DNA from: Gemmatimonadota bacterium
Lineage (GTDB): Bacteria > Gemmatimonadota > Gemmatimonadetes > Palauibacterales > Palauibacteraceae
NCBI GenBank assembly: GCA_039588275.1
Contig: JBDHAC010000028.1
Span: 1,782-65,781, forward strand
DNA: 64,000 bases
Reading direction: 5' to 3'
The notes under the pieces are model-generated. The model saw only the letters and a list, made by a program, of their open reading frames with translations, did not search any database and was not told the origin of the DNA. The position numbers were made by a program, and so were the translations under genes. Positions 1-64,000 of the stretch are shown piece after piece; the stretch's first letter is position 1; each line of letters opens with the position of its first letter.

Positions 1-173
1 GGCAGACGGCTAGACAACGCCGGGTTGAGGGCAGTCGCCCCCTCTGCTCCATCGAGGTGCTGGTGTATCGTGCTCCCGGAGCCCTACGTTTCTGACGGAG
101 GGGCGCCCGGCCGTCTTGCGTGGTGGAAACAGGGGCTGCCCACTCTGGATGCGTGTCCTTGGGGCTCCATCTG

Positions 174-1946
174 ATGACGCTCCGTGCGAAGCTCATCGTC
201 CTCTTCGCGGCCCTGGGCGTTACGCCGATCGTGGCGCTCGGTGTCTTCAACTATCTCCGTACCATAGCGGCAGTCGAAGACCTCATCGCCACTCGCACGG
301 ATGCGATTGCACAGCGCGTCGCCGCCGAGGTGAGCGAGAACTACCAGCTTCGGCAATCCGATCTGCTGCTCCTGGCGGAGAATGCCGAGACCCAGCGGCT
401 GTGTCGCGCGCGAGCAGGCGGAACGCCTGAGGAGTTGGAGAACGCCCGCGCCGAAGCGGACCGCTACCTGCGACGGGCGTGGGACGTGGTCGGACCATCC
501 TACCGCTGGGTCGAGTTCCACGACGCGGACGGTGCCCTCCTGTACGGGTTGAGCACGGACGAGTTCGGGCGAGCTTCTGAAAGGCGGTCTGACGAGCGGC
601 CCGCGCAGGACGTGATCACCGTCCGCCAGCCGATTCGTGATACCGAGACATCGGCGACTCTCGGCAGTCTCACGGCCGCCGTTCGCCTTCGAGCTCTCCT
701 GCCCGAAGAAGCGCTGTCGCTCTCGTTCGGCAACGACGGCTATTCGGTCGTGCTCGATCGAGCCGCCGAGCGGACCCTGTTTCACCCTCGGCGCGCGTTT
801 CTGGGCCAAGACGTCTTGCAGTTGCTCGGACCCGAGGGCTGGAACGTAGATCCGGCCGGTCTCGCCGACGGGAGCGGTCACTTCCGGTACGAGGAGGAGA
901 ACACCTCGCGCATCGCCTCGTTCTCGAGCCTCACGGATCCTCCCTGGACGGTCCTCACGACCGCATCGCTTGACGAATTCGCGGGGCCGTTCGCCCGGCA
1001 TCGGCTGCTGAACCTTTCCCTCATGGCGCTCGTTGCCGCCCTGGTGTCGACCGCGTTTCTGCTCGTCACGCACCGAATGACCCGATCGCTGGGTGCTCTG
1101 ACCCTCGCCGCCGACCAGGTGGCAGCCGGCGACTTTTCACCCGAGTTGCCTCCGCCAGGCACGGATGAGGTCGGGAAGCTGGCGGCGACGTTCGGCTTGA
1201 TGGTCAACCAGGTCCAGGCGATGGTGCGGCGGATCGAGGAGAGCCGGCACATGGCGGCGGTGGGGAAGTTCGCCTCGCAGCTCTCACACGAGATTCGTAA
1301 CCCGCTGACCTCGATCAAGCTGAACCTCCAGACCCTCGAGCGGGGAGCGCAGCGCGGCGAGCTGGCCGAGGGTCTCACGCGCCCCGTGGAGATCTCCCTT
1401 CGCGAGGTGAGTCGACTGGACCGCGTGCTCCGCGGCGTGCTCGGCGTGGCGCGGAATGCGGAGCCCGTGCGGGAGCCCTGCTCGGTACATGCCGCGATAG
1501 AGGAAGCGCTGGACACGCTCCACCCACAGCTCGAAGCCCAGGGAATCGTCGTGATGGCGGAGCTCCGAGCGACGGCGGACACGGTGAGAGGAGATCCGCA
1601 GCGACTGAGGGGTGCGCTCCTCAACCTGTTCCTGAATGCGGTGGAGGCGATGCCGTCTGGCGGTCGCCTGGAGGTCATGACGGAGAACACAGCGCCTGGC
1701 CAGACCGATGGCTCGGTCCGCGTGCAAGTGGTCGATACGGGACCGGGCATCCGCCCCGAGCTCCGCGAAAGGATCTTCGAGCCGTTCTTCACCACCAAGG
1801 ATGAGGGCACGGGGTTCGGCCTCGCGCTCGCCTCGCAGGCGATCGAAGAGCACGACGGTTCTTTGTCTCTTGCTGACAACGAGGGATGCGCGGGAGCGGT
1901 GTTCCTCGTCGAACTGCCGGCCACGACGACCCGGGACATCGCATGA
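174..1946 (+). CDS. sensor histidine kinase (TM, HAMP, HisKA, HATPase_c)
   Basis: ORF 120..1946. H-box FASQLSHEIRNPLTSI; ATP-lid motifs DTGPGI and GTGFGLALA. ATG at 174 precedes the TM segment LIVLFAALGVTPIVALGVF. Stop overlaps the next start (ATGA 1943-1946). Confidence 0.85.
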   Translation: MTLRAKLIVLFAALGVTPIVALGVFNYLRTIAAVEDLIATRTDAIAQRVAAEVSENYQLRQSDLLLLAENAETQRLCRARAGGTPEELENARAEADRYLRRAWDVVGPSYRWVEFHDADGALLYGLSTDEFGRASERRSDERPAQDVITVRQPIRDTETSATLGSLTAAVRLRALLPEEALSLSFGNDGYSVVLDRAAERTLFHPRRAFLGQDVLQLLGPEGWNVDPAGLADGSGHFRYEEENTSRIASFSSLTDPPWTVLTTASLDEFAGPFARHRLLNLSLMALVAALVSTAFLLVTHRMTRSLGALTLAADQVAAGDFSPELPPPGTDEVGKLAATFGLMVNQVQAMVRRIEESRHMAAVGKFASQLSHEIRNPLTSIKLNLQTLERGAQRGELAEGLTRPVEISLREVSRLDRVLRGVLGVARNAEPVREPCSVHAAIEEALDTLHPQLEAQGIVVMAELRATADTVRGDPQRLRGALLNLFLNAVEAMPSGGRLEVMTENTAPGQTDGSVRVQVVDTGPGIRPELRERIFEPFFTTKDEGTGFGLALASQAIEEHDGSLSLADNEGCAGAVFLVELPATTTRDIA

Positions 1947-3304
1947 GCGAGCGCATCCTCGTGGTGGACGATGACGCTTCCATCCGCGAGACCTTCGAGA
2001 TCCATCTTCCAACAGAGGGCTACGAGGTGACGACGGCGGGTAGCGCGGAGGAGGCGCTCTCGCTGCTGTCCGAGCTCGATCCCGCCGTCATGATCGCCGA
2101 CGTCCGTTTGCCCGGAATGAGCGGGATCGAGTTGCTGGGCAAGGTCCGGGAGGCGGGAGACGATGTCGACGTCGTCATCATCACGGCTCACGAGGACATG
2201 CAAACGGCCGTCGCGGCCATGAAGGCGGGCGCCTACGATTACCTCGTGAAGCCCCTCGATCTCGATGAGATCGATTTGCTCCTCGAGCGCTGCCTGGGGG
2301 AGCGGTCGCTGCGTCGGCGAGTCCGCCACCTTTCAGCTGAAGCGTCCGAGGCGCACGCGCTTGACCGCATGGTGGGGCGGGACCCCGCCATGATCGAGGT
2401 CTACAAGCTGATCGGCGTCCTGGCGCAGAACCGGGCTACGGTATTGATCCGTGGCGAAACGGGAACCGGGAAGGAGTGCATTGCCCGGGCGATCCACTTC
2501 AACTCGCCGCACGCGGACGAGCCGTTCGTGGCCGTCAACTGCACCGCGCTGCCCGAGACACTGCTCGAGGCCGAGCTGTTCGGCCACACGCGGGGCGCGT
2601 TCACCGGCGCCGTGCAGAGCCGGAAGGGATACTTCGAGGTAGCGGGGCTCGGTACGGTGTTCCTCGACGAGATCGGGGACACGGGGCCCGAGTTCCAGGC
2701 CAAGCTTCTTCGCGTGCTCGAGGAGGGCGAATTCCAACCAATCGGCGCCGAGCGACCACGGCAGACACGGGCTCGAGTCATAGCTGCCACTCACCGTCCC
2801 CTGGAGGAGCTGGTCTCGGCCGGCACCTTTCGCGACGATCTCTACTTCCGCCTCAAAGTCATCGAGATCCAGGTCCCACCTCTCCGCGAGCGACCCGGGG
2901 ACATCCCGCTCCTTGCGGATCACCTGCTCGCCAAGATCCGTCACCAGATGCACCGGGAGGTGCTGGGAATCGCGGATGAGGCCCAGGCTCTGTTGGGCTC
3001 CTACGAGTGGCCCGGCAACGTTCGTGAGCTGGAGAACGCTCTCACGCGGGCGGCGGTGTTGGCCCGCGGTCCGGTCATCGGCCGAGAACACGTGCTCCTG
3101 GGTGTCCCCCGGTTCGGGGCTGAGGGCGGTGCGGCACACTCAACCAACGCCCAGGATGACACGTTGGTTGCGGTAGAGGCGGCCCACGTCCAGCGGGTTC
3201 TGGACCGCACCGGAGGCAACAAGCGGCAGACGGCCCGTATCCTCCAGATCTCACGTCCCCGGCTTGACCGCCTGATCGAGAAACACGGACTGAGCGTCTC
3301 CTAG
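1943..3304 (+). CDS. sigma-54-dependent response regulator (NtrC family: REC + AAA+ + Fis-type HTH)
   Basis: ILVVDDD receiver; Walker A GETGTGKE; GAFTGA motif (RGAFTGAVQ); C-terminal HTH GGNKRQTARILQISRPRLDRLIEKHGL. ATG 1943 overlaps the kinase stop. Confidence 0.9.
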   Translation: MSERILVVDDDASIRETFEIHLPTEGYEVTTAGSAEEALSLLSELDPAVMIADVRLPGMSGIELLGKVREAGDDVDVVIITAHEDMQTAVAAMKAGAYDYLVKPLDLDEIDLLLERCLGERSLRRRVRHLSAEASEAHALDRMVGRDPAMIEVYKLIGVLAQNRATVLIRGETGTGKECIARAIHFNSPHADEPFVAVNCTALPETLLEAELFGHTRGAFTGAVQSRKGYFEVAGLGTVFLDEIGDTGPEFQAKLLRVLEEGEFQPIGAERPRQTRARVIAATHRPLEELVSAGTFRDDLYFRLKVIEIQVPPLRERPGDIPLLADHLLAKIRHQMHREVLGIADEAQALLGSYEWPGNVRELENALTRAAVLARGPVIGREHVLLGVPRFGAEGGAAHSTNAQDDTLVAVEAAHVQRVLDRTGGNKRQTARILQISRPRLDRLIEKHGLSVS

Positions 3305-3379
3305 CCCTGGGCTGTCCGGAAAGGCCCCTGGCGCTCCGCGGTCTGAGCGATTTCGTACGTCCCCAACCCTCCACTCGTA

Positions 3380-3398
3380 TGGTATCGAATCGTTACCA
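3380..3398. promoter_or_regulatory. imperfect 19-bp palindrome TGGTATCGA-A-TCGTTACCA, candidate enhancer (UAS) for the adjacent sigma-54 activator
   Basis: 8 of 9 positions are symmetric. Related TATCGAT motifs recur at 3410-3416 and 3462-3468. It lies about 100 bp upstream of the candidate -24/-12 element. Confidence 0.3.
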
Positions 3399-3494
3399 CC
3401 GCGGTCACGTATCGATGCCAACGAACCTCTCACCCGTGGGCGGTCAAGGTAGTCATCTCATTATCGATTCATAACTTAGCATCTAAATCCTTCC

Positions 3495-3510
3495 AGGTAT
3501 CCTCCTTGCC
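3495..3510 (+). promoter_or_regulatory. candidate sigma-54 -24/-12 promoter AGGTATCCTCCTTGCC
   Basis: GG (3496-3497) and TTGC (3506-3509) fall in the TGGCAC-N5-TTGC register. It is about 78 nt upstream of ATG 3588, in a relatively AT-rich gap directly downstream of the sigma-54 activator gene. Confidence 0.45.
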
Positions 3511-3587
3511 ATTCGCCGTTGCGTGAATGCCCTCGACACCCAATCAACCCTGAGCGCGAAGAACGAACTCTGAACCTGGTGAATGAG

Positions 3588-5519
3588 ATGTCTGCCCGAC
3601 CCACGGCCCACCGAAGACTGAGACCGCTTCTTGCTCTCGCCGTCCTGGCGGTGGTGACGCTCTCGGGAGGCGGCTCCACGCAGGGCGCGCCGGATCTGTT
3701 CGAGCAAGAAGCCCCGACCATCGAGCCACGATTCACCCGCGTGTTCGGAAGCGACTCCCTCGCCATGTACCAACCCTCGATCTCGCCGAATGGTCGGTGG
3801 CTCGCCTTCGCCGAGTGGGAAGGGGTGCGACCGGGCCGCCAGAACCTCTGGATCGTGAGCGTGGACGGAGGCGAAGCCTCCCGACTGACGGAGGGCGATT
3901 ACTGGGACGCGATGCCGATCTGGTTCCCCGGCAGCGACCGGATTGCATTCCGGTCGAGCCGCGTCGACGGGGAGATCATGGTCATGCCGATCGACCCGAT
4001 CACGGGCCGGGCGGCAGGACCGCCAAGGCAGGTCACGTTCGGCTGTTTCGCGTGGTTCGACATCTCCCCGGACGGGAAGTGGATCGCCTACGTGGGGGAG
4101 CCCTGGAACGATCGAGGGCTCCACATCGTCCCCGCCGCGGGCGGCACATCGCGGTTGCTCGTGCGCGACGATATGAGCATCCCGTTCTGGGGGAGCGAGG
4201 GCCGCTATCTGTACTACCCGGTCGTCCGGAACGAAACGCCCCTCGAGGCCCTGATGAGGGTGCCGATCGAGGGCGGGACGCCGGATACGGTGCTCACCTG
4301 GCCGGGTCGGATGTGGGTGATGCAGGACAGCGAGGGTGATTTCGTCGTACGCCAGATCGAAGGCGGACCGGCCGAGCCGGAGCGCTTCGACATCGCGACT
4401 TTGGCGGGAGAGTCTCTGGGTCGTCTGGAGCTGCCACACGGGATGAAGCTCCGGTGGCAGGGGCGCGGCCGCGAGGTCCTGACCACCATGGATGATGCCG
4501 CCTCACCCTTGAAGGTGCTGTCTCTCGAGGGGGGCTCGGCTCGCCAGGTCACCGAATCAACGAGTAGCAACGAACCGGTCGGCTGGACTCCGGATGAGGT
4601 CCTCCTGTTCTCCACCCAACTAGACGGGCACGAGGTGCTGCTCCTGGCCCATCCTTCGGGTGGTCCAATGCGGGAGATCAAGCTGCCGGACAGGCGCCTG
4701 GAGTCATACAACCCGGTCCTCTCTGCCGATGGACGCTTCCTGGCCTACGCCATTGCCGGAGGTGACGACGAGACTGCCGTGCTGAAGGTGCTCGATATCG
4801 AGAGCGGAGACACCCGGGTGCTCAGCGAGTCGCACCTGATCGGTCGTTGGGGCGTGAATATCGTGGGTCGTGGCGGCACCTACGAGCGCGACGGGAACGA
4901 CTTCCTCTATGTGGAGCGGACCGACGAGGGCTACGAGCTTCGCGCCAGCCCTCCCAGCGGACCCTCGCGGTTGCTGCGGAGCTTCGGGAAGAACGATCTC
5001 CCAGGCAACATCGCGGTGCATGGCGACCGCTTCATTCTGGGCGGGAATCTTCGCTTCGCGATCGGCGCAGAAGGCGAACCGCACCGGCTGGCAGACCCGG
5101 ACAGCGTGTTCGGGGGTGAGGCAAGCTGGTCACACGACGGGCGCTGGATCGCGACCTACGCATGGCCCGACACCTCGAGCAGCGACGTAAAGCTGGGACT
5201 GATCGAGGTGTCTCCTGCGGGCGAGGTGGTTGGCGATGCGAGAGTCCTGGACGCAGGGGCTACGTCGTGGTGGAGCGCCAAGTGGCTCCCGGATGACAGT
5301 GGTGTGTTGCTGGTCGGACAGACCACCGGGATGGACGCCGATGTGTGGCTCGTATCCGTAGATAACGACACGCCTCCGATAGCGCTGACCCGCGACGAGA
5401 CCTACCCGATGTGGGACTACGCCCTCTCCCCGGACGGGGCGCAGATCGCGTACTCGATCCAGATTCCACGCGGAGGCTCGATCTGGCGGGTCGACATCAG
5501 CGGGGCGTTCGAGAGATGA
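3588..5519 (+). CDS. PD40/TolB-like beta-propeller repeat protein, secreted
   Basis: ORF 3519..5519. ATG 3588 gives signal-like MSARPTAHRRLRPLLALAVLAVVTLSGG. Repeated ISPNGRWLAF / ISPDGKWIAY / LSPDGAQIAYS PD40 motifs. Confidence 0.75.
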   Translation: MSARPTAHRRLRPLLALAVLAVVTLSGGGSTQGAPDLFEQEAPTIEPRFTRVFGSDSLAMYQPSISPNGRWLAFAEWEGVRPGRQNLWIVSVDGGEASRLTEGDYWDAMPIWFPGSDRIAFRSSRVDGEIMVMPIDPITGRAAGPPRQVTFGCFAWFDISPDGKWIAYVGEPWNDRGLHIVPAAGGTSRLLVRDDMSIPFWGSEGRYLYYPVVRNETPLEALMRVPIEGGTPDTVLTWPGRMWVMQDSEGDFVVRQIEGGPAEPERFDIATLAGESLGRLELPHGMKLRWQGRGREVLTTMDDAASPLKVLSLEGGSARQVTESTSSNEPVGWTPDEVLLFSTQLDGHEVLLLAHPSGGPMREIKLPDRRLESYNPVLSADGRFLAYAIAGGDDETAVLKVLDIESGDTRVLSESHLIGRWGVNIVGRGGTYERDGNDFLYVERTDEGYELRASPPSGPSRLLRSFGKNDLPGNIAVHGDRFILGGNLRFAIGAEGEPHRLADPDSVFGGEASWSHDGRWIATYAWPDTSSSDVKLGLIEVSPAGEVVGDARVLDAGATSWWSAKWLPDDSGVLLVGQTTGMDADVWLVSVDNDTPPIALTRDETYPMWDYALSPDGAQIAYSIQIPRGGSIWRVDISGAFER

Positions 5520-5578
5520 GAGCGGCGGTGATCGGGTATCTCCAAACCGGTTCCGACCGAGCTCGAGGAGTGCTGAAG

Positions 5579-7615
5579 ATGTTCAACAACAAATGCAGAC
5601 CGAAGAGCGAGGGCGGGAGTCTTCACCCGACTGGCGGTAAGAGGCCCCGGTTAAGCGCCGTGGCGCTCGCCTTCGCGACCGGCGCCGGGTTGGCCAGTAT
5701 AGCGGCGCTGCCCCACCGGATCGCGGCCCAAGTTGCCCAAGAGGGGGTGCCGGTGATCGAACCGCACTTCACGCGGATCTTCGGAACCGATTCCATGGAG
5801 ATCGCCGGGGCCACGATGTCACCAGATGGTCGTTGGATCGTGTTCGGCGCGATGGGAAAGGACTGGAGCGACATGAATCTCTGGATCCTGCCCGCAGCCG
5901 GCGGGGAACCGGTTCGCCTGACCCAGGGCGCTCACATGCACGACGGCGTCGTCTGGTTCCCGGGCAGCGACCGAATCGCTTTCCGCTGCGATCGGTCTGG
6001 ACCGTGGGTGATCATGACGCTCGACGTAGACAGGGAATCCGGACGACCCAAAGGACCGCCCCGGCAGGTCACGCTCGAGGGAAGCCAGGCCTACCTCGAC
6101 ATATCGCCTGACGGGAAATGGATCGCGTACACGCCAACCAACGAGCGAGAGCAACGCGTGATCAGGATTGTCCCGAGCACGGGTGGCGCAACACGCACAG
6201 TCGGCGAATTCGACACCCCGGCCCCGATGTGGGCCCCGGACGGACAGAGCCTGTACTACGTCGCTCTTGTAGCCCGGCCCGACGACTTCGCGCTCGTGCG
6301 GGTGTCGCTGGATGGGGAGACGAGGGACACAGTCTTTCGGGGGCAGGGCTATCCAAGATCCTCCATTTTTCGCGACACCATCTACGTGGCTCGCTTGGTC
6401 GAGGGTGAACGGGGTGAGCCCACGGTCTGGGACCTGTCGACGTTCGAGGGTCGGACCCTCGCCCGCTTTTCGCTTCCCGAGGGGATGTTTCCCGGTGATT
6501 TTCTCAAGGAAGACCTGGCGTTTCTGAGCCGGAGGTCGGACGAGGTCGCACCGATATACATCCTGCCCGTCGATGGAGGACCAAGTCGCGCCCTGACCGA
6601 GGGTCGGGCTGTTGACGAACCGATAGCGTGGTTGCCCGACGGGGAGCGGCTTCTGTTCCGCACCGGATTGAATGGCGCGGAGGTTCTGTTGCTCGCCCCG
6701 GTTGATGGCGGCCCGATGCGCCAACTCGAGCTACCCGAGGACGCCTGGTGGGTCGGGGGGTCGTGGAGCAGATCCTGGATGCCGGACTTCACACCAGTCT
6801 TCTCGGCGGATGGTGACCACATGCTCTACGCGACGGGTGATCCGGAGGGAGGACCGTCGGCCCTCAAAGTGTTGAGCCTCGAAGAGAGGCGCACATGGGA
6901 GCTCACCAGCGCATTTCACCGCGTGGACGTCACCGGGAGCGGGGGCACCGCCTTCCGGGGCGGAGAGGAGTTCATCTTCGTCGAGAAGAGGGATGGTGTC
7001 TACGAGCTGCGCGCGTCGCCTCCCGAGGGCCCGTCACGGCTCTTGTTCTCTTTCGGGCAGGACCCACCCGGCGAGGTTGGCGTTCACGGCGATAGGATCG
7101 CGTTTGTCAGGTACGATGAAGAGCAAGTCGAGATGCGGCTCTACCTGGCGAGCGCGGGGCAGAGGGAGGCTAGCGAGCTGATTCGCCTCGATGATTGGTT
7201 CGGTCCCCCGATGTGGTCTCCTGATGGCCGCTGGATCGCCGCGACCCACTACATGGGCGATGGCAACGAAACCGGCGTATTCACATCCAGGATCATGTTC
7301 CTCGAGATCTCGCACTCGGGCGAGCTCGTCGGCGGACCGCGGTACGTCGGAGATCCGATGGTCTCCTACTGGAACAACGTGTGGCTCCCGGACAGCCGCG
7401 GGATTCTGACAACTGGCTGGGAGAGCGCCGACGTGTGGCTCATGCCGGTTGATCCGGACCGGAGTCCTGTGGCACTGACTCGTGATGATCCGGGCCAGGC
7501 ATGGAACTTCGTCCTCTCACCGGATGGCAGCCACATCGCCTACAGCAGCCGAAGCGTGCGCGGAAGCTCGCTGTGGCTGGTTGACCTGAGCGAGGCCTTG
7601 GAGCGCGAGCCTTGA
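5579..7615 (+). CDS. PD40/TolB-like beta-propeller repeat protein, tandem paralog of 3588..5519
   Basis: ORF 5411..7615. Collinear similarity to the upstream gene (EPHFTRIFGTDS vs EPRFTRVFGSDS; YELRASPPEGPSRLL vs YELRASPPSGPSRLL). ATG 5579 has GAGGAG 8 nt upstream. The alternative ATG 5516 overlaps the upstream stop (ATGA). Confidence 0.75.
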   Translation: MFNNKCRPKSEGGSLHPTGGKRPRLSAVALAFATGAGLASIAALPHRIAAQVAQEGVPVIEPHFTRIFGTDSMEIAGATMSPDGRWIVFGAMGKDWSDMNLWILPAAGGEPVRLTQGAHMHDGVVWFPGSDRIAFRCDRSGPWVIMTLDVDRESGRPKGPPRQVTLEGSQAYLDISPDGKWIAYTPTNEREQRVIRIVPSTGGATRTVGEFDTPAPMWAPDGQSLYYVALVARPDDFALVRVSLDGETRDTVFRGQGYPRSSIFRDTIYVARLVEGERGEPTVWDLSTFEGRTLARFSLPEGMFPGDFLKEDLAFLSRRSDEVAPIYILPVDGGPSRALTEGRAVDEPIAWLPDGERLLFRTGLNGAEVLLLAPVDGGPMRQLELPEDAWWVGGSWSRSWMPDFTPVFSADGDHMLYATGDPEGGPSALKVLSLEERRTWELTSAFHRVDVTGSGGTAFRGGEEFIFVEKRDGVYELRASPPEGPSRLLFSFGQDPPGEVGVHGDRIAFVRYDEEQVEMRLYLASAGQREASELIRLDDWFGPPMWSPDGRWIAATHYMGDGNETGVFTSRIMFLEISHSGELVGGPRYVGDPMVSYWNNVWLPDSRGILTTGWESADVWLMPVDPDRSPVALTRDDPGQAWNFVLSPDGSHIAYSSRSVRGSSLWLVDLSEALEREP

Positions 7616-7680
7616 GCAGCACCGTGCGGTTTCTCGATAGACGCGGGCGTGCGAAAGGTACGCCAAGCCCCGTGTTGTGG

Positions 7681-7719
7681 AAAAAGAAGAGCCCCGGCTT
7701 TCGCCGGGGCTCTTCGGTT
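7681..7719. terminator. bidirectional intrinsic terminator between convergent genes
   Basis: Perfect stem GAGCCCCGGC-TTTC-GCCGGGGCTC (7689-7712), flanked by AAAAAGAA and TTCGGTT. The T-rich tail is best on the minus strand. Confidence 0.7.
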
Positions 7720-7739
7720 GAGGTGAGTACGGCGCGCGA

Positions 7740-10700
7740 TTAGAAGCGGAAGCGCGCGCCGAGCTGGATCCGAGTGTTGGATTCCGGGCTGAACAGCGAG
7801 AACGGGGTGAGGTCGTCTCCGACGGGTCCACGGTAATCGTACACGAAGCGAGCGTTGTCGACGTCGCCCTCACGACCGGCCACACGCAGGACCTCGATCC
7901 CACGATCCACGCGCGACTGGAGGACCTTGGACTCGAACAGGTTCAGGATGTTCGCGTAGATCTCCAACGTCCACGGTCCGAACACGTCGTTGATCCCGGC
8001 GACGAGACTGATGTCCAGCCTGTCGCTCGAGGGGTTGCGGCAGCTGTTCCGCCGCATCAACCCGCCGCGCTGGCTGCTCAAGCACTCGTCCGAGTTGATG
8101 AGCGCGTCGTACGCCGCCGCATCCTCGGGGCTGATGAACGCCAGCTCGCTGATGCTGCTCGGGATGTAGATGAGGTCGTTGTCCCGGCTGATGACGGGAT
8201 TCCGATAGTTGTCACCGTTCGGGTCTCCCCGCACCACGTACGAGTAGGGAAGTCCGGTCTGCCGGAAGTAAGTCGGCGTGACCTGCAGATACGCCTTCTC
8301 TCCCAAATCCCACTGCGCGGTGGCGCCGAGCACGATCTTGTGCTCAACCTCGTAGTTCGAGTCGGCTTTCTCGGGGTTGTTCGGATCCCCTCGAATCGGG
8401 TTCCGGCCGAAGTTCGAGGTCGCCTGGCTCGACTGCTGGACCTGTAGGTCCTGAACATCCGCATACGTATAAGAGCCGCGGAAGCGGAGCCACTCGCTGA
8501 ACTGGCGCTGGAGCTCGAACGTGAGCAACAGCGCCGAGCTCTCGCTCCGGTTGGTCAGGTTGACCACGTTGCGGAAGTCGTCGTCCATCAGGTTGTTGTC
8601 GAAGCAGCCGCCGCGGCTTCCGCACCCGCTGGCCGTCGGCGTCCCGAAGTACGGGCGACCCTCGACCGGGTCGATGCCCGTCGGCTCGACGAGGTTCAGC
8701 TCCTCGAAGAACACCTCCTCGATCGCCTTGCTGTACAGCACTTCGACGGTCACATCGAAGCCGCCGGGTAGCTCGCGGTCGATGCCGGCCGAGAGCTTGA
8801 GATCCAGCGGGAAGTTGAAGTTCTCGTCGACGACGTTGATGACCGGTCGCGCGGCAGCACCCGCTCCACCACCACCCGCACACGTTGTCGGAGCGGGGGA
8901 GTTGGGATCGAAGGCCGGTGCGTCGGTGCCCTCGCACGTCAGGTCGACCGACTGGATGCCCGTGTTGCCGTACGCGTTCGAGATCCACACGAACGGCGAG
9001 CGCCCGGCGAACAGCCCGGCTCCACCACGGAATTGGGTGCGGTACTCGTCGCCGGTCTGGTAATTGAACCCGAAGCGCGGCTGCCACAGGATGTTGCCCG
9101 ATGGCACGATGCTGTTGGCGAACCCGAACGAGTTCGAGAAGTCCGAGTTCAGGCGAGGGTCGTCGGGCAGGAGCGGGATCTCCGCCCGGAGCCCGAAGTT
9201 GAGCGTCAGGTTGTCGCTCACCGTCCACTCATCCTGCACGTAGAACGCCAGCTGGAAGACGTCGAACGTGGCCGGCAGCTGATCCTCGGTCACCCCCGGA
9301 GCCGGGACGCGCTTCACATACTCGGACGGGGTGTTGGCCTGCAGGTCCGCGATGCTTCCGAAGGTCCACAGGCCGAGCAGTCCGGGCTCGAACAGGTTCT
9401 TGAAGCTGTAGAACTCGTTGTGCGTCCCGAACGTGATCCGGTGATCGCCGAACCGACCGGTCAGGTTGTCGGTGATCTGGAAGATCGTCTGGTCGAGCGA
9501 GTTCGCCTGCGAGAACCGCTCTGCACCCACGAGGAAGTCGAAGCTGGCTTCGACCGTCACCTGGCCGAAGCCGACCGCCGGGTCTCGCTCGTCGTTGATG
9601 AACTCGAGGTTCAGGAGCACCTCGTTCTCCCACCGGTCTCCGAGCTGCGTGAACAGCTGTGCCACGGTGGAGTTCGTGATGGTGAGGAACGGCGCCAGGT
9701 TCGAGGTGAAGCAGTACTCCCCGAAGCCCCCGCGATTGCAGGAGAGCTCGTTCCGGGCGCGCGAGTAATTGTGCCGCACCACGAGCCGGTTGTCCTCACC
9801 GAGCTGGAAGTCCAGGCGTCCGAAGACGTTGGTGCGCGGGTTCTTGACCGACAGCGCCCCCGTCGTCCCCGGGTCGACCCCGTACGTGTTCTGGAAGACG
9901 TCGCGGATCGCGACCGCATCGGCCGCATCGATGCCCAGCCCGTCGGAGAAGTCGTTCCCCACCCCGGGCTCGAAGCCCTCGAACGGGTTGTCGAAGATCT
10001 GGGCCTCGAACGCGCCGAAAAAGAAGACCTTTTCGCGCACGAGCGGCCCACCGAGCGTCCCGCCGAACTGGGTGTCGTTGAACTCGCCGAACTCGCGGTC
10101 TTCCAGCTTGCTCACGAGACCCTCGTTCGTGAACGTGCCGAAGCCGGAGAACTGCCACTCGTTGGTGCCGGCTTTCGTGACGGCGTTGACCAGCCCGCCG
10201 CTGAAGTTGGAGTGCCGGACGTCGAACGGGGCCACGAGGACCTGGAACTCCTGGATCGCCTCGAGCGTGATCGGCTTCGCGTTCCCCTGGCCGCCGGGCG
10301 TCCCGCTCTCGCCGACGCCGAACACGTCGTTATTGACGGCCCCGTCGATCTGGATGTTGTTGAGGCGGTTCGCCTTACCGGCGATCGACGGCGCGTTCTC
10401 GAACTGGTTCGCGTACGGCGACAGGAGCGTCAGCTCCATCAAACTCCGGTTGATCGTCGGGAATGTCTCGATCTCGGTCTCGCCGATGGTCGTCGACTGA
10501 CCGGTCTTCCCGGCGCTGAACACCGCATCATCGCCCACCACGGAGACCGTCAGCTCCTCCACCTGCACGGCGGTCTGCTGAATCTGGAAGTTGACGGTCT
10601 CGGCTTGACTGAGCGTGATGTTGACCCCGGTACGGCTTTGCGGGCCGTACCCGATGATCTGGACCCGGACGGTGAACGGCCCGCCCGGCTGGAGCTGGGC

Positions 10701-10925
10701 GACGAAGTACCGCCCATTCTCGTTCGTGAGCGCGCCGCGCGTCACGTTGGTCCGCGTATCGGTAACCGAAACCTGAGCGCCGGAGACCGGCTGCCCGTTC
10801 TGATCGATCACCGTTCCGCGGATTTCGGAGGTCACGACCTGGGCTTGTAGGATCGGAGCGAAGATCAGGATCGCCACGAGCCCGAGCGCGCCTCCTAGGG
10901 TGGTCCTAGACAAGAGTTTCTGCAT
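7740..10925 (-). CDS. TonB-dependent outer-membrane receptor with N-terminal carboxypeptidase-regulatory-like domain
   Basis: ORF 7740..11003. ATG at 10925 gives the signal peptide MQKLLSRTTLGGALGLVAILIFAPILQAQ. CarboxypepD_reg-like IRGTVIDQNGQPVSGAQVSV...NGRYFV, a plug-like region, and the beta-barrel terminal signature ...GARFRF. Confidence 0.85.
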   Translation of the reverse strand: MQKLLSRTTLGGALGLVAILIFAPILQAQVVTSEIRGTVIDQNGQPVSGAQVSVTDTRTNVTRGALTNENGRYFVAQLQPGGPFTVRVQIIGYGPQSRTGVNITLSQAETVNFQIQQTAVQVEELTVSVVGDDAVFSAGKTGQSTTIGETEIETFPTINRSLMELTLLSPYANQFENAPSIAGKANRLNNIQIDGAVNNDVFGVGESGTPGGQGNAKPITLEAIQEFQVLVAPFDVRHSNFSGGLVNAVTKAGTNEWQFSGFGTFTNEGLVSKLEDREFGEFNDTQFGGTLGGPLVREKVFFFGAFEAQIFDNPFEGFEPGVGNDFSDGLGIDAADAVAIRDVFQNTYGVDPGTTGALSVKNPRTNVFGRLDFQLGEDNRLVVRHNYSRARNELSCNRGGFGEYCFTSNLAPFLTITNSTVAQLFTQLGDRWENEVLLNLEFINDERDPAVGFGQVTVEASFDFLVGAERFSQANSLDQTIFQITDNLTGRFGDHRITFGTHNEFYSFKNLFEPGLLGLWTFGSIADLQANTPSEYVKRVPAPGVTEDQLPATFDVFQLAFYVQDEWTVSDNLTLNFGLRAEIPLLPDDPRLNSDFSNSFGFANSIVPSGNILWQPRFGFNYQTGDEYRTQFRGGAGLFAGRSPFVWISNAYGNTGIQSVDLTCEGTDAPAFDPNSPAPTTCAGGGGAGAAARPVINVVDENFNFPLDLKLSAGIDRELPGGFDVTVEVLYSKAIEEVFFEELNLVEPTGIDPVEGRPYFGTPTASGCGSRGGCFDNNLMDDDFRNVVNLTNRSESSALLLTFELQRQFSEWLRFRGSYTYADVQDLQVQQSSQATSNFGRNPIRGDPNNPEKADSNYEVEHKIVLGATAQWDLGEKAYLQVTPTYFRQTGLPYSYVVRGDPNGDNYRNPVISRDNDLIYIPSSISELAFISPEDAAAYDALINSDECLSSQRGGLMRRNSCRNPSSDRLDISLVAGINDVFGPWTLEIYANILNLFESKVLQSRVDRGIEVLRVAGREGDVDNARFVYDYRGPVGDDLTPFSLFSPESNTRIQLGARFRF

Positions 10926-11408
10926 GGTTCTCACCGTCCTTGCTTGGGAAGCGGGGTCCCGTCCGAAGAGACGGACGCACGCCTCGAGGAAGATACAGGA
11001 CAATGAAACAGGCGCTGTTGGCTACTGCGAAGCAACTTACAGAGTTGTGGCGGCGCAGGCCAACCGCCGACCTTTACTAGCGTATGAAAACGCCTCGGTT
11101 CGGCACGCGTTATGTGCTCGTGCGGACCAGGCCTCTCACTTCAGCCGCCCGCAGCTCTTGAACCTCGCGGGCCGACCTTGCCACTCTTCGATGGCAGTGG
11201 CAAATTGCAAGGCCTATGCGAAGGTTATCTCGGGCCGAACGCCAGTTGGAGACTCCGGCCGGAGGCGGCCCACGAACCTGGGACTTCGACGTACAGCTTC
11301 GCCGTTCACACCCACACGCCGCGATGACCCGAGCCGACCGCGATTCGCACCTTCCCCGTGCCGCTTGACGCTCGCGGGCCGCGGCCTCAGACCGACAGGA
11401 GACCTAAC

Positions 11409-12689
11409 ATGACGAGTAGAACTGGCAGCCTCATGGCCACGCTCCCGCTCGCCGCACTGGTGGCCTTTGTCAGCTGCGACAACTCGAAGGCGCCGACAGC
11501 GCCCGAAGGCCCCAGCCTGGCACGGAGCGCGGACAGGGCACCGTTCAAGAAGCAAGTCCGCTTCGCCACGTTCAACGCATCACTCAACCGCTTCAACGCG
11601 GGCGATCTCGTCAACGACCTATCCACACTCGCCAACGCCCAGGCTCAGACGATCGCCGAGATCATCCAGCGCACCCGCCCGGACGTGCTGTTGGTCAACG
11701 AGTTCGACTTTGACGCGGGCGGCGTGGCTGCCCGGCTCTTCCAGGAGAACTACCTGTCGGTCTCGCAGAATGGGGCTGACCCGATCCTCTATCCGCATCG
11801 CTTCGTAGCTCCGTCAAACACCGGCATCCCTTCCGGCTTCGACCTCGACAATTCAGGAGGCGTCGGAGGGCCGAACGATGCCTTCGGCTTCGGCTTCTTC
11901 CCAGGTCAGTTCGGGATGGCCGTGTATTCCATGCATCCCATCGACCAACCGGGCGTGCGTACCTTCCAACTCTTCCTCTGGAAGGACATGCCGGGGGCCC
12001 TGCTACCCGACGATCCGACCACGCCGGCGCCCGCAGACTGGTATTCGCCCGCAGAGCTGGACGTGTTCCGCCTCTCGTCCAAGAGCCACTGGGATGTCCC
12101 GATCGAGATCGGCAACAAGACCGTGCACTTCCTGGTCAGCCACCCGACCCCTCCTGTGTTCGACGGAGCCGAGGACCGGAACGGCACGCGAAATCACGAC
12201 GAGATCCGCTTCTGGGCGGACTATGTGATCCCCTCCCGGTCCGGCTATATAGTGGATGACGAGGGTGTGCCCGGAGGGCTACGGCCCGGCGCCATGTTCG
12301 TGATCGCTGGCGACCAAAACGCGGACCCGTTCGACGGGGACAGCAGCGCGGACGCGGCGCTCCAGCTCCTCGATCATCCGCTCATCAACACGAGGATGAC
12401 ACCGAGCAGCGAGGGTGGCCCCGAGCAGTCAGCTTTGCAGGGCGGCGTGAACGCCGGCCACCAGGGCGACCCCGCCTTCGACACGGCGGACTTCAGCGAC
12501 AGCCCCCCGTTCGGTGCGGGGAACCTGCGAGCGGACTACGTGCTGCCCAGGAAGAACCTGCGCATACTGGAAGCTGGCGTGTTCTGGCCGCTGAGCAGCG
12601 ACCCTCTGTTCCCGCTCGTCGGCACCTTCCCATTCCCCGGCTCCGATCACCGGCTGGTTTGGGTGGACGTTCGGGTGCCCGGCAACTGA
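11409..12689 (+). CDS. endonuclease/exonuclease/phosphatase (EEP) family lipoprotein
   Basis: ORF 11358..12689. ATG 11409 is preceded by AGGAG. Lipobox-like LVAFVSC; EEP-like FATFNASLNR...LLVNEFDF...GSDHRLVWVDV. Confidence 0.8.
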   Translation: MTSRTGSLMATLPLAALVAFVSCDNSKAPTAPEGPSLARSADRAPFKKQVRFATFNASLNRFNAGDLVNDLSTLANAQAQTIAEIIQRTRPDVLLVNEFDFDAGGVAARLFQENYLSVSQNGADPILYPHRFVAPSNTGIPSGFDLDNSGGVGGPNDAFGFGFFPGQFGMAVYSMHPIDQPGVRTFQLFLWKDMPGALLPDDPTTPAPADWYSPAELDVFRLSSKSHWDVPIEIGNKTVHFLVSHPTPPVFDGAEDRNGTRNHDEIRFWADYVIPSRSGYIVDDEGVPGGLRPGAMFVIAGDQNADPFDGDSSADAALQLLDHPLINTRMTPSSEGGPEQSALQGGVNAGHQGDPAFDTADFSDSPPFGAGNLRADYVLPRKNLRILEAGVFWPLSSDPLFPLVGTFPFPGSDHRLVWVDVRVPGN

Positions 12690-12730
12690 CCTGGACTGGC
12701 CTCGTTTCATTCGAGGCAGAACCAAAAGAC

Positions 12731-12769
12731 GAGAAGGGCCCGAGGACAAATACCCTCCGGGCCCTTCTC
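12731..12769. terminator. intrinsic terminator hairpin between convergent genes (T-tail on minus strand, serves add)
   Basis: GAGAAGGGCCCGAGG-acaaata-CCCTCCGGGCCCTTCTC. The minus-strand reading is followed by GTCTTTTGGTT. Confidence 0.6.
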
Positions 12770-12803
12770 GCCGTCTGGGGTAGGAACTCCGGCGGATCTC
12801 CCG

Positions 12804-13880
12804 TCAGGCGACCTCCCTGAGCGCCGTAATGACGGGCTCCACCTCCGCGAGCAGCGCCCCTTTTTCCATCCGGTGCAGGAAGGCGCTCCGAAACCCGTTC
12901 AGGATCATCTCGGCGATCTCATCGAGCGTGAAATCGAGGTGCTTCCAAGCGCGGACGTATTCCTCCGTCACCGTCGTACCGCTCATGAGCCGGTTGTCGG
13001 TGTGCAGGCTCACCATGAGCCCTTCATTGAAGTACCGGCGCACCGGGTGGCTCTCGAAGTCGGGGACGGCGCGGGTCTGGACGTTGCTCGTGAGGCAGAT
13101 CTCGAGCGGGATCTGGAAGTCGTTCACGTACTGCATGAGGTCCGGATCTTCGTGCAGACGCGTTCCGTGACCGATCCGCTGTGCCCCGCAGTAGTGAATC
13201 GCCTGGTGAATGGACTCCGGCCCGTACGCTTCTCCCGCATGGATGGTCGCTCCGATGTTCGCGTTGCGAACCATGTAGAACGCGTTCTTGTGCTTCTTGG
13301 CCGGATAGTTGTACTCGGCCCCTGCCAGATCGAACGCGACCACGCCGCGGTTCTTGTACGCGATCGTGAGATCGGCCAGGTCTCGGGAGACGTGCGGCTC
13401 CATGTTCCGGATCCCGCAGATGATCAGGTTGGATCGGATCCCGAACTCTTCCTCCGCCCGGCGCATCCCCCGCAGTGGAGCGTCCACGGCCCCCGGGAGA
13501 GGGAGACCGTATCGGGTCACCAGGATCGGAGAGTAGCGGATCTCGGTGTACCGGACGTTCTCGGCAGCCGCGTCCTCGCAGAGCTCGTACGCGATCCGCT
13601 CGAGCGCGCTGGGGCGTTGCATGACGGAGAGGGCTACGTCGAAGCGAGCGAGGTAGTCCTCGAGGTTCTGGGCGTCGCGCACAAAAAAGTACTCGGACAG
13701 CTCTCGAGGGTCGTGCGTCGGGAGGTCGACGTCATGCTCCGCCGCGAGCTCGACGATCGTCTCGGGCCTCAGCGACCCGTCCAGGTGGACGTGCAGATCC
13801 GTCTTCGGCACCGCCCGAATGCGGTCCCGGACCTCCTGTTCGGTCACGATTAGCTCCTGAGAACGAGTCGCACGATCCAC
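12804..13880 (-). CDS. add: adenosine deaminase
   Basis: Metal-ligand motif DLHVHLDGS; IHAGE; SLHTDNRLMSG. Length is typical of Add. Confidence 0.9.
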   Translation of the reverse strand: MDRATRSQELIVTEQEVRDRIRAVPKTDLHVHLDGSLRPETIVELAAEHDVDLPTHDPRELSEYFFVRDAQNLEDYLARFDVALSVMQRPSALERIAYELCEDAAAENVRYTEIRYSPILVTRYGLPLPGAVDAPLRGMRRAEEEFGIRSNLIICGIRNMEPHVSRDLADLTIAYKNRGVVAFDLAGAEYNYPAKKHKNAFYMVRNANIGATIHAGEAYGPESIHQAIHYCGAQRIGHGTRLHEDPDLMQYVNDFQIPLEICLTSNVQTRAVPDFESHPVRRYFNEGLMVSLHTDNRLMSGTTVTEEYVRAWKHLDFTLDEIAEMILNGFRSAFLHRMEKGALLAEVEPVITALREVA

Positions 13881-13910
13881 GGCCGGATCCGACCCGGCTC
13901 GCGGTACGGG

Positions 13911-15155
13911 TTACTCGTAGCGGAGCGACTCGACGGGGTCAAGCCGGGCGGCCTTTCTCGCGGGCAGAATCCCGGCGATGAGCCCGATGGAGGCCAGGAT
14001 CGCCACGCAGATGGAGGCGATCGGGAGAGATAGCTTCGGATTCAGGATGTACTGCAGTCCCTGGTCATCGGTAGCGATGCTGTCAACACCGACCACGATC
14101 GCGCTTGCGAGGGCCAACCCGAAGATCCCGCCGCCGCCCGCGATCAGGAGCGCCTCGAAGATGAACTGGGCGACGATGTGTCGCCTGCGCGCGCCCACTG
14201 CAAGCTTGATCCCGATCTCGCGCGTTCGCTCGCGCACGACGACGTACATGATGTTCGCCACCCCCACTCCCGCCACCAGGAGCGTGAACCCACCGACGAG
14301 CCCGAGGAAGATCTGGATCCCGAGTCCGATCGCGCTCGTGATCTTCTCGTCTTCGATGAAGTCCCACATGGAGAGCGCCCGCTCGTCCGCCGGGTCGAAC
14401 TTGTAGCGGCCCCCGAGCACCCGGTACAGCTCGCTCTTCACCCGTTCGGCCTCCTTCACATCGCGGGGCCTGACCAGCAAGTGACCGACGTAGCGGTTTC
14501 CGTAGATCGTCTGGAACGTCGAGGCGGGGATGATGGCACGGTCCTCATCCGGCCCGTTGTTGCTCGAGTCCTGGAACTTCTTCTGCATGACGCCGACGAC
14601 GGTGAACGGCAGCCCGTCGAGCATGAGCGTTCGTCCGACCGGTTCCATGTCTCCGAACAGGCGCTCGGCGATGTCATTGCCGAGAAACAGCACGCGGCGC
14701 TTCTCGCGCATGTCACGTGCGTTGATGAACCGGCCGCCCTGCGCCGGGAACATGCGTCGCATCTCCATGAATTCGGGCGCGACGCCCTCCATGTACGTGG
14801 TCGTCTGGTTCTCGTCGAACTTGAGGTGCGTGCCCCAACGGCCGTAGGAAGGGCTCCCCATCTCGATCTCGGGGATGGCCCGCAGCAGCAATCCGAGGTC
14901 TTCCTCGCGCAGCCGGATGCGGCGGCCTTTGGGGAGACCCTGGTACGGCAGGTTCGTCTCTCCCCCGTACACCATGAAGATTCGCTCGCCCGCGTTGAGC
15001 AGCCCCTCAGAGATCTGGCGCCGCAGCCCCTCGCCGAACGCGAGCAGCAGCACGATCGAGATCGTCCCCCACACCACGGCGAAGATCGTGAGGAAAGCCC
15101 GCGTCTTTTGAACGCGCAGATCCCCGAAGAACTCCTCGATCAGGATCTTCCACAT
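13911..15155 (-). CDS. ABC transporter permease, MacB/FtsX type
   Basis: N-terminal TM plus periplasmic MacB_PCD-like region. C-terminal FtsX-like core VANIMYVVVRERTREIGIKLAVGARRRHI. Confidence 0.85.
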   Translation of the reverse strand: MWKILIEEFFGDLRVQKTRAFLTIFAVVWGTISIVLLLAFGEGLRRQISEGLLNAGERIFMVYGGETNLPYQGLPKGRRIRLREEDLGLLLRAIPEIEMGSPSYGRWGTHLKFDENQTTTYMEGVAPEFMEMRRMFPAQGGRFINARDMREKRRVLFLGNDIAERLFGDMEPVGRTLMLDGLPFTVVGVMQKKFQDSSNNGPDEDRAIIPASTFQTIYGNRYVGHLLVRPRDVKEAERVKSELYRVLGGRYKFDPADERALSMWDFIEDEKITSAIGLGIQIFLGLVGGFTLLVAGVGVANIMYVVVRERTREIGIKLAVGARRRHIVAQFIFEALLIAGGGGIFGLALASAIVVGVDSIATDDQGLQYILNPKLSLPIASICVAILASIGLIAGILPARKAARLDPVESLRYE

Positions 15156-15208
15156 CAGGCGCTACCCTCCTTCACCGTCACGGACCCGTCGGCCGGCGGG
15201 AACGGACC

Positions 15209-16441
15209 TCACCAGCGCAGACATTCGACCGGATCCAAGCTCGCCGCCCGGCGGGCGGGGAAGAATCCCGCCAGCATGGCGACGAATGCGAGGAGCGACA
15301 TCGTAAGGACGGCGACTTCGAGCGAGATCGTGGGGGCTCCCACGAACTCCTGCATCGGTACGTACGAGAGGAGCTTCACCAGCCCGATCGAGACGAGGAC
15401 CCCGAGGATCGCCCCGATCGCGACGATCAACACGCTCTCGGTGAGGAATTGCCACAGGATGCTGCGACGGCGTGCGCCCACGGAGCGCTTGATGCCGATC
15501 TCGCGGGTCCGCTCGCGCACCACGATGTACATGATGTTCGCGACCCCGATTCCACCCACGCTCAGCGTGAAGCTCCCTACGATCGCGAAGAACACCTTGA
15601 ACCCGAAGAACAGGTAGCCGAACATGCGCTCCCACTCGGCTGTGTCCCAGATCTGGAGCGCATCCTCGTCCGAGGGGTCGAAACGATATTTCCTGCCCAG
15701 CAACTCGTAGATCCGCCGCTCGACCGCCTCGGTGACCTCGGGTCCGCTCGTCCGATACACCATGTTCGCCACGTACCGGTCGCCGAAGATCGCCTGGTGA
15801 GTGCTCGCCGGGATGAACACGCGGTCCTCGTCGCGTGAGTTGTACGAGGAGTTCTGCACCTTGGGCTTGAGCACCCCGATTACGGTGAACGGGACATCCC
15901 CGATCATCACGTCTCGGCCCACCGGCCGCGCGTCACCGAACAGGATCCGGGCCACCTCATCTCCCAGGAAGGTGACACGCCTGCGCTCCTCGAGGTCGAG
16001 CCGGTTGATGAACCGCCCGCCCGCCTCGGGGATGACGTTCCGCATCTCGCCGTATACGGGATAAATGCCCGTGATATTCGGGTTTACCGCGTTCTTCCCT
16101 CGTCGGACGGGTGTCTCCCGGTCGCTGTACTCGGGGCTGATCATCGTGATGTCCGGGATCTCGCGCTTCAGGATCGCCGCGTCCGCCTCGCGGATCCGGA
16201 TCGTTCGCCCTTCGCGGAACCCGGCATAGGGAACCGTGGTCCGCCCACCGAACATGATCACGATTCGATCGCCCAGCCCGTGGAAGCGCTTCAGCGTCTG
16301 GCGCTCGAGACCCACGCTGAACGCGAGCAGGACCACGACCGCGACCGTTCCCCAGGTGATCCCGAGGATCGTGAGAATCGTGCGGAGTCTCTGGGCCCGA
16401 AGATCGGCCCAAAGCTGCCGCAGTGCGTCGCTCAAACGCAT
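15209..16441 (-). CDS. ABC transporter permease, MacB/FtsX type (paralog of 13911..15155)
   Basis: Same architecture, with VANIMYIVVRERTREIGIKRSVGARRRSI. Confidence 0.85.
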   Translation of the reverse strand: MRLSDALRQLWADLRAQRLRTILTILGITWGTVAVVVLLAFSVGLERQTLKRFHGLGDRIVIMFGGRTTVPYAGFREGRTIRIREADAAILKREIPDITMISPEYSDRETPVRRGKNAVNPNITGIYPVYGEMRNVIPEAGGRFINRLDLEERRRVTFLGDEVARILFGDARPVGRDVMIGDVPFTVIGVLKPKVQNSSYNSRDEDRVFIPASTHQAIFGDRYVANMVYRTSGPEVTEAVERRIYELLGRKYRFDPSDEDALQIWDTAEWERMFGYLFFGFKVFFAIVGSFTLSVGGIGVANIMYIVVRERTREIGIKRSVGARRRSILWQFLTESVLIVAIGAILGVLVSIGLVKLLSYVPMQEFVGAPTISLEVAVLTMSLLAFVAMLAGFFPARRAASLDPVECLRW

Positions 16442-16496
16442 CTAGACTCCGTGGCGGACCGTGCCATCCGTGGCCGCCGGCGTCTATCAAAGATGG

Positions 16497-17591
16497 TCAA
16501 GAGATCTCGCGGGGCGGTGGTTCCACAACCCTCTCACCCTCCTCGAGACCTGCGAGCACCTCGATGTTGATCCCGTCGCTCAGGCCGGTCTCGATCGAGC
16601 GCTCCTCGGTCTGCTCACCGGTCAGCCGAACCGTCACCGTCGCCGCATCCTCTTCGAAACGGACGAGGCGCTCGGGGATGTAGAGCACGTCCTCGTGCCG
16701 CTCGATGATGATGTCCGCGTTGGCGGAATAGCCGGCGCGCAGCACCGCGTCCTCCGAGGGCAGAACGGTGATCTCGACCGGGAAGATCGTGGCGTTCTCC
16801 TCGTCCTGGCCTTTGAGCGAGATCCTCGACAGCCGACCCTGGACCACCGCATCCGGTAGCGCTCCGATCTTGAGCTCGACCGGCATGCCCTCGCTCAGAC
16901 GGCCGACGTCGATCTCATCTACCGTCCCGCGAAAGATCAGCTCGTCCATCTCGGCCATGGACATGAGGACGGTGCCTTCCTGGAAGGTGGTAAGGGGCAC
17001 GACGGGGTCTCCGATCTCGACCGTCTTCTCGAGGATGAACCCGGTGATCGGCGCCTTGATCACGGTCTCGACGCTCTCGGTGCCGATCGTGACCCGGCCT
17101 TCTTGGAGCAGCGCGAGCCGCTCCCGGGCGATCTGGAACTGGAGACGGGCCTCGTTGTAGCTGCGGTCTACGGTCTCGAATTCCTCCTGCGAGACGTAAT
17201 CCTGCTCGCGCAGCGCCTCCAGCCGGTCCCGTTTCTTCTGAAGCTGAGCGAGCTCGAGCTCGCGCAGTTCCATCTGTCGTCGTGCCTCGACGAGCTCTAT
17301 CGGAGTCGGGTTGGGCTGAATCTCCAGTAGCGGCTCTCCGCGCCGGACATGCTCCCCGGGCTCTTTGAAAAGCCGCCGGACGACGCCCGCCAGCTGTGAC
17401 TTGACGCTTACCTCGACGAGCGGCTCGATTCGGCCCACCGCGAGCGCTTTGTCGACGATCTCGCCCCGCTTCACCTCGACGGTCTGCTCGGACCCGTCCT
17501 CGCTCCCGCCGGCCGTGGAGACGACGAAGGCGGTGCCGGAGATGCCGGCCAGGGCCACCATTCCGAATACGATCTTGGTGCGTCGCTTCAT
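16497..17591 (-). CDS. efflux periplasmic adaptor (membrane-fusion protein, MacA/HlyD family)
   Basis: ORF 16497..17627; ATG 17591 gives MKRRTKIVFGMVALAG. Coiled-coil region ELELAQLQKKRDRLEALRE; barrel-sandwich motifs. Confidence 0.85.
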   Translation of the reverse strand: MKRRTKIVFGMVALAGISGTAFVVSTAGGSEDGSEQTVEVKRGEIVDKALAVGRIEPLVEVSVKSQLAGVVRRLFKEPGEHVRRGEPLLEIQPNPTPIELVEARRQMELRELELAQLQKKRDRLEALREQDYVSQEEFETVDRSYNEARLQFQIARERLALLQEGRVTIGTESVETVIKAPITGFILEKTVEIGDPVVPLTTFQEGTVLMSMAEMDELIFRGTVDEIDVGRLSEGMPVELKIGALPDAVVQGRLSRISLKGQDEENATIFPVEITVLPSEDAVLRAGYSANADIIIERHEDVLYIPERLVRFEEDAATVTVRLTGEQTEERSIETGLSDGINIEVLAGLEEGERVVEPPPREIS

Positions 17592-17694
17592 GTCGCTCTC
17601 GTCCTTCTGTGGCGGCTTGAGTCCCACCTGCCACTACGGAGCGGATGAGGGGGAAGGTTTCGAGGTGGGATCGCGAGGCGCGGCAGGTAGGGCC

Positions 17695-17988
17695 TTACTG
17701 CGGGTCCTTCGGATGGGGATATCGGGGCTCCCTCGCATGAGGCGACCCCGTGCCATCAAGGTGGAGTCGTTCGGGGTCCTCGAGATGGAGTCGCACTCCG
17801 TCCTCCAGCGCGCCGTCGAGATCGACCGGGTGTCCCGCCGCGTCACAAACCACTTTGTGACCGGAGAGCACGTCGCGGTATGCCTCTTCGGAGTGCCAGT
17901 TGAGCGCGTGGCGCACGCGCGCCCAGGACCAGATGGTCACGGCGTCATCGTCGATGAAGACGTGGATGCGGGAGAGCACGGGGCTCAC
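17695..17988 (-). CDS. hypothetical protein (97 aa)
   Basis: GTG-initiated ORF co-directional with its neighbours and filling the gap between the 5'-nucleotidase and the adaptor gene. Third-position G/C is very high over the first two thirds. No family recognised. Confidence 0.45.
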   Translation of the reverse strand: MSPVLSRIHVFIDDDAVTIWSWARVRHALNWHSEEAYRDVLSGHKVVCDAAGHPVDLDGALEDGVRLHLEDPERLHLDGTGSPHAREPRYPHPKDPQ

Positions 17989-18016
17989 CGGATCGACGAG
18001 GTCCGGCGCGCGGAGA

Positions 18017-19648
18017 TCACCGACCGATCGGCTGCCAGCGGTCCATGACGGGCGGCTGGATCGGCTGCGGACGTGCTTCCAGGTACCGGACGAGCGCCTC
18101 CAGGTCGACGATGCCGGTCATCGTCGCCGACGTCGCGCCCATGAGCGCCCGATATCCGCTCCCGCCCGTCGCCATGAAGTCGTTCGCGGTCACGGAGTAG
18201 CTACGGTCGGGTTGGATCTGATCACCGCTCGCCAGGCGCGCTTCACGCACGCGACGCCCCCTGGAGGCGGCCGGATCGTACATCACGGTCATGCCGCTCA
18301 GGTGCGCATCGGGACCTTCATCGTCCAGCGCGTGCTCGAGGGTCTCGATCAACAGTTCGCCCGGCAGGTCCAGCACGACGAGGGTGTTCCCGAACGGCTG
18401 TAGCTCGAACAGATCGTTGTACGTCACGGGCCCCGCCGGGAGGCTTCGGCGGATCCCGCCGTTGTTCATCACGGCGATCTGCGTACCGGTGGCATCGCGC
18501 TGCGCGTCGGCGATCACTCGTCCGAGCGCGAACTCTCCCTGCCGCGACGGCTTGTCGAGAGGGACCGCGAGCGTCGCGACGACGCGCTCCATCTGGGCCG
18601 CGGCGGTCTCCCGGTACTGCTCGACGAGAGCGGTGATGTCCGCATCCGACTCGATTTTGTCCGCGTATGTCTGGCGGATCTCGATCAGCTCACCCTCGAC
18701 GTTGCCCTCCGCATCCCGGCGCAGACGGCCGATCCCGAACGCCGTGGAGTTCGCGAACGACTGAACGACGGGGGCGCCGTGAATCGTCGTCTCTACGCGG
18801 CTGTGCGTATGTCCGGTCACGGCATAGTCGAAGCGCTCGCGAGTCGCGTTCAACTCATCCATGGCCTCGCCGTGACATACGCCGGCACTGTCGCAGAACG
18901 CGCCGGCGTGCATGACGACCACCACGAAATCCGCTCCCTGCGCCCGCACCTCGGGGATGTACCGGTCCAGCGCATCGGCGATCGACCGGAACTCGAGCTC
19001 CGCGACATTGGCCGGCATCGTCGTCGTCGGTGTCGAGCGCGTCGTGAGCCCCACGACCCCGACCCGGACGCCGCCGCGCTCGAGGATTGCATAGGGCTGA
19101 GTCCAGTCGGGGTGTTCGTCCGTGCCGCGCTCGTAGATGTTCGCGCCGAGGAACGGGAACGCGGACTGCTCGATCCGGTCGCGGAGCACGTCGACTCCCC
19201 AATCGAACTCGTGGTTGCCGATCGCGAGGGCGTCGTACCCCAGCTCGTTCATGACCGCGATGGTGGACACGCCGTCGGTCAGATTGGAGATCAGCGTGCC
19301 CTGCATCGCATCGCCCGCGCTCACGAGGAAGGCGGGGCATTCGGACGACTCCGTCCTCGCGTCGTGCAGATATCCACCCAGGACGGCCGAGCCACCGACC
19401 AGGCGCTCACCGGAGAAGCCGTACGTCGCGGCCAGGAGACGGCCGTGTGTGTCGTTGGTCGACAGGATGGTCGCGCAGGCGGATTCCGGCGGCCCGGAAG
19501 CCGAGCCCGCACGGTTCGAGCCCGGACACCCGATCGTGACGGCGAGGCCGAGCGCCGCGATCGACGGGAGGTAACGCCTCGCTCGAGCCGGGGGCCCCCA
19601 CGGGAGCCGGACATCCCGCGCGGGCCGGAGAGGGAATCGTCGGGTCAC
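18017..19648 (-). CDS. bifunctional metallophosphatase / 5'-nucleotidase, lipoprotein
   Basis: ORF 18017..19747. NDTHGRL and GNHEFD metallophosphatase motifs; 5'-nucleotidase C-terminal domain; lipobox LAVTIGC. GTG 19648 is the last in-frame start before the signal peptide and overlaps the purF stop (GTGA). Confidence 0.85.
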   Translation of the reverse strand: MTRRFPLRPARDVRLPWGPPARARRYLPSIAALGLAVTIGCPGSNRAGSASGPPESACATILSTNDTHGRLLAATYGFSGERLVGGSAVLGGYLHDARTESSECPAFLVSAGDAMQGTLISNLTDGVSTIAVMNELGYDALAIGNHEFDWGVDVLRDRIEQSAFPFLGANIYERGTDEHPDWTQPYAILERGGVRVGVVGLTTRSTPTTTMPANVAELEFRSIADALDRYIPEVRAQGADFVVVVMHAGAFCDSAGVCHGEAMDELNATRERFDYAVTGHTHSRVETTIHGAPVVQSFANSTAFGIGRLRRDAEGNVEGELIEIRQTYADKIESDADITALVEQYRETAAAQMERVVATLAVPLDKPSRQGEFALGRVIADAQRDATGTQIAVMNNGGIRRSLPAGPVTYNDLFELQPFGNTLVVLDLPGELLIETLEHALDDEGPDAHLSGMTVMYDPAASRGRRVREARLASGDQIQPDRSYSVTANDFMATGGSGYRALMGATSATMTGIVDLEALVRYLEARPQPIQPPVMDRWQPIGR

Positions 19649-21096
19649 GCGCGCTGGAGCAGAGCCCCCCGCTCGAGATCCACGAGCGGGGCCACGTACT
19701 CCCCGGACCAGCATGCGTCGCAGAACGGGCCGAACTGCTCGACGCACGCGTGCATGCCCTCCATCGAGAGATAACCGAGCGACTCCACGCCCAGGTGCGC
19801 GGCGATCTCCTCGACCGAGTGCGTCGATCCGATTAGCTCCTCCTTGGTCGGCATGTCGATGCCGTAATAGCAGGGGAACCGCACCGGAGGCGACGCCACT
19901 CGGAAGTGCACCTCGCTCGCACCCGTCTCTCGCAGGAGCGACACCAGCCCTCGGCTCGTCGTACCCCGCACGAGCGAATCATCCACGACCACGAGACGTC
20001 TGCCCTCGATCAGCTCGCGGACCGGGTTGTACTTGACGCGCACCCAGAAATCCCGCCCCGCCTGCGTCGGGTGAATGAAGGTGCGGCCGACATAGTGATT
20101 GCGGATCAGGGCCAACTCGTACGGGAGCCCGGACTCCTCGGCATAGCCGAGTGCCGCCGAGTTGGAGGAGTCGGGCACGGCGAACACGCAATCCGCCTCC
20201 ACGGCATGCTCTCGCGCGAGCTGCCGTCCGAACAACCGGCGGGCGCTATCGACGCTGCACCCCCACATCTGCGAATCGGGACGGGCGAAATAGACGAGCT
20301 CGAATAGACACGAGCTGGCCGCGGCGGGTGGGAGGGGCCGGAGCTCCTCGATGTGGCCGTCCCGGATGCAGAGCACTTCGCCTGGGCGAACATCGCGGAC
20401 GTACACCGCGCCGATGATATCGAGCGCACAGGTCTCCGATGCCACCACGACCGCCTCGCCCAGACGCCCGAGCACCAGGGGCCTGAAGCCCCTCGGATCC
20501 CTGGTCGCGTACAGACGGTCCCCGAGGCAGAGGACGAGCGAGAACGCGCCCGTGACCTGCGACAGCGCATCATCGACCTTCTGATCTTCCTCGCCCCTAC
20601 GCGATCTCGCGATCAGGTGGATGATCGCTTCGGAATCGCTGTCGGTCTGGAAGATCGCGCCCTCGCGCCCGAGCCGCTCTCGGAGCTCCCTCGCGTTGGT
20701 CAGGTTCCCGTTGTGCGCGAGCGCCAGCGGGCCGCGCCGATAGTCGACGAGCATCGGCTGTGCGTTCCGCAGCTGAGACCCTCCGGCGGTCGAGTAGCGG
20801 ACGTGCCCGATCGCCACGGAGCCCTTCAACCCGCGGATGGTCGAGTCGTCGAAGACGTCGGCCACCAGTCCCATGCCACGGTGTGCGTGCGATCCGCCGT
20901 CCTCGTCGATGGACACGATTCCGGCCGACTCCTGACCGCGGTGCTGGAGGGCGTACAGGCCGAGGAACGTCAGCTCGGCCGCGGCCTTCGACCCGCTCAC
21001 CGCGAAGATCCCGCACTCCTCGCGCGGCTTGTTGTCGGACCGCACTACGTTGCGGGCCGACACGGCGTCGTCGTTCTGGCTGATTGGCTTACTCAC
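19645..21096 (-). CDS. purF: amidophosphoribosyltransferase
   Basis: Propeptide then the catalytic CGIFAV; GHVRYSTAG; PRTase motif VVVDDSLVRGTT. Confidence 0.95.
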   Translation of the reverse strand: MSKPISQNDDAVSARNVVRSDNKPREECGIFAVSGSKAAAELTFLGLYALQHRGQESAGIVSIDEDGGSHAHRGMGLVADVFDDSTIRGLKGSVAIGHVRYSTAGGSQLRNAQPMLVDYRRGPLALAHNGNLTNARELRERLGREGAIFQTDSDSEAIIHLIARSRRGEEDQKVDDALSQVTGAFSLVLCLGDRLYATRDPRGFRPLVLGRLGEAVVVASETCALDIIGAVYVRDVRPGEVLCIRDGHIEELRPLPPAAASSCLFELVYFARPDSQMWGCSVDSARRLFGRQLAREHAVEADCVFAVPDSSNSAALGYAEESGLPYELALIRNHYVGRTFIHPTQAGRDFWVRVKYNPVRELIEGRRLVVVDDSLVRGTTSRGLVSLLRETGASEVHFRVASPPVRFPCYYGIDMPTKEELIGSTHSVEEIAAHLGVESLGYLSMEGMHACVEQFGPFCDACWSGEYVAPLVDLERGALLQRA

Positions 21097-21132
21097 GACG
21101 TCGTCGGGACTCCGTCGGCAGATCTGACTGGT

Positions 21133-22071
21133 TCAGGTATAGAGCTCGCGACCGACGATGCGTCGGTACGCCTCGCGATATCGCTGTGAGGTGGCTTCCA
21201 CCACCTCGGCGGGAAGCGGCGGGGCGGGCGGGTTACGGTCCCACTCCCCCTGCCGCACTCGATCGTCCAAATAGTCTCTCACCGGCTGCTTGTCCAGAGA
21301 AGGCTGTCCGCGGCCCGGGGCGTACGTGTCGGCCGGCCAGAATCTGGAGGAGTCCGGTGTCATGGTCTCATCGATCAGAATGATGCTTCCATCCTCCGTC
21401 GTTCCGAACTCGAATTTGGTGTCGGCCAGGAGCATCCCGCGCTCTCTCAGATACTCGCGACCGAATCGGTACAGCGAGAGCGCCAGGTGGCGCAGTCGGT
21501 CGGCCGTGTCGCGACCCACGATCTCGCCCATCCGCTCGAACGTGATGTTCTCGTCGTGCCCTTCGGCGGCCTTCGTGGCCGGCGAGAAGATCGGGTCGGG
21601 GAGCTCGGATGATTCCTGCAACCCCTCCGGCAACGGCTCGCCAGCCAGTGTCCCGCTCTCTCGATACTCCTTCCACGCGGAGCCCGAGATGAAGCCCCGC
21701 ACCACGCACTCGACCGGGAACGGCTTGGCTCGGCGCACGAGCATCCCCCGGTGGCTCCACTCCGGCCGCGTCGGACCCAGCTCGGGGGCCCTGGCGACGA
21801 TCTCGTCGGGATCGGCCGCCAGAAGGTGGTTCTCGACGACCTCGCGCGTGCGCCCGAACCAGAAAGCGGACAGTTGGGTGAGCACGGCACCCTTGTCGGG
21901 AATCGGATCCGGAAGGATGCAGTCGAACGCGCTGATCCGGTCGGTGGCGACCAACAGCAGTCGCTCTCCGAGGTCGTACATGGACCGCACCTTCCCCTCG
22001 CGGAGGAGAGGGAAGGACAATTCGATTCGATGACGTGCAGTCGGAACGGCCGTGGGTGTTTCCTGTGTCAT
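21133..22071 (-). CDS. purC: phosphoribosylaminoimidazole-succinocarboxamide synthase
   Basis: ORF 21133..22116. ATG 22071 gives MTQETP... REGKVRSMYD...LLLVATDRISAFD; LADTKFEFG. Confidence 0.92.
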   Translation of the reverse strand: MTQETPTAVPTARHRIELSFPLLREGKVRSMYDLGERLLLVATDRISAFDCILPDPIPDKGAVLTQLSAFWFGRTREVVENHLLAADPDEIVARAPELGPTRPEWSHRGMLVRRAKPFPVECVVRGFISGSAWKEYRESGTLAGEPLPEGLQESSELPDPIFSPATKAAEGHDENITFERMGEIVGRDTADRLRHLALSLYRFGREYLRERGMLLADTKFEFGTTEDGSIILIDETMTPDSSRFWPADTYAPGRGQPSLDKQPVRDYLDDRVRQGEWDRNPPAPPLPAEVVEATSQRYREAYRRIVGRELYT

Positions 22072-22147
22072 GATCCGTGTGTGGTTTCGGTTGGACAGGT
22101 GGCCGAAGGACTCCAACGCGTCGGCGATCTGCCAGAGGAACTTGGAT

Positions 22148-23578
22148 TCAAACCCGTAGCTCCAGCGCCGGCTCCCGCGCCCCGGCAGCCTCGAGTATCG
22201 GCTCGATACGGCGCTCGAGAAAGCGCTCGACTTGCTCGGCGCTCCGCCCCGTCAGTTTCGCTGGATCGGCGAGGGCCCGCACCTCGTCCTCGTTCAAGGG
22301 GAACGCTTCATCTCCGGAGATCCGAGACAGGAAATCGTTGTCGGTCGCGCCCTCGTCGAGGCGAGCGCGGGCCGCCAGCGCATGTCCCCGGACACGCTCG
22401 TGCAGCTCCTGCCGATCGCCCCCCGCGCGCACACCGGCGATAAGGATCTCCTCGGTGACCAGGAAAGGGAGGGCGTGCTCGAGCCGCTGTCGGATCATGG
22501 CGGGGTGCACGACCAGCCCGGACGCCACATCGCGCATGAGGATCAGGATCGCATCGGCCGTCAGGTGGGCCTCCGGCAGCGCGATCCGCCGGTTCGCGGA
22601 GTCATCCAACGTACGCTCGAACCACTGCACGGCTGCGGTCCACGATCCGTCGAGCTCCAGCACGCACAGATGGCGGGCCAGGGCGCAGATCCGTTCAGAT
22701 CGCATCGGGTTCCGCTTGTAGGGCATGGCGGACGATCCGATCTGCCGCGTACCGAAAGGCTCTTCGATCTCCCCGAACGACTGGAGGAGGCGGATGTCGT
22801 GACCGAACCTGGATGCGCTCGCTCCGATGCCAGCGAGGATCCCGAGGACGCGGTGGTCCACTTTGCGCGGGTAGGTCTGCCCGACCACGTCGTAGTGGCC
22901 GCCGAACCCGAAGCGTTCCGCGAGACGTTCGTTGAGGGCGTCCACCTTGGCGCCGTCCCCGCCGAACAGCTTGAGAAAGGTCGCCTCGGTGCCCGTCGTG
23001 CCGCGCGCCCCGCGGAGCCGGAGCTCGGCGAGGCCCGCCTCGATCTGCTCGAGGTCCATCACGAGATCCTGCAGCCACAGACAGGCGCGTTTGCCCACCG
23101 TAGTAGGCTGGGCCGGCTGCAGGTGGGTGTATCCGACGGTGGGGAGATCGCGGTATTCGCGCGCGAACTCGCCCAGCGCATCGATCGCGCCGAGGACCCG
23201 CTCGCGGACGATCCGCATCGCATCGCGGTGCTGGATCAGGCCGGCGTTGTCTCCCACGAACGCGCTCGTGGCCCCCAGGTGGATGTATCCCCTGGCCTCG
23301 GGAGCCGCCTCGCCGAAGTGGTGCACGTGGGCCATGACATCGTGGCGCAGCTCGCGTTCGAGCTCGGCCACGCGCTCGAGGTCGATCCGCTCGCGCGCGG
23401 CCCGCATGGCGGCGATGGCAGCGTCTGGAATATCGACACCGAGATCGCGCTCCTCCTCCGCGAGCGCGATCCACAGGTCGCGCCAGATGAGCGTCTGGCC
23501 ATGGGGCGAAAAGATCCCCGCTACTTCCGCCGAGGCGTAGCGGTCTATGAGGGGGTGGGGGTAACGGATCTGGGTCAG
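22148..23578 (-). CDS. purB: adenylosuccinate lyase (start apparently CTG at 23578)
   Basis: Track ORF 22148..23407 begins mid-protein. The in-frame upstream translation (my own) reads LTQIRYPHPLIDRYASAEVAGIFSPHGQTLIWRDLWIALAEEERDLGVDIPDAAIAA-M..., a typical PurB N-terminus. There is no ATG/GTG/TTG there. CTG 23578-23576 has GGAGG 6 nt upstream and overlaps the htrA stop (CTGA). Confidence 0.88.
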   Translation of the reverse strand: MTQIRYPHPLIDRYASAEVAGIFSPHGQTLIWRDLWIALAEEERDLGVDIPDAAIAAMRAARERIDLERVAELERELRHDVMAHVHHFGEAAPEARGYIHLGATSAFVGDNAGLIQHRDAMRIVRERVLGAIDALGEFAREYRDLPTVGYTHLQPAQPTTVGKRACLWLQDLVMDLEQIEAGLAELRLRGARGTTGTEATFLKLFGGDGAKVDALNERLAERFGFGGHYDVVGQTYPRKVDHRVLGILAGIGASASRFGHDIRLLQSFGEIEEPFGTRQIGSSAMPYKRNPMRSERICALARHLCVLELDGSWTAAVQWFERTLDDSANRRIALPEAHLTADAILILMRDVASGLVVHPAMIRQRLEHALPFLVTEEILIAGVRAGGDRQELHERVRGHALAARARLDEGATDNDFLSRISGDEAFPLNEDEVRALADPAKLTGRSAEQVERFLERRIEPILEAAGAREPALELRV

Positions 23579-25140
23579 CGCTGGCCTCCGATGTAGAACG
23601 GAATGACGCCGCGTCGGGCGCCACGGGCGACGTTCGCACGAACGCGGCTTCCTCCGCGTTGTTCTCCATAGTAACGGAAAAGATCGGCGGCGTCCTCGGC
23701 CGTCTGCACCTCGTTCGCGTTGATCCCGAAGATCACGTCGTTCTGGCGGAGCCCCGTGATGTTCGCCGTCCGCCCATCGATATCCACGATCCAGGCGCCG
23801 AACTCGAGGCTGAATCCTCGCTCCTGCGCGATCTGGGGCGTCACCGTCGCCAGCCTGAGACCCGCGAGTACCTCGACCGGCTGGGCCCGCTCCGAGGGAA
23901 CCTCTTCGACCTGTAGACTGCTCGTCAGCAGGCGGCCGCCGCGCCGGTACTCGACCTGGACCACGCTGTTGACCCCGGCCTCCTCGAGGGCCACCTCCCA
24001 GTCCAGCTCGTGATTGACCCGCTTGCCGTTGGCCGATACGACCACGTCGCCGGGCCGGAGCCCGGCGGCTTCGCCAGGCGAGTCCTCGACCACGCGCTCG
24101 ATGACGGCGACGCCGAACATGTCGCCGGTCGAGCGGCGGATTACATCAAACCCGACCCACGGCCGCCGTACCCGGCCGAACTCGACCAACTCCGCGGCGA
24201 CGCGCCGCGCCCGGTCCATCGGGATCGCGAAGCCGAGCCCCTCCGAGCCCCCCGATCGTGAAAAGATCGAAGAGTTGACACCGACGACCTCGCCATCGGC
24301 GTTGACGAGGGGACCGCCCGAATTGCCGGGGTTGATCGCCGCGTCGGTCTGGATCATGTCGGCGTACAGAACCTCGTCCCCGCTCCCGCGGATGTCGCGC
24401 CCCACGCCGCTGATCACACCGGTCGTGACCGTCGCCTCGGTGTTTTCGAGCTGGAAGCCCGAGGGGTTGCCGATCGCGATCGCCGGCTCGCCGACGAAAA
24501 GGTCCGATGAAGTCCCGAGCGGGGCGGGTGGGATCACGCCGCGCTCGACCTTGACCACCGCCAGATCCGTGAACTCGTCCGAGCCGATCAGCTCCGCGGA
24601 AAGCAGCCGACCCTCCTCGTCGATCACGACGATGGAGTCGGCGTCCCTAATGACGTGCTGATTGGTGAGGATCGTCCCGTCCGCATCGATGGCGAACCCC
24701 GATCCCAGCCCCGGGACGGTGCGGGAACGGCCGCCGCGCTGGAAGAACTCATCGAACAGCGTACGCGGGGCCGTGACTGTCCGCGTGGTGCGGATGCTGA
24801 CCACCGACGGCGCCACCCGCCTCGCCGCCGCTGCGATCGGCGTCAGCCTCGCGCTGCTGACCGAGCCCTGGCTCTGGTCGGTCGCGGGAGTCGAGGGTCG
24901 TGTCGGGGCGCTTACCGGGGACGTGGGTGGTGAGCCCCCCGTCAGGTTGAGGGTGGGCTCGGTTGCGGACGAGGCGGGGGTGGCTTCCGCGCTTCCGCGC
25001 CGGAGCGCGACGAGCGCGCCCACGCTCAGCCCCCCGACGAAGAGGACCACGAGCGTGATCGAGAGACCGAGTGTGCTGCGGGCCTGTGCGCTGGGTCCGT
25101 CCAACTGTGCTCCGTTCGAATCAACCCGGTCCGGTGCCAC
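23575..25140 (-). CDS. htrA: HtrA/DegP/DegQ-family periplasmic serine protease with two PDZ domains
   Basis: Catalytic triad context TNQHV...DLAVV...GNSGGPLV, followed by PDZ-like regions. N-terminal TM plus a Pro/Ser/Thr-rich linker. Confidence 0.9.
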   Translation of the reverse strand: MAPDRVDSNGAQLDGPSAQARSTLGLSITLVVLFVGGLSVGALVALRRGSAEATPASSATEPTLNLTGGSPPTSPVSAPTRPSTPATDQSQGSVSSARLTPIAAAARRVAPSVVSIRTTRTVTAPRTLFDEFFQRGGRSRTVPGLGSGFAIDADGTILTNQHVIRDADSIVVIDEEGRLLSAELIGSDEFTDLAVVKVERGVIPPAPLGTSSDLFVGEPAIAIGNPSGFQLENTEATVTTGVISGVGRDIRGSGDEVLYADMIQTDAAINPGNSGGPLVNADGEVVGVNSSIFSRSGGSEGLGFAIPMDRARRVAAELVEFGRVRRPWVGFDVIRRSTGDMFGVAVIERVVEDSPGEAAGLRPGDVVVSANGKRVNHELDWEVALEEAGVNSVVQVEYRRGGRLLTSSLQVEEVPSERAQPVEVLAGLRLATVTPQIAQERGFSLEFGAWIVDIDGRTANITGLRQNDVIFGINANEVQTAEDAADLFRYYGEQRGGSRVRANVARGARRGVIPFYIGGQR

Positions 25141-25161
25141 GCCTCCACCCGGTCCGGTGGG

Positions 25162-25971
25162 TCACGGCCCTCCGAGCACGGGTAGTCCCGGTATGCCCGA
25201 AGGCCGATTCCATTCGTCCGCGTATCTCACCCCGGTCAGATACAGTCCCCAGGGTGGCGCCGGTGACGGGGGCCGCGCGTCTCGCTCGGCGAGCAGCGAT
25301 TCGAACTCAACGGCCTCTCGTCGTCCGGTTGCGACCTCCACCAGCGTGCCGACGAGATATCGTACCATATGATGGAGGAAGCGATCCCCTACGATTCTGA
25401 ACACGTGGTCAGCGGCAGCGTTGAGCTCCCACAGGGCTTCCTCCACGCGGCACCGAGTCCCGCGCTCCGGCTGTCCGGCCTTGGCGAAGGATCCGAACGA
25501 CCGCTCGCCCGGCACGAGAGCCGCGAGCCGCGAGAGTTGGTCCCCGTCGATCGGCCGGTCGACGACCCACACGCGCCGACTTCGAAGCGGCGATGCCGCC
25601 TCGGGGGCACTCGCGACCAGGTACTCGTAACGGCGCCCCGAGGCGTCGAAGCGGGGGTGAAACCCGTCCGGGGCTCCCCGCACGCGCTCGATCCACACAT
25701 CATTGGGCGTCAGGGCGTTCAGCCCGCGGTCCAGATCGTCGGTTGTCCAACGGGTCGGCGCGTCGAAGGCGATCTCCTGGCCCGTCGCGTGGACTCCCGT
25801 ATCCGTACGGCCTGCGGCGTCGACCCTCGTCGGCGCGTCGAGGAGCCGGCCGAGGGCGGCCTCCACGACACTCTGGACCGTACGCTGGTCCGGCTGGAGC
25901 TGCCAGCCATGGAACGACGATCCATCGTAGTGTACGGTGGCGCGGTATCGCGCCCGCGGCTGCTCGCGCAC
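25162..25971 (-). CDS. truA: tRNA pseudouridine(38-40) synthase
   Basis: YRATVHYDGSSFHGWQLQP; catalytic GRTDTGVHA; FLHHMVR. Confidence 0.92.
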   Translation of the reverse strand: MREQPRARYRATVHYDGSSFHGWQLQPDQRTVQSVVEAALGRLLDAPTRVDAAGRTDTGVHATGQEIAFDAPTRWTTDDLDRGLNALTPNDVWIERVRGAPDGFHPRFDASGRRYEYLVASAPEAASPLRSRRVWVVDRPIDGDQLSRLAALVPGERSFGSFAKAGQPERGTRCRVEEALWELNAAADHVFRIVGDRFLHHMVRYLVGTLVEVATGRREAVEFESLLAERDARPPSPAPPWGLYLTGVRYADEWNRPSGIPGLPVLGGP

Positions 25972-26055
25972 GGCGGCAAGCTACGGGCCGCGATCGACAC
26001 GATCAAACGAGGCCGGAGCGCCTCGCGGCGCTGACCGCAGCGAGGGAGAAGAACG

Positions 26056-27084
26056 TTGAGCGACTCGATCCGGCGTGTGTTCGAAGCGACGCCGATGTCG
26101 GTGGAGGAGGCCGAGGCGGCGTTCGATCGGTTCATGGATGGCTCGGCGACTCCGATCGAGATGGCGGCGCTGCTCACCGCGCTCAAGCTGCGTGGCGAGA
26201 CGGCCCCCGAGATCGCCGGGGGCGTTCGCGCCCTGCGCAAAGCGATGGTGCCGGTGGAGCTCGGGACGCGGCGCGCGGTGGACACGTGCGGGACGGGCGG
26301 CGGCACGCTGACCACATTCAACATTTCGACCGCGGCGGCGTTCGTAGCGGCGGGGGGAGGTGTGCGGGTGGCGAAGCACGGCAACCGCTCTTTTACGTCG
26401 AGCTGTGGAAGCGCGGACCTCCTGGAGCAGCTCGGGATCCCCATCAAGCTCGACCCGGATGCCGCTCCTCGTGTCTTCGAGGATGCCGGCATCGTCTTCC
26501 TGTATGCCCCGGCTTTCCACCCCGCCATGCGTCACGTGGGCCCGGTCCGTCGCGAGCTGGGCGTGACGACGATCATGAATCTCCTCGGGCCGCTGGCGAA
26601 CCCGGCGCGGGTGCGACGGCAGGTGATCGGTGTGGCGAGACCGGAGTTGCTCGGTCTGGTGGGAGAGGCCCTGCACGAGCTGGGACACGAACGCGCGCTC
26701 GTCGCGCACGGAGAGCCGGGCATCGATGAGCTGAGCCCCCTGGGTGTCACGCGCATCGTCCAGCTGGACGAGCGCGAGGTGCGGCACTACGAGCTCTCAC
26801 CGTCCGAGTTCGGCTGGGCGGGCTACCGCGCCGACGAGTTGAGCGGTGCCGACCCCCACGCGAATGTCGAGCGGGTTAGCCGCGTTCTCCGCGGGGAAGA
26901 CCGGGGTGGAGCGCGAGCCGCCGTCCTCCTCAATGCGGCAGCGACGTTCTGGGTCGCGGGCGAGGTCGAGACGGTCGTGGAAGGGATTCAGCGGGCGGAG
27001 ACGTCGATCGATGAAGGTGGCGCGTGGGATGCCCTGGAGCGTCTGCGCGCCGCGACCGTCGCTCATGGTGGATCGGGCGACTGA
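26056..27084 (+). CDS. trpD: anthranilate phosphoribosyltransferase
   Basis: DTCGTGGGT, KHGNRS, PAFHPAM motifs. TTG 26056 is preceded by GAGGGAGAAG; an alternative ATG lies at 26095. Confidence 0.92.
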   Translation: MSDSIRRVFEATPMSVEEAEAAFDRFMDGSATPIEMAALLTALKLRGETAPEIAGGVRALRKAMVPVELGTRRAVDTCGTGGGTLTTFNISTAAAFVAAGGGVRVAKHGNRSFTSSCGSADLLEQLGIPIKLDPDAAPRVFEDAGIVFLYAPAFHPAMRHVGPVRRELGVTTIMNLLGPLANPARVRRQVIGVARPELLGLVGEALHELGHERALVAHGEPGIDELSPLGVTRIVQLDEREVRHYELSPSEFGWAGYRADELSGADPHANVERVSRVLRGEDRGGARAAVLLNAAATFWVAGEVETVVEGIQRAETSIDEGGAWDALERLRAATVAHGGSGD

Positions 27085-27244
27085 GCGGAGGAGACGGGAA
27101 CCTCCGCCCCGACGGTTGTGGGAAAAAGGTGGGAGGTGGGTACCGTCAGGGCGGGCTCCGCTTGTGAACCTACGAGGCTCCCCGTCACCTCATCCTGATC
27201 AACCGCTCTGGCGAGCCGATTGTTTCAGGAAGACCGCTCGCTCC

Positions 27245-27853
27245 TCAGTAGCGTCGAATCACTCCGATCACGACGCCTTGAATGGTTATCCGGTCCGGAT
27301 CGTAGTACATCGGTTCCAGATCCGGGTTTGCCGGCTGCAGCCGCACCCGGCCGTTGTCGCGGAAGAACTTCTTCATCGTCGCATTTTCACCGTCGATGAG
27401 CGCGATCACCATCTCGCCGCTGTGCGCCGTGTCGCGGGATTGGACGATCACGTAGTCGCCGTCTCGGATCTGCTCGTCGATCATCGAACTCCCGCGGACC
27501 CTGAGCACGTAGTGCTGGGCAACGGATCCCGCGATCATGTCCTCGGGCACCGAGATCGACTCCTGCTCCTCGATCGCCTCGATGGGTAGACCTGCGGCGA
27601 CGCTGCCCAGTAACCGCAACTCCACCGCGGCGATGCGAATGTCCGAATCGACCAACTCGATGGAACGGCTCTCGTTGTAGTTCTTCCGGATGTACCCCTT
27701 CGACTGCAGGTTACTCAGGTGCTCGTGCACGGTAGCGAGAGATCGGTATTCGAAGTTCTCCGCGATCTCCTCGAAGCTCGGGGAATAACCGCGGAATCGG
27801 ACGAATCCCTCGATGAAGTCGAGGATCTCGCGCTGGCGCTTTGTGAGAGCCAT
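27245..27853 (-). CDS. lexA: LexA repressor
   Basis: N-terminal winged HTH LTKRQREILDFI...SPSFEEIA...SLATVHEHLSNLQSKGYI. Cleavage-region AAG and the S24 peptidase Ser/Lys context (GSSMID...; ...ATMKKF). Confidence 0.93.
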   Translation of the reverse strand: MALTKRQREILDFIEGFVRFRGYSPSFEEIAENFEYRSLATVHEHLSNLQSKGYIRKNYNESRSIELVDSDIRIAAVELRLLGSVAAGLPIEAIEEQESISVPEDMIAGSVAQHYVLRVRGSSMIDEQIRDGDYVIVQSRDTAHSGEMVIALIDGENATMKKFFRDNGRVRLQPANPDLEPMYYDPDRITIQGVVIGVIRRY

Positions 27854-27923
27854 CTCGTGCCCCCCGGAGGTCGAGCCCGCCTCGACGAGAGGCGGGAAGG
27901 GTCCATGAGGAACAGCTCATTGA

Positions 27924-27960
27924 CCGAACGGAAACCGAATATACCCGAATAAGTACCGAA
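27924..27960. promoter_or_regulatory. four phased CCGAA direct repeats in the lexA / amidohydrolase divergent region (candidate operator)
   Basis: CCGAA at 27924, 27935, 27945 and 27956 (spacing 11, 10, 11 bp), embedded in the only AT-rich patch of the gap (GAATATACCCGAATAAGTACCGAA). It abuts GTG 27961. Confidence 0.3.
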
Positions 27961-29628
27961 GTGCAAGCCCGCAAGACGCTCGGGCGAGCGACGATCTTCA
28001 TCCTTCTTACGAGCGCTCCGATCCTCTCGGCGCTCGTGTCGTCGGCGCTCGTGTCGGCGGTCGTGGGGGCGGAGGCCGACGGACGACCGCGCGAGGCGGT
28101 CGACGGCCAGCCGCTCGTTACAGCGCTGGTCGACGTGAACGTCGTCCCGCTCGACGGGGAGCGCGTGCTCGAAGGCTCCACCGTGATCGTGGAGGGAGAT
28201 CGGATCGTGACGGTCGGCCCGGTGGAGACGGTCGCCGTTCCCGAGGGGGCGATCGTGGTCGAAGGAGCGGGTGGCTACCTGATCCCCGGATTGGCCGACA
28301 TGCACTTCCACGCCGACGGCCGGCCCGAGGCGTTCATGCTCGCGGTCGCGCACGGCGTGACGACCGTACGCAACCTGAACGCGCGGCGGCGGGACCTCGA
28401 TGTGACGCGGCGCATCGCCGACGGTGAGCTCATCGGACCGAGCGTGTACAACGGACCGAGCCTGGCTGGGGTGCCCCCCGCATACATGCCGATCGTCCGG
28501 GCCTACCAGTTCGTGCTCGCCGCGGCGCTGGGCCTGGGGGCGCTCGCGATCCTTTGGATCGGGACCCGGGCCACGCGCCGCCGCGCAGCGCCGTCGTGGC
28601 GAAGAGCTCGAGTCCCGGTCGGAGTCGGGCTCTTCCTGATCGGGGTCGCCGGGGCCGTGTTGGGGTTCCCCTCTCCGGAGCCGTTGCTTCGCGCCCTCGG
28701 CGGTGACGACGTGACGCTGTCACCCGACCGGGCGCGGGAGATCGTGCTCGACCACCGGGCGATGGGAGCCGACTTCATCAAGGTAAACCAGTTCCTGCGC
28801 CGCGACGTGTTCGATGCGATCGTCTCGGCCGCCACCAGCGCGGGGTTCCCCGTGATCGGGCACGTCTCGGGCGACGTCGGACTCGAGCACGCGCTCGCCT
28901 CGGGTGTGGAGATCCAGCACACGACCGAGATCGCCCCGTATCTATCCCGGGACGAGAGGTACGACGACCCGCGCCAGAGGTTCGACCTGCTCGAGGCGGA
29001 CGCGAAGATGGATCGCACGGTCGAGCTGATTCGAGAGGCCGGGGTGGCGTTCACACCGACCCTGAGTCTGTACGACCACATCGATACTCACCTGCAGGCC
29101 GATCTCTTCTATCAGCTCATGGGCCGGCCCGAGGTCCGCCTCATGCCTCCGAGCTACACCGACGACTGGCACGATCCAGGCCGGAATCCGGTCCTACGAC
29201 GGTTCGATGCGGCCGACCGCCTGTACGTTTCCCGTTATCTGGACGTCCAGAACCGGCTGGTCCAGGAGCTGTCGCGCGCCGGGGTCCCGATCCTCGCGGG
29301 CACCGACGTGACGGCCGTCCCGGGCGCCGTATGGGGCGAATCCCTGCACCGCGAGCTGGAGTTGCTGGTCGGCGCGGGTCTCACGCCCTACGAGGCGCTG
29401 TCTGCCGCGAGCTGGGTGGCGGCCGGGGCCCTCGGCGAGCTCGAGTATTGGGGCACGATCGGTCCGGGGATGCAGGCGGACCTCGTCCTATTGGCTGGCA
29501 ATCCGCTGGAAAACGTCTCCCGCACGCGCGATCGTGTGGGCGTCATGCTGCGCGGCAGGTGGTATCCGCAATCGGAGTTGGAGCGCGTGCTGGATCAGGT
29601 AGAGGCGTCCTACGCGGTGGAGAATTGA
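27961..29628 (+). CDS. amidohydrolase-family metallohydrolase, secreted, with an internal two-TM insertion
   Basis: Signal-like N-terminus. HxH motif ADMHFH; downstream GH, GTD and ADLVLL amidohydrolase-type motifs. Hydrophobic hairpin at aa 181-236. Stop overlaps the trpC start (TTGA). Confidence 0.8.
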   Translation: MQARKTLGRATIFILLTSAPILSALVSSALVSAVVGAEADGRPREAVDGQPLVTALVDVNVVPLDGERVLEGSTVIVEGDRIVTVGPVETVAVPEGAIVVEGAGGYLIPGLADMHFHADGRPEAFMLAVAHGVTTVRNLNARRRDLDVTRRIADGELIGPSVYNGPSLAGVPPAYMPIVRAYQFVLAAALGLGALAILWIGTRATRRRAAPSWRRARVPVGVGLFLIGVAGAVLGFPSPEPLLRALGGDDVTLSPDRAREIVLDHRAMGADFIKVNQFLRRDVFDAIVSAATSAGFPVIGHVSGDVGLEHALASGVEIQHTTEIAPYLSRDERYDDPRQRFDLLEADAKMDRTVELIREAGVAFTPTLSLYDHIDTHLQADLFYQLMGRPEVRLMPPSYTDDWHDPGRNPVLRRFDAADRLYVSRYLDVQNRLVQELSRAGVPILAGTDVTAVPGAVWGESLHRELELLVGAGLTPYEALSAASWVAAGALGELEYWGTIGPGMQADLVLLAGNPLENVSRTRDRVGVMLRGRWYPQSELERVLDQVEASYAVEN

Positions 29629-30476
29629 TCCTCGACGAGATCATCGAGAGCAAGCGAGCCGAGGTCGCGTGGCTCGCCGGGGCCGCCGCGGATCTCGAAG
29701 CCGCGGCCGCCGCTGCCGGCCCGCCGCGCGGATTCGACGCGGCGCTTCGCGCCCCGGGATCCGTCTCGGTGATCGCGGAATTCAAGCGGCGGTCACCTTC
29801 CGAGGGTGACATCAATCCCTACGCCGACGTCGCGGGCGTGGCCCGGGCGTACGAGCGGGGTGGAGCGGCGGCGGCCTCGGTTCTCACCGACGGTCCCTAT
29901 TTCGGCGGAGAGCTCGCGGACCTGCGACGCGCCCGCGACGCGTCCGGGCTGCCGCTCCTCCGGAAAGACTTTCTCATCGATCCCCTGCAGCTATACGAGT
30001 CGAGGGCGGCGGGCGCGGATGCGGTTCTGCTCATCGTCAAGGCGCTCTCCGACGGCACCCTGCGCGAGTTGCGCGCTGGGGCCGAGGACCTCGGCATGTC
30101 CGCGCTGGTCGAGGCACACGATGCGGCTGAGATCGAGCGCGCCCTGGATGCCGGCGCCCGCATCGTGGGCGTGAACGCGCGCGACCTGCAGACGTTCGAT
30201 GTGGATCTCGAAGCGTCCCTGAACTTGATCGAAGAGATCCCCGGCGACGTGATCGCGGTCGCGGAGAGCGGTGTCCGCGGTGGAGCGGACGTAGAGCGTG
30301 CGGGGCGGGCCGGAGCCGACGCCGTACTCGTGGGAGGCTGGCTCATGAAGAGCGATCCGCGCCGTGGTGTCGAAGAGCTGGCCGGTCATCGAAGACGCCC
30401 CCGGGCAGGGTGCGAAGACCCGGCCGGGACGCCGTTCGACGGGGAAGAAGCCGGGGACACGGCGTGGTCCGGGTGA
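29625..30476 (+). CDS. trpC: indole-3-glycerol-phosphate synthase
   Basis: ORF 29331..30476. TTG 29625 gives (M)ILDEIIESKRAEV. SVIAEFKRRSPS, LRKDFLIDPLQ, LVEAHD and GVNARDL motifs. About 30 aa of non-conserved C-terminal tail. Confidence 0.9.
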   Translation: MILDEIIESKRAEVAWLAGAAADLEAAAAAAGPPRGFDAALRAPGSVSVIAEFKRRSPSEGDINPYADVAGVARAYERGGAAAASVLTDGPYFGGELADLRRARDASGLPLLRKDFLIDPLQLYESRAAGADAVLLIVKALSDGTLRELRAGAEDLGMSALVEAHDAAEIERALDAGARIVGVNARDLQTFDVDLEASLNLIEEIPGDVIAVAESGVRGGADVERAGRAGADAVLVGGWLMKSDPRRGVEELAGHRRRPRAGCEDPAGTPFDGEEAGDTAWSG

Positions 30477-31147
30477 AGATCTGCGGGTGTCGAAGGCCCG
30501 TGGACGCGATGGCCGCTGCGGACGCGGGAGCCGCCTACGCGGGTGTCGTGTTCGCCGAGCGCCTGCGTCGCGTCACGCCTGCCGAAGCTGCCGAGATCCT
30601 CGCGCCTGCCCGTGGCCGCCTGCGTGCCGTCGGCGTCTTCGTGGACGCCGGCGACGACGAGGTCCTTTCCATACGGGAGGTGACGGGGTTGGATATCGTG
30701 CAGCTCCACGGCCGCGAGCCGGCCGAGTCGTGCGCGGCTCTGCGAGAAGCGGGCCTCGAGGTGTGGAAGGCCCTCCGCCCCCGCACCGCCGAGGAGCTCG
30801 CCGCGGGGCTGGATCGCTACGCCGGCGCCGTGGATGCGATCCTCGTGGAGGGGTTCTCGGGGGCGGCCGCCGGTGGCACCGGCACCGGCTTTCCCATCGA
30901 GTGGATCGCGCCATTGCGGGAGCAGCTCGCCTCGGATGACGAGGCGCGGCCTGCGGATGCACCGGGAGACGGCGTCGTGCGACCACGGTTCGTGCTGGCG
31001 GGCGGACTCACGCCCGAGAATGTCCGCGACGCGATCCGGCGCGCGCGTCCTTCGATCGTCGATGTGAGCAGCGGTGTCGAGCGTGCTCCAGGCGAGAAAG
31101 ACCCTACACTCATCGAGCGCTTCGTGAGCGCGGCTCGCTCCCTCTGA
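30473..31147 (+). CDS. trpF: phosphoribosylanthranilate isomerase
   Basis: ORF 30410..31147. GTG 30473 gives (M)KICGCRRPVDA and overlaps the trpC stop (GTGA); GTG 30464 is an alternative. IVQLHG, LAGGLTPENV and DVSSGVE motifs. Confidence 0.88.
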   Translation: MKICGCRRPVDAMAAADAGAAYAGVVFAERLRRVTPAEAAEILAPARGRLRAVGVFVDAGDDEVLSIREVTGLDIVQLHGREPAESCAALREAGLEVWKALRPRTAEELAAGLDRYAGAVDAILVEGFSGAAAGGTGTGFPIEWIAPLREQLASDDEARPADAPGDGVVRPRFVLAGGLTPENVRDAIRRARPSIVDVSSGVERAPGEKDPTLIERFVSAARSL

Positions 31148-31315
31148 GACTGTTCTGCAGCCCGGGCCAAAAGCCGATCCCGGGACCGGCCCCGAGAATC
31201 CTCCGAGGGCCGTGTCAGCCGTCTTTCGCATCCCAAAAAGGCCGTCATATTGCGCGTGCGACCCGCGGCTCACGTATCGGGCCGCTCCGGAGACGGTCGG
31301 TGGGAGGAGATTCGC

Positions 31316-34015
31316 ATGATACGATCGCTCGTTCACGAGCCTCACAAGATAAAGACGGTTCGCCCCGCGTCGTTCCCCAGCCTTCAGGAGCGCAAGAAGT
31401 ACCTGGCGGAGGCGCATTTCAACGTCTTCAACCTGACTCCCTCACAGGTCGGCTTCGACATGTGCTCCCTGGGGACCAGCGCCATGACCCAGGAGCAGTT
31501 GTCGGGGCAGCTGATCGGGGATGAGGCCTACGCCGGGGCCAGAAACTTCGAGCACCTGAAGAACGCGGTCCGCGACGTATTGGGGCATACCTACGTGTGT
31601 CCCACGCACAACATTCTCGGGTGCGTCAAGCTGGTGACGGCCACCATGGTCCCGGCGGGCTCGGTGGTCCCTTCGAACGCTCGCACGCGGACCGACATTC
31701 TGGCTCCGCGCCAGGTGAGTGTCCCGGACATTCGGGATCACAGCGAAGAGATCTTCACCGGTAGCGTCGATCTCGCCCGCCTGGAGGAGACCCTCGAGGA
31801 GGGGAACGTTGCGCTCATCAGCGTGCACGCGTTCGCGGACGGGCAGCACCCGTTCAGCCTCGGGAACCTGCGAGCGGTGCGCGCGCTCGCGGACCGATAC
31901 GGGGTACGGCTCGTCCTGGACGGATCGCGGGTGATCGAGAACGCCTGGTACATCCAACATCACGAGCCCGGGGTGGCCTCGCACGGCATCGCGGCCCTCG
32001 TGAAGCAGATCGCCAAGACGGCGCACGTGTTCCAGATCGACGGCGCACAGGACCCCAAGTGCCCCACCGGCGGATTGCTGGCCACCGACAACCCGCAGGA
32101 CCACGAGCACTTCATGAACGAGGTGGTGGTCTACGAAGGTCTCCACACCTACGGCGGCATGGCCGGACGAACGATGGAGGTCCTCGCTCGCGGCCTCGAG
32201 GAGATGTGCCTGGAGGATGAGGTGCAGTGGGTGATGCAGCAGACGGAGCGCTTCAGCGAGCGTCTGCGGGGCGCGGGTGTCCCGCGCGAGCGCGGGTGTG
32301 ACGGGGCGTACGTCCGCGCCGACGCCTTCTTCCCCCATCTCGAGCGATTCCAGCAGGACGCGTTTTCGGCCGCCCTATACGAGATGTCGGGCGTACGGGC
32401 GCTGGCTCACGGTCGAGTCGGCCGCGATCAGATCGTCCCGGTACAGATCCCGCGCCTGGCGATGACGAGCCGGCAACTGGACCAGGTGGCGGACGCGATC
32501 ATCAGCCTGTATCGGCAGCGGGAGATGGTTCCGCCTCTCGAGCCGGCGCGAGACGGGCGCTGGCGGGACCAGATGCGGTACCGGTGGGTGTACTCGGACC
32601 TCGAGCCATACGAGTTCGATACCTACCCCTTCCTGATCCACACCGTAGAGCGCATCGGGCGGTTGAGTCGGCGAGAACGGCAGCAGGCCATCCGCGAGGC
32701 GGGATACAACACGTTCCTCCTCCGCTCGGCCGATGTCACGATCGACCTGCTGACCGACTCGGGCACGTCGGCGATGAGCACCGATCAGTGGGCGGCCTAC
32801 GATGGGGCGCGTGCGACCCCGACCACGTCCGACGAGTACCTGCACCTGGTGGACGTTCTGCGCGAGGCCACGGGCTACGAGCACATCATCCCCACGCACC
32901 AGGGCCGGGCGGCCGAACAAATACTCTCGGAGATCATGATTCAGCCGGGTCAGATCGTGCCCGGGAACATGTATTTCACCACTACGAAGCTCCACCAGGA
33001 GCTTGCGGGGGGGATCTTCCGGGACGTCATCGTGGATGAGGCTCACGATCCGCAGAGCGACTTCCCGTGGAAGGGGAACATCGCTCTGCCCAAGCTCGAG
33101 GCTCTGGTCGAAGAGCACGGCGCCGAGAAGATCTCCTACATTTCGTTCGAGCACTCGGTGAACATGGCCGGGGGCGAGCCCGTGTCGATGGACAACATGC
33201 GGGAGGTGTACGCCTACTGCTCCAGCCACGACATCCCGGTGTTCTTCGACGCCACCCGCATGGTGGAGAACGCCTACATGATCCAGCAGCGGGACCCGCA
33301 CTACGAGAGTACGCGCGTGCGCGACATCCTGCGCGAAATGCTCCTGTACGGTGACGGGTGCACGGTGTCGGGGAAGAAGGACTTCCTGATCAACATCGGT
33401 GGCCTGCTGGCGTTCAAGGACAACGCCGAGTGGCGGGAGCTCGCGGAGGAGAAGATTCGCATCTACGAGGGGAAGGTCACCGATGGAGGGCTGGCGGCCT
33501 CCGACCTGGCGGCCATCGCGGTCGGCGTGCAGGAGATGCTGGACGATCGGTACATCCGGTCTCGAGTCCGCCAGACCGAGGCGCTCGGTCAGATGCTCCT
33601 GGACGCCGGCGTACCCATCGTCACGCCGCCGGGGACCCATGCCATCTTCCTGGACGCGAAGCGCTTCCTGTCCCATATCGACCAGGATGAGTATCCGGCC
33701 CAGCGGCTGGCGGCCGAGATCTACGTGGAGACGGGGGTGCGAGCGATGGAGCGCGGAAACGTCTCGAAAGGCCGCGATCCCGAGACCGGTGACAACTATC
33801 GGCCTCCGCTTGAGCTCGTGCGGCTGACGATTCCTCGCCGGGTGTATACGCGAGACCACATGAGGGCCGTGGCGGACGGCATCATCCGGCTGTACGAGAA
33901 GCGCGACGAGATCCAGGGGCTCAGGTTCGTGTACGAGCCGGACAAGCTCCGGTTCTTCCAGGGCCGGTTCGAGCCGGTCGAAGCCGGCGAGAGCGCGATC
34001 CCGGCCGGAGCCTAG
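31316..34015 (+). CDS. tandem fusion of two tryptophanase/tyrosine-phenol-lyase (beta-eliminating lyase) modules; N-module lacks the PLP lysine, C-module lacks the catalytic Tyr motif
   Basis: ORF 31250..34015. ATG 31316 is preceded by GGGAGGAG. N-module has GDEAYAG but DGAQD and [10 protein letters not shown]-module has [39 protein letters not shown] and [10 protein letters not shown]. Confidence 0.85.
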
Positions 34016-34064
34016 CCCGGTCGAACCGCAGCCGATCGAAGCACAGCCCATAGAAAGGGGTTCG

Positions 34065-35303
34065 ATGCCCGACGAGCGCGACACGCTGACCGCCCCTGGT
34101 GGAGACGGCTGGTTCGGTTCATACGGCGGGCGCTTCGTACCCGAAACGCTGATTCCGGCGCTGGATGAGTTGAGCGCCGCGTGGGCGGCGGCGTGCTCCG
34201 ACCCCGAATTCCGGCGCGAGCTCGACCAGCTGCTGCGCGAGTTCGCGGGGCGCCCCACAGCGATGTACGAAGCCCGACGACTTGGCGACGCTCTGGGCGG
34301 CGTACGCGTGTGGCTCAAGCGCGAGGACCTGTGCCACACGGGGGCCCACAAGATCAACAACACGGTGGGACAGGCGCTGCTCGCCCGGCGTATGGGGAAG
34401 GAGCGGGTCATCGCCGAAACCGGGGCGGGCCAGCACGGCGTGGCCACGGCGACCGCGTGCGCGCTGTTCGGGTTCGAGTGCGTCGTGTACATGGGCAAGG
34501 AGGACATGCGCCGTCAGGCCCTCAACGTGGAGCGCATGCGGCTCCTCGGGGCGGAAGTGCGTCAGGTAGACAGCGGCACGCGCACGCTGAAGGACGCCAC
34601 CAACGAGGCCATTCGAGACTGGGTCGAGACGGTCGAGACGACGCACTACATCATCGGCTCGGTCGTAGGGCCGGCGCCATATCCGGAGATGGTGCGCGAC
34701 TTCCAGCGGGTGATCGGGGACGAGGCCTCAGAGCAAATGACGGCCCGCGGGGTCGAGCCCGCAGCCGCCTTTGCGTGCGTCGGCGGCGGGTCCAATTCGA
34801 TCGGGTTGTTCACCGCTTTTCTGGGTCGGGGCGAGGTCGAGCTCGTCGGCGTCGAGGCGGCGGGCGAAGGGGTCGATACGGGCCGCCATGCCGCCTCGCT
34901 GGGCGCCGGGATCCCGGGGGTGCTGCACGGCTCGTACAGCTATCTGCTGCAGGATGAGGATGGACAGGTGAAGCCGGCACACTCGGTCTCGGCGGGGCTG
35001 GACTACCCCGGCGTCGGCCCGGAGCACTCGCAGCTCCGCGACAGCGGCCGCGTCCGGTATGAATCGGTCACCGACGCACAGGCGCTCGAGGCCTTCGAGG
35101 CGCTGTGTCGCCACGAGGGCATCATCCCGGCCCTCGAAAGCGCGCACGCGCTCGCGCGGCTGGCGGCGGAGAAGGAACGCTGGGCGGGCCGCGATGTGCT
35201 CGTGTGCCTGAGCGGCCGGGGCGACAAGGACGTCGGAGAGGTGGCGGCGCTGATCGGCCGGAAGCTCCCGGCGGGTCTCCAGAGCTCCTCAGTCTCGGAC
35301 TGA
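34065..35303 (+). CDS. trpB: tryptophan synthase beta chain
   Basis: HTGAHKINN (PLP lysine), GAGQHG, GGGSN and [11 protein letters not shown] motifs. Confidence 0.95.
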
Positions 35304-35336
35304 CAGCTGAATCGTCGACCCGAGGGGGTCCACCGA

Positions 35337-35939
35337 ATGGCATTCATCGATTACGTGAACGAGGACGAGATCCCACCCGAAGACCGGGTGCCGGACCACG
35401 ACAACATCGTCCGCATTCACGGCGTACACAGCCACACCATGCGCCAGCACTACGATCTGTATCGCGAGCTGATGTACGCGAAGGGGCCACTCACTCGAAT
35501 CCAGCGCGAGATGATCGCTGTCGTCGTGTCGGCGGAGAATCGGTGCAAGTACTGACTGCTGCACCACGGGGAGGGTCTCCGTCGACTGCTGGAAGCCAAG
35601 GGGATGACCCCGGAGCCGCGAGAAGCGCTTCTCACCGCGCTGGCTATCGATCGGGAGGGTGCCGACCTGACGCCGCCCGACCGCGCGATGCTGGATTACG
35701 TCGTGAAGCTGACGCTGACGCCCGGTGATATCGGAGAAGCGGACGTCGATGCCCTGCGCGCGCACGGGTTCGACGATCGCGGGATCCACGATATCTGCGC
35801 CATCACGGCGTATTACGCGTTCGTAAATCGGATGGCCGACGGTCTCGGGGTCGAGCTCGAGCCCGACAGGAGCGACACGCTCGCGCGCGGACCCGGGTTC
35901 GATGGATCAGGCGGCGGCCAACCCGACGGCGACGCATGA
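35337..35939 (+). CDS. AhpD/carboxymuconolactone-decarboxylase-like peroxidase-related protein, predicted selenoprotein (in-frame TGA 35553-35555 read as Sec in a C-K-Y-U motif)
   Basis: Track ORFs 35337..35555 and 35604..35939 are in the same frame, separated by a single TGA. The joined sequence reads ...MIAVVVSAENRCKY-TGA-LLHHGEGL..., with the TGA at the second Cys position of the family CxxC motif. Downstream family motifs are intact. A SECIS-like hairpin follows. Stop overlaps the trpA start (ATGA). Confidence 0.7.
35567..35584 (+). other. candidate bacterial SECIS hairpin
   Basis: Begins 11 nt after the TGA. Pairs C67-G84, G68-C83, G69-U82, (G81 bulge), G70-C80, G71-C79, A72-U78, G73-C77. 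Apical loop GGU (35574-35576). Confidence 0.45.
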
Positions 35940-36703
35940 TCGAGCTTCGCCGAGACGGTCGCGCGGGATTCATCCCGTTCCTCACGCATGGGTTCCCGAC
36001 GCCCGAGGCCACACCGGGACTTCTTGCCACCCTCGCGAGCGCCGGCGCCGACGTGATCGAGCTGGGCGTGCCGTTCAGCGACCCGCTCGCCGACGGACCG
36101 ACGATCCAGCGAGCGAGCTGGCGGGCGCTCGAGGGAGGGATAACGCTCGAGAGCACTCTCGATCTGGTGCGTGGACTCTCCGCCGACCTGCCCCCGATCG
36201 TGATCTTCAGTTATCTGAACCCCGTCCTGCGCATGGGGGTCGAGAGGTTCCTGGAGCGAGCCGAGGCCGCCGGGGCGGCGGGCCTGTTGATCACCGACTT
36301 GCCGGTCGGGACACACCCCGACCTGGAAGGTCGACTGGCCGCCTCGAAGCTCGACCTGATTCCGCTGGTCGCCCCCACGACTCCGAGGGCGCGACTCGAG
36401 ACGATCGTCGGACACGCATCGGGCTTCCTTTACTACATATCCCGTCTCGGTGTGACCGGGGCGCGCGAAAGCCTCGACGAGGGCTTGGGGAGCAAGGTCG
36501 AGGAGCTGAGACGCCTGGTCGAGCTGCCGGTCGCCGTCGGCTTCGGAATCTCGACGGCCGAGCAGGCGAGAGCCGTGGCCGCGATCGCGGATGGAGTAGT
36601 CGTGGGATCCGCCCTCATCGCCGCCCTTGAGCGGGGCGAAGATTCGTTCGCCGCTCTGGCGCACGAGCTGGCCGGGGCTGTGCACGGGGATCCCGGTGAC
36701 TGA
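35936..36703 (+). CDS. trpA: tryptophan synthase alpha chain
   Basis: FIPFLTHGFP, IELGVPFSDPLADGPTIQ, YYISRLGVTG and GFGIS motifs. Confidence 0.95.
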   Translation: MIELRRDGRAGFIPFLTHGFPTPEATPGLLATLASAGADVIELGVPFSDPLADGPTIQRASWRALEGGITLESTLDLVRGLSADLPPIVIFSYLNPVLRMGVERFLERAEAAGAAGLLITDLPVGTHPDLEGRLAASKLDLIPLVAPTTPRARLETIVGHASGFLYYISRLGVTGARESLDEGLGSKVEELRRLVELPVAVGFGISTAEQARAVAAIADGVVVGSALIAALERGEDSFAALAHELAGAVHGDPGD

Positions 36704-38003
36704 GGAGATCCCCGACACGGGTTCCACCCGGGCGGGGGAGGAAGACGGGCGCCTGGGGAGCCTCGCGCGCCTCTTCCTGAAGCTGGGGTTCCTGGCGTTC
36801 GGCGGACCGGCCGCCCACGTGGCCATGATGGAGGACGAGGTCGTGGCCCGCCGCCGCTGGCTGTCGCGACCTGCCTTCTTGGACATCCTCGGCGCGACGA
36901 ACCTCATCCCCGGCCCCAACTCGACCGAGATGGCCATGCACGTCGGGTGGCGGCGAGCCGGGACGCGCGGGCTGGTGGTCGCCGGGGCGTGCTTCATCGG
37001 CCCGGCAGCCCTCATCACGGGCGTTCTGGCATGGGCGTACCTCCGGTACGGTGCCCGCCCGGAGGTCGGACCCTTCCTGTTCGGGATCAAGCCTGCGGTC
37101 CTGGCCGTGATCCTGATCGCACTCTGGCGGCTGGCGCGCGTGGCGGCGCGAACCGCGCCTCTCGCCGGGCTCGGTGCGGCCGTGGCGCTGGCCGCGCTCG
37201 CGGGCGTGAACGAGATCTTGGCTCTCCTCGCGGGCGGCCTGCTCGGCACCCTGGCGGCGCGCCCCTGGAGCCGCAGATCCGGCCCCACTGTGGGACCGCC
37301 GCCCGACCTCGCGGATGCCGGCGAAGCCGATCGCGACGAGCGTGCCGATGAGGATGAGGGTGCCGATGAGGACGGGGGTGTCGATGAGGACGAGCGTGCC
37401 GACGAGGAAGAGGGGGGGCACCCGGGTCCGGCGGCTGTCCTCCTCGCCCCTCCGGTGGCCGCCGGGTGGATGGCCGCCGGCGCTCCGCTCTGGACCCTGG
37501 GGCTGTTCTTCCTCAAGGTCGGGGCCGTGCTATACGGGAGCGGCTACGTCCTCGTCGCTTTCCTCGAGGGCGATGTGGTGGGGCGCTATGGCTGGCTGAC
37601 GCGACCCGAGCTCCTCGATGCGATCGCGATCGGCCAGTTCACCCCGGGACCGGTGCTCTCGACCGCGACTTTCGTCGGCTACCTGGCGGCGGGCCCGGCG
37701 GGCGCGGTCGTCGCGACCATCGGCATCTTCCTCCCGTCGTTCGTGTTCGTGTCGATCCTGGGTCCGCTGGTGCCCCGGCTGCGCGAGTCGGCGTGGACGG
37801 CCGCGTTTCTGGATGCCGTGAACGCCAGCGCGGTCGGGTTGATCGCCGCCGTCACCGTGAGCCTCGGCGTGGCCACGCTCGTGGATTGGCGGGCGTGGGC
37901 GATCGGTCTCGCGGCCGCCGCAGCCGGGCTGATCGGGAAAGTGGGCAGCGTCTGGCTCGTACTGGGGGGTGCGGTCATCGGCTGGGCGCTCGGGCTCTTC
38001 TGA
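36696..38003 (+). CDS. chrA: chromate ion transporter (CHR family), two CHR halves joined by an acidic repeat linker
   Basis: ORF 36627..38003. GTG 36696 is the likely start (8-nt overlap with trpA). LGFLAFGGPAAHVAMMEDEVV...LIPGPNSTE in half 1; FLKVGAVLYGSGYVLVAFL...QFTPGPVLSTATFVGY in half 2. Confidence 0.85.
   Translation: MTEEIPDTGSTRAGEEDGRLGSLARLFLKLGFLAFGGPAAHVAMMEDEVVARRRWLSRPAFLDILGATNLIPGPNSTEMAMHVGWRRAGTRGLVVAGACFIGPAALITGVLAWAYLRYGARPEVGPFLFGIKPAVLAVILIALWRLARVAARTAPLAGLGAAVALAALAGVNEILALLAGGLLGTLAARPWSRRSGPTVGPPPDLADAGEADRDERADEDEGADEDGGVDEDERADEEEGGHPGPAAVLLAPPVAAGWMAAGAPLWTLGLFFLKVGAVLYGSGYVLVAFLEGDVVGRYGWLTRPELLDAIAIGQFTPGPVLSTATFVGYLAAGPAGAVVATIGIFLPSFVFVSILGPLVPRLRESAWTAAFLDAVNASAVGLIAAVTVSLGVATLVDWRAWAIGLAAAAAGLIGKVGSVWLVLGGAVIGWALGLF
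37326..37415 (+). repeat. in-frame 18-bp tandem repeat, 5 units, encoding acidic hexapeptides (ADRDER ADEDEG ADEDGG VDEDER ADEEEG)
   Basis: Units GCCGATCGCGACGAGCGT / GCCGATGAGGATGAGGGT / GCCGATGAGGACGGGGGT / GTCGATGAGGACGAGCGT / GCCGACGAGGAAGAGGGG, read directly from the sequence. Confidence 0.85.
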
Positions 38004-38119
38004 CCGCCTCAGACGGTTGCGCCTCGTAACCCGCGAAGGACGTACCTCCGCCACCCGGTCCGCCGCATCCGCGGCCACCTCGCCTCGACGCCGACGTCCC
38101 GCCTGCCGATAATACGGGC

Positions 38120-38419
38120 GTGAATTCCGCACCAGAGGACAGGGACCGAGGCCCCGGCAACGTGCGGCGCTGGCTTCGTGCCGCTCGCGAGATCTACGAG
38201 GGCATGTACATCGCCCCCTACCGTTCGGCGATTCACCGGGAATACCTGCGCCAACACGATCTCTTCCTGCTCGTCGGATTCTCCGACCTTCTCGGTGTGC
38301 CCAACCCGGTCCAGTTCTATACGCTCGAGCTGTATCCGGAGCTGCTGGAGGCGTTTCACACCTGGCACCTCCGGATGGGGCTCGAGCACCCGCCGGAGGG
38401 AGGTTTCCGCTGTTGCTGA
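38120..38419 (+). CDS. small protein ending in ...EGGFRCC-stop (C-terminal Cys-Cys)
   Basis: 99-aa ORF with good third-position G/C. 7-nt overlap with the downstream ArsA-like gene. The C-terminal GG-x-R-C-C resembles the tail of the CstA-associated YbdD/YjiX (DUF466) proteins. Start uncertain (GTG 38120 or ATG 38204). Confidence 0.6.
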   Translation: MNSAPEDRDRGPGNVRRWLRAAREIYEGMYIAPYRSAIHREYLRQHDLFLLVGFSDLLGVPNPVQFYTLELYPELLEAFHTWHLRMGLEHPPEGGFRCC

Positions 38420-39426
38420 GCCCCGATAGCGTGCTCCCGGACCGGCCCATCCTCTTCTTCGGGGGGAAGGGGGGCGTCGGAAAGACCACGCTGGCGGCCT
38501 CGGCGGCGCTCGGCCTGGCGGCGCGGGGCCACCGTACGCTGCTCGTGTCCACCGACCCGGCTCACTCGACCGGAGACATCCTGCAGGCCGATCTCGGCGC
38601 GGAGCCCCGCCCCGTGATCGCCGATTGCTGGGCGATGGAGCTCGATCCTGAGCGTGAGGCGGACCGGTACATCGAGGAGGTCAAAGCTCGTGTCGCTACC
38701 GCGGCGCCACCGCGCCTGGTCGCCGAGGTCGAGCGTCAGATCGACATCGCTCGCGTCTCCCCGGGAGCCGTGGAGGCTGCCCTGTTCGAGCGATTCACGC
38801 GCATCCTCGAGGAGGAAGGGAAGGATTTCGACCGGATCGTGTTCGACACGGCGCCGACCGGTCAGACGCTCCGTTTGCTCTCGCTCCCCGAGCTCATGAC
38901 GGCGTGGATGACCGGCATGATCCAACGCCGCAAGAAAGTCGGGGCGCTCACGCGCATGTGGAGGAACGTGGCGGGGTCGGCCGCATCCGATGCCGAGCGA
39001 GAGGACCCGGTCCTCGCCGCGCTCGAGGATCGGCGCGCCCGTTTTCACCGCGCCCGTCAGACGCTGACCGCCCCGGAGCGGGCCGCGTTCATCTTCGTGG
39101 TGATCCCCGAGCGACTCCCCATCTGGGAGACCGAGAAGGCGGTGGAGACGCTCTCGCGTCACGCAATTCCGGTCGGGGCGATCATCGTAAACCAGGTACT
39201 TCCGCCTCCAGCCGTCGAAGATGGTGGCGCGGCGTTCATGGAGGCCCGAAGGGAGCGCGAGGCGCTCTACCTTGCGAGGATCTCGCGTGACCTCGGAGAT
39301 TGGCCAGTCCTCTGCGTCCACCTGCAGGAGACCGATCCAGTGGGAATTGACGCCCTCAAGGAGCTGGCGGGCGGGATACGCCCGGCCCCGCCCGAGTGGG
39401 GCGACCGCATGGAGGAGGGGCGGTGA
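38413..39426 (+). CDS. ArsA/GET3-like P-loop ATPase (single domain)
   Basis: Deviant Walker A FFGGKGGVGKTT; STDPAHS; DTAPTGQTLRLLSLPE. Stop overlaps the cstA start (GTGA). Confidence 0.88.
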   Translation: MLSPDSVLPDRPILFFGGKGGVGKTTLAASAALGLAARGHRTLLVSTDPAHSTGDILQADLGAEPRPVIADCWAMELDPEREADRYIEEVKARVATAAPPRLVAEVERQIDIARVSPGAVEAALFERFTRILEEEGKDFDRIVFDTAPTGQTLRLLSLPELMTAWMTGMIQRRKKVGALTRMWRNVAGSAASDAEREDPVLAALEDRRARFHRARQTLTAPERAAFIFVVIPERLPIWETEKAVETLSRHAIPVGAIIVNQVLPPPAVEDGGAAFMEARREREALYLARISRDLGDWPVLCVHLQETDPVGIDALKELAGGIRPAPPEWGDRMEEGR

Positions 39427-41213
39427 GCGCGATCGTACTCCTTGTCGTCGGTGTCTCGGCGTTCCTCACGGGATACCACGTGTACTCCCGCTTCATCGCC
39501 CGCCGCATCTATCAGCTGGATCCCGACTTCGTCACGCCGAGCCACGAGTTCGAGGACGGGGTGGACTACGTCCCCACGAACAAGCACGTGCTGTTCGGGC
39601 ACCACTTCACATCCGTGGCGGGGGCGGCGCCGATCGTCGGCCCGGCGATCGCGGTCATCTGGGGTTGGCTCCCGGCGTTCCTGTGGGTGACGATCGGGAC
39701 CGTGTTCGCGGGAGCCGTGCACGACTTCGGGACGCTGTGGATCTCGACCCGGCACAAGGGCCGCTCCATCGGCACGCTCACCGAGTCGATCGTCGGTGAC
39801 CGCGCGCGGGTGCTGTTCCTCCTCTTGATCTTCTTCCTGTTGCTCATGGTGAACGCGGTGTTCGCGGTCATCATCGCCAACCTGTTCATGGGGAACCCGG
39901 GTGCCGTGCTCCCCGTGTGGGGGTCGCTCGTCGTCGCCCTCATCGTGGGTTTCCTGATCTATCGAACCGGGGCGGGGATCCTGCTGCCGTCGCTCGGGGC
40001 GCTGGCGGTCCTCTACCTGATGATCTGGTTCGGTCAATACGTACCCTTCGAGCTACCGGACCTGATCGGGTTCGGGCCCACCGAGGCACAGCTGACGGCG
40101 GCAGGTGGGGACGCGGCCGTGGCCGCGGAGGCGGCGAACGCGGACGGGCAACGCGTGGGTTGGATCATCGTCCTGTTCATCTACACCTTCTTCGCCTCGG
40201 TCTTGCCCGTGTGGCTACTCCTCCAGCCGCGCGACTACGTGAACGGCCACCAGCTGTTCGTGGCGCTCGGGATCATCGGTGCAGGGGTCATCGTGACGAA
40301 CCCGGAGGTGGTCGCGCCGGCGGTGAACACGAACCTCCCCGGCGACGCGCCCAGCTGGTTCCCGTTGCTGTTCATCACGATCGCGTGTGGCGCCATCAGC
40401 GGGTTCCACGGGCTCGTGGGCTCCGGGACCTCCTCCAAGCAGTTGAACAAGGACACGGACGCGCGCTACGTCGGGTACGGTGGGGCGCTGGGGGAGGGGA
40501 CGCTCGCCGTCACGTCGATCATCGCGTGCACGGCCGGCTTCGCGGTCTTCGTGGGGCTCGACGGTTGGCACACACATTACGGCAGCTGGGCCTCGGCCTC
40601 GGCCGGCGCGACGGCCGCGTTCGTGAACGGGGTGGGCGTACTGGCGGAGGGAATCGGGATCCCCAGCCGGGTCGCCACGATCTTCGCGGCGGTCGTCGTG
40701 ATCAGCTTCGCTGCCACCACGCTCGACACCAGCATCCGACTCCAGCGCTACATCATCGGGGAGCTGGGCGTCGAGTATCGGGTCAAGCTCGTCCAGAATC
40801 GCTGGGTAGCGACCCTGGTCGCGGTCGTCGCATGCGCGCTCCTCGCCCTCGGCCTGGACCGGGGCGCCGGCGGCATGCGGATCTGGCCGCTGTTCGGCAC
40901 GACCAACCAGCTACTGGCGGGTCTCAGCCTCCTGATCATCACGCTGTTCCTGTTTCGCCAGAAGCGGCCCGTGTGGGTGACGATCATCCCCATGACCTTC
41001 CTGCTCATCATGACCACCTGGGCGATGATCCTGAACTTGCGCCGGTTCGCGGGCGAGAGTCAGACGCTCCTGCTCGTGGTCGGAGGCGCGATCTTCGTGC
41101 TCGAGATCTGGCTCCTGTTCGAGGCGGTGGCCGCGATCCGGCGCGTACGCGGGTTGCGGCACTCGGAAGACGCGGCGCTGGCGACCGCGGTCGAGGACCG
41201 AGGGGCTCCCTAG
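39423..41213 (+). CDS. cstA: carbon starvation protein A family transporter
   Basis: ORF 39396..41213; GTG 39423. VPTNKHVLFGHHFTSVAGAAPIVGPAIAVIWGWLPAFLWV and multiple TM segments typical of CstA. Confidence 0.92.
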   Translation: MSAIVLLVVGVSAFLTGYHVYSRFIARRIYQLDPDFVTPSHEFEDGVDYVPTNKHVLFGHHFTSVAGAAPIVGPAIAVIWGWLPAFLWVTIGTVFAGAVHDFGTLWISTRHKGRSIGTLTESIVGDRARVLFLLLIFFLLLMVNAVFAVIIANLFMGNPGAVLPVWGSLVVALIVGFLIYRTGAGILLPSLGALAVLYLMIWFGQYVPFELPDLIGFGPTEAQLTAAGGDAAVAAEAANADGQRVGWIIVLFIYTFFASVLPVWLLLQPRDYVNGHQLFVALGIIGAGVIVTNPEVVAPAVNTNLPGDAPSWFPLLFITIACGAISGFHGLVGSGTSSKQLNKDTDARYVGYGGALGEGTLAVTSIIACTAGFAVFVGLDGWHTHYGSWASASAGATAAFVNGVGVLAEGIGIPSRVATIFAAVVVISFAATTLDTSIRLQRYIIGELGVEYRVKLVQNRWVATLVAVVACALLALGLDRGAGGMRIWPLFGTTNQLLAGLSLLIITLFLFRQKRPVWVTIIPMTFLLIMTTWAMILNLRRFAGESQTLLLVVGGAIFVLEIWLLFEAVAAIRRVRGLRHSEDAALATAVEDRGAP

Positions 41214-41341
41214 GTCCAGGTCACAGGATGCTCGCACGCTCTCGATCCCGGAGGCTGAACGACGGTCATCCTGCCTCTGACCCCAACGAGCGGCCCCGGC
41301 CTCGAAAGAAGGCCAAAAAGAAGGCCAATTCGTACGCCGAT

Positions 41342-41386
41342 GGGGACATTTTATCTGAAAAGTTTCAGCTGAAATGTCTTGTCCCC
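41342..41386. other. AT-rich extended hairpin between the convergent cstA and NFACT-family genes (possible terminator or protein/RNA site)
   Basis: GGGGACATTT-TAT-CTGAAA-AGT-TTTCAG-CTG-AAATGTC-TTGT-CCCC, about 16 paired positions. No U-tail on either strand. Confidence 0.4.
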
Positions 41387-41467
41387 GGGTCCGAGCGTTT
41401 CGGCTCACTCCCTCATCGGGGCGCCCCGGAGCGCGCCCAAGGTGAGCGACATACCCGCGACGTAAAC

Positions 41468-43066
41468 CTAGGACTCTAGCCGGAGGCGCTTGACCAGACC
41501 CTCGTCCGGCTCCACGAAGACCGTCTGCACGCGCTCCGCCACCACCCTGCCCGGCGGTGATTTGCGCGGCTTGCGGACGTATTTGCGCCGAGTCCAGTTG
41601 ACCGCCGCGGTCCCGCTGTGACGGGCGCCGCTGTGCACGGCCGCGACCGTGGCCGCCTCGAGCAGATCGCGCTGCGCCGGGTTCTCCTCCTTTCGTCCCC
41701 ATCGGAGGATCACGTGCGCGCCCTGCACCTGCCGCGCGTGCATCCAGATGTCCTCGGGTGACGAGTGGTGCAGCGTCAGCGCATCGTTGTCGCGCGCGCC
41801 GCGGCCGACGCGGATCTCGAGACCTCCGGTCGAGCGAAAGCGATGGTACGGAAGGCGGGGCTCGGGGCCCGCACGTCCGGGCTCGCGCCCCGAGGCGGGC
41901 GTGCGTCCCACGAGCTCCCACAACTCCTCGCTCGGCCCATCGCCTGCAAGCGTCTCGGCCCCGGCCCTGAGGGTTTCCAGCCGCCGCTCGTTCTCGGCGA
42001 TCTCCGTCGGAATCCCACGCCTGATGGACGGCTTGTGGGCGAGAATCAGCTGGCCGTTCAACCGAGGCTCCTCAGGCGACCGGGCTGCCTCTCGCTCTCG
42101 TTCGAGGGCGGCCAGCCGGCGCTCGATGCGCTTCACGCGACTCGCAAGAGCCGCGCCCAGGTGCGCGGCCTCATCGTCCGTCTCGGGCTCTACCTCGCCG
42201 CCCGCCGCGCCGAGCGCGAGGAGACTCCCGACGCCGCCCGCCGCCTCGGTCGACGCCTGCATCGCGTCCAGCAGGGAGGGCATGGCCACCGCACCGGGCT
42301 CCTCCAGCGACGAGGCGTACGGTTGCGACCCCAGCGTCCGCTCGAGCAGCCAGGCACCTCCCGTGGAGCACTCCTCGAGCAAGCTCTCGTATCGGGAGAA
42401 CGCCTCGCGAAGCGCACTCTCGTCGGAGTCGGTCACGGCCGTCCCGAGCACCCAATCGATGTTCAGCGCGCTCAGGTAGGCCCATTCCCGGAGTGCGGCC
42501 CCCCTTCGGTCGGCGGGTTCGACGGAAGCCAGCGACGCCATCCAGGCCTCCACATCCCGCGGCCTCGCGGCGCCGCGGCGGGGGTTGGCGGGCGCTGCGT
42601 ACGTAGCGCCGGGCTCCAGACGGCGCTCGCGGATGACTCGCCGCCAGAGGACGCGGTCGATTCGCCACTCGATCTGGTCTGTCCCCGGCTGGGCGTCGCC
42701 CCTTGGCGACAGGAACAACAAGTTCCACTGGTTCGTCTGGAGCTCGGCAGAGATACGGTGCCGCGGGTTGGAGGACGCGTCCGAGAGCGTGAGGAGCAGG
42801 GCTCGCTCGTCCAGCGGCGCCTCGACGGCGCTGAGGAACAACCGCCGGAAGCGAAGACCTTCGGCGGAGAGCAGAGGCTCCACAGCCAGTAGCTGCCCCG
42901 CCTGCGGATGCAGTGTGGCGAGGAGGGCCGAGCCATCCTCGAAGCGCAGCTCCCCCACCCGCCGGGCCGGATCAAGGGCCAGCGAAGCTACGCGGACTCC
43001 CTCCCACCGGGCTCTGATCTCCTGAGCGAGGGCGGCCGTGAGGAGCGGATCGTAACGAACGGGCAT
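41468..43066 (-). CDS. NFACT-family protein (fibronectin-binding protein A / RqcH-like, DUF814)
   Basis: ORF 41468..43270; ATG 43066 gives MPVRYDPLLTAAL. C-terminal DUF814/NFACT-R: GLEIRVGRGARDNDALT...DIWMHARQVQGAHVIL. Confidence 0.8.
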   Translation of the reverse strand: MPVRYDPLLTAALAQEIRARWEGVRVASLALDPARRVGELRFEDGSALLATLHPQAGQLLAVEPLLSAEGLRFRRLFLSAVEAPLDERALLLTLSDASSNPRHRISAELQTNQWNLLFLSPRGDAQPGTDQIEWRIDRVLWRRVIRERRLEPGATYAAPANPRRGAARPRDVEAWMASLASVEPADRRGAALREWAYLSALNIDWVLGTAVTDSDESALREAFSRYESLLEECSTGGAWLLERTLGSQPYASSLEEPGAVAMPSLLDAMQASTEAAGGVGSLLALGAAGGEVEPETDDEAAHLGAALASRVKRIERRLAALEREREAARSPEEPRLNGQLILAHKPSIRRGIPTEIAENERRLETLRAGAETLAGDGPSEELWELVGRTPASGREPGRAGPEPRLPYHRFRSTGGLEIRVGRGARDNDALTLHHSSPEDIWMHARQVQGAHVILRWGRKEENPAQRDLLEAATVAAVHSGARHSGTAAVNWTRRKYVRKPRKSPPGRVVAERVQTVFVEPDEGLVKRLRLES

Positions 43067-43169
43067 CGGGCGCTCGGCGAGTCGAAGTGCCGGCGATCCT
43101 GGCCTGCGGTGGCCAGGTCGACCCGGTATATTCGTGCACTTGCTTCCACCCCACAAACGGATCTGAGCG

Positions 43170-44024
43170 ATGGGCAAGCAATCCGACGCGACCGCCGGAC
43201 GAGAGAGCCGCAAGGCCGTGACCGTCCGCGACTTCCAGCGCATGAAGGCGGACGGGGAGAGAATCGCCATCCTTACGTGCTACGACTACCTGTTCGCCCG
43301 CATCCTGAGCCAGACGGACATCGACGCCGTGCTCGTCGGGGACTCGCTCGGCCAGGTCGTGCTCGGGTATCGGAGCACGCTTCCGGTCACGCTCGACGAG
43401 ATGATCCACCACACGTCCGCTGTTCGGCGTGGGCTGGAAGGCCCGATGCTGATCCTCGACATGCCCTTCCTTTCGTATCAGGTGAGCGACGAAGAGGCGC
43501 TCCGAAACGCCGGGCGCGTCCTGAAGGAGACCGGGTGCGAGGCGGTCAAGATCGAGGGAGGCGACGCGGAGACCCTGAGCAGGGTCAGGACCCTCGTAAC
43601 GGCCGGCATCCCCGTGATGGGCCACATCGGCCTCACGCCGCAGGCCGTCCACAAGCTCGGCGGCTACCGGCTCACGGGCCGCGAAGCGGACGAGGCCAAG
43701 CGCCTGGAGGAGGAGGCCCGCGCGCTGGAGGAAGCGGGGTGCTTCAGCATGGTGCTCGAGATGGTCCCGACCGACCTGGCCACGAAGATCAGCCTGGCCC
43801 TCGAGATCCCGACCATCGGGATCGGAGCCGGGAACGGCTGCGACGGTCAGGTGCTCGTGCTGCCCGACATGCTGGGTCTGAACGAAGAATTCAGCCCGAA
43901 GTTCCTTCGTCGTTTCGCGGAGCTCGGCGAGGCCGCGCGAGATGGGGTCGCGGCGTTCGTGGATGCCGTGAGGGCCGGCGAGTATCCGGACGAGAGCGAG
44001 CGCTACGACGTTGACGTCGCTTGA
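43170..44024 (+). CDS. panB: 3-methyl-2-oxobutanoate hydroxymethyltransferase
   Basis: ILTCYDY, VLVGDSLG, VKIEGG and GHIGLTPQ motifs. Confidence 0.95.
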   Translation: MGKQSDATAGRESRKAVTVRDFQRMKADGERIAILTCYDYLFARILSQTDIDAVLVGDSLGQVVLGYRSTLPVTLDEMIHHTSAVRRGLEGPMLILDMPFLSYQVSDEEALRNAGRVLKETGCEAVKIEGGDAETLSRVRTLVTAGIPVMGHIGLTPQAVHKLGGYRLTGREADEAKRLEEEARALEEAGCFSMVLEMVPTDLATKISLALEIPTIGIGAGNGCDGQVLVLPDMLGLNEEFSPKFLRRFAELGEAARDGVAAFVDAVRAGEYPDESERYDVDVA

Positions 44025-44919
44025 GCCCTCCTCCCCCGGAGCGGAATCCGGATCTCCCTCTCCAGCTCACGTCCTGCGAACCGTCGCGGACGTGCGAGCG
44101 TGGCGTGCCACGCAGAGACGCGAGGAGAAGGCGGTCGCCTTCGTACCGACAATGGGGGCGCTGCACGAAGGGCACCTGAGCCTGATCGACGTCGCGGCCG
44201 CTCACGCCGACACCGTCATCGTCTCGATCTTCGTCAACCCCACGCAATTCGGGCCTGCGGAAGACTTCGAGGAGTACCCTCGCGACCTCGACCGGGACCT
44301 CCATCTGGCGAGCGCTCGCGGCGCCGGAACGGCGTTCGTTCCCACGACCGCGGAGATGTACCCCGCGGAACAGACCGTCTGGGTCGAGCCCGGGCCGCTC
44401 GGCGACCGGCTGTGCGGGCCTGGCCGCCCGGGGCACTTCCGGGGCGTGCTCACGGTCGTGGGCAAGCTGTTCGCCATCGTGGAGCCCGACCTGGCGGTGT
44501 TCGGCCAGAAGGACTTTCAACAGTCGGTGCTCATCCGCGCCATGGTCGAGCAGCTTCACTTCCCGATCCGAATCCTGGTCGCGCCCACGGTGCGGGAACC
44601 GGACGGGCTCGCGCTGAGTTCGCGGAACGCGTACCTGAGCGCCGTCGAGCGGGAGACGGCGCTCTCGCTGTCGCGCTCGCTCCGCCGGGTGCGCGAGCGC
44701 TTCGCCGCCGGGGAACACGACCGCGCCGCCCTGGAAGCGCTCGTGCGGGCCCAGTTGGAGGACGCCGGCGCCGAGGTCGAATACGCCGACATCGTGGACC
44801 CGGATGGACTCGAGCCTCCCGAGACCGCCGGCCCCGAGGACGTGTGTGCGATCGCGGCCCGCGTAGGGACGACCCGTCTCATCGACAACGCGTCGCTGGC
44901 GGGGCCCTCATCGCTGTGA
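44011..44919 (+). CDS. panC: pantoate--beta-alanine ligase
   Basis: VAFVPTMGALHEGHLSLI, FVNPTQF, FGQKDFQQ and TRLIDN motifs. TTG 44011 start is uncertain. Confidence 0.92.
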   Translation: MTSLEPSSPGAESGSPSPAHVLRTVADVRAWRATQRREEKAVAFVPTMGALHEGHLSLIDVAAAHADTVIVSIFVNPTQFGPAEDFEEYPRDLDRDLHLASARGAGTAFVPTTAEMYPAEQTVWVEPGPLGDRLCGPGRPGHFRGVLTVVGKLFAIVEPDLAVFGQKDFQQSVLIRAMVEQLHFPIRILVAPTVREPDGLALSSRNAYLSAVERETALSLSRSLRRVRERFAAGEHDRAALEALVRAQLEDAGAEVEYADIVDPDGLEPPETAGPEDVCAIAARVGTTRLIDNASLAGPSSL

Positions 44920-44958
44920 CATACCGGCCAGGAAGAGGCGACACCGTAAGCCCACTGA

Positions 44959-45393
44959 TGGTGGCGCGCCGCAGGGCACCTGCACGATGCGCTCAAGCAT
45001 GCCGACCCCGCGGAGCTGCGCGACCTCCTGGAGCCCGGGGAGGCCTGGCCGGATCCGGTGCTGCACGGGCCGGCGTGCGCCGCTCGCCTGCGGCGCGAGG
45101 GCGTACGGGACGAGTCCGTGTTGACCGCGATCGCCTACCATTCCACCGGACACGCCGATCTGGATCTGCTCGGAGAGCTTCTCTACCTGGCGGACTACCT
45201 CGAACCCGGCAGGAAGCGCGACTCCGATTGGGCGGCGGCGCTTCGTGACCGCCTGCCGAAACACCGGGGCCCGGTCTTGCGGGAGGTCGTCACGGGCCGA
45301 ATCGGACACTTGTTGGACCAGAGCTTGCCGATCCTCCAGACGACGATAGAGTTCTGGAACAGGTTGGCGCGGGAAGGGCGCGCCGAGGAATAG
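44959..45393 (+). pseudogene. 5'-truncated YqeK-like HD-domain phosphohydrolase remnant
   Basis: In frame after TGA 44956-44958: WWRAAGHLHDALKHA...VLHGPACAARL...AIAYHSTGHADLDLLGELLYLADYLEPGRK. The HD dyad is present, but the roughly 50 N-terminal residues carrying the first His have no room (panC ends at 44919). The first canonical start, GTG 45058, lies after the HD motif. Confidence 0.5.
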
Positions 45394-45454
45394 CGCTACG
45401 GCGACCGGCGAACCATTGCCGGCTCCTGGGGGACGGCACGGGAGGCCAGCGGGG

Positions 45455-45931
45455 ATGAAGCGGCGGAAGACACGAAGAGTCACTCGACGCAAGCGTCGGA
45501 TCGCTGATCGGTTCGAGGTGGCGCTGGTGAGCCTGGTCCTGATCGGCGTCGGCACGCTCATCGGCTCATTCTGGATTGAGTGGAGGGGAACGCGGCTGGA
45601 TGGAGCCCCGGCGGCGGACACGGCGCCGGCATCGCTCGATGCACGGCTCAAGGTCGAGGTCCTCAACGGGTCGGGCGACAAGGGTGCGGCGGCCCTCGTG
45701 CGGGACCACCTCCGGGCGCGGGGCTTCGATGTCGTCTCAGCCGAGAACGCCGATCACTTCGACTACACCATCACATACGTCCTCAATCGGTCGGGCCACC
45801 CGGGCGCCGCGCGACAGGTGGCGTCCCAGCTCGGCGTCGACAGCGTCGCGAACGCGATCGACCCGGACCTGTTCCTCGATGCGACGGTGATCCTGGGGGC
45901 GGACTGGCGCGAGCGGTTCCCACCGGAATAA
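45455..45931 (+). CDS. LytR C-terminal domain-containing membrane protein
   Basis: ORF 45416..45931; ATG 45455 gives MKRRKTRRV... followed by a TM segment. LKVEVLNGSGDKGAAALVRDHLRARGFDV is LytR_C-like. Confidence 0.75.
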   Translation: MKRRKTRRVTRRKRRIADRFEVALVSLVLIGVGTLIGSFWIEWRGTRLDGAPAADTAPASLDARLKVEVLNGSGDKGAAALVRDHLRARGFDVVSAENADHFDYTITYVLNRSGHPGAARQVASQLGVDSVANAIDPDLFLDATVILGADWRERFPPE

Positions 45932-45936
45932 CGAGA

Positions 45937-46143
45937 GCCGACGACACCACCTCGTGCTCGACGCGGAAGCCGCGCGGCGCAACCTCACCGTTTCTCGACA
46001 CGCTCGCCTGCGCATCGATGCGTGCACGTGCATCCAGCGCGCGCCTACGGTCGCTGGCGAGGGGGCGCCCGCCGGCCCTTCTGAGTGGGAGGGGCGCGCT
46101 CACGGTCGTTTCGCGAGAGACCCCGCGGTCCTCTCTTGACGGG
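45937..46143 (+). repeat. intergenic repeat family, copy A (terminal L block + palindrome + two R units; no right-hand inverted L block found)
   Basis: L block CTCGTGCTCGACGCGGAAGCCGCGCGGCGC at 45951-45980. CATCCAGCGCGCGCCTACGGTCGCTGGCGAGGGGGCGCCCGCCGGCC from 46031. Shares blocks with 55086..55550 and 59861..60250. Confidence 0.7.
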
Positions 46144-46259
46144 TCGCCGAACTCGATTCGCCGGGGGAACCTCCGGTTCAAGCGCGACCGATGCACGGCG
46201 AGGAATAGCACGGCAAACAGCGTGGCAATGAAGAAGCGCTCGAGAACGGTGGATTCAAC

Positions 46260-46874
46260 TCACCTTCGTGAGTTGCATAATCGACGGTAGTCCTCGACGC
46301 GCTGGGCCGTCTCCTGGACCTTCCTCAACAACGACGGCCCGATCATTCTCAGCAACCAATTCACTTGACGCAGGTTGTCCTCGAGGGCCGCTTCGAACTC
46401 CTCGGCGTCACAATCCCGGTACGGCTCGTAAAGATACGCGGAACACCCGGTCTTCAGGATTCGATGGATCTCTTCGATACCATCCCGCGGTGCGTCCCAC
46501 AGGTATAGGCTGCCCGTACAGGTCACGAGGTGGAAGTAGTCGCTCTGGTAGTCCGTGGTCGCGATGCTGCCCACGCGCAAATCCACGTCGATACCCTCCA
46601 GGTTCCGCCGCGCCACGCGGATCATCGAGGATGATACATCGATGCCGAACAACTCCATGGTCGGGTTCAGCCGGTGGATCTCGAGCAACAATCTCCCGGG
46701 CCCGGTTCCCGCATCCAACAATCGGCCCCCGGAAAGCGTCGCGGTCAGCTCTTCGGCAACGTGATTGTAGAGCGATTGAATGGGTCTTATCCGCATGAGC
46801 GCGTCGTACAGCCACGCTCCGGGACTCGGGAGCCGCTCAAATCTGTTTTCGCCGATCCGGAACGTGGTGGCCAT
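46260..46874 (-). CDS. class I SAM-dependent methyltransferase
   Basis: ORF 46260..46925; ATG 46874. Motif I LLDAGTGPGRL; FGIDVSSSMI. Confidence 0.8.
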   Translation of the reverse strand: MATTFRIGENRFERLPSPGAWLYDALMRIRPIQSLYNHVAEELTATLSGGRLLDAGTGPGRLLLEIHRLNPTMELFGIDVSSSMIRVARRNLEGIDVDLRVGSIATTDYQSDYFHLVTCTGSLYLWDAPRDGIEEIHRILKTGCSAYLYEPYRDCDAEEFEAALEDNLRQVNWLLRMIGPSLLRKVQETAQRVEDYRRLCNSRR

Positions 46875-46973
46875 ACCCGAGTGTTGACCTCGCGGTATCA
46901 AGGACGCGTCACAGGGCGTGCCCAACTTGTTACGGCCCGCCCGAAGGCGGCTTTTCCAGGTTGAACGTAGGCG

Positions 46974-48113
46974 CTAGCCGGCCGACCGAGCTAACCTTAG
47001 TTGGCCGCAGGCCGCCGCGATGTCTCTGCCGCGCGGTGTGCGAACGGCGTTCTCGACACCCCGGCGCTTGAGGGTCTTCGCGAACGCTCGGATCTTGGAT
47101 GGCGGACTCGGACTCCAGTCGGGTCGGTAGGGAATCGGGTTGAACGGGATCAGGTTCACGAAGGACGTGAGCCCGTACGTGAGATCCGCCAGCGCCTCGG
47201 CCAGCTCGGCGTCATCGTTGACGCCGTTGATCAACGTGTACTCAAAGCTGATCCGCCGTTTCTTCAGCACCTGATACTCGCGTAGGGCCCCGAACAGCTC
47301 GGGAAGCGGATAGCGCCGCTCGATCGGCATCAACTCGAGCCGCAGGTCGTGCAGAGGGGCGTGCAACGAGACGGCCAGCTCGTAGGACTCCGGTTGCCGG
47401 GCCAACTCCATGATTCCGGGAATCAGCCCGACCGTGGAAACCGTAATCCGTCTCGCACCGAGCCCGAAGCCACGATTCAACACCTCGAGCGAGGCGAGGA
47501 CCTCATCCAGGTTGGCGAGGGGCTCTCCCATCCCCATGTAGACCACGTTCGAGATGCTGTGTTGTCCCGGCTTCGGTCCTGCCCGCGGTGCGAGCTCGGT
47601 CGCTGCGAAGCGGGCCGCATCTCTGTACTGGCCGACGATCTCTGCCGCCCGTAGCTGGCGCCGGAACCCGAAGTGACCGGTCGCGCAGAACTCGCAGGCG
47701 AGCGCACAGCCCGCCTGGGAGGACAGACACAGCGTGGTTCGGCCACCGGCGGGGATGAGAACGGATTCCACCTGCTCGCCGTCCTCCAGACGCCACAGGT
47801 GCTTGACGGTCCCGTCCCGCGAGCGGGTGACGTACGCGGGCTCCAGCGCGGTCAGCGTGAAGGAGGCGTCGAGTCGCTCTCGCAGCGCCGCCGGGAGGGT
47901 CGTGATCTCCTCGAACGAGCGAGCACGGTGAGCGAAGATCCACTCCTCGATCTGGCTAGATCGGTACGCGGGCTCGCCCTCGCGGGCCATGAAGTCCGCG
48001 AGCAGCGCATGGCGCTCCGGGGCGGGGAGACCGAGGAGCTCGGCCCGCTGGCTCGCGGCCGACGCGGCTCTCCCGAGACCGGTGTGCGTAGGATCGAGGG
48101 CGCGATCGGACAT
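46974..48113 (-). CDS. rlmN: 23S rRNA/tRNA (adenine-C2)-methyltransferase, radical SAM
   Basis: ORF 46974..48215; ATG 48113. CLSSQAGCALACEFCATG, MGMGEPLAN and SLHAP motifs. Confidence 0.92.
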   Translation of the reverse strand: MSDRALDPTHTGLGRAASAASQRAELLGLPAPERHALLADFMAREGEPAYRSSQIEEWIFAHRARSFEEITTLPAALRERLDASFTLTALEPAYVTRSRDGTVKHLWRLEDGEQVESVLIPAGGRTTLCLSSQAGCALACEFCATGHFGFRRQLRAAEIVGQYRDAARFAATELAPRAGPKPGQHSISNVVYMGMGEPLANLDEVLASLEVLNRGFGLGARRITVSTVGLIPGIMELARQPESYELAVSLHAPLHDLRLELMPIERRYPLPELFGALREYQVLKKRRISFEYTLINGVNDDAELAEALADLTYGLTSFVNLIPFNPIPYRPDWSPSPPSKIRAFAKTLKRRGVENAVRTPRGRDIAAACGQLRLARSAG

Positions 48114-48221
48114 GTGTTTTCCTTGCTGGCACCGCCGCGGGCGGTGTACTTTCGGGCCTGTTCTACGCCCCGGATATGCGCTCCGTTCCGAGCCCGGGGC
48201 GCCGCCGAACTCCAATAGGAG

Positions 48222-48707
48222 ATGTTCCGTTCTCTCGTGTCGCAGCCCCTGCTTGCCGATCTGCTCTCACCTGATCGGGTGAAGATCCCGCTCGAATCCA
48301 CCGACAAGCATGGCGTGATCGTGGAGCTGTGCGCGCTGCTCGCGGCCGTGAGCGGCGTGTCCGAGGATGAGGAGGAGATCCGCAAGTCCATTCTGGACCG
48401 CGAGGCGGTGTTGAGCACCGGGATCGGCGGTGGCGTGGCGATCCCACACGGAAAGAGCGAGTCCGTCGATGATCTCCTCCTCGTCGCGGGCACGACGACG
48501 GAGCCGATCGATTTCGAGTCGCTCGACGCGAGGCCCGTCAGCCTCGTGTTGATGCTCGTCGGTCCCGAGTCGGCAGCGAGTCTTCATGTGAAGATACTCT
48601 CTCGGATCAGTCGGGTCCTGCGGAGCGCGAAGCTACGGAACAGGCTCGTCGCGGCGGACTCCGCTCGAGAATTCCTCTCGGCCCTTCGAGATGCGGAGTC
48701 CCGTTGA
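48222..48707 (+). CDS. ptsN: PTS IIA-type nitrogen regulatory protein
   Basis: AGGAG before the ATG. EIIA-2 fold motifs STGIGGGVAIPHGKS (phospho-His) and SLVLMLVGPE. Confidence 0.85.
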   Translation: MFRSLVSQPLLADLLSPDRVKIPLESTDKHGVIVELCALLAAVSGVSEDEEEIRKSILDREAVLSTGIGGGVAIPHGKSESVDDLLLVAGTTTEPIDFESLDARPVSLVLMLVGPESAASLHVKILSRISRVLRSAKLRNRLVAADSAREFLSALRDAESR

Positions 48708-49144
48708 GCCGCGTCGCGCGCGCCTGGTGGCCGGTTATCGCCTGGATGGGCGTCATCGTGTTCCTCACGAGCGTACGACTTCCGGTGGGTGGCCTGGCCC
48801 GCACGGGACTTCCGCTCGACAAGGCAGCCCACGTCCTGCTCTACGGCGGGTTGGGGTGGACGCTGGGTCGCGCGATGTGGGTATCGGGGTACCGTGCCGC
48901 GCTCGCCGTGTGGCTGTGCCTGCTGGCCGGTCTGTTGTTCGGCGCCGCGGACGAATGGCACCAGGGTACCCTTCGGTTCCGCGAGGCCTCGTTCTCGGAC
49001 TGGCTCGCGGACGCAGCCGGGGTATCGCTGGGGCTGGCGGCGTTCCTGTGGCCGCGCTGGCTGGGGATGAAGCACGCCATGCGAGGCGAGGTACTGACCG
49101 GCGAGGCATCGGGGAGCGTATATCGCTCCAGCCCGCGGCTGTGA
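48704..49144 (+). CDS. VanZ-family membrane protein
   Basis: TTG 48704 overlaps the ptsN stop (TTGA). DKAAHVLLYGGLG...DEWHQ...SDWLADAAGV. Confidence 0.75.
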   Translation: MSRVARAWWPVIAWMGVIVFLTSVRLPVGGLARTGLPLDKAAHVLLYGGLGWTLGRAMWVSGYRAALAVWLCLLAGLLFGAADEWHQGTLRFREASFSDWLADAAGVSLGLAAFLWPRWLGMKHAMRGEVLTGEASGSVYRSSPRL

Positions 49145-49163
49145 AGCTACGGATGGCAGGCCA

Positions 49164-50975
49164 ATGAGCTCGCCCGAGCGACCGATCTCCTTCAGCACTG
49201 GCTACCGCGACACTGGGTGTGGTCTTCTCGACTCGGAGTGGGCGGGTCGCGAGGTGACGCTGTCCGGCTGGGTGCATCGCAGACGCGATCTGGGGGGACT
49301 GTTCTTCATCCAGCTGAGAGATCGAACCGGGGTCGTTCAGCTCTCGTTCGGACCGGATTGGACCGAGGACGACTGCCTCGCGCTCGCCGGGGAGCTGGGT
49401 CCTGAAGACGTCGTTCAGGCGCGTGGCCAGGTGAACCGGCGCCCCGATGATGCGGTAAACCCCGATATGGCCACCGGCGAGGTGGAGGTGCACGTGCGGC
49501 AGCTGGAGCGGCTCTCGCCCTCCGCGCCGCTCCCGATACTCGTGGCCGTCCCCCCCGAGGAGGACCTGCCGGCCGAGGAGCTCCGTCTTCGGCACCGGGT
49601 GCTCGACCTTCGCCGCCCCGAGATGCTGCATCACTTCGTGGTGCGGCACCGCGCTACGGCCGCCGTGCGCGCGGCGCTGGACGAGGAGGGGTTTCTCGAG
49701 GTCGAGACGCCGCTTCTGACACGACAGACACCGGAGGGGGCACGCGACTTCATCGTGCCGAGTCGGGTGCAGCGAGGCCACTTCTACGCCCTCCCCCAGT
49801 CGCCGCAGCTGTACAAGCAGCTCCTGATGGTCGCGGGCTTCGATCGCTACTTCCAGATCGCCCGCTGCCTGCGCGACGAGGATCTGCGCGCGGACCGCCA
49901 GCCGGAGTTCACGCAGATCGATGCCGAGATGGCATTCGTCGAGCAGGACGACGTGTTCGGTGTGGCGGAGCGCATGTTTGCGCGCATGTGGAGGGACACG
50001 CTCGGCGTCGAGCTCGAGACACCGTTCACGCGCCTCACTCACGCGGACGCGGTCGAGATGTACGGCACCGACAAGCCGGATCTCAGAATCCCCTGGAAGC
50101 TGCACGACTTCACACCCGTGCTCGTCGGGATCGGGTTCGGGATCTTCGACGCCGCGGCTAAGAGCGGGGGTCGCGTGCGCGGGTTCGTCGCCAAGGGTGG
50201 CACCGCGTTGTCACGCGCTCGTCTCGACCACTACAACGAGCGCGCGGGGGAGTACGGGGCCAAAGGCGCGCTGTGGCTCAAGCGGACCGAGGACGGCTGG
50301 TCCGGGGCCCCGGCCCGCTTCATCGGGGAGAAGACGGCTCCCGAGTTGGAACGGCAATTCGACATAGAGCCGGGCGATCTGGTGGCGCTGGTCGCCGGCC
50401 CCGATGCCGAGACGTCTTCCGCTCTGGACGTGCTCCGCCGCGAGATTGCAGCGGAGCTCGGCGCGACGCGGCTGACCGAGTCGCACTGGCTGTGGGTCGT
50501 CGAGTTCCCGCTCTTCGAGGCGGATCCGGAGACGGGCCGCCCCGTACCGGCGCATCACCCGTTCACGATGCCTGCGGAGACCGATCCGGACCGGCTGCGC
50601 GAAGAACCGCTGAGCATCCTCGCGCACGCGTACGATGTCGTCTACAACGGCATGGAGTTCGCGAGCGGGAGCATCCGTTGTCACAAGCCCGATCTGCAGC
50701 GTGCGATCCTGGAGACGCTCGGGCTCCCGGCCGACGAGGTCGAGCGCCGCTTTGGGTTCCTGCTGGAGGCGTTCAAGTACGGCGTGCCTCCGCACGGGGG
50801 ATTCGCCGTAGGGCTCGACCGCGTGATCGCCACGATGGTCGGGATGGAGTCGATCCGCGAGGTGATCGCGTTTCCGAAGACGGCCGCGGGGCGCGGCTTG
50901 ATGGAGGGTTCGCCCTCGACCGTTTCGTCCGAGGAGCTGGCCGAGCTGGGAATCCAGCTCTCGCCTGAGGGGTAA
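49164..50975 (+). CDS. aspS: aspartate--tRNA ligase
   Basis: GWVHRRRDLGGLFFIQLRD, QSPQLYKQLLM and FQIARCLRDEDLRADRQPEFTQID class II motifs. GAD insertion; GLDR. Confidence 0.95.
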   Translation: MSSPERPISFSTGYRDTGCGLLDSEWAGREVTLSGWVHRRRDLGGLFFIQLRDRTGVVQLSFGPDWTEDDCLALAGELGPEDVVQARGQVNRRPDDAVNPDMATGEVEVHVRQLERLSPSAPLPILVAVPPEEDLPAEELRLRHRVLDLRRPEMLHHFVVRHRATAAVRAALDEEGFLEVETPLLTRQTPEGARDFIVPSRVQRGHFYALPQSPQLYKQLLMVAGFDRYFQIARCLRDEDLRADRQPEFTQIDAEMAFVEQDDVFGVAERMFARMWRDTLGVELETPFTRLTHADAVEMYGTDKPDLRIPWKLHDFTPVLVGIGFGIFDAAAKSGGRVRGFVAKGGTALSRARLDHYNERAGEYGAKGALWLKRTEDGWSGAPARFIGEKTAPELERQFDIEPGDLVALVAGPDAETSSALDVLRREIAAELGATRLTESHWLWVVEFPLFEADPETGRPVPAHHPFTMPAETDPDRLREEPLSILAHAYDVVYNGMEFASGSIRCHKPDLQRAILETLGLPADEVERRFGFLLEAFKYGVPPHGGFAVGLDRVIATMVGMESIREVIAFPKTAAGRGLMEGSPSTVSSEELAELGIQLSPEG

Positions 50976-51096
50976 AGAGCCGGGCGCCAACGCGGCGTGG
51001 GAACCCATCGGCTCGTCTTGCACAGTGACGTAACCGTATGATGGGAAGCACCTTGCAGCGTTAGGTGACCGAACGGCAAAGGGGTTCAGGATAAGC

Positions 51097-52146
51097 GTGA
51101 AGCCGAACGAGGTCGGACTTTCCGACCTCATCGAACACCGATTCTCGATCACCGGGGCCGACCAGCTTCTGCTGGCCGGCGTAAACGACGCGCATCTGAC
51201 GGCCCTGGCACAGCGATGCGAATGTCGGGTCGTGCTTCGTCGGGACGAGCTCATCCTCTCCGGGCACCCCGACGCGGTCGGGCGCGCGGCGCCCGCCGCC
51301 GAGCGGATGATCCGGCTGGCCAAGATGGAGCGGTCGTTCGATGTGGCGGATGTCGAGCGCTTCGTGCGCGACGGCGGTCCGGTGGGTCAGATCATCAACG
51401 GAGCCAAGGAGACCGAGCAGGAGATCGCGCTGGCCGGCGCCCGACGAGTCATCCGCGCTCGATCTCCGGGCCAGGAGCGATACGTAGCCGCGATGCGGAC
51501 CAACGACATCGCGGTCGGGATCGGTCCGGCGGGAACAGGAAAGACCTACCTTGCCGTCGCCGCCGCCGTCGAGGCGCTCAACCAGAAACGCGTTCGGAGG
51601 ATCATCCTCACCCGGCCCGCCGTGGAGGCCGGCGAGGCGCTCGGTTTCCTGCCGGGCGACATCCGCGAGAAGGTAGACCCGTATCTGCGGCCCCTGTACG
51701 ACGCGCTCCAGGACATGATGCCAGCGGAACGAGTGCGTCGAGCCATCCAGGACCTGACGATCGAGATCGCACCACTCGCCTACATGCGCGGCCGTACCCT
51801 GTCCGACGCGTTCCTCATCCTGGACGAGGCACAGAACGCGACGGCGGCCCAGATGAAGATGTTCCTCACCCGGCTAGGGCTGAACTCCAAGACCGTAATC
51901 ACGGGCGACAAGACCCAGGTCGACCTGCGCCCGCGCGGCGATTCGGGGCTCCTCGAGATCGAGCGGGTGTTGCGCGACATCGAGGGAATTGGGTTCATTT
52001 ACCTGGATGAGACCGACGTCGTTCGCCACGCGCTCGTGAAGGATATCATCCGGGCATACGAGGAGCGGACGGCAGCAGGGCGAGAGCAGGCGGCCGGGCC
52101 GGCACGCGACGACGAGCCCGCCGAAGACCCGGAGGGTGGATCATGA
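51097..52146 (+). CDS. phoH: PhoH-family ATPase (YbeZ-like)
   Basis: Walker [14 protein letters not shown]; [19 protein letters not shown]; ILDEAQN. Confidence 0.92.
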
Positions 52147-54617
52147 ACCTCTGGACGCGCCTACGCGACGGCCTGCGAGCCGTCAACCGGCCTCCGAGCG
52201 CGGGCTGGCGGGACGACTATGTCCACCACGGGTTCCGTGCCATGCTCGCGCTGGGTATCGCGCTCCTGCTTCCGTGGCTCTTCGCCAGGCCGACGCTCCC
52301 CGAGTTCGCGGGGCTCGAGGAAGGAGAGGTGGCGAATCGGGACGTGATCGCCGGCACCTCCTTCACGGTGTACAAGTCCGAGACCCAGCTACAGGCCGAG
52401 CGGCGTGATGCGGAGGCGGGGATCTACTCGATCTTTGCCCGGACCCCGGCCGCTGCCGACACCGCGATCGCGAGATCCAACGCGCTGTTCGCCAGCCTCG
52501 ACTCGGTCGTGAGCCTCATTGAGGAGCGGGGCGTGGAGGGGCTGGAGACTGAGGACCCCGAGGCGCTCCCGGAGGCGATCAGCGCCGGGATCGCCGAGGT
52601 CTTGACTCGCCAGGGAGTCGCGTTCCCGACGGAGGACCAGCTCGCGGTGCTGGCCGACGCGCGTCGGCGCGAGCGTCTGCGGGTAGCAGTCGCATCGGCA
52701 TTCGACGGACTACTCCGCCCCGGAGTGGCTCACTCGGTCGATGTCCAGGACGTGGCCTCGACGACCGTCGTGATCCGCGAAGGGGACCGTGACCGGTTCA
52801 TGGCGCGCGACTCGATCGTGACGATGGACCAGTTCTTCGCACGATCGATCGACCGGGATCCGGGGTTCGCCGCGGGGTCGAACCTCTACCACACTCTGCT
52901 CGTCCTGTTCAGCGAGCCGACCCTGACGCTCGATCGCAACGCGACCCGTGACGCCCGCTTGCAGGCGCGCGCAGCCGTGGACCGAAACCGAACAGCAGGG
53001 TTCGTTCGAGAAGGCGAACGGATCATCACGGAGCACGAGCCGATCGGCCGCGTCGAGATGGAGAAGCTGCGGGCGTATCGGGCGCACCTGGTCGAGGAGG
53101 GACTCACCGACTCCGGCGCCGCACGCTTCTGGCGCGATCTGGGCGTCGTCCTGTTCAGCGGTGCACTCCTCGGGATCCTCGTCCTGGCCATCCACTCGTT
53201 CCGTCGCGAAGTGTACGAAGATGCGCGCAGCGTTTCGGTGATCTTCTTCCTCATCGCGCTCGTGCTCGTGGTCGCCGGCATCATCGCCGCCGCCGAGAGC
53301 CCGTCGGCTCTGATTCCCATCGCGTTCGCCTCGCTGCTCGTCGGAGCGTTGTTCGACGGATTCCTCGCACTTCTCGTCGTGGCCACGATCGCAGGGATCC
53401 TGCTGGGTCAGCCGGCGTTCGAAGGACTGCCCGTGCCGTTCATCATGGCGGCCGCTGGTGCCGCGGGCGCGCTCGGGGTACGCGAGATCCGGCGTCGGTC
53501 GCAGAGCTGGATCCTGATCGCCCTGATCACCGGCGGGTACGTGTTCGCCGGCCTGGCTCTGCTTCTGATGGGCCATTTCGACTGGCGGGAGCTCGCGACC
53601 ACGTCCCTGTGGGGATTCGGTACGGCGACGGCGTGCACGGCGCTCGCGATGGGTGCGGCGCTCCCGGCGCTCGAGGCGCTGACGGGGCGTACCACCGACC
53701 AGACCCTGCTCGAGCTCGCCGACATGAACCGCCCGCTGCTGCGGCGATTGGCGCGAGAGGCCCCGGGCACGTACGCGCATTCGATCAACGTGGCCAATCT
53801 GGCCGAGGCGGCGAGCCTGGCGATCGGGGCGAGGGCGCGGCTCACCCGGGTCGGCGTCTACTACCACGACATCGGCAAGCTCGAGCGACCCCAGTACTTC
53901 ATCGAGAACCAGCCGAAGGGACTCAACCCGCACGACCGGATCCGTCCTCTACAGAGCGCCGAGATCCTGCGCGACCACGTGCGCGAAGGCCTCGCGCTCG
54001 CCGATGAGGCGAAGCTGCCGGCGGTGCTCAAGGACTTCATACGAGAGCACCACGGGACCCAGCAGATTCGCTACTTCCTCGCGAAAGCACGGGAGGACGA
54101 GGGGAGCCTCGACTTCGACCCCAACGATTTCTGCTATCCCGGTCCGAAGCCGCAGAGCAAGGAGACGGCGATCGTCATGCTGGCGGACGCGGTCGAGTCG
54201 GCCTCGCGGACGCTGTCCGAACCGAGCCCCGAGCGGATCCGCGCGCTGATCGACGAGCTCGTGAGCGCCCGTGTGGAAGAAGGGCAGTTGGATGAGTGCG
54301 GCCTCACGTTCCGCGATCTGGACCGCGTAAAGACGGAGTTCGCGCACGTCCTCACCGGTCTGTACCACCACCGCATCGACTACCCGCAGGCCGGCGCGAC
54401 GGCCGCCACCGAGGCCGCATCGGGTCCCGCGGACGCCGAGGGCGTGCGGAGCGTCATGAAGGTCGATGAGGTCGCCCGCTCTCGGACCGAGGGAGGAGCG
54501 ACGGAGTCGGTGGCGCCCGGACGGACGGGGCGCCGCCTCGCATCCGGCTCGCGCGCTCCGGGGGTGGTGACCCAGTCCGAGAGCGAGTGGGAAACCGGAC
54601 GTCCCGGAGAGCAGTAA
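52143..54617 (+). CDS. 7TM-receptor HD-domain phosphohydrolase (PgpH-like)
   Basis: ATG overlaps the phoH stop (ATGA). Large extracytoplasmic N-domain, 7 TM segments, and an HD domain [11 protein letters not shown]...YYHDIGK...REHHG. Confidence 0.88.
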
Positions 54618-54622
54618 GCGGA

Positions 54623-55066
54623 TTGACCGCTCCCCACCTTCACATCAACCGGCTGGAGGAGTGGCCAGCGCTCGCCGATCTGGGATCGCAGGTACGCCGG
54701 GCCGCCGGGACCGCCCTCGGCACCGCCGAGTTGAACGGTGCCGAGCTCTCGATCAGCTTCATTCCCGAAGGAGAAATCCGGGCGCTGAACCGCGTCTACC
54801 ACGGCATCGACGCGGCCACCGACGTGCTCGCATTCGATCTCGGTGAGCTGGAAGAGCGACCCGGCTCGCTTCTCGCCGACATCTACGTTTGCCCCGACGT
54901 GGCGCGGCAGTCGGCCGAGATCGAGGCGGTCGCATGGTCGCAGGAAGTACTGCGGCTAGTGATCCATGCCGTCCTGCACCTTCTGGGGCACGACCACCCG
55001 AATGGTGAGGAGCGCTACGAGTCGGAGATGTTCCGCCTGCAGGAGGAGCTGCTCCGCTCGCTGTAG
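54623..55066 (+). CDS. ybeY: rRNA maturation endoribonuclease YbeY
   Basis: ORF 54587..55066. Zinc motif HAVLHLLGHDH. The start is either 54587 (31-nt overlap with the upstream gene) or TTG 54623. Confidence 0.88.
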   Translation: MTAPHLHINRLEEWPALADLGSQVRRAAGTALGTAELNGAELSISFIPEGEIRALNRVYHGIDAATDVLAFDLGELEERPGSLLADIYVCPDVARQSAEIEAVAWSQEVLRLVIHAVLHLLGHDHPNGEERYESEMFRLQEELLRSL

Positions 55067-55085
55067 AGCCGCCAGCCGGGGTGAG

Positions 55086-55550
55086 GCCGACGGCACCCTC
55101 TCGCGCTCGACGCGGAAGCCGCGCGGCGCCGCACTTCGTCACTCCAACACGATCGCATGCGCCTCGAGGCCGTTCGCGGCGCATCCAGCGCGCGCCTACG
55201 GTCGCTTGCGAGAGGGTGCTCGCCGGCCTCAAGAGGGGAGCGCGCCTACGGTCGTTCGCGAGGGGGCGCTCGCCGGCTCTCTGGAAGGGGAGACGCGTTG
55301 ACGGCCCTTCAGGGCACATCGACTGACGAGAGAGGGGATTACCGACCAGGAGGACTAACGGGGAGGGTGACTGCCGTCTCCTCCTCATCAGGAGAGGGTC
55401 GTGGGGTCTCTCGGGAGCGACCGTAGATGCGCGGTCGACCGGGCCGCATGTCCACCGCGGACGAGGGCAAGGGAGGCGCACCTACGGACCGCCGCGCGCA
55501 GCTTCCGCGTCGCGAGTGAGACGATTCCACGACCCTCTCTCCCTGTCGGG
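55086..55550. repeat. intergenic repeat family, copy B: composite element bounded by inverted L blocks (MITE-like)
   Basis: L block at 55100-55129 (+) and its inverted, diverged counterpart at 55489-55516. Hairpin ATGCGCC(55157-63)/GGCGCAT(55178-84). Two 50-bp tandem R units at 55190-55239 and 55240-55291. An inverted R2-like unit around 55386-55435. No credible ORF. Confidence 0.7.
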
Positions 55551-55620
55551 TTTCGCCTCGCGGTCACCACCTTAGTTTTAGCGACTGGCTCACCTGCACC
55601 CGGCACACCACGGAGGTCGA

Positions 55621-56982
55621 ATGTCCGAGACCGCAGACCGTCTCCCCGAGACGATCCGCGCGATCCAACGCCTGCTCGAGCGCGAGGCCGCGCAGGAGTT
55701 GCTGAAGTTCGTCGAAGACCTCCATCCGAGCGACCTGGCGGACGTCCTCGAGCACATCGAGGGAGAGGAAGCCCGCCTCCGCCTCCTGGAGATCCTGCCG
55801 GCACCGCTCGCCTCGGACACACTCGCCGAGATGGAGGAGGAGGAGCACCCGGCCGAGCTCCTGGCGCAGATGGAGCCGGAGCGGATCGCAGAGCTTGTCG
55901 AGGAGCTCGCGGACGACGATGCCGCGGACCTGATCGGCGAGCTGGAGCCGGAGGAGCAGGAGCGCGTCCTCGACTCGGTCTCCGATCCGGAAGCCGAGGA
56001 GATTCGGGAACTGCTCGAGTACCCGGAGGACTCCGCCGGCGGGATCATGACCCTCGACCTGGTCGCCGTCTCGTCGGAGGCGACCGCGGCGGAGGCCATC
56101 GCAGAGCTGCGTGAGCGCGCTTCGGAGCGCGAGGATTTCTACACGATCTTCGTCGTCGACCCCGACCAACACCTGCGGGGCATCGTGACCCTGCGAAGGC
56201 TGGCTCTCGCGCCTCCCTCCCTCCCGATCCTCGATCTGTTGGAAGAACCCCCGGCGGTCGTGCCCGTGGACATGGATCAGGAGGAGGTCGGCCGCATCCT
56301 CTCCCGCTACAACCTCCCGGCGATCGGCGTGGTCGATCCGCAGGGCCGTCTGGTGGGTCGCGTCACGTTCGACGACGTCATCGATGTGGTCGAGGCGGAG
56401 ACGACGGAGGATATCCTCCGCTTCGCGTCGACGTCGGAAGAGGAGAAGCTCCGGGGTTCGACCACCGACGCGGTCCGCAGCCGTCTGCCGTGGCTCACGA
56501 TCAACTTCGTGACGCTCTCCGCCGCGGCGTTCATCGTATGGCTGTACCGGGAGACGATCGAGCAGGCCGTCATCCTCGCGGTCGTCATGCCGGTGATCGC
56601 CGGATTGGGAGGCAACGCGGGCACGCAGGCCCTGGCCGTTACGATTCGCCGCATCGCGACTACCGACGAGACCCTGGGGGAGCGCTGGCCGGTGGTGGGG
56701 AAGGAGCTGTTGGTCGGGGTGATCAACGGGCTGGCGATCGGAATCATCGCCGCCGCGTTCGGCGTGCTGGTCGGACAGGGCGACCCACGCCTCGGACTCG
56801 TGATCATGATCGCGATGTGGGGCAACCTGATCATCGCATCCACCGGTGGTGCGTTCTTCCCGATCTTGCTCGAGAGCCTGGGGATCGATCCCGCGGTCGC
56901 GTCATCCATCTTCGTCACCACGTTCACGGACCTGTTCGGATTCCTCCTGCTCCTCGCACTCGCGCGAGGGCTCCTGATCTGA
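55621..56982 (+). CDS. mgtE: magnesium transporter MgtE
   Basis: N-domain, tandem CBS domains, C-terminal TM domain with GLGGNAGTQ and the DxxGF-type motif (FTDLFGF). Confidence 0.93.
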   Translation: MSETADRLPETIRAIQRLLEREAAQELLKFVEDLHPSDLADVLEHIEGEEARLRLLEILPAPLASDTLAEMEEEEHPAELLAQMEPERIAELVEELADDDAADLIGELEPEEQERVLDSVSDPEAEEIRELLEYPEDSAGGIMTLDLVAVSSEATAAEAIAELRERASEREDFYTIFVVDPDQHLRGIVTLRRLALAPPSLPILDLLEEPPAVVPVDMDQEEVGRILSRYNLPAIGVVDPQGRLVGRVTFDDVIDVVEAETTEDILRFASTSEEEKLRGSTTDAVRSRLPWLTINFVTLSAAAFIVWLYRETIEQAVILAVVMPVIAGLGGNAGTQALAVTIRRIATTDETLGERWPVVGKELLVGVINGLAIGIIAAAFGVLVGQGDPRLGLVIMIAMWGNLIIASTGGAFFPILLESLGIDPAVASSIFVTTFTDLFGFLLLLALARGLLI

Positions 56983-56995
56983 CGCGGATCGCGCC

Positions 56996-58063
56996 GTGAG
57001 CGGAGCCACCGAGCTGGCAGCGAGGATCATCTCCGCGGAGCCCCGTGCCCTGGCGCGAGGGATCTCGTGGGTGGAGGACGAGGCGACCGGCTTCGAAGCG
57101 CTCCTCGACGCCGTCCATTCCCACGTAGGACGGGCGCGACGGATCGGCATCACGGGACCGCCGGGCGCCGGGAAGTCCACGCTGACCGCCGAGCTGGCAG
57201 GTCTCTACCTGCAAACCGGCCTCACGGTGGGCATCATCGCAGTGGATCCCACCAGCCCGTTCACCGGCGGGGCGCTGCTGGGTGACCGGATCAGAATGTC
57301 GGAGCTGGCGACAACGCCGGGAGTCTTCATCCGTTCGATGGCGTCCCGCGGCTCGCTCGGCGGTCTCGCGACGGCGACGCGCGAAGCAGCGGATCTGATG
57401 GACGCGGCGGGCTTCGACCGCGTGATTCTGGAGACGCTCGGTGTGGGACAATCGGAGCTGGATATCGCGGCCTCCGCCGACACCACGGCGGTGGTGCTGG
57501 TGCCCGAATCGGGCGATGGGATCCAGGCCATGAAGGCGGGCCTGATGGAGGTCGCTGACCTGTTCGTCGTCAACAAGGCGGATCGCCCGGGCGCCGACCG
57601 GCTCGAGAAGGAGATCCGGGTGATGATGTCGATTCGGCGCGGTAACGCCCTCCGGGACATCCCCTCACACCACGGGGCTCGCATCGAGGTGGAGTCCGTC
57701 GAGCCCGCGGAAGGGTGGGAGGCTCCCGTTCTGCAGACCGTCGCCTCGAGCGGCGAAGGGGTCCAGGAGCTGCTGGAAGCGCTCGATCACCACGCCGCCT
57801 GGCTCGCCGGCGAGGGTGAGCTGGATCGCCGCCGCTCCGAGCAGCGGATGCGCCGGGCACGTGACGTGCTCGTGCGCAGGGTCCAGCGCGATGCGGAGAA
57901 GGTGTGGGACGGGGCCCGACCGCAGACCAAAGAGCGGCTGACGACGGACGGAACCTCGCCTTACGCCATAGCCGCGGACCTGCACGAGCGCGTGTTCGCG
58001 GCTCACGACGCGGCGGAGGCTGCGCCCGAAGGCCAGGAACGGCCCGACAAGGAAGAGGTATGA
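56996..58063 (+). CDS. meaB: methylmalonyl-CoA mutase accessory GTPase (MeaB/ArgK)
   Basis: ITGPPGAGKSTL, ETLGVGQSE and VVNKADR G3E-family motifs. Confidence 0.9.
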   Translation: MSGATELAARIISAEPRALARGISWVEDEATGFEALLDAVHSHVGRARRIGITGPPGAGKSTLTAELAGLYLQTGLTVGIIAVDPTSPFTGGALLGDRIRMSELATTPGVFIRSMASRGSLGGLATATREAADLMDAAGFDRVILETLGVGQSELDIAASADTTAVVLVPESGDGIQAMKAGLMEVADLFVVNKADRPGADRLEKEIRVMMSIRRGNALRDIPSHHGARIEVESVEPAEGWEAPVLQTVASSGEGVQELLEALDHHAAWLAGEGELDRRRSEQRMRRARDVLVRRVQRDAEKVWDGARPQTKERLTTDGTSPYAIAADLHERVFAAHDAAEAAPEGQERPDKEEV

Positions 58064-58119
58064 GGACCCCGTGCGCGTCGCGTAGCGGCGACGGATCGCA
58101 CTGAAGGGAGTCATCGCCG

Positions 58120-59832
58120 ATGAGTACAGTGCTGGATGACGGATCGCTCCGAGAGGTGACGGACCGGAGCCGGGGCACGGCGGAGGGACGGCTCGCCGAG
58201 CAGCTCGCCCTGTGGGACGAGGCGTTCGGCTCGAGACGGACCCGCGCGGACGGCAACTTCAGCAGCATCTCGGGCCGCCCCGTGAAGGCCGTCTACACGC
58301 CGCTGGACGTCGCCGACGTCGACTATCTGCGCGATATCGGTCTTCCGGGTGAATACCCGTACACCCGGGGCCCCTACCACAGCATGTACCGGACCCGGCT
58401 GTGGACGATGCGCCTGTTCTCGGGCTTCGCCACCGCCGAGGAGACCAACGAGCGCTACAAATATCTCCTCGAGCACGGACAGACGGGGCTCTCGGTGGCC
58501 TTCGACTTTCCGACGCTGATGGGATACGACTCCGACGACCCCCGCTCCGAGGGAGAGGTGGGGAAGTGCGGCGTGGCGATCACCAGCCTCGCCGACATGG
58601 AGACGCTGTTCGACGGAATCCCGCTCGACGAAGTATCGGTTTCCATGACCATCAACGGGCCGGCCATCATGCTGTACTGCTTCCTGCTGGTCACGGCCGA
58701 GAAGCAGGGGGTGCCGTTCGAAAAGGTCCGCGGGACAATCCAGAACGACATCCTCAAGGAGTACATGGCGCAGCATGCCTGGATCTACCCACCCGAGCCC
58801 GCGCTCAAGATCATCACCGACATCTTCGAGTGGTCGACGGAGCACGCGCCGCTGTTCCACACGGTGTCCATCTCGGGCTATCACATCCGCGAAGCGGGCG
58901 CGACCGCCGTGCAAGAGCTCGCCTACACGCTCAAGAACGGGTTCACGTATGTGGAGAAGGGGATCGAGAGGGGGCTCGATGTGGACGCCTTCGCGCCGCG
59001 GCTCTCCTTCTTCTGGGACGTCCACAACGACTTCTTCGAGGAGATCGCCAAGTTCCGCGCCGGACGTCGGATCTGGGCGCGCCACATGTGCGATGTGTAC
59101 GGGGCGAAGAACCCGCGCAGCCTCCAGCTCAGGACGCACGCCCAGACCGCCGGCGTGTCGCTCACGGCGCAGCAGCCGCAAAACAACATCGTGAGGGTCG
59201 CATACCAGGGGCTCGCCGCCGCCCTGGGCGGCACGCAGTCTCTGCACACGAACGCGATGGACGAGACGCTGGCGCTCCCCACCGCGGAGGCGGCGAAGAT
59301 CGCGCTCCGGACCCAACAGATCCTCGCCTACGAGACGGGAGTCCCGAACACGATCGATCCGCTCGCGGGCTCCTACTACATGGAGACGCTGACCAACGAG
59401 ATGGAATTGGAGGCGGAGGAGATCTTCGCCGAGATCGATGCGATCGGAGGGGTCGTGGCCGGCATCGAGTCGGGCTACTTCCAGGCGCAGATCGCCACCT
59501 CATCGCGCCGGTTCCAGGACGAGGTCGAGCGTCGGGCGCGCACCATCGTGGGCGTCAACCGGTTCGTCGAGTCCGACGAGCCTCCCATCGAGATCCTGAA
59601 GATCGGGGAGGAAGCGGCCGAGAAGCAGGAGCGGCGTCTGGAGGAGCTGCGCGCTCGTCGGGACGAAAAGGCGGTGCAGCGCGCACTGGACGCGCTCGAG
59701 GCGGCGGCACGGAACGACGAGAACGTGATGCCGCCGATGCTGGACGCGGTGCGCGAATACGCGACGCTGGGCGAGATCCGCATCGCCCTGGAGCGCGTGT
59801 ACGAACGCTTCAAGGAGCCGGTCGCCTTCTAA
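58120..59832 (+). CDS. methylmalonyl-CoA (acyl-CoA) mutase, catalytic large subunit without a B12-binding domain
   Basis: PGEYPYTRGPY, FSGFATAEETNERYKYLL, GLSVAFD and FFEEIAKFRAGRRIWA. Ends after the linker helix with no DxHxxG cobalamin domain. Confidence 0.92.
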   Translation: MSTVLDDGSLREVTDRSRGTAEGRLAEQLALWDEAFGSRRTRADGNFSSISGRPVKAVYTPLDVADVDYLRDIGLPGEYPYTRGPYHSMYRTRLWTMRLFSGFATAEETNERYKYLLEHGQTGLSVAFDFPTLMGYDSDDPRSEGEVGKCGVAITSLADMETLFDGIPLDEVSVSMTINGPAIMLYCFLLVTAEKQGVPFEKVRGTIQNDILKEYMAQHAWIYPPEPALKIITDIFEWSTEHAPLFHTVSISGYHIREAGATAVQELAYTLKNGFTYVEKGIERGLDVDAFAPRLSFFWDVHNDFFEEIAKFRAGRRIWARHMCDVYGAKNPRSLQLRTHAQTAGVSLTAQQPQNNIVRVAYQGLAAALGGTQSLHTNAMDETLALPTAEAAKIALRTQQILAYETGVPNTIDPLAGSYYMETLTNEMELEAEEIFAEIDAIGGVVAGIESGYFQAQIATSSRRFQDEVERRARTIVGVNRFVESDEPPIEILKIGEEAAEKQERRLEELRARRDEKAVQRALDALEAAARNDENVMPPMLDAVREYATLGEIRIALERVYERFKEPVAF

Positions 59833-59860
59833 CCGCTGCGCCGCCGGGAAGGGCCGCGGG

Positions 59861-60250
59861 GTTACCCCCCTCGCGACGCGGGAGTCGCGCGGCGCGACTC
59901 CGACGGCCGCTAGGACTGCCCCGTCAACCCTCACCCTGATCTAGCCACCCAGCATCCACCTCTGTCTCGCGTCTTACGTCGCGCACCCCCCCCTTTGAAG
60001 AGAGGAGTCGGCCGGCCGGCTTGAGCGACCGAAGTTGCGCCTCCCCATCAGGAGAGGGTCGCGGTGATCTTTCGTGAAGCGACGGTTCCTCCGGCTCCTC
60101 CCCCCTGAGGCCGGCGAGCGCCCCTCGCGAGCGACCGTAGGCGCGCGCTGGATGCGTGCGAACGGCAACGACGCGCACGCGATCTCGCGTGACCTGACGA
60201 GGTGCTGCGCCGCGCGGCTTCCGCGTCGAGCGCGAGGGGGTGCCGGCGGT
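59861..60250. repeat. intergenic repeat family, copy C: element bounded by inverted L blocks, body in minus orientation
   Basis: L block (+) at 59870-59895 (CTCGCGACGCGGGAGTCGCGCGGCGC) and inverted L block at 60207-60236. Hairpin GCGTGCG(60154-60)/CGCACGC(60174-80). R1 and R2 units on the minus strand at 60040-60150. Confidence 0.7.
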
Positions 60251-60516
60251 CCCTGCCTGCGGGATGGCGTCGTCGCGCGGTCACCGCAACCACCCCATCG
60301 GGTAGTGTTCGACGCCCACGCCCACCCTCTGGGGTGGGTGCAACGACCGCCCACAGGGTCGTGGCGAGAATCGGGCTTTCTGAGCATTAGTGAATCACCT
60401 GAATCCATCGCCGGCGTGTGCGGCTCCGCATCGGTGTGCGGTTCGACCGACCCAAGGCGATCGGCCGCAAGGCGGCTGCTCGCGCACGTCGGCGTCCCAG
60501 CCAGTGAGCTTGCGCT

Positions 60517-60735
60517 ATGCGATCCGTCAATCTGGCCAGCTGGGATCGCCTCCTCCGCATCCTCGTGGGCCTGGGCATGATTAGCATCGGCTGGCTCGCG
60601 CCGAGCGCCGGAGTGTGGAGCGCCGCGCTCAAGGTGCTCGGTTTCTTCCCCCTGATCACAGGCCTCTGGGGTTGGTACCCCGTCTACGCGGTGCTCGAGT
60701 TCAGCAGTCGCAGGATCTGGCCCCGCACGGACTGA
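60517..60735 (+). CDS. DUF2892 (YgaP-like) small membrane protein
   Basis: 72 aa. SWDRLLRILVGLGMISIG...FFPLITGLWGWYPVYAVL matches the two-TM DUF2892 pattern, with Tyr where many members have Cys. Confidence 0.6.
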   Translation: MRSVNLASWDRLLRILVGLGMISIGWLAPSAGVWSAALKVLGFFPLITGLWGWYPVYAVLEFSSRRIWPRTD

Positions 60736-60883
60736 GGAGCAGGCGGCCGCGGGCCGTGTGCGGGCTATATCTGCCGAGCGAATCACTATAGTTTTCTGTT
60801 GATTGACGAGTGCGTCGTCACGAGCCGGGACCCGCCTCCTGAGTGGTGTGGATCCAGGGTCGGTCCGATTGGCTGGAGGGCCA

Positions 60884-62191
60884 GTGTTACCTGCGAGAGC
60901 CAGCCCCGAGCGGATCCTGACGCGTTACCGGTGGTGGTTCGTCGCCACCCTGGTCGTGCTCTTCCTTTTCGTCGAGTTCGGCCGCTATCAGCTATTCCCG
61001 TATCTGGACAGCTGGACCGGGCGGTTGGCCATGGACCTGGTCATTCTCGCCGGCGCGATCTTCTACTTCGGGCTCGTGTTCGATGCCCTCGCGGAGAGCC
61101 AGCACCGCGTCGAACGGACGAACCGCGAGCTCATCGCGCTCCACGAGGGTGTGATCGATATCCATCGGCAGCTCTCGCTCGAGGCGACGCTGCAGCGCGT
61201 GGTCGAGCGCGCCGCGCAGCTCCTCAATGCGCGAACGGCCGCCCTCGCGCTCAGAGACGGGAACGGCGATATCACGAGAATCGTGACGAGGGGCTCGATC
61301 TCGGCCGCCGAGCTGGAGCAGGAGTTGGGGATCTCTCGCGGGAACGGGGATTCGCCGCCGACCGAGCTCGCCGCCGCTCGTCCCGAGGGACTCAGATCGA
61401 TCAGCGTTCCGGTCGAGTGCAAGGGACCGACGTGCGCGGATCTGTACGTCGCTGACAGGGTGACGGGGCGCGAGTTCACCGACCAGTCGAGGGAGCGGCT
61501 CGCGCGATTCGCCACGGCAGTGTCGATCGCGATCGACAACGCGCGCTTGCAGGAGCAGTTGCGCTCGCTCGCCGTCTCGAAGGAGCGCGTGCGAATCGGG
61601 GGAGAGCTACACGACGGGATGGCGCAGATACTCGCGTATGTGAACACCAAGGCACAGGCCGTGCGCGGCTACCTGGAGAGGGGCCACTCGGAGCAAGCGC
61701 TAGGGCAGCTCGAGCAGCTCGCCACGGCCTCCCGCACGGCCTACACGGATGCGAGAGAAGCGATACTGGCCCTGCGCACGGAGTTGGGGCCCAGACGTCC
61801 ACTGGACGAAGCCCTGTCGGAGTTCGTCGAGAGCTGGGAGGAGCAGAGCGGCATTCGGACGCAGTTGACCATCGAGGACCGCCCGAGCCTCGAGCCGATC
61901 GCCGAGCTCCAGCTTCTGCGGATCATCCAGGAGGCACTCTCCAACGCCCGTAAGCACTCCGGAGCGGAGAGCGTCAGAGTCGGCATGCGTCGGGTGGCGG
62001 ATCGCCTGCAGGTCACCGTGGCAGACGATGGATCGGGCTTCGACCCCTACGCTCTCCAGCGCAGCGACTTTCCGCGCTTCGGGCTCGCGATCATGCGCGA
62101 GCGGGCCGAGAGCGTGGGTGGCTCCATGACGGTCTATTCGCGGCCCGGCGCCGGGACCCGGGTCATCGTCCACGTTCCTCTGGAAGCCTGA
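60884..62191 (+). CDS. GAF-domain sensor histidine kinase (HisKA_3 / NarX-type)
   Basis: ORF 60803..62191. GTG 60884 follows GGAGGG and precedes the TM segment WWFVATLVVLFLFV. GAF region; H-box ELHDGMAQILAY; HATPase VADDGSGFD...FGLAIMRERA. Confidence 0.85.
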   Translation: MLPARASPERILTRYRWWFVATLVVLFLFVEFGRYQLFPYLDSWTGRLAMDLVILAGAIFYFGLVFDALAESQHRVERTNRELIALHEGVIDIHRQLSLEATLQRVVERAAQLLNARTAALALRDGNGDITRIVTRGSISAAELEQELGISRGNGDSPPTELAAARPEGLRSISVPVECKGPTCADLYVADRVTGREFTDQSRERLARFATAVSIAIDNARLQEQLRSLAVSKERVRIGGELHDGMAQILAYVNTKAQAVRGYLERGHSEQALGQLEQLATASRTAYTDAREAILALRTELGPRRPLDEALSEFVESWEEQSGIRTQLTIEDRPSLEPIAELQLLRIIQEALSNARKHSGAESVRVGMRRVADRLQVTVADDGSGFDPYALQRSDFPRFGLAIMRERAESVGGSMTVYSRPGAGTRVIVHVPLEA

Positions 62192-62206
62192 GGGCCAGGA
62201 GCGAAC

Positions 62207-62866
62207 ATGCGCATTCTCATTGCCGACGATCACGCGCTCTTCCGGGATGGGCTCAGGAGCCTGCTAGAATCGCACGATATGGAGGTGGTCGGCGAGGCGA
62301 GCAACGGCCGTGAAGCCGTCGCCCTGACGTGGGCGCTGAAGCCCGACATGGTCCTCATGGATCTGCTCATGCCGGAGATGGACGGGCTCGAGGCGACGAA
62401 ACGCCTCACCGCCGAGCTTCCGGACGTGAAGGTCCTCATCCTCACGGCCGCCGATGACGACGGGAAGCTGTTCGAGGCCATCCGGTCGGGGGCGAAAGGC
62501 TACCTGTTGAAAGACCTCGAGTCGCAGGACTTCTTCACGCTCCTGGACGGTGTGGCGCGTGGCGAGCCGGCGCTGACCCCGGCGGTCGCCCGCAAGCTGT
62601 TGGACGAGTTCGCGAAGCCTCCGCAGGAGCCGAAGGAGCCATCAGATCCGCTCGGGCTAACCGAGCGGGAACGCGATGTGCTGGAGCAGCTCGTCCAGGG
62701 GACGACGTCGAACCGCGAGCTGGCCGAGACCCTGGGCGTCACCGAGAACACGGTGAAGTTCCACATGCGAAACATCCTCGACAAGCTGCACCTGCACAGC
62801 CGTGCCGAAGTCGTCGCGTATGCGCTCCGGCACCGCCTGGTCAGCGCCGAGCCCGACGACGAGTAG
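62207..62866 (+). CDS. NarL/FixJ-family response regulator (REC + LuxR HTH)
   Basis: MRILIADDH...MDLLMPEMDG. C-terminal LTERERDVLEQLVQGTTSNRELAETLGVTENTVKFHMRNI. Confidence 0.92.
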   Translation: MRILIADDHALFRDGLRSLLESHDMEVVGEASNGREAVALTWALKPDMVLMDLLMPEMDGLEATKRLTAELPDVKVLILTAADDDGKLFEAIRSGAKGYLLKDLESQDFFTLLDGVARGEPALTPAVARKLLDEFAKPPQEPKEPSDPLGLTERERDVLEQLVQGTTSNRELAETLGVTENTVKFHMRNILDKLHLHSRAEVVAYALRHRLVSAEPDDE

Positions 62867-62902
62867 CCTCACCGGTCGCCTACACCTCCCCACGGACTGA
62901 GC

Positions 62903-64000
62903 ATGCATACCGCCCGGCGATTACGGCTCGAGATTCAGGGAGCGGTACAGGGCGTGGGGTTCCGTCCGCTGGTCTACCGGCTGGCAACCGAGCTGGGTCT
63001 TCGAGGTTGGGTGCTGAACGACGCACGCGGCGTCGTGATCGAGGTGGAAGGGGTAGACGGTCGCCTCGAGGAGTTCCGCCACCGCGTGGAAGCGGAGCCT
63101 CCGGTCCGCGCGGTCGTCGACCTCGTGCGAGGGACCTGGCTGGATGCGGCAGACTTCCCGGACTTCCGCATCCGGCACAGCGATCGCGGCGGATCGAAGG
63201 AGGCGGTCGTTCTCCCGGATGTCGCCATGTGTTCGCTCTGTCGAGCCGACGTCGACGACCACGCCGACCGCCGCCATCGGTATGCATTCACGAACTGCAC
63301 CGACTGCGGGCCGCGATTCACGATCATCGAGGCGCTCCCCTACGATCGGCCGAACACGACCATGCGTCGGTTCGACATGTGCGAACCATGTCGGCGTGAG
63401 TACGAGGATCCGTCCAACCGCCGGTTCCACGCGCAGCCGAACGCCTGCGCGTCCTGCGGGCCGCAGCTCGAGCTTTGGGACGGCGGCGGGAGACCGGCGG
63501 GTGCCGGTGATGAAGCTTTGCAGCTCGCGATGGCAGCCTTGCACAGGGGGCAGATCCTGGCCGTCAAAGGCCTCGGAGGCTTCCACCTCATGGTCGATGC
63601 GCGCGACCCCGCCGCGGTCACCCGGCTCCGCGAGCGCAAGGCCAGGTACGAGAAGCCGCTGGCCCTCATGGTCGGCGCCGTCGAGGACGCCGAGCGGCTG
63701 TGTGAGGTGCCCCCCGACGCGGATGCGCTGCTCTCCTCACCGGAGGCGCCCATCGTTTTGCTTCGCCGCCTGCCCGGGAGCCCGGTCGCCGACGAGGTGG
63801 CGCCGGACAACCCGTATCTGGGCGTGATGCTGCCGTACACGCCGCTGCACCACCTGCTGGTGTCGGAGCTCGGCTTCCCGGTCGTCGCGACCAGCGGCAA
63901 CCTGAGTGACGAGCCCATCTGCATCGAGAGCGACGAGGCACGGACTCGGCTGGACGGGATCGCCGACCTCTACCTGGTGCACGACCGACCCATCGCGCGT
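62903..64000 (+). CDS. hypF: [NiFe]-hydrogenase maturation carbamoyltransferase HypF, 3'-partial (runs off the window)
   Basis: Not in the ORF track because there is no stop in the window. My own translation from ATG 62903: MHTARRLRLEIQGAVQGVGFRPLVYRLATELGLRGWVLND (acylphosphatase domain); CSLC...HRYAFTNCTDCGPRFTII...MCEPCRREYEDPSNRRFHAQPNACASCGP (zinc fingers); KGLGGFHLMVDA (YrdC-like). Confidence 0.9.
   Translation, partial: MHTARRLRLEIQGAVQGVGFRPLVYRLATELGLRGWVLNDARGVVIEVEGVDGRLEEFRHRVEAEPPVRAVVDLVRGTWLDAADFPDFRIRHSDRGGSKEAVVLPDVAMCSLCRADVDDHADRRHRYAFTNCTDCGPRFTIIEALPYDRPNTTMRRFDMCEPCRREYEDPSNRRFHAQPNACASCGPQLELWDGGGRPAGAGDEALQLAMAALHRGQILAVKGLGGFHLMVDARDPAAVTRLRERKARYEKPLALMVGAVEDAERLCEVPPDADALLSSPEAPIVLLRRLPGSPVADEVAPDNPYLGVMLPYTPLHHLLVSELGFPVVATSGNLSDEPICIESDEARTRLDGIADLYLVHDRPIAR

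Follow-up and report, generated by a model that had tools for sequence, protein, structure and literature searches.

A fused double tyrosine phenol-lyase-like protein with reciprocal loss of active-site residues, encoded between trpF and trpB in a Gemmatimonadota bacterium

The locus and its double protein

The window, the whole 64,000-nucleotide stretch of Gemmatimonadota DNA that we analyzed (contig JBDHAC010000028.1), carries between trpF and trpB a gene whose 899-amino-acid product consists of two modules resembling tyrosine phenol-lyase (TPL) (Table 1). This position was part of an original prediction made from the letters alone, and both flanking genes are confirmed by profile. The gene's GC3 of 0.87 is typical of real genes in the same DNA, and its GC content is only slightly below that of its neighbors. 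The local trp cluster is broken up by three further genes, which are lexA, one for an amidohydrolase, and one for an AhpD-like selenoprotein.

The region 5′ of the gene shows conservation when aligned with sequences upstream of related genes from other phyla. Near the gene, an Rfam search returned two sub-threshold chance matches and no regulatory RNA or attenuator, and a scan for consensus promoters and terminators yielded nothing useful. The 5′ region folds no better than its shuffles (z = −0.2), and a look for mobile-element scars around the insertion found no flanking repeats.

TABLE 1 Positions of the double-TPL gene, its modules, key residues, and neighbors in the window
Feature	Coordinates	Strand	Basis
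trpF, upstream neighbor	30410..31147	+	Pfam PRAI, 134 bits
Conserved 5′ region with GGAGGAG ribosome-binding site	31205..31315	+	Alignments to upstream regions
Whole gene, fused double TPL-like protein, 899 aa + stop	31316..34015	+	Uninterrupted ORF
N-module, predicted dead TPL-like module keeping trans-donated residues (residues 1-426)	31316..32593	+	Pfam match, TPL alignment
N-module Asp69-Glu70-Ala-Tyr72 (TPL Asp68, Glu69, Tyr71), predicted to be supplied in trans	31520..31531	+	Residue counts
N-module Asn99-Ile-Leu101 replacing phosphate-cup Gln98-Gly99-Arg100	31610..31618	+	Residue counts
N-module Asp242-Gly-Ala244-Gln245 replacing Ser254-Gly-Lys256-Lys257, PLP lysine absent	32039..32050	+	Counts, codons
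N-module Leu276...Tyr279 (TPL Met288, Tyr291), second putative trans loop	32141..32152	+	Residue counts
N-module Pro375 replacing carboxylate-binding Arg404	32438..32440	+	Pro 113/120, Ala 7/120
Junction, residues 427-438 (12 residues)	32594..32629	+	TPL alignments, sequence, model confidence
C-module, predicted PLP-binding TPL-type catalytic module (residues 439-899)	32630..34015	+	TPL alignment, TIGR02618, Foldseek
C-module Ala500...Pro502 at TPL Glu69/Tyr71, trans residues lost	32813..32821	+	Residue counts
C-module Gln529-Gly530-Arg531...Glu534 (TPL Gln98, Gly99, Arg100, Glu103), phosphate cup	32900..32917	+	120/120 each
C-module Phe554-Thr555 (TPL Phe123, Thr124), phenol-OH-fixing Thr	32975..32980	+	120/120
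C-module Ser685-Gly-Lys687-Lys688 (TPL Ser254, Lys256, Lys257), predicted PLP Schiff-base lysine	33368..33379	+	120/120 each
C-module Lys720...Asp723 at TPL Met288/Tyr291, second trans loop lost	33473..33484	+	Residue counts
C-module Met811...Arg813 (TPL Met379, Arg381), predicted general base	33746..33754	+	Arg 120/120, Met 119/120
C-module Arg836 (TPL Arg404), substrate carboxylate anchor	33821..33823	+	120/120
C-module Phe880-Phe881 (TPL Phe448, Phe449), substrate-strain residues	33953..33958	+	120/120
trpB, downstream neighbor	34065..35303	+	TIGR00263 584 bits, cutoff 392

A Pfam profile search of the protein matched only Beta_elim_lyase (PF01212), once in each module (92 bits for the N-module and 236 bits for the C-module; gathering score, 27), as expected from the original prediction of two complete modules in one ORF. 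Aligned with each other, the two modules share 29% identity (E = 7e-48). From the glycine of the DSGT-type motif to the proline of the PTH motif, the N-module, the C-module, and Erwinia TPL all span 43 residues, and therefore this stretch is ungapped; the prediction had this right, with a spacing of 41 that our count replaces. All of the motifs that it listed lie at the codons it gave, namely, IGDEAYAG (Tyr72 codon, 31529-31531), DGAQD (Gln245 codon, 32048-32050), SGKKD (Lys688 codon, 33377-33379), RLTIPR, and a 12-residue motif, as do the two contrasting 10-residue stretches of the N- and C-modules. One small correction concerns the C-module motif GARATP, where profile alignment places TPL Tyr71 on Pro502 rather than on the Thr.

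Could the double protein be an artifact, either an assembly join or a frameshift that merged two neighboring genes? Its unusual length is the sole point in favor, and the distribution of the architecture already refutes this reading. The identical 899-amino-acid protein is present in public collections, together with >119 further full-length clusters of 829 to 914 amino acids (nearly all ∼883 to 914) at 73 to 89% identity. The same continuous architecture thus recurs in >120 clusters of proteins drawn from NCBI, JGI, ENA, and Logan, which are independent sources, and, with a length of ∼890 amino acids, in 169 confirmed genome-collection loci, some on contigs of 1 to 2.5 Mb. The junction is conserved as well (Trp416, Arg417, and Asp418 are invariant); it exceeds the native TPL termini by just ∼2 residues in TPL alignments, and AlphaFold2 models it with block means of 92 (residues 421 to 430) and 86 (residues 431 to 440) in pLDDT. 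The hosts are uncultured bacteria of several phyla, with all matches in metagenome-assembled genomes; the family is common in Acidobacteriota, Gemmatimonadota, Planctomycetota, and Myxococcota.

Reciprocal states of the active-site residues

In TPL, Lys257 is the PLP lysine, Arg381 the general base, and Tyr71 the general acid; Thr124 fixes the phenol hydroxyl, and Phe448/Phe449 strain the substrate. Part of this site comes from a second subunit: E. coli tryptophanase Tyr74 and Tyr307, which correspond to TPL Tyr71 and Tyr291, bind to the phosphate of the neighboring subunit's PLP, in keeping with the original claim that the partner subunit provides the Tyr loop at the dimer interface. We scored these and other positions, ∼30 in all, in 120 family members.

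The C-module aligns with TPL 1c7g over TPL residues 4 to 454 (E = 2e-162) and keeps 25 of 25 same-subunit active-site residues checked, 24 of them invariant and the last, Met379, present in 119 of 120 members. All five trans positions (Asp68, Glu69, Tyr71, Met288, and Tyr291) are replaced. Pro (78), Ala (29), or Ser (7 of 120) occupies the Tyr71 position, which is never Tyr in the tallied counts; the Glu69 position is Ala in 108/120, and the Tyr291 position is Asp in 116 and Asn in 4.

The N-module is more diverged (∼33% identity to 1c7g, E = 1e-58, TPL residues 6 to 435 covered), and its residue states are the reverse. It alone carries both the TPL general acid Tyr71 and Tyr291 (120/120). Asp69, Glu70 (which we take to be a monovalent-cation site residue), and Tyr72 are each present in 120/120 members and in all 11 distant double proteins described below; Tyr279 is found in 120/120 and Leu276 in 119/120. 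The latter stands at trans Met288, a change that could shift specificity. Across the 120 clusters, the N-module equivalents of Lys257, Lys256, Ser254, Gln98, Gly99, Arg100, Glu103, Phe123, Thr124, Asn185, Arg381, and Arg404 are replaced or deleted, and those of Met379, Phe448, and Phe449 are lost as well. Where TPL has its PLP-lysine region and phosphate cup, the N-module has Gln245 (119/120), Ala244 (117/120), Asp242 (119/120), Asn99 (119/120), Val or Ile at the Gly position, and Leu101 (120/120). Equivalents of Asp214, Arg217, and Phe36 are still in place. The reciprocal loss first noticed in one protein thus holds across the 120 family members.

The replacements in the N-module pocket are themselves conserved: Asn99, Leu101, Asp242, Ala244, Gln245, Asp175/Gly176, and Ser204/Arg205 are invariant or nearly so in 70 aligned sequences. 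The dead site may have a function outside the composite-site model set out below.

Enzyme type and predicted structure

The original prediction framed the protein as Trp-degrading or indole-handling; the C-module is closer to TPL by identity, bit scores, and pocket residues. It is 52 to 57% identical to solved TPLs versus 33 to 43% to tryptophanases. By itself it scores 630.5 bits against the TPL equivalog TIGR02618, below the cutoff of 720.7; the N-module alone scores 240.3, and the whole protein reaches 865.7 with the two modules summed. For the tryptophanase equivalogs TIGR02617 and NF053783, the C-module alone scores 419 and 432 bits, and even the whole protein falls short (596.5 versus a cutoff of 825.8 and 647.7 versus 750). 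The catalytic and phenol-pocket set of TPL (Arg381, Arg404, Thr124, Phe123, Met379, Phe448, and Phe449) is present in the C-module of 119 to 120 of 120 members. Judged by these residues, the predicted live pocket is of the TPL type and not of the tryptophanase type.

AlphaFold2 modeled the whole chain with a pTM of 0.79. Of six segments with pLDDT <50, five coincide with predicted live-site elements (residues 70 to 74, 276 to 278, 478 to 485, 617 to 619, and 875 to 882) and the sixth is the C-terminal tail; the low confidence of these loops fits an absent cofactor or partner, without proving that the site forms. In Foldseek, where one module aligned per target, the C-module matched TPL chains with a target-normalized TM-score of 0.84. 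The model also contains two 8-residue N-terminal arm strands (residues 10 to 17 and 439 to 446), as if the modules of one chain may face each other across the noncatalytic interface; catalytic pairing would then occur between chains and would not be hard-wired within one, as the original prediction had it.

Relatives and evolution

Both modules are under purifying selection, with dN/dS values of 0.08 to 0.12 (N-module) and 0.05 to 0.11 (C-module). For the main group, the N and C subtrees are congruent, which we count as support for one old fusion. Beyond this group we found 11 distant double proteins of 847 to 928 amino acids, all 11 with the same N/C polarity. Some of them retain N-module lysines or the C-module Tyr71, and these look like intermediates.

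An exhaustive N-module search, which returned double proteins, truncated fragments of doubles, and single-domain proteins, found no stand-alone gene for an N-module-type pseudoenzyme, that is, no two-gene form. The seven single-domain sequences examined all keep both Lys and Tyr.

Discussion

We propose, with a probability of about 70%, that the 899-amino-acid protein is an obligate N:C pseudo-heterodimer of the TPL type, each pair having one live site and one dead one; the residue states of the 120 members and 11 distant doubles agree with the one competent and one doubly dead site originally predicted. In this view, a TPL-like gene would long ago have been duplicated in tandem and fused, after which each copy would have lost the functions kept by the other. 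The C-module would contribute the residues of its own site: the PLP lysine Lys688, Lys687, the phosphate cup (Gln529, Gly530, Arg531, and Ser685), Asp645, Arg648, and Asn616, as well as the carboxylate anchor Arg836, the general base Arg813, and the phenol pocket (Phe554, Thr555, Met811, Phe880, and Phe881). The N-module would bind no PLP and would instead lend Tyr72 as general acid, along with Tyr279, Glu70, and Leu276, across the catalytic-dimer interface. Each N:C pair would then combine C-module same-subunit residues and N-module trans residues in its live site, leaving the other site doubly dead. The reaction would be conversion of L-tyrosine to phenol, pyruvate, and ammonium, or the reverse; indole chemistry is not predicted. 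Heterotypic pairing, oligomeric state, and substrate are all inferred. Since the N-terminal arm, which builds the TPL tetramer, is kept in both modules, the native protein probably assembles from two chains into a pseudo-tetramer that has two live sites.

The composite site might be real and the dead N-module pocket might nonetheless serve as an allosteric or regulatory ligand site, making the enzyme self-regulated. The near-invariance of the replacement residues in the 70 aligned sequences, an N-module dN/dS of ∼0.1, the retained Asp214, Arg217, and Phe36 equivalents, and the noncatalytic pocket that the N-half of the glycine-cleavage P-protein has been proposed to contain would all suit such a role. 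However, the N-module pocket lacks its phosphate cup and carboxylate Arg along with both tyrosines from the partner, so that canonical binding of PLP or an amino acid is not expected, and interface packing would explain the conservation equally well; we consider a regulatory pocket unlikely. Doubtful to a similar degree is a broader proposal, which joins that regulatory pocket to a second independent single-chain pseudo-heterodimeric fold-type I PLP enzyme, to intermediates that document the rise of asymmetry, and to trp coupling in the Gemmatimonadota lineage.

The setting of the gene could instead point to a tryptophanase or indole-handling enzyme integrated in Trp biosynthesis, for example, in indole/Trp salvage or in buffering for the flanking TrpB/TrpA. 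It lies on the same strand as trpF and trpB with short gaps, the two closest genomes (L001 and L002) share this arrangement, and some sources name some family members "tryptophanase." Against this, the retrieved flanks (≤10 kb per side) contain no trp gene for 78 among the 80 related loci, and no neighbor is conserved: when ORFs within 6 kb were clustered for the 80 loci, the most widespread neighbor occurred in just 9. The trp context is confined to the window and its two closest relatives, and the functional tie to the trp operon that was originally drawn is not supported. Moreover, the Thr124, Phe448/449, and Met379 pocket of the C-module is invariably TPL-type, the tryptophanase equivalog scores are far under cutoff, the trp cluster tolerates the three unrelated insertions noted above, and the gene has a conserved 5′ region of its own. 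Integration into Trp biosynthesis is, on this evidence, distinctly improbable; the trpF-trpB position is a local accident, reflecting that the gene, together with its own 5′ region, was recently inserted in a single Gemmatimonadota lineage.

There is hardly more room for a protein that is noncatalytic, or whose chemistry or substrate is unlike that of TPL (another β-substituted amino acid, for example, or a mainly synthetic direction), even though the C-module alone scores under the TPL equivalog cutoff, trans Met288 is Leu, none of the hosts, all metagenome-assembled genomes, is cultured, and distant double proteins have altered pockets (Arg381 to Lys or Trp; Phe448 to Ala). All known catalytic and substrate-contact residues of TPL are invariant in the family, and the identity to characterized TPLs is high; the odds of such different chemistry are poor.

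A composite TPL-type site can best be compared with its closest known relatives. TPL itself (EC 4.1.99.2; Citrobacter freundii and Erwinia herbicola; PDB 2ez1 and 1c7g; TIGR02618) shares the fold and all same-subunit catalytic and substrate residues with the C-module, the trans Tyr71, Tyr291, and Glu69 with the N-module, and the N-terminal arm with both. TPL is a homotetramer of identical 456-amino-acid subunits with four equivalent sites, whereas here two diverged copies lie in one chain, each without half of a site, leaving at most one site per N:C pair. Tryptophanase (TnaA; TIGR02617 and NF053783) belongs to the same Pfam family and has the same fold and trans Tyr pair; it differs from the C-module in identity, equivalog scores, and pocket.

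As a textbook rule, fold-type I PLP enzymes are symmetric and form homodimers or homotetramers. The P-protein of glycine cleavage (GcvP/GLDC) is described as the lone exception among these otherwise homodimeric enzymes: in single-chain or αβ form, it has two homologous fold-type I halves, a PLP lysine in the C-half, and one site per pseudo-dimer, and its N-half has Gln at the lysine position, as does the N-module here. The residue states of the double TPL, in which the C-half alone has the PLP lysine and the N-half the trans residues, follow the same organization, but GcvP belongs to another family with other chemistry and arose by an independent duplication, so the likeness is one of analogy and not homology. 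Split α/β two-gene forms are known for GcvP; none was found for the double-TPL family among the sequences examined. Another parallel lies in obligate heterodimers of an enzyme and a pseudoenzyme, such as the AdoMetDC-prozyme pair of trypanosomes, where the live partner depends on a dead paralogue for its completion or activation (PMC6221367); there the fold is unrelated, the subunits are unfused, and the prozyme activates rather than donating catalytic residues. No account of a TPL or tryptophanase in tandem or fused form turned up in the searchable literature, and the words duplication and fusion are absent from a survey of tryptophanase diversity. A paper on Blastocystis tryptophanase proved unrelated to a fused double TPL.

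The double TPL represents a new architecture within a known enzyme family, and it appears to be the second natural exception after P-protein, this one in the well-studied TPL/tryptophanase family. TPL is an industrial catalyst for L-DOPA, and a single-chain TPL with a fixed catalytic interface could be useful in biocatalysis. Current annotation labels the double proteins plainly as tyrosine phenol-lyase or tryptophanase; the TPL equivalog cutoff is passed only by the two modules summed, and therefore the indole and phenol potential of metagenomes may be miscounted.

With every residue's role known, the family is well suited to studying how, and for what reason, half of the active sites of an oligomer are abandoned, and it would allow the trans roles of Tyr71 and Tyr291 to be tested without mixed-oligomer tricks. 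Its less degenerate relatives form an evolutionary series that, if true, would hold the steps from a symmetric homo-oligomer to an obligate asymmetric enzyme. If the broader proposal were true, the trp-cluster insertion would couple tyrosine/phenol turnover to tryptophan synthesis in the Gemmatimonadota lineage. If active, the double TPL would be a plausible overlooked route of phenol formation in uncultured bacteria.

A fused pair of TPL-like modules

The double TPL (tyrosine phenol-lyase) frame is open over 899 codons, and Pfam detects two Beta_elim_lyase stretches in its product, in agreement with the original prediction of a fused pair of modules; scored alone, the N-module (residues 1 to 426) and C-module (residues 439 to 899) reach 92 and 236 bits, respectively (gathering score, 27). 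The two halves are 29% identical across 439 residues (E = 7e-48), and the junction between modules is ~2 residues longer than native TPL termini. Each motif quoted in that prediction was found at its codon, including RLTIPR and a 10-residue stretch set against one of 22 residues. One detail needed correction: GARATP does replace the tyrosine motif in the C-module, but in the profile alignment TPL Tyr71 aligns with Pro502, not with the threonine, which has no substantive effect. A 38-nt direct repeat (76% identity) occupies matching positions of both modules, encoding a 12-residue peptide in each; it is a leftover DNA-level trace of internal duplication.

Features of the double-TPL region (window positions)
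Feature	Position	Strand	Remark
trpD	26056-27084	+
lexA	27245-27853	-	divergently oriented
amidohydrolase gene	27961-29628	+
trpC	ends 30476	+
trpF	30410-31147	+
conserved 5' region	31205-31315		~110 nt before start codon
double TPL	31316-34015	+
IGDEAYAG	31529-31531	+	N-module, codon of Tyr72
DGAQD	32048-32050	+	N-module, codon of Gln245
direct repeat, copy 1	32486-32523
SGKKD	33377-33379	+	C-module, codon of Lys688
direct repeat, copy 2	33869-33906
trpB	34065-35303	+
AhpD-like gene	35337-35939	+	200 codons
in-frame TGA	35553-35555	+	in AhpD-like gene
trpA	35936-36703	+
chromate transporter gene	36627-38003	+

Among 5.8 billion proteins, a search by word index recovered the identical 899-aa protein and at least 119 further clusters of 829 to 914 aa (nearly all ~883 to 914 aa), with 73 to 89% identity and 94 to 100% query coverage, apart from one fragment at 68% coverage. 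Their sources are NCBI, JGI, ENA, and Logan assemblies, with some contigs of 1 to 2.5 Mb. When genomes were scanned, one per species, 169 loci proved to encode a relative, all in metagenome-assembled genomes: Gemmatimonadota, Acidobacteriota (Thermoanaerobaculia and Holophagae), Planctomycetota, Myxococcota, Candidatus Eisenbacteria, Desulfobacterota, and others. We retrieved the best 80 of these; the closest, L001 and L002, are from two Gemmatimonadota genomes (92 to 93% identity), which makes this phylum the most likely source of the window. Same-length clusters from several sources, together with the genome loci, exclude an assembly artifact as the origin of the fusion.

Identity of the modules

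The C-module matches 1c7g, a solved TPL structure, over TPL residues 4 to 454 with a single one-residue indel (E = 2e-162); solved TPLs match it end to end, and tryptophanases score far lower (E = 1e-117 to 1e-91). It scores 630 bits on the NCBIfam TPL equivalog versus 419 to 432 bits on two tryptophanase equivalogs; on its own it falls below the TPL cutoff, which the whole protein passes only by summing its two modules, and both tryptophanase equivalogs are failed by the double TPL. The N-module aligns with TPL residues 6 to 435 as a full-length but diverged homologue (~33% identity; E = 1e-58), and after this stretch comes a degenerate version of the C-terminal strand. Judged by sequence, the double TPL is a Beta_elim_lyase family member whose catalytic module is TPL type. 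The tryptophan/indole role first suggested for it is not supported, given the TPL-type pocket, the failed tryptophanase equivalogs, and the few loci linked to trp genes. Neither is it a canonical TPL, which is defined by four active sites in a homotetramer whose subunits are identical.

A composite active site

Published work on TPL assigns PLP binding and alpha-proton abstraction to Lys257, the general-base and general-acid roles to Arg381 and Tyr71, respectively, fixation of the phenol hydroxyl to Thr124, and substrate strain to Phe448 and Phe449. Tyr74 and Tyr307 of Escherichia coli tryptophanase (TPL Tyr71 and Tyr291) form hydrogen bonds to the PLP phosphate from the neighboring subunit of the catalytic dimer. 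We rebuilt Erwinia TPL numbering from the alignment, verified it at Tyr71, Lys257, Tyr291, Arg404, and Phe448, and tabulated active-site positions in 131 double proteins split into modules and aligned to TPL; 120 of these are family clusters. The partner subunit contributes Glu69, which completes the monovalent-cation site of TPL.

Across the 120 family clusters, the C-module keeps all 25 same-subunit positions checked (Phe36, Thr49, Asp50, Ser51, Gly52, Thr53, Gln98, Gly99, Arg100, Glu103, Phe123, Thr124, Asn185, Asp214, Thr216, Arg217, Ser254, Lys256, Lys257, Asn262, Met379, Arg381, Arg404, Phe448, and Phe449), 24 of them in every cluster and Met379 in 119. Its partner-supplied positions are all replaced: Asp68 by Arg or Lys, Glu69 by Ala, Tyr71 by Pro, Ala, or Ser, Met288 by Asn, His, or Ser (Lys in the window), and Tyr291 by Asp or Asn. 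The N-module is the reverse. Asp68, Glu69, Tyr71, and Tyr291 are kept in 120 of 120 clusters, with Met288 changed to Leu in 119; same-subunit residues are mostly replaced (Lys257, Lys256, and Ser254 by Gln, Ala, and Asp; Gln98, Gly99, Arg100, and Glu103 by Asn, Val or Ile, Leu, and Val; Asn185 by Asp; Arg381 by His, Pro, or Gln; Arg404 by Pro or Ala) or deleted (Phe123 and Thr124). The reciprocal loss of catalytic residues noted for the single protein thus extends throughout the family, and conservation supports the proposed pseudo-heterodimer well.

A catalytic interface that always joins an N-module to a C-module (heterotypic, N:C) would be expected to give this pattern: a live site would combine the C-module's own residues with those donated by the N-module, and the second site of the pair would have been lost in both modules. 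If like modules paired instead (C:C and N:N), the C-module site would have no general acid, and Asp-Glu-x-Tyr and Tyr279 of the N-module, though invariant, would serve no purpose. We put the probability of the composite site at roughly 80%; that it both forms and acts on tyrosine is somewhat less probable, though still likely. Glycine-cleavage P-protein, described as the exception among fold-type I enzymes, is organized similarly, with two homologous fold-type I halves, the PLP lysine in the C-half only, and Gln at that position in the N-half; the likeness is convergent.

Predicted structure

An AlphaFold2 model of the whole chain, built on a 70-sequence alignment, has a mean pLDDT of 82.5 and pTM of 0.79, an indication that the two modules pack in a defined way; block-mean pLDDT at the junction is 86 to 92. 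Six segments fall below 50, namely the C-terminal tail and five elements of the predicted live site: residues 70 to 74 (Tyr72 loop), 276 to 278 (Tyr279 loop), 478 to 485 (Asp-Ser-Gly-Thr loop), 617 to 619 (adjoining Asn616), and 875 to 882 (Phe880/Phe881). Equivalent dead-site loops score about 70 to 88. Such low values would fit a pocket missing its cofactor or partner. With Foldseek, each module matched TPL chains (target-normalized TM-score, 0.84), never both modules together.

Both N-terminal arms are modeled as 8-residue strands (residues 10 to 17 and 439 to 446). Tryptophanase arm strands pair mutually across the non-catalytic interface of the tetramer, a hint against pairing hard-wired within one chain: if the modules of one chain share that interface, each catalytic N:C pair would draw its modules from different chains of a homodimer. 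Under either topology the assembly would be a pseudo-tetramer in which two sites are live and two are dead, and we give within-chain and between-chain pairing roughly even odds.

Genomic context

Local gene order confirms the placement of the double TPL between trpF and trpB. The trp cluster (26056 to 36703) is heavily interrupted by several unrelated genes: lexA and the amidohydrolase gene split trpD from trpC-trpF, the double TPL precedes trpB, and the AhpD-like gene precedes trpA. Neither trpE nor trpG was identified among the nearby ORFs scanned. Among the best 80 of 169 loci, only L001 and L002 have trp genes beside the double TPL; these genes are absent from the retrieved flanks of the other 78 (≤10 kb per side, contig permitting), and ORF clustering of the 80 loci gave no flanking cluster common to more than 9.

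The ~110 nt just upstream of the start codon are conserved with L001 and L002 and recognizably kept before genes of 84% identity in Acidobacteriota and elsewhere (L003 to L008 and L016), whereas the spacer varies in its part nearer trpF; the gene therefore seems to have brought along its own 5' region, which may be an operator or promoter traveling with it. The pattern conserved across phyla is CTTTC-CAT-TC...CGTCA-ATT...GGAGGAG. A palindrome, GTGAC-N-GTCAC, lies directly 5' of the ribosome-binding site in several loci (e.g., L004 and L007) and is degenerate in the window. The 5' region had no match in Rfam, and no repeats were found flanking the insertion. GC content of the double TPL is slightly below that of its neighbors (window G+C, 67%). 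We conclude from these comparisons that the trp location is a recent, lineage-specific insertion and offers little evidence of function.

The TGA in the AhpD-like frame occupies the second Cys position of the AhpD/CMD Cys-x-x-Cys motif (SAENRCKY[TGA]LLHH). When this codon is read as Cys, the frame scores 121 bits (cutoff, 81.8) on TIGR01926 ("peroxidase-related enzyme"), with the match extending to both sides of the TGA. L001 and L002 share the TGA and the next ~30 nt, in which a 7-bp hairpin closed by a GGU loop begins 13 nt downstream; compared with shuffles, this hairpin is not significant (z = +1.1), and the window contains no tRNA gene. The gene likely encodes a selenocysteine protein and carries a SECIS element; its stop codon and the trpA start overlap (ATGA).

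Selection, origin, and distribution

Both modules are under purifying selection (dN/dS against eight related loci, 0.08 to 0.12 for the N-module and 0.05 to 0.11 for the C-module); invariant columns make up 22% and 39%, respectively. Because substituted pocket residues of the N-module (including Asn99, Leu101, Ser204, Arg205, Asp242, Ala244, and Gln245) are also invariant across 70 aligned sequences, the dead half is maintained rather than decaying.

In a rough neighbor-joining tree, main-group C-modules adjoin bona fide TPL, and N-modules form a separate clade whose branching is congruent with that of the C-modules; this suggests a single ancient fusion. A separate gene of the N-module type did not turn up: all seven single-domain matches examined carry the Lys and Tyr motifs. 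With the N-module as query, HMMER searched exhaustively through 1.84 billion cluster representatives and yielded eleven further double proteins (847 to 928 aa; 31 to 37% identity over matched stretches), the best-matching stretch lying in the N-half of seven and in the C-half of four. Polarity is the same in all eleven (both tyrosines in the N-module, lysines in the C-module), and several are less degenerate: P0132, P0133, and P0138 keep N-module Ser-Gly-Lys-Lys, and P0132, P0138, and P0139 still have C-module Tyr71. A second group of ~860- to 910-aa doubles (P0132, P0135, and P0138, with P0133 nearby) differs in the pocket, with Arg381 changed to Lys or Trp and Phe448 to Ala or Ser. This group may represent an earlier or separate event, and its members may have two partly functional sites and a non-tyrosine substrate.

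The searchable literature, whose coverage is incomplete, gave no account of any TPL or tryptophanase in tandem or fused form; that absence is not proof of novelty. The double TPL is a new architecture, with no description found, within a known enzyme family, and it is widespread among uncultured bacteria.

Follow-up and report, generated by a model that had tools for sequence, protein, structure and literature searches.

We found that positions 35337-35939 (plus strand) of the window, by which we mean the whole 64,000-nucleotide stretch of Gemmatimonadota DNA analysed here (GCA_039588275.1 JBDHAC010000028.1:1782-65781), most probably hold one functional gene of the AhpD-like family (TIGR01926/COG2128), in which the in-frame UGA at 35553-35555 is decoded as selenocysteine (Sec). 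Judging from sequence comparisons, we place the probability of this reading at about 92%. The gene is complete, with 200 codons including the one putative Sec-UGA, and ends with the TGA stop at 35937-35939; its product would be an AhpD-like ('peroxidase-related enzyme') selenoprotein with Sec as residue 73.

One reading frame across an in-frame TGA

The locus appears in the ORF list as two ORFs, 35337-35555 and 35604-35939, which lie in a common frame 267 nt apart. The in-frame translation showed that TGA 35553-35555, corresponding to codon 73, is the sole stop between 35337 and 35939; the initial annotation had described two same-frame ORFs with a single intervening TGA, and both the ORF list and the translation bore this out. 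The peptide around the TGA reads ...RIQREMIAVVVSAENRCKY-TGA-LLHHGEGLRRLLEAKG..., and, when a longer part of the read-through peptide is taken, ...QREMIAVVVSAENRCKY-TGA-LLHHGEGLRRLLEAKG.... The M1-A2 start of the gene is common to its homologues in the alignment, and a Shine-Dalgarno-like GAGGGGG (35322-35328), presumably functional, precedes the ATG at 35337 by 8 nt. In the public records only a 111-aa ORF was called at this locus, under the name 'uncharacterized peroxidase-related enzyme'.

We examined the codon at the TGA column in 153 related loci from genomes and metagenomes and found TGA in 139 and TGC/TGT in 14, a Sec:Cys ratio of 139:14 that is a biased frequency, as the genome and metagenome scans each took the best 80 matches to the query. 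Among species-representative genomes, TGA was present in 79 out of 80 loci and TGT in one, with at least 8 phyla represented; the genomes included members of the Acidobacteriota, Gemmatimonadota, Calditrichota, Chloroflexota, Marinimicrobia, Planctomycetota and Zixibacteria, as well as Desulfosarcina. The metagenome scan returned 73 loci, with 60 TGA versus 13 TGC/TGT, though it had been seeded with Cys forms. There is no ambiguity in the recurrence of the TGA across relatives, where the frame is intact to either side of it, and the comparison with homologues that the initial annotation had proposed as a check shows both TGA and Cys codons at this column.

Such recurrence bears directly on the idea that the locus is a decaying pseudogene, with the TGA produced by a recent nonsense mutation or by a sequencing or assembly error in which TGC/TGT was misread as TGA. 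A single base does separate the TGA from a Cys codon, and Cys forms of the family are known, but the same TGA was found in 139 independent assemblies from many phyla, and no further stops or frameshifts occur downstream of it. When the gene was compared with 11 relatives, dN/dS was approximately 0.1-0.3 both for the 72 codons upstream and for the 77 codons downstream of the TGA (approximately 0.2 downstream), which excludes a pseudogene, and the locus has kept a canonical SECIS. These four observations (TGA recurrence, intact frame, dN/dS and SECIS) effectively refute the reading as a pseudogene or error. That the locus is not a decayed pseudogene had been argued before; purifying selection downstream of the TGA, together with the lack of a further stop there, now upholds it.

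The protein search recovered relatives of three kinds, namely full-length proteins with CxxC, split fragments, and 'full-length' proteins with a Trp at the column (47 CxxC and 31 CxxW out of 120 protein matches). The split relatives break at the same place: the N-terminal fragments end in '...C(R/K)Y' and the C-terminal fragments begin with 'xHHGxGLR'. The Trp found at this column in 31 database homologues could suggest that the UGA is read as a standard residue, either as Trp or Gly under a reassigned code (tables 4 or 25) or as Cys or Trp through near-cognate suppression. Yet for six of the CxxW proteins, near-identical DNA (92-98%) has TGA at the position of the W residue, so we regard the Trp at this column as a gene-caller artefact. 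Furthermore, TGA is the commonest ordinary stop of the window and closes 43 out of its 88 long ORFs, among them trpB, trpA and the AhpD-like gene itself, which excludes genetic codes 4 and 25. A Trp or Gly at the position of the catalytic Cys would also inactivate the CxxC centre, and the conserved hairpin described below points to SelB-dependent decoding. Insertion of a standard residue at codon 73 is therefore extremely improbable, and decoding as Sec is the reading that we retain.

An AhpD-like protein with a probable Sec as the second residue of the CxxC pair

For the profile searches we used the 200-aa product with Cys in place of the internal stop. The product matched the NCBIfam model TIGR01926 ('peroxidase-related enzyme') with 121 bits against a curated cutoff of 81.8, residues 23-176 aligning to profile positions 31-177 out of 178, and this match above the cutoff supports the assignment to the AhpD/CMD family made in the initial annotation. 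The AhpD core-domain model TIGR00778 was also matched (42.7 bits against 27.8), as was the Pfam CMD domain PF02627 (44.7 bits against a gathering score of 23), which shows the fold or superfamily only and not decarboxylase activity. Two more specific assignments were rejected. AhpD proper, the reductant of AhpC, was set aside because there was no match to the AhpD equivalog, only to the TIGR00778 core domain, and no linkage to ahpC. The model NF041238 (AhpD_rel_CFYUT, 'alkylhydroperoxidase-related (seleno)protein') gave 42.1 bits, far below its cutoff of 175, and thus represents a different subfamily; together with the CMD-like CxxU proteins (PF02627), it shares with the window protein the superfamily and the CxxU logic.

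The nearest solved structures were 3C1L, 2PRR, 2PFX, 2OYO and 6K40, with E-values from 1e-25 to 1e-19, and all of them have CxxC at the aligned position. We took the AhpD fold as fixed because these sequence-level PDB matches reach E = 1e-25. A literature search on PDB entry 6K40 turned up nothing relevant. The redox motif C70-K-Y72-U73 (TGC AAG TAC TGA, 35544-35555) aligns with C-Y-Y-C of 3C1L and C-L-Y-C of 2PRR; the TGA therefore falls on the second Cys of CxxC, as the initial annotation had stated, and both the Cys homologues and the solved structures agree on this placement. In the 80 Sec forms aligned at this position, C was invariant at -3, Y at -1 and TGA at 0.

The residues around the motif follow the proton relay of AhpD. 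The codon of the relay glutamate, Glu58 (35508-35510), lies 11 residues before Cys70, and the codon of the relay histidine, His77 (CAC, 35565-35567), lies three residues past U73, where it overlaps the base of the SECIS stem. The spacing E58-x11-C70-x-Y72-U73-x3-H77 is identical to that of Pseudomonas aeruginosa PA0269, in which the proton-relay residues are Glu36, Cys48, Tyr50, Cys51 and His55 (PMC3141380). In the alignment of close homologues, E58, Y72 and H77 were invariant and C70 was nearly so. The window protein thus shares with M. tuberculosis AhpD (1GU9) and PA0269 (2O4D) the all-helical CMD/AhpD core and the relay Glu...Cys-x-(His/Tyr)-Cys-x3-His, with Sec predicted as the second Cys, whereas the subfamily structures 3C1L, 2PRR, 2PFX and 2OYO differ from AhpD in having extra terminal helices.

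The product is therefore expected to combine the AhpD fold and the proton-relay signature of AhpD with a Sec that replaces the second Cys. By analogy with AhpD chemistry, U73 would be the reactive nucleophile, activated through a relay of H77, water and E58, and it may attack a peroxide or an oxidised peroxiredoxin-type partner. C70 would then resolve U73 into a selenenylsulfide, and the couple would subsequently be re-reduced. In M. tuberculosis AhpD, it is the second Cys (Cys133) that was reportedly found to be the nucleophile by Koshkin et al. in 2003.

The family itself is well described. In 2005, Zhang, Fomenko and Gladyshev described the 'AhpD-like protein' (COG2128, CxxU) of the Sargasso Sea as a selenoprotein family that was then new, with 27 sequences and a predicted SECIS containing a conserved loop G (PMC1088965). 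In the GOS data it was the fourth most abundant selenoprotein family, represented by 299 Sec and 902 Cys forms (PMC2398784). A review of 2026 lists it in a table as AhpD-like protein, TIGR01926, CxxU (PMC13188914), and a database paper of the same year uses the family as its browsing example (PMC13326102). The window protein and this family ('AhpD-like 1', COG2128/TIGR01926) share the same model, the CxxU motif, coexisting Cys homologues and a SECIS directly downstream with a G in the small apical loop, and nothing essential differs. The window copy does carry a Gly/Asp-rich C-terminal tail of 22-25 residues extending to the start of trpA, and its place within a trp operon is specific to a Gemmatimonadota lineage. 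In every feature that can be tested from sequence, then, the locus appears to be a member of the AhpD-like TIGR01926/COG2128 CxxU family.

The SECIS hairpin and its conservation

We detected a hairpin at 35566-35582 that consists of a 5' arm ACGGGGA (35566-35572), a GGG loop (35573-35575) and a 3' arm UCUCCGU (35576-35582). It forms 7 bp including one G-U, has no bulge, folds with -7.5 kcal/mol and is part of the MFE structure. The hairpin starts 10-11 nt past the UGA, and 17 nt (35556-35572) separate the UGA from the loop. The published bSECIS model comprises four constraints: a loop of 3-9 nt with an upper stem of 4-16 bp, a G within the first two loop positions, a distance of 16-37 nt from UGA to loop, and an MFE at or below -7.5 kcal/mol (PMC13188914, Fig. 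2A). The window hairpin agrees with all four, its energy of -7.5 kcal/mol being exactly at the threshold, so the search for a SECIS in the region after the TGA ended in an element that fits the model. The initial annotation had placed a hairpin here, at 35567-35584, with 7 pairs, one G-U, a 1-nt bulge and a GGU loop. A SECIS-like hairpin is present, as it had proposed, but its register was off by about 1 nt: the 35567-35584 structure can be drawn, but it is neither the MFE nor the conserved register.

Compared with the E. coli fdhF SECIS and the bSECISearch consensus, the window element is likewise an in-coding hairpin starting 10-11 nt past the UGA, with the loop at 17 nt. Unlike fdhF, it has a short 7-bp stem, a GGG triloop and no bulged U, and it shows no similarity in primary sequence. 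Searches with Rfam returned nothing meaningful, either at the gathering threshold for the whole window or at permissive E-values for 35450-35700; Rfam is without any model that detects the AhpD-like hairpin.

As found in a single sequence, the hairpin is weak evidence, and its significance rests on comparative data. The 61-nt region folded no better than its own shuffles (z = +1.37), and the loose bSECIS constraints were passed after 11.3% of all TGA triplets in the window, which has 67% GC. A strict version of the constraints (at least 7 bp, with a loop of 3-5 nt starting 16-19 nt past the UGA) was passed by 2 out of 1437 TGA triplets.

Across relatives the hairpin was found at the same register in almost all Sec forms. 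In an ungapped alignment of 134 sequences, the hairpin at 35566-35582 paired in 84.0% of cells, versus 33-52% in slid registers, and the register with the GGU loop and the 1-nt bulge paired in 64.6%. The window shares its GGG loop with 104 out of the 134 relatives, and in many relatives the SECIS has a CGGGN pentaloop instead of the GGG triloop of the window. Two-sided changes were present in 32 cells, a number reached by 0 out of 500 shuffles, and were located mainly at the closing pair, where 33 sequences have C-G and 23 have A-U. Compensatory variants included A-U to G-C in three loci (L079, L090 and L093) and C-G to U-A in two (L130 and L131). True two-sided covariation was modest, affecting 3 out of the 7 pairs. 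RNAalifold predicted no pairs for the full set of 134 aligned post-UGA segments, and it recovered the hairpin on homogeneous subsets, namely 76 rows (the window and the genome loci) and 89 canonical rows. The full set also includes re-registered stems (CGGAGCA-GGUC-UGCUCCG in L091, L121, L125 and L148) and a few sequences without an obvious hairpin at the SECIS position. As RNAalifold works only on homogeneous subsets, we relied on the counts for the named structure and on the statistics of synonymous sites.

The SECIS stem runs across codons +4 to +9 (His-Gly-Ala/Glu-Gly-Leu-Arg), which allows selection at the RNA level to be probed through synonymous sites. We compared codon use at each site with the way that amino acid is encoded in the remainder of the 140 Sec-form genes. 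His+4 was encoded by CAC in 92% of the Sec forms (129 out of 140), against 65% elsewhere, and Gly+5 by GGA or GGG, whose third position pairs with U, in 99% against 45%. GCG for Ala+6, which places the loop G at the third codon position, reached 89% at the site and 36% elsewhere. The corresponding values were 84% and 29% for CTC at Leu+8, and 83% and 13% for CGT at Arg+9. Fisher p values for these biases ranged from 1e-12 to 1e-67 and are inflated, as related sequences were treated as independent. None of the five biases was seen in the 14 Cys forms, which make a small control set. Local folding followed the same division, with a mean MFE of -8.7 kcal/mol in Sec forms and -4.1 kcal/mol in Cys forms.

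The encoded peptide showed a similar pattern. It is nearly invariant after Sec (HHG[A/E]GLRR), whereas after Cys it drifts to forms such as HHGGNLRA, HHSEALARY and HHRESLFQL. An invariant peptide in Sec forms combined with drift in Cys forms reads as the signature of a SECIS within a coding region, and the synonymous-site statistics indicate selection on the hairpin at the RNA level that is confined to Sec forms. According to the established bacterial mechanism, the hairpin at 35566-35582 would recruit the complex of SelB, GTP and Sec-tRNA(Sec) while the UGA is in the ribosomal A site; the SelB complex would bind the apical loop and the upper stem and would then insert Sec.

Selenocysteine machinery, trp context and implications

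We also searched for the machinery of Sec insertion. ARAGORN detected no tRNA genes, tRNA-Sec included, in the 64-kb window, and no tRNA-Sec in 34 Gemmatimonadota loci. No sel genes were found with NCBIfam among the 30 annotated ORFs of the window, and tblastn with E. coli SelA, SelB and SelD gave no match to it. When tblastn was extended to the window plus 1.49 Mb of relatives' flanks, no SelA or SelD was recovered, and the SelB matches were weak and confined to the N-terminal GTPase region. These negatives cover the window and the flanks of relatives, and are uninformative for the whole genome. Other in-frame TGA candidates for selenoproteins in the window corresponded only to gene junctions and antisense frames. 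Finally, a literature search on Sec use in Gemmatimonadota turned up nothing relevant.

The lack of Sec machinery in the window, and the fact that the current annotation calls the 111-aa ORF only, would be in line with a UGA that simply terminates translation, leaving a 72-aa N-terminal fragment and possibly a separately initiated C-terminal fragment of 111 aa (from ATG 35604). The absence of machinery from 64 kb says little, though, because Sec genes are normally unlinked to it. Codons 74-89, which lie between the TGA and ATG 35604, rank with the most conserved codons of the family (HHGEGLRRLL), and relatives have no conserved internal start, with gene callers choosing different V or M codons. 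Splitting the protein would also part C70 from H77 and break the active-site helix, and termination leaves the synonymous-site selection on the hairpin unexplained. We consider termination highly improbable, and decoding of the UGA as Sec remains our preferred reading.

The gene lies between trpB (tryptophan synthase beta chain, 34065-35303), which ends 33 nt upstream, and trpA (tryptophan synthase alpha chain, 35936-36703). Both names are those of the source record, trpA being additionally backed by tblastn matches, and both genes are context rather than part of the element. The stop TGA of the AhpD-like gene and the start ATG of trpA overlap in an ATGA at 35936-35939, seen in the sequence and in the ORF list; the position between trpB and trpA with this overlap is thus present as first described. 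A tandem tryptophanase/tyrosine-phenol-lyase gene is located just upstream of trpB.

The trp setting holds at this locus, but it is a lineage-specific trait of some Gemmatimonadota and not a family property. An AhpD-like gene next to trpB recurs in only 12 loci, all from Gemmatimonadota ('Candidatus Palauibacter' and relatives), where trpB is 69-74% identical to that of the window and trpA lies 1.3-6.9 kb further downstream. Most of these 12 loci also share the HHGEGLRRLL variant of the window, which therefore probably comes from a Gemmatimonadota lineage akin to theirs. Direct coupling to trpA through the ATGA is confined to the source genome and has no counterpart in relatives. Clustering of the flanking ORFs across 154 loci revealed no conserved partner such as a peroxiredoxin or ahpC, and the neighbour clusters that did recur were only lineage-specific ones (trp, lexA and other genes).

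Through translational coupling at the ATGA, TrpA synthesis could depend on Sec insertion at the UGA, or the AhpD-like selenol protein could be tied to tryptophan or indole metabolism. We rate this proposal as highly improbable, given that the coupling is not conserved in relatives; if true, the stoichiometry of tryptophan synthase would be sensitive to selenium supply.

The finding is an ordinary one, as publications on the AhpD-like selenoprotein family go back to 2005; elements of this type are already known, and the locus brings no biological novelty in kind. Few environmental selenoprotein families are more abundant than the AhpD-like CxxU proteins, and the features of their SECIS have already been described. 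What the locus offers first is a correction of the annotation: the public records split the gene, and merging the two ORFs gives the correct selenoprotein of 200 residues. In many databases, moreover, relatives are listed with a spurious Trp where Sec belongs. The 140 Sec and 14 Cys forms assembled here provide a clean example of a coding-region SECIS that constrains both the synonymous sites and the peptide it overlaps, and this dataset could seed an Rfam-style model for the AhpD-like SECIS. For the organism itself, the merged gene flags the source Gemmatimonadota bacterium as a likely selenium user.

Genes around the AhpD-like selenocysteine gene

In most of the 12 Palauibacter-like Gemmatimonadota loci compared (L016, L017, L020, L022, L034, L039, L041, L045, L056, L060, L073 and L075), the gene for the AhpD-like selenoprotein was located immediately 3' of trpB as a stable insertion. 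The commonest gene order was lexA, trpC, trpF, trpB and the AhpD-like gene, while trpA was found 1.3-6.9 kb downstream, pushed away by additional genes; among these displacing genes, an ORF of about 259 aa often directly followed the AhpD-like gene.

Directly upstream of trpB in the window, we identified a tandem beta-eliminating-lyase ORF of 921 aa in two halves (31250-34015, + strand). Residues 460-908 matched the tyrosine phenol-lyase model TIGR02618 with 865 bits in the NCBIfam profile search, and were also matched by tryptophanase models. The N-terminal half is a second, diverged copy; the PLP-lysine motif SGKKD is present in the C-terminal half but appears to be absent from the N-terminal one. 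A double lyase ORF next to trpB was not found in 12 related Gemmatimonadota loci, and such a double tryptophanase/tyrosine phenol-lyase fusion adjoining tryptophan synthase is unusual.

On the other side of the AhpD-like gene, the longest ORF of the chromate-transporter gene chrA (TIGR00937; 36627-38003, + strand) begins with a TTG that overlaps the final 77 nt of trpA (35936-36703, + strand). The real chrA start is probably downstream of the TTG at 36627.

Hairpin variants and conversion to cysteine

Five Sec forms, with TGA at the second Cys of CxxC (L091, L121, L125, L135 and L148), encoded an additional Leu (HHGAGLLRL), and their stem was re-registered with 6-7 bp. Four of the five (L091, L121, L125 and L148) had a 7-bp stem with a GGUC loop (CGGAGCA-GGUC-UGCUCCG), GGUC being the loop of the E. 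coli fdhF SECIS; in the extra-Leu forms the Ala codon was changed to GCA, which allows pairing to the new 3' arm. A divergent subgroup of metagenome Sec forms (L104, L109, L134, L151 and L156; peptide ...Y*I[E/R]AHA[H/D]DLR...) had no canonical hairpin at +13 to +29, and any SECIS in this subgroup would have to lie at another position or take another shape.

Some Cys forms (proteins P0023 and P0072) still encoded HHG[A/E]GLRRL after CxxC, and this retention suggests a recent conversion from Sec to Cys. The Gemmatimonadetes locus L063, with TGT at the Sec/Cys column, had already lost the hairpin.

Other residues at the Sec/Cys column

Among the 120 matches of the AhpD-like protein search, 31 carried Trp at the Sec position and stand in public collections as 'full-length' proteins (P0001-P0003, P0058, P0068, P0073 and 25 others; associated loci L001, L081, L145 and L160). 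Since near-identical DNA has TGA at this column, the Trp is a gene-calling artefact, in which TGA was read as Trp on short contigs. Other protein records had Ser (P0011, P0013 and P0107), Gly (P0022 and P0078), Arg (P0025 and P0031) or Leu (P0028 and P0033) at the column, and in P0014 Ser replaced the first Cys (SxxC). These variants, seen at the protein level only, may be true substitutions or more decoding artefacts, e.g. a Gly that arose when TGA was translated with table 25. Gene calls that read TGA as Trp conceal selenoproteins in public protein collections.

Follow-up and report, generated by a model that had tools for sequence, protein, structure and literature searches.

A cory-CC-star protein, an ArsA/Get3-like ATPase and a CstA-family carrier encoded as a chained gene trio in a Gemmatimonadota bacterium

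This study places three chained genes of a Gemmatimonadota bacterium (GCA_039588275.1, JBDHAC010000028.1:1782-65781), located in the 64,000-nucleotide stretch of DNA that was analysed (the window), almost certainly in the cstX(CC-star)-arsA-homologue-cstA module known from comparative genomics. The best explanation overall, to which we give a probability of about 0.6, is that the small protein is a CC-star operon member whose redox- or metal-active arm is handled by the ATPase. The window locus is a typical representative of a published module: Castillo and Saier (2010, Int J Microbiol 2010:187373, PMC2963123) reported cstA-cstX-arsA-homologue operons from 26 genomes, with Idiomarina, Alcanivorax, Chromohalobacter and Bacillus among them, so that the initial annotation was mistaken in calling the dependency undescribed, the genera being the same.

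Many bacteria rely on CstA and BtsT as their main carriers of pyruvate and peptides. The data described below indicate that another CstA clade has its own small protein, which is unrelated to the DUF466 proteins YbdD and YjiX of E. coli but shares their terminus, that selenocysteine variants of the terminal pair occur in both families, and that CC-star is always paired with a Get3/ArsA-type ATPase. These results make it a concrete and testable question whether the cytoplasmic side of a LeuT-fold carrier is a site of thiol/selenol chemistry, and they raise the companion question of the role of a Get3-type ATPase at CstA in bacteria.

The gene trio in the window

The genes and associated signals are the following.

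38085..38113, + strand: promoter-like site (TCGACG, 17-nt spacer, GATAAT), a consensus match only
38120..38419, + strand: cstX / cory-CC-star / DUF7990 gene, GTG start, 99 aa, stop TGA at 38417-38419
38395..38403, + strand: Shine-Dalgarno-like GGAGGGAGG for the ArsA-like gene, seen in the sequence itself
38413..39426, + strand: ArsA-like ATPase gene, TTG start, 337 aa, stop TGA at 39424-39426
39411..39420, + strand: Shine-Dalgarno-like GGAGGAGGGG ahead of the cstA GTG at 39423, seen in the sequence itself
39423..41213, + strand: cstA, GTG start at 39423-39425, 596 aa

The initial annotation had correctly described three genes of one strand chained by overlaps: the small and ArsA-like ORFs share 7 nt (TTG at 38413, stop ending at 38419), and the ArsA-like stop and the cstA start overlap as GTGA at 39423-39426. 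The ending of the 99-aa product, ...HPPEGGFRCC-stop, was likewise read in the sequence. The 3' GGAGG of GGAGGGAGG lies 9 nt 5' of the ATPase TTG and is embedded in the codons for ...EGG... of the small protein's tail, and we infer a role for it in translational coupling. An alternative in-frame cstA start, GTG 39396, would give 605 aa instead of 596 aa; the start in the GTGA overlap is preferred because GGAGGAGGGG stands just upstream of it. The 3' end of the promoter-like site is 6 nt ahead of the small gene's GTG (one site found vs 0.3 expected from shuffles), and no terminator-like site was found within 37800-41600. The trio is flanked upstream by a chromate transporter gene (PF02417) and downstream by an NFACT-family gene on the opposite strand, with no ars resistance genes or arsR among the flanking genes examined.

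The 99-aa ORF scored 103.1 bits against the NCBIfam model NF041419 (cut-off, 80), covering positions 2-80 of the 80-position profile, which bears out the family name "cory-CC-star protein" suggested at the outset; the model corresponds to Pfam PF25952 (DUF7990), a match to which was precomputed on 120/120 listed homologues. The predicted structure pairs two helices (13-53 and 65-85) in a hairpin, followed by a flexible tail of 14 residues that terminates in Cys98-Cys99-COOH (AF2 pLDDT 84; tail block, 70). Since the maximum Kyte-Doolittle(19) hydropathy is 1.3 (family median, 1.16), no transmembrane segment is indicated; the most hydrophobic stretch lies in the first helix, and the C-terminus is polar, with no hydrophobic C-terminal segment. 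Taken together, hydropathy and the AF2 model argue that the protein is soluble, a hairpin of two helices carrying a flexible tail. Searches for its structural relatives gave no PDB sequence matches and no Foldseek matches.

The terminal Cys-Cys was present in 80/80 fetched loci and 20/20 Gemmatimonadota copies. Of 118 cluster representatives taken at 50% identity without filtering, 74 have it as well, many of the other 44 being short or frameshifted-looking. The Gemmatimonadota copies all end in GG[FY]RCC (20/20), and other CC-star clades end in SPLDHFRCC, SPLGxLPCC or QYDFCC, so that the GG-x-R portion, first taken for a family feature, is not one; only the terminal CC is invariant. The ribosome-binding site that the tail codons supply to the downstream gene does not fully account for the Gly-Gly, because GG[FY]RCC is kept even in several copies where the ATPase starts tens of bases past the stop. 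Further, the pattern FHxWH...CC is conserved in the main CC-star clade, and a His2Cys2 metal site cannot be universal, since divergent CC-ending members lack both His.

The second product is, to judge from its sequence, an intact, single-domain Get3/ArsA-fold enzyme without conserved Cys. It scored 273.9 bits against TIGR00345 (TRC40/GET3/ArsA subfamily; cut-off, 135) and 248.6 bits against PF02374, and it carries the P-loop GKGGVGKT, DPAHS and DTAPTGQ, the last in place of the usual DTAPTGH. The alignment of 77 ATPases showed intact motifs throughout, no conserved Cys column, and a switch motif DTAPTG followed by His in 62 sequences and by Gln in 15, the window enzyme among the latter. The nearest solved structures were ARSA1 (5zme, 1e-69), the archaeal Get3-type 3zq6 and 3ug6, and ArsA (1f48); by our own sequence reading, a Met-rich region, LPELMTAWMTGMIQRRKK, follows switch II.

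Concerning the relation to known systems, the trio shares with ArsA-ArsD-ArsB an ArsA-fold ATPase encoded with a secondary carrier and a small vicinal-Cys protein, but the carrier is unrelated to ArsB/Acr3, the small protein is unrelated to ArsD, and there is no arsR or arsC. The ArsA pump ATPase, as defined by TIGR04291, has two homologous halves (~580 aa) and the metalloid-binding Cys113, Cys172 and Cys422, whereas the window enzyme is single-domain, lacks these cysteines and scored 166.4 bits against a cut-off of 650, which places it outside that equivalog. It resembles Get3/TRC40/ARSA1, its best match among solved structures, in being single-domain and probably homodimeric and in having a helical insert after switch II. 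It differs from them in that both marks of a Get3 tail-anchor factor, the zinc CXXC site and a tail-anchored client in the operon, are missing, and its partner is a soluble Cys-Cys-tailed hairpin.

The third product matched PF02554 with 497.5 bits as a split match and contains the GHHF and ACGAISGFH motifs, which are family-wide and common to E. coli CstA and BtsT; score and motifs assign it to the CstA family (TC 2.A.114). It falls outside the E. coli CstA equivalog (NF011590, 262 bits vs a cut-off of 1188), and the window genome has one CstA copy only. A search for solved structures of the CstA family returned none, and the model of an orthologous CstA has the LeuT/APC fold; on this model, the window CstA is a predicted LeuT-fold secondary carrier of the "short" CstA clade. 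The sole conserved Cys in CstA is that of the family-wide ACGAISGFH.

The layout of adjacent, co-oriented genes for 99 aa, 337 aa and 596/605 aa with overlapping ends agrees with the operons of Castillo and Saier, which likewise combine a CstA carrier, a ~90-aa protein and a single-domain ~330-aa ArsA homologue without the ArsA cysteines, and contain no ars genes. Among their ArsA clusters 14-18, the genera of clusters 17-18 (Idiomarina, Alcanivorax, Chromohalobacter, Pseudomonas stutzeri, Bacillus) match loci in this study; CstX was taken to be CC-star on grounds of position, size and taxa rather than of a direct comparison of the sequences. The two accounts differ in that CstX was called a single-TMS protein, whereas hydropathy and the AF2 model here point to a soluble hairpin, and the paper does not mention the Cys-Cys terminus, DUF466 or selenocysteine.

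Recurrence of the module and the clades of CstA

The trio was found in at least 594 species genomes, in four or more phyla and two gene orders, a recurrence that supports the initial view of the three genes as a conserved functional unit. Eighty loci sampled from these (Gemmatimonadota, Gammaproteobacteria, Bacillota, Acidobacteriota) all held the full set where the flank allowed. An ArsA-like gene stood beside the small gene in 77/77 loci with enough flank (the L041 copy being 3.4 kb off) and in 24/24 such loci of a further sample, an adjacency far beyond chance. Within Gemmatimonadota, the ATPase gene adjoins the small gene in 19/20 loci, and cstA is visible within 1.5 kb in at least 15 of 20. 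The order is cstX-arsA-cstA in the window and cstA-cstX-arsA in most loci outside Gemmatimonadota. The invariant core is the translationally coupled CC-star/ATPase pair, with cstA attached upstream or downstream in most lineages.

The small protein had been likened to the DUF466 proteins that accompany CstA and BtsT in E. coli, and the statements on which this comparison was built proved accurate: in E. coli K-12, YbdD ends in GGKGGARCC and YjiX in GKGGMRCC, the gene order btsT-yjiX-yjiA is real, and the Pfam family, PF04328, is named Sel_put as a putative selenoprotein family. YbdD is required for pyruvate uptake by CstA (PMC5847655), DUF466 genes are cofit with cstA-like genes (bioRxiv 10.1101/072470), and the family ends in RCC, or in KC-Sec in Campylobacter (bioRxiv 10.1101/2022.07.06.499078). 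CC-star and YbdD/YjiX are both small cytoplasmic proteins encoded beside a CstA-family carrier, with the end GG-x-[R/K]-Cys-Cys-COOH, selenocysteine variants in the terminal dipeptide and two conserved His, which in DUF466 are invariant along with the CC. They differ in length (65 aa in DUF466 vs ~90 aa in CC-star), in the selenocysteine variant (Cys-Sec vs Sec-Cys), and in that YbdD/YjiX partner the long CstA clade with no ATPase obligatorily attached.

No homology between the two was detectable: the window protein had no PF04328 match at E<=1, and hhalign of CC-star against DUF466 alignments gave a probability of 8.9% over 28 tail columns only, in line with the early remark that the protein does not obviously resemble YbdD outside the tail. 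No DUF466 gene was found in the window genome. By this comparison, the DUF466-like C-terminal [R/K]-Cys-Cys and the cstA adjacency suggest a resemblance in function and layout, not membership.

The CstA tree unites the DUF466-linked carriers in a single clade (SH-aLRT 100), and three changes suffice for the CC-star label. The DUF466-linked carriers are ~700 aa with a continuous Pfam match, whereas the CC-star-linked ones are ~560-610 aa with a split match. The partner type, DUF466 or CC-star, thus tracks separate CstA clades. Of the proposed recurring module of CC-tail peptide, NTPase and CstA built from partly non-homologous parts, the CC-tailed partner beside CstA stands on this tree, and the NTPase does not: a YjiA-like gene occurred within 1.5 kb in 0/15 DUF466 loci sampled from Gammaproteobacteria, so that yjiA beside yjiX looks lineage-specific. 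Some short-clade CstAs (L124-L128) have no small partner at all, and the short-clade carrier can therefore exist alone. A mutual exclusion of DUF466 and CC-star was considered and set aside: DUF466 was found in 0/50 CC-star genomes, which is not significant alone because its base rate in the class sample is only 7.5% (15/201). The clade-by-clade match of CstA and partner is better evidence than this genome count.

A branch with a putative terminal selenocysteine

New here is one CC-star branch with ...x-TGA-TGY-stop and a covarying SECIS-like hairpin. Thirty-three clusters end two residues early, and x-TGA-TGY-stop was found in 11 distinct loci. The hairpin lies 3' of the UGA with an apical GG loop 20-23 nt beyond it; compensatory changes were found in 8/9 pairs, and 0/500 shuffles reached the observed score. 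Among the Cys-Cys loci, a stem of at least 7 bp with a GG-starting loop occurred in 1/80, at a different position, and the median MFE over 45 nt was -9 kcal/mol vs -24 kcal/mol in the Sec-type loci, which suggests that the SECIS-like hairpin is absent from Cys-Cys loci. The hairpin had no Rfam match.

SelB was present in the one Sec-type genome searched. As a marker of Sec-type genomes it is necessary and not discriminating, since 24/24 Acidobacteriota genomes and the window's own genome have it. On these nucleotide patterns, Sec-Cys appears to replace the terminal Cys-Cys in one branch, whose members are candidate selenoproteins. The Sec-type genes are shortened in public annotation and are therefore probably a selenoprotein subfamily that annotation has overlooked.

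Proposed action of the small protein and its alternatives

We propose that the small protein is an accessory subunit supplying a reactive dithiol (or selenol-thiol) arm, and that CC-star may do for short-clade CstA what YbdD/YjiX do for long-clade CstA/BtsT. The ATPase dimer would bind the helical hairpin, and ATP would serve to load the arm on the carrier, to reset it or to position it; import of a substrate resembling pyruvate or a peptide would then be both ATP-dependent and dependent on the thiol or metal state. That the small protein acts with CstA as an accessory is probable; for a tail working by redox or metal chemistry the balance is only slightly favourable, and that the ATPase has the small protein as its target, instead of energising transport directly, is possible, with the odds somewhat against it. 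The full combination is doubtful, though worth stating: CstA carriers would depend on an in-trans C-terminal dithiol/selenol-thiol "swinging arm" that evolved twice from unrelated proteins, DUF466 (Cys-Cys/Cys-Sec) for the long clade and CC-star/DUF7990 (Cys-Cys/Sec-Cys) for the short clade, with a Get3/ArsA-fold ATPase recruited for the arm's cycle and the arm/ATPase pair being portable.

Two apparent gene fusions, ArsA-CstA (L045) and CstA-CC-star (L092), were rejected, as each translation contains a stop codon. In the AF2 model of a pseudo-fusion, CstA-Gly-CC-star (L062, stop read through), CstA folded well and no confident CstA/CC-star docking was seen, judged by pLDDT alone (CC-star 63-84, tail 63). 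A search of the ATPase and CstA for a Cys partner of the tail, with Sec-type loci included, found none that was module-specific.

In the model of Castillo and Saier (PMC2963123), the ArsA homologue powers CstA directly, in the way that ArsB is driven by ArsA, so that under starvation a proton symporter becomes a primary uptake system of high affinity; CstX is proposed to link the ATPase to CstA as a mechanical coupler only, the Cys-Cys being a docking detail. The gene trio and the co-evolution of CstX with CstA and the ArsA homologue reported in that paper agree with such a pump, as do the intact motifs of 77 ATPases and the tight cstA linkage in most clades. We nevertheless consider it unlikely, since the invariant free Cys-Cys-COOH and its Sec-Cys swap with a SECIS-like hairpin point to tail chemistry rather than mere docking, the CC-star/ATPase pair is in some loci found apart from cstA, long-clade CstA operates with YbdD and no ATPase, and the closest solved relatives of the enzyme are Get3-type chaperones, not ArsA.

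These same relatives could suggest a role in biogenesis or targeting, in which the small protein, or segments of CstA, would be caught by a Get3-like ATPase and brought to the membrane or assembled there. Get3 and ARSA1 deliver tail-anchored proteins to the membrane, and the Met-rich region after switch II and the hydrophobic stretch in the first helix would fit a similar capture. We know of no precedent for a chaperone devoted to one polytopic LeuT-fold carrier, and the Get3 CXXC zinc site is absent. Archaeal versions of the operon add a membrane protein, CstY (PMC2963123), which also favours this role; given that CC-star has no transmembrane segment and that its polar C-terminus ending in Cys-Cys is unlike a tail anchor, such a role seems decidedly improbable. 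A metal or metalloid chaperone pair resembling ArsD-ArsA, in which the vicinal Cys bind a soft metal or metalloid and pass it to or through the ATPase and CstA is a conduit for metal-ligand complexes and not for pyruvate or peptides, would draw on the His and Cys pattern shared by main-clade CC-star and DUF466. In ArsD and at the C-terminus of MerA, vicinal Cys pairs behave like this, and YjiA, encoded beside yjiX in E. coli, belongs to the COG0523 metallochaperone GTPases. This role is very improbable in view of an ATPase with neither the ArsA metalloid cysteines nor any conserved Cys, an operon without ars genes or arsR, the loss of the His in divergent CC-ending members and the absence of YjiA-like genes from 15/15 other DUF466 loci.

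The separation of the CC-star/ATPase pair from cstA is clearest in the "LPCC" subclade of Acidobacteriota, where the pair stood away from cstA in 12/12 loci and the CstA gene is located elsewhere in the genome; the pair may thus serve other partners. A DinB_2 gene follows the LPCC pair in at least four loci, one of them confirmed by Pfam. If the small protein is indeed a swinging arm handled by the ATPase, the pair could work away from cstA too, for example in this subclade with its DinB_2 thiol-transferase-like gene.

The three-gene unit in the window

Re-reading of the window sequence bore out the triad described in the initial annotation, including all of its coordinates: the genes for a small protein (CC-star), a Get3/ArsA-fold ATPase (arsA) and a CstA carrier are joined by overlaps, and no terminator-like sites were found within the three-gene unit. 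A weak promoter-like match has its 3' edge 6 nt ahead of the CC-star start codon, and cstA could alternatively begin with the in-frame GTG 39396.

Features of the three-gene unit (window positions)
38120-38419, +, CC-star gene: GTG start, 99 aa, C-terminus HPPEGGFRCC, TGA at 38417-38419
38395-38403, +, GGAGGGAGG, Shine-Dalgarno-like: its 3' GGAGG lies 9 nt upstream of TTG 38413
38413-39426, +, ATPase ORF from TTG 38413 to TGA 39424-39426: 337 aa, 7-nt overlap with the CC-star gene
38860-38868, TGQ codons within DTAPTGQTLRLL: Gln takes the place of the His conserved in the ArsA/Get3 motif
39411-39420, +, GGAGGAGGGG, Shine-Dalgarno-like: directly upstream of GTG 39423
39423-41213, +, cstA: likely start GTG 39423-39425, GTGA overlap with the ATPase stop

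The CC-star ORF matched the NCBIfam family NF041419, 'cory-CC-star protein', at 103.1 bits (cut-off 80), so that the PGAP family name given in the initial annotation was right, and a Pfam profile search gave no match to DUF466 (PF04328). Its homologues bear the precomputed Pfam family PF25952, displayed as DUF7990. The AF2 model built from 49 sequences (pLDDT 84) comprises a long helix at residues 13-53, a second helix at 65-85 and an unstructured 14-residue tail; no PDB relatives were found by sequence or by fold.

The window carrier matched PF02554 at 497.5 bits but scored well below the cut-off for the E. coli CstA equivalog (262 of 1188 bits). It is the only CstA of the window's own genome (4.1 Mb, 103 contigs; closest relatives among Gemmatimonadota MAGs), in which no DUF466 genes were found. 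The Cys and His positions that do not vary in CstA (GHHF, HD, ACGAISGFH) are for the most part features of the whole family. GHHF and ACGAxSGFH are common to E. coli CstA, BtsT and most of the partnerless CstAs checked. The predicted structure of the orthologous CstA of L062 has the LeuT/APC fold, and its Foldseek matches are LeuT, LAT, NKCC and NRAMP-type carriers (probability 1.0, TM-score at most 0.65), there being no solved CstA-family structure in the PDB. Directly upstream of the CC-star gene lies a chromate-transporter gene (PF02417; 36627-38003, +), and the loop joining the two halves of its product bears the acidic run DEGADEDGGVDEDERADEEE.

The module had been described before, contrary to what was first supposed. 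Castillo and Saier (2010; PMC2963123) reported 26 genomes in which cstA shares a cluster with an ArsA homologue of one domain and ~330 aa, 24 of which also encoded a ~90-aa protein, CstX, here equated with CC-star by position, size and taxa; the three proteins co-evolve, and no ars genes were present. Their clusters 17-18 (Idiomarina, Alcanivorax, Chromohalobacter, Pseudomonas stutzeri and Bacillus) represent the same lineages as our loci; P. stutzeri A1501 is one carrier of the module. They termed CstX a single-TMS protein, whereas the hydropathy found here (1.3 for the window protein, family median 1.16) is below the transmembrane level. The Cys-Cys end, DUF466 and selenocysteine are not mentioned in that paper, and we found no later literature on CstX or DUF7990. 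The module was thus already known from genomes, and the window triad is an ordinary new copy of it.

Conservation of the operon and pairs without cstA

The CC-star operon is conserved, with an invariant free Cys-Cys (or predicted Sec-Cys) end and an intact, cysteine-free ATPase. The CC-star gene was present in 20 of the 151 sampled genomes of the phylum Gemmatimonadota; the ATPase gene directly adjoins it in 19 of these 20 loci, and cstA is visible within the 1.5-kb flank in at least 15. A species-level scan with one genome per species returned at least 594 CC-star loci, and the best 80 were analysed, belonging to Gemmatimonadota, Bacillota, Acidobacteriota and Gammaproteobacteria (Idiomarina, Halomonas, Rheinheimera, Shewanella, Alcanivorax and Pseudomonas). 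In these best 80, all three genes were found wherever the contig permits, in two orders: cc-arsA-cstA, as in the window, in most Gemmatimonadota, and cstA-cc-arsA in other lineages.

The small ORF is likewise kept in relatives together with its C-terminal CC, as the reading in the initial annotation requires: Cys-Cys is terminal in 80/80 genes among the best 80 of at least 594 loci, and all 20 phylum copies end in [E/D/A]GG[F/Y]RCC. Other clades end in SPLDHFRCC, SPLGxLPCC or QYDFCC; as only the terminal CC is invariant across the family, GG-x-R is clade-specific.

Among 401 sampled Acidobacteriota genomes, 24 family members were found. In 12 of them (ends RCC, KCC or predicted Sec-Cys) cstA is adjacent; the other 12, which end in LPCC, adjoin the ATPase gene with no cstA within 1.5 kb, and each of these genomes encodes a CstA elsewhere (loci L155-L166; genomes G588, G688, G409, G498, G568, G648, G707, G791, G608, G534, G668 and G598). 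In at least four LPCC loci the next gene after that for the ATPase is DinB-like (Pfam-confirmed as DinB_2 in L155), and the upstream neighbours vary (DUF5916, M61 peptidase). Since the LPCC pairs are unlinked from cstA, the invariant core is the small protein plus the ATPase.

DUF466 partners and a probable selenocysteine branch

The YbdD and YjiX tails had been given correctly (GGKGGARCC and GKGGMRCC in E. coli K-12, where the gene orders are cstA-ybdD and btsT-yjiX-yjiA), and the view that the small protein is otherwise unlike YbdD was upheld: a profile-profile comparison of 49 CC-star with 30 DUF466 sequences gave a probability of 8.9%, with only the last 28 columns aligned, and thus no detectable homology. 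YbdD is required for pyruvate uptake via CstA (PMC5847655), and cofitness links DUF466 genes to cstA-like ones (bioRxiv 10.1101/072470).

Of 201 sampled gammaproteobacterial genomes, 27 had CstA. The 15 complete copies of long CstA (~700 aa, continuous Pfam match) belong to exactly the 15 genomes with DUF466, whose gene lies directly downstream in 13/15. The nine short CstAs (~560-610 aa, mostly split Pfam match) have CC-star and the ATPase in three cases, a divergent partner in one and no small partner in five; one further CstA match, at the end of a contig of genome G299, is outside these counts. The CstA tree unites the DUF466-linked carriers in a single clade (SH-aLRT 100), and no more than three changes account for the CC-star label. 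Partner type tracks the CstA carrier clade.

No YjiA-like GTPase was found near the DUF466 genes at any of the 15 loci, so the NTPase part of the recurring triad proposed initially is not general; the association of a CC tail with CstA stands, in two unrelated families. Two features make the wider family of interest: the Cys-Cys/Sec tail, convergent on unrelated partners of two CstA clades, and the obligatory Get3-type ATPase.

One CC-star cluster representative was two residues short, with the DNA reading CGC TGA TGC TGA. A search from it gave 33 clusters, every one ending in SPLEGF[R/T/Q/G/K], and x-TGA-TGY-stop was found in 11 distinct loci from Acidobacteriota and metagenomes, within cstA-cc-arsA operons wherever the contig shows neighbours.

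Probable Sec-type CC-star tail and hairpin (locus and positions)
L133: 481-515
L134: 5271-5320
L135: 5280-5329
L137: 5280-5329
L154: 1732-1781
L175: 3271-3320
L176: 3292-3341
L177: 481-515
L178: 3271-3320
L179: 3261-3310
L180: 3310-3359

A hairpin of 7-11 bp follows 3-8 bases past the stop, with an apical loop of GGC or GGU (twice CGGGA or GGUCA) 20-23 nt past the UGA. Compensatory changes occur in 8 of 9 pairs and 90.7% of cells pair, as against 40-67% in slid controls; none of 500 shuffles reached the hairpin score. A stem of at least 7 bp with a GG-starting loop was seen in only one of the 80 Cys-Cys loci (best 80 of at least 594), elsewhere positioned, and over the first 45 nt folding energies had a median of -9 kcal/mol for Cys-Cys loci versus -24 kcal/mol for Sec-type loci. 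SelB is encoded in the one examined genome with a Sec-type copy and also in all Cys-type Acidobacteriota tested. Sec-type members cluster in the tree of the family, and Cys-Cys relatives are interspersed among them.

The TGA-type branch is probably a Sec-Cys-COOH selenoprotein subfamily, and public gene calls truncate its genes by two residues. DUF466 has the mirror order, Cys-Sec-COOH, with Lys-Cys-Sec versions in Campylobacter (bioRxiv 10.1101/2022.07.06.499078), and this mirroring speaks for redox or soft-metal chemistry at the terminal pair. With SelB encoded on its contig C34 (39710-41572, locus L139; 364 bits, cut-off 242), the window's own genome is able to decode Sec, yet its CC-star protein has Cys-Cys. 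A CMD/AhpD-like gene in the window (35337-35939, +), between trpB and trpA, has an in-frame TGA at 35553-35555 giving C-K-Y-U (CxxU), and probably encodes a selenoprotein.

Proposed roles of the pair and divergent arrangements

We suggest that CC-star may provide the carrier with a reactive arm on its cytoplasmic face, a part that YbdD/YjiX may play for the long clade, and that the ATPase dimer would bind the CC-star helical hairpin, with ATP being used to load, reset or place the arm. In a weak test of docking, a read-through pseudo-fusion model of one locus (AF2, L062) gave no signal of CC-star on CstA.

Three other readings are less probable: a direct ATP pump, as in the proposal of Castillo and Saier (2010), where CstA draws its energy from the ATPase and CstX links the two; a Get3-like role of the ATPase in assembly; and an ArsD-like hand-off of metal. 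The ATPase falls in the TRC40/GET3/ArsA subfamily (TIGR00345, 273.9 bits; PF02374 also matched), and its closest solved structures are ARSA1 and archaeal Get3-type proteins, with ArsA ranking behind. Its P-loop and switch motifs are kept, and DTAPTGH has become DTAPTGQ in the window ATPase and in 14 of 76 other aligned module ATPases. The ATPase is far under the true-ArsA cut-off (166 of 650 bits), and no cysteine is conserved among the aligned module ATPases.

Several loci depart from the two common arrangements. In L071 (a Natronospirillum MAG, 4312-9109) cstA lies on both sides of the pair, cstA-cc-arsA-cstA, as it does in the Acidobacteriota loci L143, L145, L150 and L152. In further Acidobacteriota, L169-L172 and other weak matches are divergent small-protein paralogues without a Cys-Cys end (e.g., ...SDAMF), often in tandem and flanked by a cstA-like and an arsA-like gene. 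In L129 (G298, contig C59, 2839-5142) a short CstA is followed first by a divergent domain resembling CC-star (29.7 bits), then by an ArsA-like gene and a 221-aa hydrophobic protein that probably spans the membrane; this layout may correspond, in bacteria, to the CstY arrangement of archaea.
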